From an uncultured archaeon (GTDB lineage: Archaea > Asgardarchaeota > Heimdallarchaeia > Heimdallarchaeales > Kariarchaeaceae), in NCBI GenBank assembly GCA_964645535.1, contig CAZYCQ010000053.1:1-23029 (forward strand): DNA of 23,029 nt, written 5' to 3'. The position numbers were made by a program, and so were the translations under genes. Shown here one piece after another: positions 1-23,029 of the stretch; within the stretch, counting starts at the first letter, position 1, and each line of letters opens with the position of its first letter. The notes under the pieces are model-generated. The model was not told the DNA's origin. It made no database searches and worked only from the letters and a program-made list of their open reading frames with translations.

Positions 1-10
1 AAATTTCAAG

Positions 11-817
11 ATGATTAAAACGCTAAATACCACAAAATGGTTGCTTTACCACCTGCCTACATTTATACAGGATTCCTCCTGTGTCCCTATTGATGAAATA
101 CCTGAAGAAATCAATCGATTGAAGCTGTTTGACAAAATACTAGTGTCTTCTTCTTCTTTCATTAAATATTGTCACGCCATCTATCCTCCCGAAATTATCC
201 GAAAGATGGTGCCTATTTTACCTGGCCGGAATTTTGAACTTACAGAAATGCCTAAAAGAGAAAAAAAAGGAACAATTTCTCGAATCCTTTCCATCGGAAC
301 AATTTGCAAACGAAAAGGGCAAAAAAGATTGGTTGAAGCCTTGGCACAAATCAGAGAACAAGATTGGAAGCTGATTCTAATTGGGAATACCTCAAGGCAT
401 CCCCAAGAGGTGAAGGAAATAAAACAATTAATGAAAAAGCATAATCTGAAAATATCAATTAGGAGAAATGTATCTGAAGTGGAAAAGGTCAAGGAACTGC
501 AATCCGCAGATATTTTTGCTTTGCCAACCTGCTTTGAAACATTCGGAATTGCCCTGCAGGAAGCGATGGAATTTGGCTTGCCCATTGTAACAGGGAACCA
601 TATGATTCTCAGAGATTGGATCGGTCAAAACAATGCAATATTCGTTGATCCATTGTCTCCTGTAGAAATCCAACAGGGACTGCGTTTGTTGTTGGAAGAT
701 TCAACCTTACGAACAAAATTGGGTCAAGCAGCATTCAGAAAGGTTTTAGATCAAAATAATTGGGACGAGACACAAGAAAGTTTTCTGCAACTTCTGGGTA
801 AGGAGGGACTAACTTGA
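11..817 (+). CDS. Glycosyltransferase family 4 (GT-B fold), probably 5'-truncated by the window edge
   Basis: GT4 motifs SIGTICKRKGQ and ADIFALPTCFETFGIALQEAMEFGLPIV (E-x7-E). The frame is open back to base 2, so the true start is probably upstream. The stop overlaps the next gene's TTG start (TTGA, 814-817). Confidence 0.9.
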   Translation: MIKTLNTTKWLLYHLPTFIQDSSCVPIDEIPEEINRLKLFDKILVSSSSFIKYCHAIYPPEIIRKMVPILPGRNFELTEMPKREKKGTISRILSIGTICKRKGQKRLVEALAQIREQDWKLILIGNTSRHPQEVKEIKQLMKKHNLKISIRRNVSEVEKVKELQSADIFALPTCFETFGIALQEAMEFGLPIVTGNHMILRDWIGQNNAIFVDPLSPVEIQQGLRLLLEDSTLRTKLGQAAFRKVLDQNNWDETQESFLQLLGKEGLT

Positions 818-1662
818 ATTTCAGTGTGGAATGGCTTCTTGTCCGGAAACCATATGACGACGTAGCTCGGAATGGCAAGATACTTCAAAGCCTATTGGAA
901 TCTCTTCCTCCTTCAACAGAACAGTTGGTTATTTGGGATTTGGGTGCCGGTATCTGCAATTCCTCTGGAACGTTTCCTTTTTTGTTTTTTAAAGCCGGTT
1001 ATTCATCCCAAAAATGGTTTTTCATTGAGAAAGACGAAACCTTGCTTAATGCAGCTATTTCAAATATAAGATCATTCTTTCCTGCACTGACCTCAAAAAC
1101 TTGTTTCATCCATGAGAATTGTATCTTGGTCTTTCATCAGAAAGAGGACGAAATATTTGAAGGACATCTTATCAACACGCAAATTCAAAACTTGAATCGG
1201 TCACATTATGGTTCTCCAGATATTTTTATGGCGAATGCGGTTTTTGACATCGTTAACGAAGACCTCATTAGATATTTGGTATCTCAGTTCAATGATTGTG
1301 TCTGGTATAGCTCGCTTAATCACAGAAAAACTCATCTTCTACCAAAGGATTCCCTTGATTTTATTGCAAAAGCATATGATGAACACACCATTGCCCAATA
1401 TCCTGAAAGACTTGGAATTCAAACTTGTATTAAAGTACCCGAGATCTTATCCGAATCAGGTTTTATTGTGAGACAGGGATCATCCACATGGCGCATTGAT
1501 AAAACTGATGATCCTGCAATTTTCTCTATGCTTTGGCAATTCATCCAAGAGGTGGCACTTGAAATGAATATTTCTGAAACATTGCTTGAACAGTCTAAAA
1601 ACCAATGCCATCAAATCATTGTGGATCATTGCGATTTTCTTGCTGTTCCCAAGATCCAATAG
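814..1662 (+). CDS. Class I SAM-dependent methyltransferase-like protein
   Basis: Motif I-like IWDLGAG and an acidic post-I residue (FFIEKD). The N-terminal FSVEWLLVRKPYDDVAR and C-terminal HCDFLAVP match, from memory, the 'FSADWLALREPAD..AR / HxDLLAxP' family found next to GT4 genes. Translationally coupled to the GT4 gene. Confidence 0.75.
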   Translation: MNFSVEWLLVRKPYDDVARNGKILQSLLESLPPSTEQLVIWDLGAGICNSSGTFPFLFFKAGYSSQKWFFIEKDETLLNAAISNIRSFFPALTSKTCFIHENCILVFHQKEDEIFEGHLINTQIQNLNRSHYGSPDIFMANAVFDIVNEDLIRYLVSQFNDCVWYSSLNHRKTHLLPKDSLDFIAKAYDEHTIAQYPERLGIQTCIKVPEILSESGFIVRQGSSTWRIDKTDDPAIFSMLWQFIQEVALEMNISETLLEQSKNQCHQIIVDHCDFLAVPKIQ

Positions 1663-2318
1663 AAATCCTTTGCAAAGGACCAAAAAATCGCTACAGAGGA
1701 AATACTCGTGATAATCAAAAAGATAGTTGTCTGAAAAATAATTAGGAAAGCAAAACTAAAGGTTATTGATACTCCAAGAATCTTATTAATGAAGGATGCC
1801 TTTTCCTTCTTTACCGGTGGATCAAATAACCATATCCCCAACACATACAAATATCTCAATAGACCGACAATGATGAATACAAGGTAATGGGTATCTATTT
1901 GGGAAAGGATAATTGTTGCGACCAATGTCGAAAAAGCATCTACTTCATTATCAAAAATCTCTCCAAAAATTGAAACCTCCCCGAGGTATCTGGCCATAAT
2001 CCCATCTGCCTTGTCAATGAAAACGAGGCCAACAAGAACCAATCCAACTATCACTGGATCAATTATTTGCAAATCTAGGAGAATGATTGTAATAATCAAT
2101 AATGTCAATTTCATTGCCGTAATGGTATTTGCCCATCCAAATTTCCCATTTGGTGTCCAGTGACCTGATCCTAGCTTAATCAAAAAAGCAAAACCCGTGA
2201 TTGCTACAATGGCAAAGAAAGTTAATGGTAAATTAAATGCAAAGATTACAACAGATAAAATGATAATTGTTACTGAAAATTTGACTGACCACTTGAAGAA
2301 AAAATTTGCTTCTTTCAC
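1626..2318 (-). CDS. CDP-alcohol phosphatidyltransferase family membrane protein
   Basis: Signature DKADGIMARYLGEVSIFGEIFDNEVD (DxxDGxxAR...GxxxDxxxD), a preceding ANTIT motif and multiple hydrophobic helices. GTG start. Confidence 0.9.
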   Translation of the reverse strand: MKEANFFFKWSVKFSVTIIILSVVIFAFNLPLTFFAIVAITGFAFLIKLGSGHWTPNGKFGWANTITAMKLTLLIITIILLDLQIIDPVIVGLVLVGLVFIDKADGIMARYLGEVSIFGEIFDNEVDAFSTLVATIILSQIDTHYLVFIIVGLLRYLYVLGIWLFDPPVKKEKASFINKILGVSITFSFAFLIIFQTTIFLIITSISSVAIFWSFAKDFYWILGTARKSQ

Positions 2319-2357
2319 ATGCTTAAATGCGAATATCGTTTATAGGTCTTTGTTTGT

Positions 2358-2636
2358 TTATGCGGTAACGTCGTATCCTTCTTCTTCAAGAATTGTTTCA
2401 ACTTCATGAAGCTTGTCAGCAGCAAGTTGATAAAAGACTGACCGCATGTCTTTAAGATTTGGATATTTGACTATCAAACCTCTTTCCATGAGTCTTCGAA
2501 TGCAATATCGAACAGACCGAATAGGGAGATTCAATGTGTTAATGATCTCTTTCTGGGTCTTTCGACCATGATCGTGGAGGAATCTCAACATGATGATTGC
2601 ATTTGCAGGAAGCTTTTGTTCGTTTTGTGAGTACAT
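2358..2636 (-). CDS. Small winged-helix (MarR-like) transcriptional regulator, archaeal type
   Basis: HTH segment TQKEIINTLNLPIRSVRYCIRRLMERGLI followed by a wing with the DxR motif (KDMRSVFY). Confidence 0.85.
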   Translation of the reverse strand: MYSQNEQKLPANAIIMLRFLHDHGRKTQKEIINTLNLPIRSVRYCIRRLMERGLIVKYPNLKDMRSVFYQLAADKLHEVETILEEEGYDVTA

Positions 2637-2654
2637 AAGGATGAGTTAGTTTTT

Positions 2655-2670
2655 GCATATATATATTTTA
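2655..2670 (-). promoter_or_regulatory. Putative archaeal TATA box for the MarR-like gene (likely leaderless transcript)
   Basis: The minus strand reads TAAAATATATATATGC, about 20-35 nt upstream of the ATG at 2636, the usual TATA position for leaderless archaeal genes. Confidence 0.5.
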
Positions 2671-3113
2671 TCCGCTTAAAATTATTAAACGAATTTCTTA
2701 TTAATCTGACAAATTTTGTACGATTGCCCATAAACAATCGAATTTTTGCGTTCGATTATCGATCATTTGGTACGTGAATTTTTGGCGCCATTCCTAAATG
2801 CGGAGTTGTTGTTATTTTACTTACACCAGTAGCTCCAATTTGTTAGGCATTCATATTCGAATTTTAACAATTTGTGAGAATGGAGGCTGAAAAAGTCATT
2901 TTTTTGACTTTAGGAATACTAAACTCTGCATTATTTCTATGTTGGGTGCCTGTGTCTCAAAGCTTAACAATAAATACTGTTTTATGTGCACAAAACAGAT
3001 GTTTAAATGCATTCATCATGATTTGAATGGATTTTTAACCCTTCCTCTCCATTACAGTTGGTTTGAATTGAAACGATGGGAGGCATTATTTATCCGTTTA
3101 CTCCCAGGAAATC

Positions 3114-4115
3114 GTGGAAAATCAATATACAAAAATTCAAGGATTCAAGATAGTTTCTGAGCAGGCTGAGGCCTTGAAAGGATTAGGTGAAAATATAGGC
3201 AAGGAAATTCCAATAATTTCAGAGGTTGGAAACGACAAGTTTGGGGCTGTAGTTTGGTTTAAACAGATTATTGGTCTTTCCATTAACTCTTTTTCTCTTG
3301 AACAAATTCCCGACGAAATTTTTTCGTTCGATACTCTTAAATTTCTCTATCTTGCATACAATAAAATTAAGGAAATTCCTTCTGCAATATCGGAAATGAA
3401 GAACTTGGTATCCCTTTCTCTGAAAGGAAACAAGCTGAAAGAACTGCCATTATTGCCTTCAACAATTACTTCCTTGGATGTTTCAAAAAACAGGATTTCT
3501 GGGCATGTAAAACTAAACCTCCCTGAGATTCGAAAATTGAATTTGGGAGATAATGAGATCGAAGACATCAATTTCGACTCTTTACCGCAAGGTTCCGTTG
3601 ATGAATTGAATCTTTCCGCCAATCTCCTCAAGGTACTTCCTGAGTCTTTATCCCATCTCTCCATAAAGAAATTGGATCTCAAAGGCAATCTGCTTACATC
3701 ACCAGACAATTTTATTCCAAGATCCATTACTTATCTTGATCTTTCGAAGAATTCACTTGGTCCTGACCTTGACTTTTCTAGCCTTGGGAGATTTGATCAC
3801 CTAACCGAATTGAATCTCTCACTGAACAAGATCTCTCATTGGAAATTCTCCTCAGACCAATTTCCAAACTTGGAAATTCTCCGCTTGACTGGGAATACAT
3901 TCACATCCCTTCCTGATGAATTGACATCTCTAAAGAAATTGAAAAAGATTTATGCTGGTGGAAATCGCATTTCGGATCTACCACAGAACCTGTGTCTGAA
4001 GGATGGGCTGGAATTGTTGAGCCTTGAGAACAATCAGATTTCCATTCTTCCATTCTGGATCAATGAAGTAAGATTTGAAATCAATCTGAAGAAAAATCCA
4101 ATACGTTTAGTCTAA
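3114..4115 (+). CDS. Leucine-rich repeat protein
   Basis: About 11 LxxLxLxxNxL repeats (e.g. LKFLYLAYNKIKEIP, LVSLSLKGNKLKELP, LEILRLTGNTFTSLP), an N-terminal cap (EQAEALKGLGENIGKEIP...FG...IIGLSI) and a C-terminal LKKNPI. GTG start. Confidence 0.93.
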   Translation: MENQYTKIQGFKIVSEQAEALKGLGENIGKEIPIISEVGNDKFGAVVWFKQIIGLSINSFSLEQIPDEIFSFDTLKFLYLAYNKIKEIPSAISEMKNLVSLSLKGNKLKELPLLPSTITSLDVSKNRISGHVKLNLPEIRKLNLGDNEIEDINFDSLPQGSVDELNLSANLLKVLPESLSHLSIKKLDLKGNLLTSPDNFIPRSITYLDLSKNSLGPDLDFSSLGRFDHLTELNLSLNKISHWKFSSDQFPNLEILRLTGNTFTSLPDELTSLKKLKKIYAGGNRISDLPQNLCLKDGLELLSLENNQISILPFWINEVRFEINLKKNPIRLV

Positions 4116-4475
4116 GGAAAGATTTTCCTCATCTGCCAATTCACGACATTGGTCTAAAGTTTCCACAGCTCTTCTCAGATGGGGGATGACAATAGAGCCT
4201 CCCACTATCAAGGCTATGTTGAAGGTTTCCCATAGTTCCTCGTCAGTTGCTCCTTCAATTACCGATTGGATAATATGATAAGTGATGCAATCGTCGCACC
4301 TGAGTACCATTGAAGCCACTAATCCCAGAAGTTCCTTAACTTTGGGGGGAAGTGCACCTTCTTTATAGGCTTGTGAATCCAAAGTAAAGAATCTTTTGAT
4401 GCCGAGGCTTCCACTTTCCAAAATTCTCTTGTTCATTCTTTGCCTGTATGCTTTGAAATCTTCCAAGTTTTTCAT
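4107..4475 (-). CDS. Carboxymuconolactone decarboxylase / AhpD-like protein
   Basis: GALPPKVKELLGLVASMVLRCDDCITYH (AhpD-core CxxC plus His) and GATDEEL. AAGGAGG Shine-Dalgarno-like sequence upstream. Confidence 0.9.
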   Translation of the reverse strand: MKNLEDFKAYRQRMNKRILESGSLGIKRFFTLDSQAYKEGALPPKVKELLGLVASMVLRCDDCITYHIIQSVIEGATDEELWETFNIALIVGGSIVIPHLRRAVETLDQCRELADEENLSLD

Positions 4476-4626
4476 TTAGGAACCTCCTTGCAATTCAACT
4501 TCCTTTGTGCTTTCAAATTGATTGCCATATCGGAAAATTTTCGAAGGATGAAAAATTGGATCAAATGTGTGTTTTTATCATCTCATAAGGAATTAAAATT
4601 TTAAGTCAACTTCCACAAAGGGGCGT

Positions 4627-6189
4627 ATGTCTGGAACCGAAACTGTTGCTGTTGATGACCAGAGTCCTTTTGCTTTGACATCTCGAGTCTGGAAAACCAA
4701 ACCTTGGTATCGAAAAAATATCATGAAATGGGCTCTTTATGATTTGGGAAACACAATTTATTCCATGGTTGTAGTTTCTCTTACCATTGGACCTTTATTG
4801 TACATAAAATACTATGATCAAGGTCTCAGTGGGGAAGAAGCAGTCAGTAAAGGAAACAACACACTTGCTATTGCATTGATGGTCGGAAATCTTGTAATGG
4901 CCTTTCTTTCTCCGTACTTGGGCGCTGTAGCCGATCAAAGAAAAGAGAGAAAAAGACTTCTCATGAAACTAACTTGGCTCTGTGTTACATTCATGGCACT
5001 TTTGGGTATTTCTTATTGGGTGGACGATATCCTTCTTCTTGTCATAATTTTCCTTATTGCCAATATCTTCTACCAAACTGGGTTGATTGTATATGATTCC
5101 ATGCTTCCTTTTGTAGCTGACAAAGAAGATATTGGAAAAGTGGCTGGGTTTGGAATTGCAATAGGATATTTTGGTTCAATCATTGGTGTCGGCCTTGGCT
5201 ATGTTCTCATTGCTTTTGGTCTTCCTGACTACGTGGTCAGGCCTGCAAAAGAAGTTGGTGGTGTTCTTCAACCTGATGAATTCAACATTGGATACATTCC
5301 TTTTATTTATCCCCTCGCGGCCTTAGTCTTCCTACTCTTCGCACTCCCAATGTACACGCTCAAGGAAAAGGAATTGGATGGTCGGCATGAAGACCTTGAA
5401 TCAACCATTTCTGAAACAACTCAAAAAATAATAGACACTGGAAAAGAAATAATGAAATACCGGTCAATGAAATGGTTCATCTTTGGATGGTTGATCTATG
5501 TGGACGCTGCCAATACCGTCATCTTCTTCATGGGGCAGATAGTGACTGTCGGACTTGAATTTGGAGAAGGACAATTCGCTCTCATTGTTCTTGCAATCGG
5601 GATAATTTCAGCAGTAATATTGACCTATCCTGTTGGATCATTTGCAGATAAGCACGGACCAAGAAAAACCTTGATGCTTACGACTTTTCTCTGGATCGTC
5701 AGCATTCTTCTTGCCTTTATGACAAATATCAATTCGGATACCGCCAAAGAATTGGGTTTTGGTCCAACTCCGGATTGGTTGCTCTATGTTTTCCCAATAC
5801 TTGTGGGACCTGCTTTAGGAGGAACTTGGGTCGTTCAACGTCAATTCCTCACCGAGCTTGCACCTCCTGACAAGGTAGGAAATTATTTCGGCTTCGCCAA
5901 CATTTTCGGGAGGATTTCCGCAGCATTTGGCCCAATTGTATTTACCACTGTTGTGGACATTTTGTGGAAGAATATTGGTTTTTCAATTAATGTTTCAATG
6001 AGGTTAGGAACCTTCCTGTTGGGTGGTCTTCTTTTGATAGGATTTCTGCTCCTATTGCAGGTTTATGATCCCCATGATCATTATCTCAAAGGAGCAAAAG
6101 CAAATGGCAAAGGTCAATGGATCAAGGGAAATACGGTTCTCTATGACGAAAATCTCAAAAGTGCCCCTCCAATGTTAGACACTGAATAA
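4627..6189 (+). CDS. MFS transporter, UMF1/Atg22-like family
   Basis: WALYDLGNTIYS start motif, MFS motif-A loops LGAVADQRKERK and GSFADKHGPRK, YDSMLP, and about 12 TM segments. Confidence 0.88.
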   Translation: MSGTETVAVDDQSPFALTSRVWKTKPWYRKNIMKWALYDLGNTIYSMVVVSLTIGPLLYIKYYDQGLSGEEAVSKGNNTLAIALMVGNLVMAFLSPYLGAVADQRKERKRLLMKLTWLCVTFMALLGISYWVDDILLLVIIFLIANIFYQTGLIVYDSMLPFVADKEDIGKVAGFGIAIGYFGSIIGVGLGYVLIAFGLPDYVVRPAKEVGGVLQPDEFNIGYIPFIYPLAALVFLLFALPMYTLKEKELDGRHEDLESTISETTQKIIDTGKEIMKYRSMKWFIFGWLIYVDAANTVIFFMGQIVTVGLEFGEGQFALIVLAIGIISAVILTYPVGSFADKHGPRKTLMLTTFLWIVSILLAFMTNINSDTAKELGFGPTPDWLLYVFPILVGPALGGTWVVQRQFLTELAPPDKVGNYFGFANIFGRISAAFGPIVFTTVVDILWKNIGFSINVSMRLGTFLLGGLLLIGFLLLLQVYDPHDHYLKGAKANGKGQWIKGNTVLYDENLKSAPPMLDTE

Positions 6190-7144
6190 AAGCAAACGGA
6201 AAATCAACATCAATTCCTTTCATGGACAATTCTTTAGCATTGAATTTTTCAATTTTTATTAGTCTAAAACCGGAATCCAATGCAGCAATAACAAAATCGC
6301 CTACAGTTCTCAAAATAGGGCTCTTTCCGAAAAGAGGGAAAAAAACCGATAAATCTTGTGGACTTTGGCTGGTCTCCGGTTGAGCTCCAATGCTATTGAG
6401 CAATGGGTTCTGAATGTAGATCTTGTATCTGTCTGCTTTTATCCCATTTTCTTTAATTACTTCAAGTAGCCGTTTAAAAATTGTATAAGCTTCCATATGG
6501 TGGTTCAATAGATCAACGGTTATCTCGTCTAGGTCTGACTGGGGTTTCCATTCTTCAATAATGTTCTCACTCATGATTCTGATCGAGTCTATTTTCTCCA
6601 AATGGTTTAATCGAAAGGCTTGTACCGCCTTTTCGCGCATTTTTTCAAGAAGAACTGATATAATGAATTCTGTTTTTTCAATCTTACCTGTAGATGTAAC
6701 TACCCTTAGTTTTTCAAATTCAGGGCTGTCCATGTTTTGGGATATTTCCTCAAAAAGGGGGAACCATACATAGACTTCGAAATTAGGTCTAATCTGTCCT
6801 GTTTGGAAGGGATGGGTTCCTTGGAGTTCTGCTACTTCCAAAGGGAAAAGTTCATTTCCGCAATTTCCGCAGCTAATTTTCAATGTTTTGAAAGTCAGGG
6901 GTGGGGGTGAATCAGATATCTTAAAATTGCCACACTTCAGACAGGTCAGCTTCTTACAATCTGTGCACCATGCAATTCCATTGAACCAAACACCAATTCC
7001 GCAAAAATTACATTTGAAATTTCCATGTACATGGCAATGGGGTATGGGATAATCTTCTATTGCATGGTTTAGTGGATATCCATGGAATAGGTTCCCATAC
7101 TTCTTACAGATAACGCATGGTGTTTGGGACTGAATGGTCTCCAT
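6155..7144 (-). CDS. Hypothetical protein: Cys/His-rich zinc-binding N-terminal domain plus possible degenerate methyltransferase-like C-terminal domain
   Basis: The first ~100 aa contain CVIC, CHVH, CNFC, CTDC, CLKC and CGNC. The C-terminal RTVGDFVIAALDSGFRLIKIE resembles the end of class I methyltransferases, but there is no Gly-rich motif I. Confidence 0.7.
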   Translation of the reverse strand: METIQSQTPCVICKKYGNLFHGYPLNHAIEDYPIPHCHVHGNFKCNFCGIGVWFNGIAWCTDCKKLTCLKCGNFKISDSPPPLTFKTLKISCGNCGNELFPLEVAELQGTHPFQTGQIRPNFEVYVWFPLFEEISQNMDSPEFEKLRVVTSTGKIEKTEFIISVLLEKMREKAVQAFRLNHLEKIDSIRIMSENIIEEWKPQSDLDEITVDLLNHHMEAYTIFKRLLEVIKENGIKADRYKIYIQNPLLNSIGAQPETSQSPQDLSVFFPLFGKSPILRTVGDFVIAALDSGFRLIKIEKFNAKELSMKGIDVDFPFAFIQCLTLEGHF

Positions 7145-7246
7145 AGTTGTGCTGATTTCCTTTAGATAAAAATGTGATTGGATCTAAGGTTTGAACCAGT
7201 TCCCATATCGATTGATTTTTTTAATAAGATATCCAATTTTTATTGA

Positions 7247-8263
7247 ATGAGCTCTGCGGAATCAATAACTGAAGAAGAAATCCAAAAGGAAACAGACAGA
7301 CTGTATGCAGATTTGAAAAATGTCAGCTGGACACGTGAAGATTGTGAGATCATTGCACCTCTTACCTTAGAAATCAACAGAATCAAAAAGGAAAAGAATG
7401 CAGTTATACTTGCTCATAGCTATGTTACTCCTGACATCATCTTTGGTGTCGCTGATTTTTCTGGCGATTCTTTGGGATTGTCAAAACAGGCCGCAGAAAC
7501 AGATGCCGACATGATCGTATTCTCCGGAGTTGTTTTCATGGCAGAAACGGCAAAAATTCTTTCTCCGGACAAGACTGTGGTGGTACCTGATATCAATGCG
7601 GGTTGTTCACTTGCGGATGGAATTACTGCTGAGGAAGTTCGACGGTTGAAGGAACAATACCCTGGTGTTCCTGTTGTGGCATATGTCAATACAACTGCTG
7701 ATGTCAAGGCAGAAGCTGACGTTTGTGTAACCTCTGCTAATGTTGAACAGATTGTAAACAAGTTGGATTCTGATCGAATCATCTTTATTCCTGACAAAAA
7801 CATGGCAAACTATCTGCGGCAAATCTCTGACAAGGAGATCATTGATTACGATGCAACGTGCATTGTACATGACAACATTAATCCTGAATCAATCGACATT
7901 GCACGTGAAAGATATGGTGACCTCGTGATTTTGGCTCACAGTGAATGCCCTCCTGATGTACTTAACAGAGTAGACCTTGTTGAAGGTACCTCTGGAATGA
8001 GAAAGTTCATCCAAGAACATCCTGAAGCCAAAAAAATTATGCTGGCAACAGAATGTGGATTAGCTGATCGTTTCAGTGTAGAATTCCCTGATCGAGAATT
8101 CATTGGATCCTGTGTCTTATGTCCGTATATGAAAAGAAATGAGCTCCGCAAAATCCTACAAGTCCTCACTGATCCCAAACCGGAACAAATCATTGAAATT
8201 CCTGAGGATATCCGTGTTAAAGCCAAAAGATCATTGGACAGAATGTTCGAAATGACTTCCTAA
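7247..8263 (+). CDS. nadA: Quinolinate synthase A
   Basis: NAVILAHSY, ADFSGDSLGLS, GVVFMAETAKIL, YVNT and AHSEC motifs, plus three [4Fe-4S] Cys ligands (AGCSLA, TCIVH, LCPYMK). Confidence 0.97.
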   Translation: MSSAESITEEEIQKETDRLYADLKNVSWTREDCEIIAPLTLEINRIKKEKNAVILAHSYVTPDIIFGVADFSGDSLGLSKQAAETDADMIVFSGVVFMAETAKILSPDKTVVVPDINAGCSLADGITAEEVRRLKEQYPGVPVVAYVNTTADVKAEADVCVTSANVEQIVNKLDSDRIIFIPDKNMANYLRQISDKEIIDYDATCIVHDNINPESIDIARERYGDLVILAHSECPPDVLNRVDLVEGTSGMRKFIQEHPEAKKIMLATECGLADRFSVEFPDREFIGSCVLCPYMKRNELRKILQVLTDPKPEQIIEIPEDIRVKAKRSLDRMFEMTS

Positions 8264-9915
8264 GGTTTCCACATTTTCTCCCTAACATAGCTTAGATATG
8301 CTTCTTTTTCTTTCTCTTTCCGCTCATTGGACCATCCAAGTTCATTACCCATCAAATCTGCCACATCGTCTAGTGCCTCAAGACCATTTCCTTTGCAAAA
8401 CGCAATCTGTATTCTTCTTCGCATAAAGTCCTCCATATGGCGGGCTTGTTCATAACGAGCTGCAACAACTGCCATTGCCCTGATGAAAGGGAGTCCTTGT
8501 ACCAGTGGTTTTGCAAGTTGAGGATCTTCTTTGATAACTTTCTCAACCAATTCAATGGACGAGCCATAATAGTGTATCAGAATTTCAACTTCACGTTCAG
8601 CCAAACCATATGTTTTCATGAAATGAGATTTTGTTTCAGCCACAAATTCTGTAAAGTCTCCCCACGGTTCATAATCCCCTCCCCATAAAGGCAATTTGGC
8701 GGTCATGCACTTGATTTTGCGTAAACCGAGATTTCGAATGACCCTGTCTACGATTTGCTGAGCCATCAATCGATAGGTGGTAAGCTTTCCTCCTGCAATG
8801 GAAATTACATCTCCATAATCCTTGATTGTATGCTCCCGACTTGTTTTTCTTTCATCCTTGCCAGGTTGATAGACCAACGGTCGAACCCCTGCGAATGTCG
8901 AGTAAATGTCCTCATAAGAGTAGTTTGCATCAGGGAAAAGCCTGTTCAACGCATCCAAGACATAGTCAATATCGGACTTGTCTGCAACCACGTCTTCTGG
9001 CTTTCCTTTCCAATCTGTATCTGTGGTTCCAACAATATCGTATTCACCCCAAGGCATGACGAAAATGGGGCGATCATCCGTGTTTGCAAGAAGAATACAA
9101 TGATCTTTCAACTTTGGTTTTACGGTCAAATGAACTCCCTTTGTTCTCCGCACTCTTATCGATCCATCAAATTCGTCGTCCAAATCTTCTGTGAAATCTG
9201 CCCAAGGTCCTGTCGCATTAACCATGATCCTGGTTTTCACCTCAAATTTCTCTCCTGTCTCTTTGTCATGGATTTCTAACAAGATTCCTTCTTCCACCCT
9301 TTTCCAATGGACAAGCTCTGCATAGTTGAGAGCATCTCCATGACCCGCCAATCCATCCAAAATATTCGCCAAGACAAGCCTCGAATCATTGGTTCTAGTA
9401 TCAAAATAATAGGCACCCTTTACTATATCCTCATTGTTGACTACAGGAAACCTCTCAATTAATTCTTCTCGTTTCATCATCCTGTGCTTTCCAATCCTCT
9501 TAGGAAATGCAAGCAGATCATAAAGCCACAATCCCATCCTGACCATCCATGGCTTTTGTTTAGTCCAAGAATAGAGAGGAATCACAAATGGCATGACTGT
9601 AGAGAAATGTGGTGTCATATCCGCCACGATTTTTCGTTCTAGGGCAGCTTCTCTAACCAACTTAAATTCAAAATTCATAAGGTATCTGAGACCTCCATGG
9701 AGAAGTTTGGAACTCTCCGAAGAGGTACCGCTTGCAAAATCATCTTTCTCAACCAATGCCACATTCAAACCCCTGAGCATGGCATCACGAAATATTCCTG
9801 CACCTGTAACGCCTCCTCCGATAACCACTACATCATAGACTCGATCCTTCATGCGTTTAACAATGGTTTCACGATCTGGAAGTGTCTCTTCAAGCTGAAA
9901 ATCCATAATATCCAA
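8260..9915 (-). CDS. glpD: FAD-dependent glycerol-3-phosphate dehydrogenase/oxidase (GlpD/GlpA family)
   Basis: VIGGGVTGAG dinucleotide-binding motif, DFASGTSSESSKLLHGGLRYL, NATGPW, KGVHL, GTTD, AGVRPL and GGKLTTYR. Alternative ATG start at 9906. Confidence 0.93.
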   Translation of the reverse strand: MDIMDFQLEETLPDRETIVKRMKDRVYDVVVIGGGVTGAGIFRDAMLRGLNVALVEKDDFASGTSSESSKLLHGGLRYLMNFEFKLVREAALERKIVADMTPHFSTVMPFVIPLYSWTKQKPWMVRMGLWLYDLLAFPKRIGKHRMMKREELIERFPVVNNEDIVKGAYYFDTRTNDSRLVLANILDGLAGHGDALNYAELVHWKRVEEGILLEIHDKETGEKFEVKTRIMVNATGPWADFTEDLDDEFDGSIRVRRTKGVHLTVKPKLKDHCILLANTDDRPIFVMPWGEYDIVGTTDTDWKGKPEDVVADKSDIDYVLDALNRLFPDANYSYEDIYSTFAGVRPLVYQPGKDERKTSREHTIKDYGDVISIAGGKLTTYRLMAQQIVDRVIRNLGLRKIKCMTAKLPLWGGDYEPWGDFTEFVAETKSHFMKTYGLAEREVEILIHYYGSSIELVEKVIKEDPQLAKPLVQGLPFIRAMAVVAARYEQARHMEDFMRRRIQIAFCKGNGLEALDDVADLMGNELGWSNERKEKEKEAYLSYVREKMWKP

Positions 9916-10008
9916 TGTTCAATATATCATCCTTTTGAAATATTTTGGCTCAGCTAACGGAGTTTCTTTCACTTTGATCGATTAAATCTCATCATATTTC
10001 CACTTCCA

Positions 10009-10893
10009 ATGGAATCGCTTATTGAGGTGGATATTGTCACTTCAACTGTGATCCCTGAATTCATCATCAAAACTGATGTACGGAAATGGTTGGAAGAAGA
10101 TATCCCTTACCTTGATTTGACTTCCCGCTTAGTACCAGATAAACATGCTCTTGCCCATATCATTGCAAAACAAGATGGGGTTATATGCGGAACAGAAATT
10201 GCACGATTGGTTTTTTCAGAAACTGGCGTCACTTCCATCATGCCCAAGATTCACGATGGGGGATTGGTGAATAAAGGCGATACAGTCATCGAACTTCAAG
10301 GCAATGCAAAAAACATTCTTCTTGGAGAAAGAGTAGCGCTCAATATACTTGGTCATCTGTCGGGAATTGCCACTCAAACTCGCAGGTTGGTTCAGAAATT
10401 ACTTGATAACGGTTTGGAAACACGCATTGCCGCAACAAGAAAAACACTTCCCGGACTCAGAAGATATGAAAAATATGCAGTTGAAGTGGGGGGCGGTGAT
10501 ACCCATCGCCTTTCCCTAAGCGATATGGTGCTGTTGAAAGAGAATCACTTGGCTGAATTTCCTTCCATCACAAAGGCTTTGGAAGTGGTTAGAGACAAGC
10601 TATCGTTTTCCAAGAAAATTGAAATTGAGGTCAAGAATGAAGATGAAGCCTTTGAAGCTGCTACCACGCACATTCCTGATGTCATCATGCTTGACAACTT
10701 CTCTCCCAAAGAAACAGAGAAGATCATTCCCCGTCTCAAAGACCTCTATCCCGATGTTCTGATTGAAGCTTCCGGTGGGATCACTCCACAAAATGTCATC
10801 GAATATGCCAAAGCAGGTGTTGATATAATTTCTATGGGATATCTGACCCATTCCGTGAAGAATTTTGATCTAAGCCTTCTCATTAGAGATTAG
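10009..10893 (+). CDS. nadC: Nicotinate-nucleotide pyrophosphorylase (quinolinate phosphoribosyltransferase)
   Basis: GERVALN, SGIATQT, ATRKTLPGLRRYEKYAVEVGGGDTHR, KENH, IEIEV, MLDN, EASGGIT and GVDIISMGYLTHS. Confidence 0.97.
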   Translation: MESLIEVDIVTSTVIPEFIIKTDVRKWLEEDIPYLDLTSRLVPDKHALAHIIAKQDGVICGTEIARLVFSETGVTSIMPKIHDGGLVNKGDTVIELQGNAKNILLGERVALNILGHLSGIATQTRRLVQKLLDNGLETRIAATRKTLPGLRRYEKYAVEVGGGDTHRLSLSDMVLLKENHLAEFPSITKALEVVRDKLSFSKKIEIEVKNEDEAFEAATTHIPDVIMLDNFSPKETEKIIPRLKDLYPDVLIEASGGITPQNVIEYAKAGVDIISMGYLTHSVKNFDLSLLIRD

Positions 10894-12389
10894 ACAGAAT
10901 CAATGATCTCTTTCCTTACTCCGCTTATCTCTTGTAAAAATTTCTTCCTATCCGTTCTCAGTTCTTCCATCCGTTTCTTGTATTCCTCGTCTCCATAAAA
11001 GGTTCGAGGATCAAACTTTGAAAATTCGGTCTTGAAATCCTTCCCTTTCACGCTCTTTGGAATTTCATATCCCAGATCCTCATCGAATTCCCATTCAATC
11101 TCTCCCCTGAGCGCCGCTTCAATGAAGAAAATGGAATCCTTCACTCCGATGTCATTGCTTTCATTTCCGACAAATCCTGTATTCACTAGGAATGATTGTG
11201 AAGATGGTTTTCGGGCGACAACTTCTGCCATGCGATTGACATTCAGTCCCTTGTTCGAAATGATGAACGGGTCAAACCCGACTACCCTTCTGGGTTCCCC
11301 TACTCGATTGGGGTCTTCTGCAGAAGTGACAATGGATTCTCCCAAGGCATAATATGCAGCAGACTGTTCCGGACTGACCAATCTGCCAATAGGTGGAAGT
11401 TCTGGTCTTCGGGTGTTGTAGAGTATAAAGTCTAAATTGGGTAAATCAATAGTGTCTCCGGTTCCTCTCAAAGTCTCACGAGCGATCACTGCACGGGTAT
11501 TTTGAGCAACAGAGAAGTTCTTCCAATCAACTTTACCATTCTCGTCCACATAGACATTCTCCATAATGTTGCCGGGTTGGATTGTGGCCGTGGTCAGTTG
11601 CTCATGCTCTGGGAAAGAATCACATTTTACATAGAACCCTTTTTCTGTACCGTATACATTGCTCTCAGAATCAATGAGGCAAATGTCATCTTGAAGGATG
11701 AGAACTCCCTCCGGAGGTTGAAGGCCATGGTCATGACAGGTCAAGGTGGTCTTTCCAGTTCCGGACAGACCGAAAATGATCATTCCAAAATCCTTCAACT
11801 CCTCTCCCATCTTCAGTTTATAGACCTTGGAGCCTGCATGGACTCCAAGACCATTTTTATCCGTTCGCATGATCTCCATTGCCATACGAAGAATGCTCAT
11901 CTTTGCCTCTCCATAATAATCGATTCCCAATACATACGTCATTCTTCGTTTAGGATCGACAATGACTCTACGTTCCGGATAGTGGGGAACATACAGGGTC
12001 ATGATGTCTGGATTCTCATGGGGCTCGTCGGCAACAAAGAAATTCCGTTCCATCATCAAGGCAATGTTCGCATTTTTCTTGTAGACCGCCATGGTTGCCT
12101 TCATCCTGATTGCAGGATTTTCTCCCACAAACACATGCATGACCACGAAATCTTCGGGATTAATCATCTCGAATACTTTATTTATGACCTCCTCATTTTC
12201 GGGATCATCATCCTTCAAGATGTGGGTAAACGCTGCGGATCTTGCAGTAATCTTCGAATGGAATAATGGATTTCCAAACTCGTTTTTGATCATCTGAGGG
12301 GAAGCTAAATCATAAAGTCTTTCCTTGGGAGGATTGACCATTTCAGAGGGGACTTTAGAGACAAATTCCAAGAATTTGTTCTTGAACAT
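10890..12389 (-). CDS. pckA: Phosphoenolpyruvate carboxykinase, ATP-type fold (divergent archaeal-like form)
   Basis: YYGEAKM, GVHAGSK, P-loop IFGLSGTGKTTL, kinase-2 ILQDD, GTEKGFYVK, MENV and NTRA motifs. Confidence 0.88.
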   Translation of the reverse strand: MFKNKFLEFVSKVPSEMVNPPKERLYDLASPQMIKNEFGNPLFHSKITARSAAFTHILKDDDPENEEVINKVFEMINPEDFVVMHVFVGENPAIRMKATMAVYKKNANIALMMERNFFVADEPHENPDIMTLYVPHYPERRVIVDPKRRMTYVLGIDYYGEAKMSILRMAMEIMRTDKNGLGVHAGSKVYKLKMGEELKDFGMIIFGLSGTGKTTLTCHDHGLQPPEGVLILQDDICLIDSESNVYGTEKGFYVKCDSFPEHEQLTTATIQPGNIMENVYVDENGKVDWKNFSVAQNTRAVIARETLRGTGDTIDLPNLDFILYNTRRPELPPIGRLVSPEQSAAYYALGESIVTSAEDPNRVGEPRRVVGFDPFIISNKGLNVNRMAEVVARKPSSQSFLVNTGFVGNESNDIGVKDSIFFIEAALRGEIEWEFDEDLGYEIPKSVKGKDFKTEFSKFDPRTFYGDEEYKKRMEELRTDRKKFLQEISGVRKEIIDSV

Positions 12390-12496
12390 ATGCGCGCAAA
12401 AATTTCATTTCTTAATTGCTTTTTGATGCTTACATGATTCATGGAAATTACTGCATATGCAAATCTTGAAATCCTTAACATCCTCCATTAATTCAA

Positions 12497-13789
12497 ATGG
12501 AGTTCTTGTCCCCACAGGACTTCTTTGAAAGAATACCTGAACTCGGTAAAATCAATCTTGAACTCTGCGTCACCTGCAAAGGAACTCAACTCAAATGTGG
12601 AATGAAATCATGCCCCATTCTGAAAGCTTTCGAGATCAAGCCAAAGGCAACCGAAAGAATTGAAACCATCTCATTCGGCAAGACTATTCATGGACCTTCT
12701 CCTCAAGTTTTTGTCGGAAGCGGTAATTATCCCTCGGTTTTTGCAGGTCCCACATCTCTATTGTTTCCGGATCAACTGGATCCTCGAAAGGTTGCTGATC
12801 CCAAACAATGGATAAATCTTTCATTGGATGAAATCATTGAAATGAGATATTCAACTGCACAAAACCTCAAGCAGGTCAAACAAATTCAAAATCTTTCTGA
12901 ACCGCATGTCTCTGCCATGCAGGAAGTGGCACTTGCATCAAATGTCGTTGAAATTGAAGGGGAACTAGAAAGAACAATTAAAACAACCGCAACTTTTGAT
13001 CCGATTACCCAACCCTTCGGTCCTAGAACTGAAATACGAAAATTTGCAGTCACCACCAATCCAAAAATTCCAAAAAAAGTAGATATGGTTCTCAATGATG
13101 ATCTCCCTGCAACCATTCAATTACATGAACTTCATCAAGCCGGCTTTGATGTGTATTACCTGCAAAATGTGTTCTCCACTGGACTGTTCGGTACAAAGAA
13201 TCGACAAAAGATTGTTCCCACTCGTTGGTCTATCACAGCCATCGATGATTCCCTTGGACGGGCAAAAATAAGGAAATTAAAAGATATGCCTTCAGTCAAC
13301 GAAATCCTTGTATTTCAAGGAGGAATATTGGGAAACTACTTTACCATCGCCCTTTTTCCCGGGTCTTGGAAATTCGAAAATTTTGAAGTTTGGGCCGCCA
13401 ATTCCATCTATACTCTCGGAACCAAAGGTTTTCTTTCTGTCGATTCCGAGGGCTTTGATGTCCAAACTCAATACAAGGGAAGATCCAAATATGCTAGCCA
13501 AGCGGGAGGATATTACGCAGCAAGGCTTGCTGTCTTGGAATACCTGATGAAAAATAATCGACAAGCAACCGTTCTTTCCATAAGAGAAATCACACCTGAA
13601 TATACCATTCCGGCAGGGGTATGGGTCGTGCGAGAAGCTGCCCGATCCGCCATGAAAAATCCCCCTCTCAAATTTCAGTCAAAAGATGAATTGAAGGATT
13701 GGCTTGAGATCAATATCCAAAGACCATTAATCGATATCACGCAAAAATCCAAGATCCTCGGTCAACAATCCCTCTTGGAATTTCTCTAA
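12497..13789 (+). CDS. nreA: Nre family archaeal DNA repair protein
   Basis: N-terminal Zn finger CVTCKG...CGMKSCP, GPSPQVFVGSGNYP, VPTRWSITAIDD, GGYYAARLAVLEYL, GVWVVRE, and a C-terminal PIP box QQSLLEFL. Confidence 0.92.
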   Translation: MEFLSPQDFFERIPELGKINLELCVTCKGTQLKCGMKSCPILKAFEIKPKATERIETISFGKTIHGPSPQVFVGSGNYPSVFAGPTSLLFPDQLDPRKVADPKQWINLSLDEIIEMRYSTAQNLKQVKQIQNLSEPHVSAMQEVALASNVVEIEGELERTIKTTATFDPITQPFGPRTEIRKFAVTTNPKIPKKVDMVLNDDLPATIQLHELHQAGFDVYYLQNVFSTGLFGTKNRQKIVPTRWSITAIDDSLGRAKIRKLKDMPSVNEILVFQGGILGNYFTIALFPGSWKFENFEVWAANSIYTLGTKGFLSVDSEGFDVQTQYKGRSKYASQAGGYYAARLAVLEYLMKNNRQATVLSIREITPEYTIPAGVWVVREAARSAMKNPPLKFQSKDELKDWLEINIQRPLIDITQKSKILGQQSLLEFL

Positions 13790-14691
13790 TCTACCCTCAT
13801 CTTTTCCTTCAACTGCAAAACAAACTCTTCAGCCATACCTTGCTTGAACCATTCATAACCCACTTCCATAAAGGCATCCTTCATTTTGCGATAATCCATG
13901 AAGATTTGCGTCAGCTTTGGTATCTTTTCACTGATAAGATTGAGCATTTTCTGGGCAACAATCCTGATCTCTTTCTGGGCATGACTGTCCAAGCGCAAAT
14001 CCAGAAAATGGAAAAGATTGTGCAAATCCATTTTGAAAGTAAATGTGGTCATCATATGTTGTGGAAGAAACTGCCTCGCAGTTTCTGGAGCAACCCCTCT
14101 ATCAATCAGATCGAAATAGAGCTCGATGCTTTCCCTTGCTAAATCATAGGCTTTGTCATAATGCTCCTTGAATTGGGGATCTGCATAGAGAATTACATTT
14201 CCACTTCCCTGTTTGGTTACGGTTGTATCTTTTGTACGTAATTCAAAATTGAACATCGACAGTCCTTGAGTTGTATACCTTCTGCTCACTTCATTGATTG
14301 AGGCAGTGCGGTGGCGATGCATCTGTCTGGCCACAAAAAGAGGGACATGAACAAGAAACAGGAACTCAATATTCTCAAATGGACTTGTGTGACGGTGCCA
14401 TAACAGGTAACGGGCAAGCGCCACATCCTGCTCTTCCGTTCTCCCCTGTTCCTCCGTAAATAATCGACCATAGGATATTCTTGCAACTCTTGCAGGCTTA
14501 CGATCATTGTCCAATTTCATCATGTCCAGTAATTGGACATCAATGTCCTGGAATTCTACCCGGATATTCTCTCCTGACTTAAGAGTGATCTCAACAGGAT
14601 CCGGACTGAACTCTGATTCAATCCTCTCTTCTTCAACCATGCTCTGACTTGACCCCTCCTTTTTTTTGTGTAATGCTTCAGGCGCTATCAA
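13786..14691 (-). CDS. thyX: FAD-dependent thymidylate synthase ThyX
   Basis: ThyX motif RHRTASINEVSRRY, plus ARISY, HTSPFE, GVAPETARQFLP and LRLDSHAQKEIR. The real start may be the ATG at 14640, which has AGGAGG upstream. Confidence 0.95.
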   Translation of the reverse strand: MIAPEALHKKKEGSSQSMVEEERIESEFSPDPVEITLKSGENIRVEFQDIDVQLLDMMKLDNDRKPARVARISYGRLFTEEQGRTEEQDVALARYLLWHRHTSPFENIEFLFLVHVPLFVARQMHRHRTASINEVSRRYTTQGLSMFNFELRTKDTTVTKQGSGNVILYADPQFKEHYDKAYDLARESIELYFDLIDRGVAPETARQFLPQHMMTTFTFKMDLHNLFHFLDLRLDSHAQKEIRIVAQKMLNLISEKIPKLTQIFMDYRKMKDAFMEVGYEWFKQGMAEEFVLQLKEKMRVD

Positions 14692-14737
14692 ATTATCATA
14701 GATTTAAATATCTCCAAACCCCTTCATTCTTTAGTCA

Positions 14738-15481
14738 ATGAAGAATCCATTTGATCCTGAATTTCAATTTCTCAAAAAAGCACTAGAACACCCTCTCAAA
14801 TTGGCAAGAAAACAAGCATTGCTCCAAATAGAGGATCAGAGACTTCTTCAAAAATTTGTCATGAAATCCAATGATGTCGATCTCAAGACCATTGCCTTTT
14901 ACAAGATCAAAGATGAAGAAATCATCAAGGAACTCGCCTTTGCCTCATTGGATCCAAACCTCAGACTTTATTCCATAGTCAACCTCAAACACCAGAATGA
15001 TGGAATTTTCGAATATTTTGTCAAGGAGGATCCTAGTTTCATTGTCAAACGAGAGGCTCTTGAAAAGATCAAGAATCAAGATACCCTGATCAAATTAATT
15101 AAGGAATTGGATGATCCTTCCCTGAAGAAAATTGCCCTTTCAAAAATCGCAGATGATTATACCCTCCGACGAATTGCAATTCGTGATCACAATCCAAAAA
15201 TACGAATCTATGCCCTTCGTCAGTTAACTCGACACGATGATCTCTACCTGTTCCAAAGAGCCTTGAAAGACCCCGATTTCTTTGTCAGGGAAACGGCATG
15301 CAGAATGATCCGGGATCAAAAAATCCTTTCAAAACTTGCCCTTGAAACCAATGATGCACTGCTGGCAGAACAAGCCATCATACAGATCCGTGACCTAGAT
15401 GAACTTGCCATGCTGAGAATGTTGGCTCCAGTTCATCTTCAACATACCATTGCCAAACGAATTAAGGAACTGACCGATTGA
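14738..15481 (+). CDS. HEAT-like helical repeat protein
   Basis: Recurrent ~24-26 aa units such as D-x2-L-x2-(I/L)A-x2-D-x4-(V/I/L)R-x2-A-x2-(K/Q)I (EDPSFIVKREALEKI, DHNPKIRIYALRQL, DPDFFVRETACRMI). Confidence 0.8.
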   Translation: MKNPFDPEFQFLKKALEHPLKLARKQALLQIEDQRLLQKFVMKSNDVDLKTIAFYKIKDEEIIKELAFASLDPNLRLYSIVNLKHQNDGIFEYFVKEDPSFIVKREALEKIKNQDTLIKLIKELDDPSLKKIALSKIADDYTLRRIAIRDHNPKIRIYALRQLTRHDDLYLFQRALKDPDFFVRETACRMIRDQKILSKLALETNDALLAEQAIIQIRDLDELAMLRMLAPVHLQHTIAKRIKELTD

Positions 15482-15517
15482 GAAATAAGCGCCTTCTTTT
15501 TAAACCACGACAACACA

Positions 15518-15931
15518 ATGACAATAATGATTGAATCCAATGACCCAGAAATTTCCACCCTTGTGATCACTGATTTGGCCAAGAATGCAGTACTCAAAGC
15601 AGTTGAAAACATTGATCATGAATGGTATCTCCGAATCTTTGTCCAGAATTCACCAAGAGGTCTCCAATATGCAATGGCGATCGATACCCGAATTCATTCA
15701 CAGGATGAAGTGTTTGATATCGATAACATGAAGGTAGTGATAGACAACATCAGTTTCCCTTTCGTCAAAGGTGCAACCGTCGATTTTGTTGATTCAGGAC
15801 AATCATCCGGCTTTAAAATCACCAACCCTTATGTTGATCTTTCTGCCATTGGCGGTAGCTGCTGCTCCGGTGGTTCATGCGGAGGGGGAAGTTGTGGTGG
15901 GGGGTCATGTGGCTCTGGTGGTTGTTGCTAG
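15518..15931 (+). CDS. HesB/IscA/ErpA (A-type Fe-S carrier) family protein with atypical Cys/Gly-rich tail
   Basis: ITDLAK, LRIFVQ, QYAMAID and VVIDNISFPFVKGATVDFVD...SGFKITNP match the A-type carrier core. The Cys pattern is non-canonical (see findings). Confidence 0.85.
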   Translation: MTIMIESNDPEISTLVITDLAKNAVLKAVENIDHEWYLRIFVQNSPRGLQYAMAIDTRIHSQDEVFDIDNMKVVIDNISFPFVKGATVDFVDSGQSSGFKITNPYVDLSAIGGSCCSGGSCGGGSCGGGSCGSGGCC

Positions 15932-16725
15932 AAACTGCTTCTTCGTTTGATCATCCGATCCGTCGTGAAAACAGTCACATCATGTAATTCCTGCTTGTTG
16001 ACCAAATCCAAGATCAATTGTGTCACTTGATCCTCTGGCAACCCGAACTCCTCCGCCAGATCTTCAAAATGAATGCTTTCCGCCCCCTCCTCCCATCTTT
16101 TCTTGACATGCTCAATAAGGAGCTCCGGAACTTCATCCCGATGCATCAATCTTCCACTCTTGAACCTGACCACAGGACTTTTCTCCTGAACCAACCAATC
16201 CCCGACAAGCTCCTCCAAAACTTCTCGATACTCCATATCCGCCAAGATGTCCTCGAGAGTATGTTCTTCCTCCAATAGGTCGTATGAAGACAATCTGCTT
16301 TCCCAAAGACGGCGAAGGTATGGTAGATAGAACACATGTGTTTCTGTGAAATGGTAATCGTTCAACTTCTGCTTCCGTTTCAATTCATCCTTCAGCGCTA
16401 TGATGGATCGTTTCTTTGAGAGCTGAAGTTTCTCCGAAATTTTTTCGATGGAAACAGGGTTTTTCCTTACCTCTTCAAGAATCTCATTGAAAATGGGTGT
16501 CGGATCTCCTGGTATGAACCACCCCTTCTTCCCAACAAAACGTCCCGCAATCCTCTTGGAATGCACTAGTTCCTTCATCACTTTCAAAAGAACTTCTGGT
16601 TCAACAGGGCTTTCTTCAAGTGATGTGATCTGAACAGGCCGTTCAAACCTGTAATTCAAGAGGAATTCTTCAGCCTTCTGCTCCGGAGATTTTCCCTTGC
16701 CGAAGATTTTCTTGAAAAATGACAT
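15928..16725 (-). CDS. Hypothetical tandem winged-helix (PCI/UFL1/DDRGK1-like) protein
   Basis: Likely start MSFFKKIFG (ATG at 16725; the ORF extends to 16776). Repeated WH-like segments: KELVHSKRIAGRFVGKKGWFIP, VSIEKISEKLQLS, SIHFEDLAEEFGLPEDQVTQLILDLVNKQEL. Confidence 0.65.
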   Translation of the reverse strand: MSFFKKIFGKGKSPEQKAEEFLLNYRFERPVQITSLEESPVEPEVLLKVMKELVHSKRIAGRFVGKKGWFIPGDPTPIFNEILEEVRKNPVSIEKISEKLQLSKKRSIIALKDELKRKQKLNDYHFTETHVFYLPYLRRLWESRLSSYDLLEEEHTLEDILADMEYREVLEELVGDWLVQEKSPVVRFKSGRLMHRDEVPELLIEHVKKRWEEGAESIHFEDLAEEFGLPEDQVTQLILDLVNKQELHDVTVFTTDRMIKRRSSF

Positions 16726-16798
16726 GAGTCTCTTTTTTCTTGGTTTTACAAATATATTGCGATCAAACTCCTCCAATACCCCAATTGCGTTGTGTCAT

Positions 16799-16951
16799 TG
16801 CGCACCTGCGCATTGTGCATCTGCGCATTTATCTCTGCGCATCTGCGCAGTATTGTGCACTTGCGCATAATCGCGCATCTGCGCATAAGGGGTCTGCGCA
16901 CCTTGCGCACTGCGCACCTTGCGCAGTTCCTGCACATTTCCATAACGCGCA
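16799..16951. repeat. Intergenic array of TGCGCA palindromes arranged as paired units
   Basis: 11 exact TGCGCA at 16799, 16807, 16822, 16836, 16844, 16862, 16880, 16895, 16904, 16911 and 16920. Five one-mismatch copies: TGTGCA at 16814 and 16854, CGCGCA at 16872 and 16946, TGCACA at 16931. Confidence 0.95.
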
Positions 16952-17059
16952 TCCTTCCATTTGGTTCCCAGAGAATCAATCCATTTAGGGAATAATGTCT
17001 CCTTTACGGAGTTACATTTTTTAAGAACGGTGCACATAATGAAAATGACTGGTGATCAA

Positions 17060-17293
17060 ATGGCAAAGGCATATGTTTTGATTAACACCGATGTAGGAAA
17101 GGAAGATGAGGTTCTTGAAAAAATCAAGTCCTTCAACGGCATTGAAGACGCCCATGTAGTCTATGGAACGTACGACATGATCGTCAAGGTGAAAGCAAAA
17201 GACCAAGCTGAACTCAAACAAACAATTCTGAAACAATTCAGGGTTCTGGACAGCCTTCGTGGTACCATTACATTGATTGCCGTTGATGACTAA
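17060..17293 (+). CDS. Stand-alone Lrp/AsnC ligand-binding (RAM) domain protein
   Basis: MAKAYVLINTDVGKEDEV...AHVVYGTYDMIVKV...GTITLI, 77 aa with no HTH. An archaeal SD (GGTGA at 17051-17055) supports the ATG at 17060 rather than the longer ORF start. Confidence 0.9.
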   Translation: MAKAYVLINTDVGKEDEVLEKIKSFNGIEDAHVVYGTYDMIVKVKAKDQAELKQTILKQFRVLDSLRGTITLIAVDD

Positions 17294-18180
17294 TCCCTAA
17301 ATTCAAGCCTAATTATCCAAAAGTTTGCCAATAATATAAGTGCCATCCCTAATAATGCTTGAGGAGAAGGCATTACTCCCCGAAAAATATCGATAATTAA
17401 TGCAAATAAAGGTTCCAAGGCAAATATGATCGCAATATGGGCCGAATTTACCCCTGCCTTCTGGGCATAGGTTTGAGAGACAAATGCAAATGCAGTTGCA
17501 AGGATTGCAGTAACCATCAATGTAATCCATACTATCCGGTCAACTTCCAACGTCTGTAATGGATTCCAAAAGGTTCCACGGACAATTGAAACAATGAGGG
17601 ATTCAAATGCAACAACAAACAACTGAACCATCACTAAGGCTTGAGGATCTAAATCCCGTGCCTGTTCAGTAAACAATACATGAAAAGCCACTGCAATGGC
17701 TGTTAGTACGATAATCGCATCCCCTACATAAATCTCAAGATTTTCAAAATCTAGCGTGAGAAATCCTAACCCTGCCAATGAAATCATTGCCACCACTATT
17801 TCAATTGGTCGTAACCTTCCCCTGAAAGGTGGAAGTAAAGCCAAAAATGGAACAAAAACCACATTTAATCCTGTAATGAATGCTGCCTTTGCAGGAGTTG
17901 TCATGGTCAAACCAACTGTCTGAAACCAAAAAGAGCCATAAAGTAGGGTGCCTAACAAAATGGAATACCCCAGCAATCTTTTCTCAAATTTCACTTTCTG
18001 AATGTTTAAGGGAAGAAGAATTAATCCTCCAAAAAGGAACCTTACTGTCAAAAATCCATCCAAAGGAATTATGCTTACCGTTTCTTTTACAAGAAAAAAA
18101 GTGGATCCCCAAAAAAATGTGGTAAGGATTAAGGAAATTATTCCGATTTGTTTACGTGTAAATCCCACACCATTTTTCAA
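17290..18180 (-). CDS. DMT superfamily (EamA) transporter
   Basis: FWGSTFFLVK, VRFLFG, FQTVGLTMTTPAKAAFITGLNVVFVP, GDAIIV, ATAFAFVSQTYAQK and IFALEPLFA, with about 10 TM helices. Confidence 0.92.
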   Translation of the reverse strand: MKNGVGFTRKQIGIISLILTTFFWGSTFFLVKETVSIIPLDGFLTVRFLFGGLILLPLNIQKVKFEKRLLGYSILLGTLLYGSFWFQTVGLTMTTPAKAAFITGLNVVFVPFLALLPPFRGRLRPIEIVVAMISLAGLGFLTLDFENLEIYVGDAIIVLTAIAVAFHVLFTEQARDLDPQALVMVQLFVVAFESLIVSIVRGTFWNPLQTLEVDRIVWITLMVTAILATAFAFVSQTYAQKAGVNSAHIAIIFALEPLFALIIDIFRGVMPSPQALLGMALILLANFWIIRLEFRD

Positions 18181-18199
18181 TCATTATGATTAAATTGTC

Positions 18200-18493
18200 T
18201 TACTCTGGTGTAAAGATTTCTATGTGAATTTCGGGAACAACCGCTTTGCAAATCTTCCGAACTCCATGATCGCCAGGTTCATATCTGCATTCAACCAATT
18301 TGGCCTTTTCAAGATGTTTGACCTGTGCACTGATATTGGCCTCAGTTTGATCTAAAGCCCGTGCCAACTTGCTTATATCATACTCGTCGTCTGCCAATAA
18401 TTGGAGAATTTTGAAGCGTGTGGGGGAAGACATTGCTTTTGTTATTGCAATAATTTTATCTTGATCTGTTCGCTTGAGTTGTATCTTCTTCAT
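18200..18493 (-). CDS. ArsR-family winged-helix transcriptional regulator
   Basis: KAMSSPTRFKILQLL...ISKLARALDQTEANISAQVKHLEKAKLV...HGVRKIC. AAGGAG SD upstream. Lies 19 bp upstream of the EamA gene on the same strand. Confidence 0.9.
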   Translation of the reverse strand: MKKIQLKRTDQDKIIAITKAMSSPTRFKILQLLADDEYDISKLARALDQTEANISAQVKHLEKAKLVECRYEPGDHGVRKICKAVVPEIHIEIFTPE

Positions 18494-18809
18494 GGCAATC
18501 TCCTTGTTTTAGCTAGATTTTCATTCATTGAGTGATTATTTAAATCTTTCATTATAATGCGATTGTTTCAAATATTTAGCGCTACTTTGAGAGATATGTC
18601 TGGTAAATTAATCGTTTAATCATCTCTCACAACTATTGGTACTTCAACAAATTATGATTTTTATTATTAAACTCCTAAATCATCAATATTGTCTTATTGA
18701 ATGCCCATTTCATGCCTTAAAAGGGTTGTTCTGCTTTCTTCTCATGATACTAAGCAAAATCTCGTTTCATTGAATTAGATTTTTTATGGTGAGAATCGGT
18801 TGATGATCA

Positions 18810-19343
18810 ATGAGAAATTTTGTTCATATCCCAGAACATGTTCAAGTCAAAATCAGGGAGGAAGACTTGAACCATTTCACTGCTTTACTTGATATCATGG
18901 GTTTCTCATTCACTCCAATTCAGATATTTCGTCCTGGGGCACTTTATTCCAAAATCAAAACTGAACGATTTCAAGGAAAGGACGTTGAACTCCATGTTCG
19001 TGTCTACCAAAATGGTGTCATCACCTCGGAATTTGAACCTAAACGTTTGAAACATCCCTTGGACCACATCTTTTCGAGAAGTTATTCTGCGCATGAATGG
19101 GTGATCTCAAAATTGGAAAAATTCGGAATCCCCTACGAGGTCGATGAAGGGATTAGATTCACCTATAACCTTCATGCACCTACCACTTTCCCCAAACATC
19201 CTTCTGAACTTTTCAAATGGCTTTGGGGCTGTATCTATTATGTACCATTGGCCATGATATGGCATGGTTGGCGTTATTTGAAGATGGTTGCCGCCGCGAC
19301 CTATCGATCATCATTAATGAAACTAATGTCCTTGTTAAGGTAA
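18810..19343 (+). CDS. Hypothetical protein with C-terminal hydrophobic/amphipathic segment
   Basis: 177-aa ORF filling the space between the ArsR gene and the ATCGAT array, followed by an oligo-T tract. Contains ELHVRVY...EFEP...HPLDH. No family recognised with confidence. Confidence 0.7.
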   Translation: MRNFVHIPEHVQVKIREEDLNHFTALLDIMGFSFTPIQIFRPGALYSKIKTERFQGKDVELHVRVYQNGVITSEFEPKRLKHPLDHIFSRSYSAHEWVISKLEKFGIPYEVDEGIRFTYNLHAPTTFPKHPSELFKWLWGCIYYVPLAMIWHGWRYLKMVAAATYRSSLMKLMSLLR

Positions 19344-19357
19344 TTCCCGAAATTCAA

Positions 19358-19366
19358 TTTTTTTTT
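19358..19366 (+). terminator. Putative archaeal oligo-T terminator
   Basis: T9 run 15 nt after the stop of 18810-19343, followed by further T tracts. Confidence 0.5.
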
Positions 19367-19491
19367 CTCTGACCTTGTTCCGTTTGAATATAGCTCCTGC
19401 CTTTTTTCCGGTTGTTTTTCTATTTCTGTCTAGAAGGGCATTTCTTGTTTTGATTCAAACATGTTTTTTCAGTGATGTTTTTTCATCATCC

Positions 19492-19738
19492 ATCGATGAA
19501 ATCATCGATTTGATTAATCGCGTTGTTATCGATGATTGATGATTTTATCATCGTTCATCGATGGTGTTTTTGTGATGATTTCATCGATAACTCCTGATAT
19601 TTTTAAGTTATGGTGGCTTATTCGACATCATCGATAAATCATCGTTAATTTTCTTCGATGATTTTTCATTCATCGATCATCGATAAGTGTGGTTCAAAAT
19701 CCAAACGATATGTTAATTTCAGTGGAATTCATCGATGA
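19492..19738. repeat. Intergenic array of (TC)ATCGAT(GA) palindromes
   Basis: 9 exact ATCGAT at 19492, 19504, 19528, 19557, 19583, 19630, 19672, 19679 and 19731. Variants include ATTGAT 19535, ATCGTT 19550 and 19641, TTCGAT 19654 and AACGAT 19704. Consensus TCATCGATRA, with a perfect TCATCGATGA at 19729-19738. Confidence 0.92.
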
Positions 19739-19741
19739 CAC

Positions 19742-20197
19742 ATGCATGTTTCCCACCATGTTGTTCGGTTCAGTGACACCGATGCCGCTGGTATTCTTTA
19801 CTTTGGTTCTTTTGCAACCTATTTTGATGAATCATTCCTTAGCGCTCTTCGATCACAAGGCATCGGATGGGACGAACACAAAAAGTACAACTTTCTCCTC
19901 CCGATTGTTGAACACAAGACTCGATTTTTTCATCCGTTGAAATTTGGAGATGAGGTTTCTGTTTATTGCTGGATCTCAAGGATTGGGAAAACATCATTCA
20001 CAAGTAAACATGTTATGATCCATAAAGAAACCGCCAAAATCTGTGCTACTGGTTATATAACACGAGTTGTAGTTGATTACTCACAATTTGTCAAGTCAGA
20101 AATCCCTTCAGAACTGCTGAAAATCCTCAATCATTTTTCAGAATTGCCGGAAAATCTCCCTGATGCTGTAAAGTCTGCGTTTATTGATGAAGTTTAA
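19742..20197 (+). CDS. Hot-dog fold acyl-CoA thioesterase (4HBT/YbgC-like, resembles DHNA-CoA thioesterases)
   Basis: VRFSDTDAAGILYFGSF catalytic-Asp motif, LPIVEHKTRFFHPLKFGD and IGKTSF. Confidence 0.9.
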   Translation: MHVSHHVVRFSDTDAAGILYFGSFATYFDESFLSALRSQGIGWDEHKKYNFLLPIVEHKTRFFHPLKFGDEVSVYCWISRIGKTSFTSKHVMIHKETAKICATGYITRVVVDYSQFVKSEIPSELLKILNHFSELPENLPDAVKSAFIDEV

Positions 20198-22412
20198 AAT
20201 CCAAATCGAATTTCTTCTTTTGTGTTTTGAACTCATTCGGTCCTACCTGTTCAAAACTGGATGGCGTTTCCTTAACCTGTGAAGGTAGAAAGACAATGAG
20301 TGATTTCGGCCCATTATAATGGACTTTGAGATGAAGGATGTCGTTTTCCAATTTAGCTTCTAGAAGTGCCATTTCACCATTTTCCATCAATAAGCCTTCC
20401 AATTTCACACCTTTGGTCAGCCAATCGGTTGGCATTCCTTTCAGTAGGATAGGATCTGATCCTCTTGTTTCCTCAACAAACAGATCTAAGATCAAATTAA
20501 CGAACTCTGCAGCAGCATATCCATTGGGGGAGTTTCCAACAGCACCTGTTTTGAAAGTCGGTGATATGCCTTCTGCCCATCCCTGTTCATTTGTCTTGTT
20601 CTTGACAAGGAAATCAATGATCTCCTGTACTCGGTCAAAATGCAGATAGGTTCGACAAACCTGAGCTAACTGCATACTGTAATAGGTACCATACGCGTTC
20701 CAAGGTTGATGGATCATCAGTCCTCCCTGATGGACATAGTTCTTCCAGACATGTTCATAGGTGTCTGCGATTGGTTTAAATTCTTTGGAAAATGCCCTCA
20801 GGGGATAAATTGCTGCAAGATTGAAAAAAATCAGGGAATTTTCGTCCATATCCGGACCAGCAGTCAAAACTCCGAATTCATTGAAATTTCTCGCAAATAC
20901 ATCTGCTAAACTATCATAAATTTTCTCAGCCTCCCGTTCCATTTTTTCTTGTTCTCCTTTTCTGCCCAATATTCCCCAAAGTTTTCCTGTTTCCTTGATG
21001 GCACTGTATGCCCATAAATTATGCACAAAGAGTTGGTGTTTTTCTTGGAACATCTTGTTGAAAAATGGTGTAAAGCCTGGTGGTAAAAATTCATCCGTGG
21101 ATTCCTTGGATTTTGCAACTCGGGCTTTTGCAATGGTTTCGGTTATTTTTTTGAGTATCGGTAATTTCTCCCCCAGCCACGAAGCATCTCCCGTGAAATG
21201 ATAATGTGATGATATCGAGAACAAAATGGATCCCAAAGCATCAAATTGTTCATGATCTGACAGGTATTCCTCATCCTTCACTATGTCAAGACAGTTGTTG
21301 AGAATATCCGAAACAAAATCAAATCCCAATCTATCAAGTGCTTTGGTTTCAGAATAGAGGGCTTGTGGCCATACCACGTCTTGTGACCCTGGACCGAAGG
21401 TAACAACATTGTTTACCACATCTGTAAGCAATCTTAGAACTATCGCGGAATTGTAATAAAGTTGGTCTACCTCATCATTTCCCGTTTGCAATCGTGGCAA
21501 GTTTTCCATTTCATCTTCCCATTTTTCCTCAATATCATCGGTATCGATCTCTTCTTTCAAGTCTCCTTTTAGAAGGATATTCAATTGAGGTTTTGATCTC
21601 ACTGGAAATGATGCGGCCCAAGTGGCAAATTTTGCTTCACATGTCACGCTGTTTTCAGACGATCTCGATTTTCCAATCCATTTTCCGGCATGACCTTGAC
21701 GTATGGGCAGTACCAGAAATTCCACGGGATGGGAAAACAAGAAAATGGACGGATGTCCTGAGATATCTAAAAGGCCTTCTTTAGGATGGTAAACAATAGT
21801 TTCAATTTCTGTGAGCCCATCTTGGTCAAATGGGGAAATGGACATGTAAAGTGGATGATCCGCAAATCCTCTGATAACATTGACTCCCAATGTCTCATTT
21901 CCTTCCTCATCCACCAATACTCCACATTCGTAGGTGAGAACATCTCCATCGATCTTCCACTCAACGAAAGCTATCGGATATCCGTCGGAATGGAGTTCAA
22001 CTTTTACCTCTCCAGATTCTGAAGAATACACTGGTGAATTATCCACAACCGTTCCAAACAAAAGCGTATAGGAATTTGGTTTGGGGATTATACCTCCCCG
22101 ATGATCCACTAATGGTTCAATGGTTGAATCAGGATCCCCAAGGGCAATAAAGCCTCTCAAGTTCTGGTTTGCAATGATGGGTATCTCAGCCATACTAGTT
22201 GCCAGAGGGCTGTTCGGATCCAATTGATCGCCTGCCCAAGAAGGTAAAACCAAGGTTTTCTTTCCTTTCAGGATGTACTGTCTTGTCAACCATGCATTCA
22301 GCAATCGTTCCTTATGTGCTCTAACTGTCTCTGGAGTGAAAATGGTATCCTTTCCTCGAATTTTCAATGCTCTTTGAAGATAATCTTGAAAGTCCTCGGT
22401 GTTTAAATCCAC
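20181..22412 (-). CDS. Six-hairpin glycosidase-like ((alpha/alpha)6 barrel) protein, possibly catalytically degenerate
   Basis: 743 aa with a beta-rich N-terminal half and helical C-terminal half. Contains EQFDALGSILFSISSHYHFTGDASWL, HNLWAYSAI and WAEG...GYAAAEF, segments typical of GH15/GH63-like barrels. GTG start. Confidence 0.65.
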   Translation of the reverse strand: MDLNTEDFQDYLQRALKIRGKDTIFTPETVRAHKERLLNAWLTRQYILKGKKTLVLPSWAGDQLDPNSPLATSMAEIPIIANQNLRGFIALGDPDSTIEPLVDHRGGIIPKPNSYTLLFGTVVDNSPVYSSESGEVKVELHSDGYPIAFVEWKIDGDVLTYECGVLVDEEGNETLGVNVIRGFADHPLYMSISPFDQDGLTEIETIVYHPKEGLLDISGHPSIFLFSHPVEFLVLPIRQGHAGKWIGKSRSSENSVTCEAKFATWAASFPVRSKPQLNILLKGDLKEEIDTDDIEEKWEDEMENLPRLQTGNDEVDQLYYNSAIVLRLLTDVVNNVVTFGPGSQDVVWPQALYSETKALDRLGFDFVSDILNNCLDIVKDEEYLSDHEQFDALGSILFSISSHYHFTGDASWLGEKLPILKKITETIAKARVAKSKESTDEFLPPGFTPFFNKMFQEKHQLFVHNLWAYSAIKETGKLWGILGRKGEQEKMEREAEKIYDSLADVFARNFNEFGVLTAGPDMDENSLIFFNLAAIYPLRAFSKEFKPIADTYEHVWKNYVHQGGLMIHQPWNAYGTYYSMQLAQVCRTYLHFDRVQEIIDFLVKNKTNEQGWAEGISPTFKTGAVGNSPNGYAAAEFVNLILDLFVEETRGSDPILLKGMPTDWLTKGVKLEGLLMENGEMALLEAKLENDILHLKVHYNGPKSLIVFLPSQVKETPSSFEQVGPNEFKTQKKKFDLDFKLHQ

Positions 22413-22446
22413 GTAGTGTTGACAAAAGTTCTATTTATTTACGATT

Positions 22447-22911
22447 TTGATCCGCATTGAACATTCGCAAAAGAAAAAGGGATTTTTGATAATTGTTGCT
22501 AAATTTTCGTCCGAGTTTATAACCCATTCTCAAATGAGAATTGAAGTGGGTAGAAGTCAACCGTTTTCTTCATCTTTAGATGATGCCGTCATTCCTATCT
22601 GCGTAAGAACCAAATTACGCGCGAAAATCATCTTGTCCCTTGAACATTTGGGGGTCTGCACACTTAGAGATTTGCTAGAATATGGCTTCAAACGGTCGAC
22701 CCTCCATAAATTCATGAAGGAATTCATTGCAGCCGGACTTGTATATCAACGTCATCAACTGTTCAAACTTACTGAGGACGGCTTAGATTTGGCAAAATAC
22801 CTCGTTCATGATGAAGGCCTAAAAAATTGGATGACACAAACCTTTGAAAAAGATCAAGATGAAAGGCTGATTAGACCACGTATCTCGAAGGTAGATCATC
22901 TATCTCTGTAA
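22447..22911 (+). CDS. Winged-helix DNA-binding protein (hypothetical regulator)
   Basis: LRAKIILSLEHLG...FKRSTLHKFMKEFIAAGLVYQRHQLFKLTEDGLDLA (wHTH with an LTxxG wing end). The true start is uncertain and may be the ATG at 22534. Confidence 0.7.
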   Translation: MIRIEHSQKKKGFLIIVAKFSSEFITHSQMRIEVGRSQPFSSSLDDAVIPICVRTKLRAKIILSLEHLGVCTLRDLLEYGFKRSTLHKFMKEFIAAGLVYQRHQLFKLTEDGLDLAKYLVHDEGLKNWMTQTFEKDQDERLIRPRISKVDHLSL

Positions 22912-23027
22912 TTGGCAATAAAGGTCTGGAACCATTTCATACTTTCTTTTGCAATTTTCTGAAGGTTCCTTTGAGTACCCCATTTGAAAATTCTTTCAAC
23001 AAGCGCTGTATCCACTTTTAACTCGGA
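22896..23027 (-). CDS. 3' end of a CDS running in from beyond the right edge (product unknown)
   Basis: A minus-strand frame is open from the edge (SELKVDTALVERIFKWGTQRNLQKIAKESMKWFQTFIANYRDR*), with TGA at 22898-22896 overlapping the end of the wHTH gene like the other convergent pairs. Confidence 0.5.
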   Translation of the reverse strand, partial: SELKVDTALVERIFKWGTQRNLQKIAKESMKWFQTFIANYRDR

Positions 23028-23029
23028 TT

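Follow-up and report, generated by a model that had tools for sequence, protein, structure and literature searches.

Two arrays of CG-centred palindromes around a four-gene module of an Asgard archaeon: candidate clusters of protein-binding sites

Two intergenic blocks, each with its own palindrome

Why would an archaeon place two different palindromes, both 6 bp long and centred on CG, at high density in two intergenic blocks that are 2.5 kb apart? We addressed this question for a stretch of 23,029 nucleotides (the window) from an uncultured member of the Kariarchaeaceae. To our knowledge, almost nothing is known about gene regulation in the Asgard archaea, the closest prokaryotic relatives of eukaryotes. 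What we observe at this locus is the enrichment of two words, the uniqueness of their clusters, their position, and their retention in evolution. The features are:

15928 to 16725, minus strand: gene for a winged-helix/PCI-domain protein (PF01399, 1.7e-6), divergent from the RAM gene; orthologues were found
16751 to 16758, minus strand: TATA-like box, putative promoter element of the winged-helix/PCI gene, about 29 bp before the ATG at 16725; its flank is conserved in L069 and L071
16799 to 16925, unstranded: core of array 1, with 11 exact TGCGCA, chiefly paired as TGCGCA-N1-3-TGCGCA
16814 to 16951, unstranded: degenerate copies of array 1 from a one-mismatch scan (TGTGCA at 16814 and 16854, CGCGCA at 16872 and 16946, TGCACA at 16931)
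17017 to 17024, plus strand: TATA-like box TTTTTTAA, putative promoter element of the RAM-only gene, within a block of about 45 bp that is conserved in four genomes
17060 to 17293, plus strand: stand-alone RAM gene (Lrp/AsnC ligand-binding domain only), with its start set by orthologue alignment
17290 to 18180, minus strand: gene for an EamA-family transporter
18200 to 18493, minus strand: gene for an ArsR-like winged-HTH (wHTH) protein of 97 aa, 98-99% identical in L069 and L071 and 93% in G002
18494 to 18809, unstranded: AT-rich divergent control region of the wHTH and 177-aa genes, without a palindrome array; the 110 bp beside the wHTH gene are conserved
18810 to 19343, plus strand: gene for a hypothetical protein of 177 aa, with an ATCGAT array 3' of the gene in 6 of the 6 genomes examined
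19492 to 19736, unstranded: array 2, with 9 exact ATCGAT, the extended consensus TCATCGATGA, and many TCATC/GATGA half-sites besides
19729 to 19738, unstranded: copy of TCATCGATGA nearest to the putative promoter, with the TATA-like GTTAATTT (19712-19719) on one side and the thioesterase ATG (19742) on the other; kept in L069 and L071
19742 to 20197, plus strand: gene for a 4HBT-type thioesterase, downstream of array 2
20181 to 22412, minus strand: gene for a 743-aa protein whose fold looks GH15/GDE-like, of the glycoside-hydrolase type (a lead taken solely from Atlas predicted models)

Each block had been described as saturated with a single palindrome, and this is correct: both blocks are intergenic, and their counts (11 exact TGCGCA in 16799-16925 and 9 exact ATCGAT in 19492-19736) are far above chance. 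Of the 12 matches to TGCGCA in the window, 11 lie inside array 1; shuffled sequences had 2.76 on average and 8 at most. Composition predicts about 0.06 copies for array 1. ATCGAT has 24 matches in the window, 9 of them inside array 2 (shuffles: mean 8.7, maximum 15). TGCGCA occurs 237 times in this 3.6-Mb genome, but no exact pair at a spacing of 7-9 bp lies elsewhere in it, and one-mismatch copies of such pairs elsewhere number only 5.

When all clusters of palindromic 6- and 8-mers in the genome were compared with a scan statistic, array 1 came first (E ~1e-25) and array 2 came second (E ~7e-10). This ranking holds after CRISPR arrays are set aside; the next-ranked clusters (C58, C74, C115, and C98) are CRISPR arrays. 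Arrays 1 and 2 are not supported as CRISPRs themselves, as their units are 6-10 bp, their linkers are irregular (1-150 bp), and they do not look like the true CRISPR arrays of this genome.

The two blocks had also been said to share an architecture, which is only loosely true. Array 1 is dense: neighbouring copies of TGCGCA are 7-9 bp apart in 19 of 44 distances and 12-15 bp apart in 16 of 44 (mode 8 bp), and many gaps within the array are 12-34 bp. It reaches 16951 once the five one-mismatch copies are counted, and it fills the gap between two conserved TATA-like boxes that are 266 bp apart. Array 2 is sparse, with neighbour distances of 7-156 bp, and extends from the 177-aa gene, at its 3' end, into the putative promoter of the thioesterase gene. 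The true unit of array 2 is the 10-bp palindrome TCATCGATGA (the flanking bases are T in 31/42, C in 28/42, G in 25/42, and A in 30/42 cases). A third array (C29) is of the ATCGAT type, TTATCGATAA, and sits between two converging gene ends in three genomes. We found no paralogy between the gene beside the C29 array and the 177-aa gene.

The words are conserved but their arrangement is not

We compared the arrays across related genomes. Positional conservation with turnover of the motif had been suggested, and the first half of this idea was borne out: arrays occur at the same places in 4-5 other genomes from the genus. There is no turnover of the motif, as the identical word is kept wherever an array is present (in five genomes for TGCGCA and six for ATCGAT). 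The site that is orthologous to array 1 has 13 copies of TGCGCA in L069, 10 in L071, 10 in G002, and 5 in G003; the gaps that are orthologous to array 2 have 7, 6, 7, 9, and 4 copies of ATCGAT in the other genomes. Copy number, spacing, and linkers differ in every genome, and the flanking proteins are only about 40-80% identical across the genomes that keep the arrays. Alignments of the orthologous gaps match up at the words and at the promoter-proximal flanks and nowhere else. A constant motif amid variable copy number, spacing, and linkers means that selection acts on the word itself.

Wherever both arrays could be read (five genomes), they bracket the RAM-only, EamA, ArsR-like wHTH, and 177-aa genes, just as was first described for the window. 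The bracketing holds even in G003, which has different outer flanks, an inverted RAM-EamA pair, and an array 1 that is flanked by the EamA gene and another gene. The gene downstream of array 2 also differs in G003, yet this array still follows the 177-aa gene at its 3' end. The conserved positions and the bracketing of the same module argue that the arrays are functional cis-elements and not noise. Within the module, the wHTH and RAM-only proteins are strikingly conserved, at 92-99% identity for both where the figure for their neighbours is 70-80%; by genome, the RAM-only protein has 98% identity in L069, 92% in L071, and 85% in G002.

Could the arrays be degenerate minisatellites that are kept by slippage and local duplication and have no function? 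The linkers had been called non-repetitive, and this is mostly so; in Tandem Repeats Finder (TRF), however, array 1 also comes out as a degenerate array of period 8 (15.8 copies of an 8-bp unit with consensus TGCGCATC and 64% matches), with one perfect 16-bp duplication and higher-order repeats of 15 and 18 bp. These repeats, and the variable copy number and arrangement, are what a minisatellite would show. However, the 6-bp core is exact and the linkers are free, and copying of whole units would give the opposite. Irregular spacing makes a poor substrate for slippage, and the arrays persist at the same sites across genomes whose flanking proteins have diverged to 40-60% identity. Nor are the arrays hypervariable, since they are identical, with no change of length, where the same strains had two and three independent assemblies. 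We consider minisatellites to be a very unlikely explanation.

The arrays are rare

The original prediction was of a general system of palindrome islands, each with a locus-specific word. Our data does not bear this out. This genome holds only three palindrome arrays that are not CRISPRs. Among 83 genomes of the class, TGCGCA triplets were found in three, all from one genus, besides a single unrelated tandem repeat. In two other genera (G007 and G004), the orthologous module lacks an array, and in 27 further genomes of the class there is no array within 1.5 kb of the wHTH gene. As these other genera have the same genes without arrays, the arrays are not needed for basic expression. (We also considered the many ATCGAT clusters of G009 as similar arrays, but this genome looks generally rich in ATCGAT/GATC.) We also scanned 185,579 genomes for dense triplets of TGCGCA; the matches listed were almost all from bacterial contigs, with one from Methanobacteriaceae, and are uninformative. 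A MITE or another dispersed repeat is not supported either, as there is one TGCGCA array per genome and the arrays cannot be aligned as units between genomes. A full-text search of the literature gave nothing on TGCGCA or ATCGAT words in archaea.

Because the words but not their spacing are kept in relatives, the arrays are most likely clustered landing sites for DNA-binding proteins, as judged from sequence comparison, and not a new genome-wide class of element. Both arrays are unusually clear, conserved, and unique, with 9-13 sites each in 130-250 bp.

Proposed operator-type arrays, and sites that might act without a promoter

With modest confidence, we propose that the arrays are homotypic, operator-type arrays of binding sites for dimeric DNA-binding proteins, located in the control regions of genes. 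Each block would be a homotypic cluster of sites for a sequence-specific and probably dimeric protein, with TGCGCA and ATCGAT each served by a different protein. With many sites of low information (6 bp each, and 10 bp for TCATCGATGA) within 100-270 bp, weakly specific dimers could bind cooperatively and coat the control region, and this coat would set the expression of the flanking genes. The binding, its cooperativity, and the regulatory outcome are what we infer for the arrays. If they are ordinary operators, then this is a useful and unsurprising annotation. The arrays could also be used as DNA baits (in pull-downs or DAP-seq) for new Asgard DNA-binding proteins.

In archaea, the usual position of a repressor site is between the TATA-like box and the start codon. 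The copy of TCATCGATGA at 19729..19738 is so placed and may be an operator of the thioesterase gene. At the other end of the module, GGTGAT at 17051-17056 precedes the ATG of the RAM-only gene at 17060. The C29 array is a poor fit to a simple operator, because it lies between gene ends, where no promoter is expected.

Alternatively, the arrays might be protein-loading sites that do not act via the neighbouring promoter, with a coat that marks both ends of the RAM/EamA/wHTH/177-aa module. We think that this is unlikely, and we say the same of the variants of this reading in which the arrays are a roadblock or insulator for transcription or a titration sink for a regulator. Loading sites would account for two different arrays that bracket the same four genes in 5/5 genomes, even with the inversion in G003, and for ATCGAT-type arrays at the 3' ends of genes, including the one in a convergent gap. 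Also, the two top-ranked arrays of a 3.6-Mb genome are unlikely to be 2.5 kb apart by chance. However, our literature search gave no archaeal precedent for such sites, and in G007 the module functions with no arrays. Array 1 is located between two putative promoters and TCATCGATGA overlaps the start region of the thioesterase gene, which fits ordinary regulation.

It seems quite unlikely that the arrays form a pair of boundary elements, coated by one distinct protein each, which delimit and insulate a small regulatory module of a RAM-only sensor, an exporter, and an ultra-conserved wHTH protein. If so, they would be a prokaryotic counterpart of the eukaryotic insulators that are built from clustered short sites. 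More broadly, if the arrays act as boundaries or titration sinks and not as operators, this would be a new regulatory layout in archaea.

Methylation, RNA, and replication

TGCGCA and ATCGAT are CpG-centred and are classical targets of methyltransferases, and there are precedents for methylation-read sites (Dam and Lrp at pap, and the GATC clusters at oriC). At these arrays, a methyltransferase for GCGC/TGCGCA or ATCGAT/TCGA might compete with the binding protein, and the resulting on and off states would be heritable. The genome encodes two full C5-cytosine methyltransferases and several N6/N4 methyltransferases, most of the degenerate copies of TGCGCA are CpG transitions, and a gene for an Lrp-family ligand domain adjoins array 1. 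However, the methyltransferases match M.HhaI and M.HaeIII in the catalytic core only, from which specificity is not readable. Changes from CpG to TpG are the commonest changes anyway, and G003 also shows transversions to TGAGCA. Furthermore, neither word is depleted or enriched across the genome: the Markov observed/expected ratios are 1.09 for TGCGCA and 1.03 for ATCGAT. The words that are avoided are CTGCAG (0.32) and GGCC (0.58). These ratios also give no support to the suggestion that the arrays are restriction sites or decoys, and we rate a methylation switch as very improbable.

Another potential explanation is that the arrays are transcribed and that the self-complementary word acts in the RNA, which would bind or sponge an RNA-binding protein or pair with itself. 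The linkers of the ATCGAT-type arrays are strand-asymmetric (T 37-51% versus A 15-28%), with the orientation flipped in G001 and G007, as would be expected for an independent transcription unit. The predicted folding energies are below those of shuffled sequences (z of -4.8 and -2.7), but low energies are automatic with repeated palindromes, and the frequency of the best fold is at most 0.03. There is no common RNA structure, as the arrangement of the arrays is not conserved. Rfam gave only one match, at chance level, and the T-rich linkers would terminate archaeal transcription. We have strong doubts about a role in RNA.

Finally, the pair of arrays and the AT-rich gap might form a replication origin or a centromere-like segregation site, since unique multi-site clusters flank this 316-bp gap. 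We view this as extremely unlikely. Links to origins and to segregation had been raised for this locus, and our results speak against both. The three orc1/cdc6 genes of G000 are on other contigs, and those of G003 are on another contig or 55 kb away. Between 8 and 23 kb, the cumulative GC skew declines steadily and does not turn, although with only a 23-kb window this is a weak test. The window has no gene for a partition ATPase of the ParA/SegA type or for a centromere-binding protein. The arrays are absent from sister genera, and as far as we know, neither word resembles origin recognition boxes.

Known systems and candidate binders

If the arrays are operators, then the closest analogies may include repressors of the ribbon-helix-helix (RHH) family. 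The MetJ repressor binds tandem 8-bp metboxes (AGACGTCT), which are palindromic and CG-centred, and the omega protein of pSM19035 binds arrays of the heptad WATCACW. In both RHH operators, a short word is repeated head to tail in a register of 7-8 bp, each unit is bound by one dimer, and specificity arises from cooperative binding to many weak sites. Array 1 is partly similar, in its period-8 consensus and in its most common spacing, and the two peaks of its distances (7-9 and 12-15 bp) suggest a lattice of about 8 bp, like the tandem 8-bp boxes of RHH proteins. The difference is that metbox arrays have 2-5 strictly adjacent units, as compared to 10-16 units with irregular gaps here. We did not find an RHH gene among the window's ORFs beside the arrays.

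TrpY from Methanothermobacter is an archaeal analogy: about four TGTACA TRP boxes lie in the divergent region between trpY and trpE, and the regulator is encoded beside its boxes. As in array 1, several copies of a 6-bp palindrome lie in a divergent intergenic region, where they control both flanking genes in the TrpY case. However, there are 11-13 copies here, and whereas TrpY is known and adjacent, no adjacent regulator fits.

We considered several proteins as binders and rejected them. The ArsR-like wHTH, which is the DNA-binding protein encoded nearest to the arrays, has an unchanged recognition helix in genomes that lack arrays; 54 of the class's 83 genomes have it in single copy, with arrays near it only in this genus; and TGCGCA and ATCGAT are not recurrent upstream of its 30 orthologues. 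That the wHTH and RAM-only proteins form one split Lrp regulator does not fit either, as the two genes are adjacent only in two genera. The 177-aa protein has no match to a known fold and no DNA-binding features. The 743-aa protein, with no Pfam family and no sequence match in PDB below E = 0.1, also lacks DNA-binding features and looks like an enzyme of the GH15/GDE type. For eukaryote-type binders (C/EBP-like, TTGCGCAA, or DREF-like, TATCGATA), we found no BED finger and only a sub-threshold match for bZIP; the BED-finger profile had no match in control genomes either, so that search is uninformative. The TATCGATA/CGATA cluster resembles the sites of DREF/BEAF-32, which we regard as a coincidence because no BED-finger or bZIP protein was found.

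Our leading guess, which is tentative and rather doubtful, is an assembly of the Lrp/AsnC type that includes the RAM-only protein. Complexes of this (feast/famine) family include those at E. coli pap and ilvIH, Ss-LrpB, and FL11 from Pyrococcus with its RAM-only partner DM1, and their multi-site regions have sites over 100-150 bp that are bound by an oligomer. Also, TGCGCA-N3-TGCGCA contains GCGCA-N3-TGCGC, which is the 5-3-5 geometry of such sites. On the other hand, known sites of this type are 13-15 bp with AT-rich centres, and the five full-length Lrp genes of this genome are not near the arrays. Two of the genome's four RAM-only genes have no array upstream, so arrays are not general to these genes. 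The other two each have one of the three arrays 0.15-0.6 kb away (one adjoins array 1 and the other is near the C29 array), a link that we noticed post hoc.

Two rare arrays of palindromes

The two palindrome-saturated blocks of the original prediction are real. When we scanned the source genome (G000; 3.6 Mb, 176 contigs, 41% G+C) for clusters of all palindromic 6- and 8-mers, the TGCGCA block (array 1) ranked first (E ~1e-25) and the ATCGAT block (array 2) ranked second (E ~7e-10). Eleven of the window's 12 TGCGCA matches lie within 127 bp (shuffled sequences had a mean of 2.8 and a maximum of 8), and the entire genome has just 237. Similarly, 9 of the 24 ATCGAT matches lie within 245 bp (shuffles: mean 8.7, maximum 15). 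The clusters ranked directly below these are CRISPR arrays, and the sole further clear array is on contig C29. These arrays are thus too rare to be the general system of palindrome islands that had been proposed. The window is ordinary Asgard archaeal chromosome, with NAD-synthesis, ThyX, Nre, and transporter genes and a PCI-domain gene.

16799-16925: array 1, in the middle of the 334-bp gap between a divergent pair, a winged-helix/PCI gene (ATG at 16725) and a stand-alone Lrp/AsnC ligand-binding domain ("RAM-only") gene (ATG at 17060)
19492-19736: array 2, which begins 150 bp past the stop of a 177-amino-acid hypothetical (hyp177) and extends to the start of a thioesterase gene
C29:34100-34349 (L030:4101-4350): 4-5 copies of CG-centred TTATCGATAA, with a 22-bp direct repeat at each end

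The genome has four CRISPR arrays (C58:18759-19985, C74:11764-13236, C115:651-1185, and C98:7882-8104) with at least two repeat types, whose repeats begin with TCGCGAGAGC and TCTAGAC.

The two arrays were said to share an architecture, and this holds in principle but not for the unit or the spacing. In array 1, the bases flanking the hexamer are unconstrained, and five one-mismatch copies extend the array to 16951. Of the 44 distances between neighboring exact copies in five pooled genomes, 19 fall in a peak at 7-9 bp and 16 in another at 12-15 bp; TRF describes a degenerate period-8 repeat with consensus TGCGCATC. The unit of array 2 is a 10-bp palindrome, TCATCGATGA, which is irregularly spaced (7 to 156 bp), with numerous TCATC/GATGA half-sites between the copies. 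In ATCGAT-type arrays, one strand of the linkers is T-rich and A-poor, and this orientation is reversed in two genomes.

Conservation across relatives

We compared the orthologous loci from three congeneric species (G001, G002, and G003) and from two closer relatives that were located via the hyp177 protein (L069, from GCA_027054415.1, and L071, from a Logan assembly). The gap that corresponds to array 1 contains 11 copies of TGCGCA in G000, 13 in L069, 10 in L071, 10 in G002, and 5 in G003. The site of array 2 contains 9 copies of ATCGAT in G000, 7 in L069, 6 in L071, 7 in G002, 9 in G001, and 4 in G003. From composition, about 0.06-0.16 copies would be expected. The flanking proteins are 40-80% identical between these genomes, so neutral DNA should have been scrambled. 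Apart from the words themselves, nothing but the flanks next to the promoters aligns; copy number, spacing, and linkers vary from genome to genome. This pattern in the alignments bears the mark of selection on word content and not on any one arrangement. Some local duplication is visible, as would be expected if the arrays were decayed tandem duplications, but the core has stayed exact over deep divergence while the linkers are free, which favors selection. Turnover of the motif, a point that the original prediction had asked about, was not seen in the related genomes. Where a strain had been assembled independently more than once, array 2 (the one array compared in this way) was identical each time and is therefore not hypervariable.

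In G000, L069, L071, and G002, the order is TGCGCA array, RAM-only, EamA, an ArsR-like winged-HTH gene (wHTH), hyp177, and ATCGAT array. In G003, the outer neighbors have changed and the RAM-EamA pair is inverted, so that the TGCGCA array precedes EamA, but the two arrays still bracket the same four genes. (The RAM-only and EamA genes are convergent and overlap by 4 bp, at 17290-17293; relative to the other genomes, the pair was inverted as one unit in G003, at L044:4948-6099.) G007, from another genus, has the same genes with short gaps, and we found no arrays in those gaps. Across 83 genomes from the class, TGCGCA triplets are restricted to this genus, where they occupy this single locus, apart from one unrelated tandem repeat. 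ATCGAT triplets are more frequent in the family (7 of 11 genomes), although much of that signal is noise.

Restriction, methylation, and replication origins

A link to restriction, or a role as decoys, is not supported, as neither word is depleted in the genome (Markov observed/expected of 1.09 for TGCGCA and 1.03 for ATCGAT). The words that are strongly avoided are instead CTGCAG (0.32) and GGCC (0.58), which suggests active or recent restriction systems with PstI-like and HaeIII-like specificity. The arrays could conceivably serve as methylation switches, as had also been suggested. The genome encodes DNA methyltransferases, whose target specificity could not be read; two full C5-cytosine methyltransferase genes are at C116:955-1893 and C6:61957-62886. 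The proposed link to origins or segregation is likewise not supported: the orc1/cdc6 genes of G000 sit on other contigs, those of G003 on another contig or 55 kb off, and the window has no turn in GC skew and no partition genes that we could find.

Possible roles of the arrays

Arrays 1 and 2 are real and under selection, each a locus-specific set of palindromes that resemble binding sites. They do not form a general genomic system and are linked neither to restriction nor to origins. We lean towards homotypic clusters of operator-type sites for putative DNA-binding proteins as the most likely explanation. Array 1 is flanked by two TATA-like boxes, each within a block that is conserved across genomes, and the last TCATCGATGA of array 2 (19729-19738) has a TATA-like GTTAATTT on one side and the thioesterase ATG on the other; this copy is conserved in both of the closest relatives.

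A plain operator does not fit the T-rich linkers, the tie of array 2 to the 3' end of hyp177 (which it keeps to even where the downstream gene is different), or the location of the C29 array. That array overlaps the stop of a PAC4-like 151-amino-acid ORF, in the convergent gap that follows a Pyr_redox_3 gene. Arrays of this type are found in G000, G002, and G007, the last with a longer unit (ATCGATAATACCGATAT), and not in G003; in three genomes, the array sits between two converging gene ends. These features keep alive two other readings, in which the arrays act as boundaries or roadblocks or else act in RNA. The main value of the arrays is as ready bait for discovering Asgard DNA-binding proteins.

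Separately, a block of ~45 bp preceding the RAM-only gene (17000-17059; CGGAGTTACATTTTTTAAGAACGGTGYACATAA...GGTGAT) is nearly identical in four genomes. This conservation exceeds what a TATA box needs, so the block may contain a separate operator.

Candidate binding proteins

We considered wHTH as the binder but found no support for it: array-free genomes have the same recognition helix, and its own upstream regions contain neither word. The protein seems to be a core regulator in Asgard archaea. It is widespread and single-copy (54 of the 83 genomes), and it and the RAM-only protein are far more conserved than their neighbors in the module (98-99% and 93% identity to relatives for wHTH; 98%, 92%, and 85% for RAM-only). 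The wHTH protein (18200-18493, - strand; 97 amino acids) reaches 98-99% identity in two relatives in which the neighboring proteins are at 70-80%, and its identity between families is 51-65%. Its C-terminus is a short tail that resembles a beta-strand, PEIHIEIF.

For hyp177, we found no informative match. The 743-amino-acid neighbor (20181-22412, - strand), whose gene adjoins the module across genera, has no Pfam family and resembles a glycoside-hydrolase-type enzyme; the nearest predicted structures are GH15/GDE-type (alpha/alpha)6 glycoside hydrolases and large bacterial hypothetical families.

One post hoc lead is proximity: of the three arrays, two are 0.15-0.6 kb from a RAM-only gene (for the C29 array, 0.6 kb from a second such gene), and of the four RAM-only genes, two have an array nearby and two have none. 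Also post hoc, TGCGCA-N3-TGCGCA includes an inverted repeat with the 5-3-5 geometry of Lrp/feast-famine sites.

Other site clusters

A cluster of GTCATGAC palindromes (C22:1278-1400; L031) lies immediately upstream of a 191-amino-acid ORF with no Pfam match, in G/T-rich sequence near the contig start. Ten copies of the non-palindromic AATACA (C46:25725-25964; L032:3726-3965) are found in the A/C-rich 340 bp that separate an ITPase-like (DUF84) gene from IMP dehydrogenase, and may be a further homotypic site array ahead of a purine gene. In G009, from another genus of the same family, ATCGAT/GATCGATC clusters are on at least 11 contigs (such as C307:781-849 and C332:1494-1540); this palindrome may be abundant across that genome, which recalls the highly iterated palindromes of cyanobacteria.
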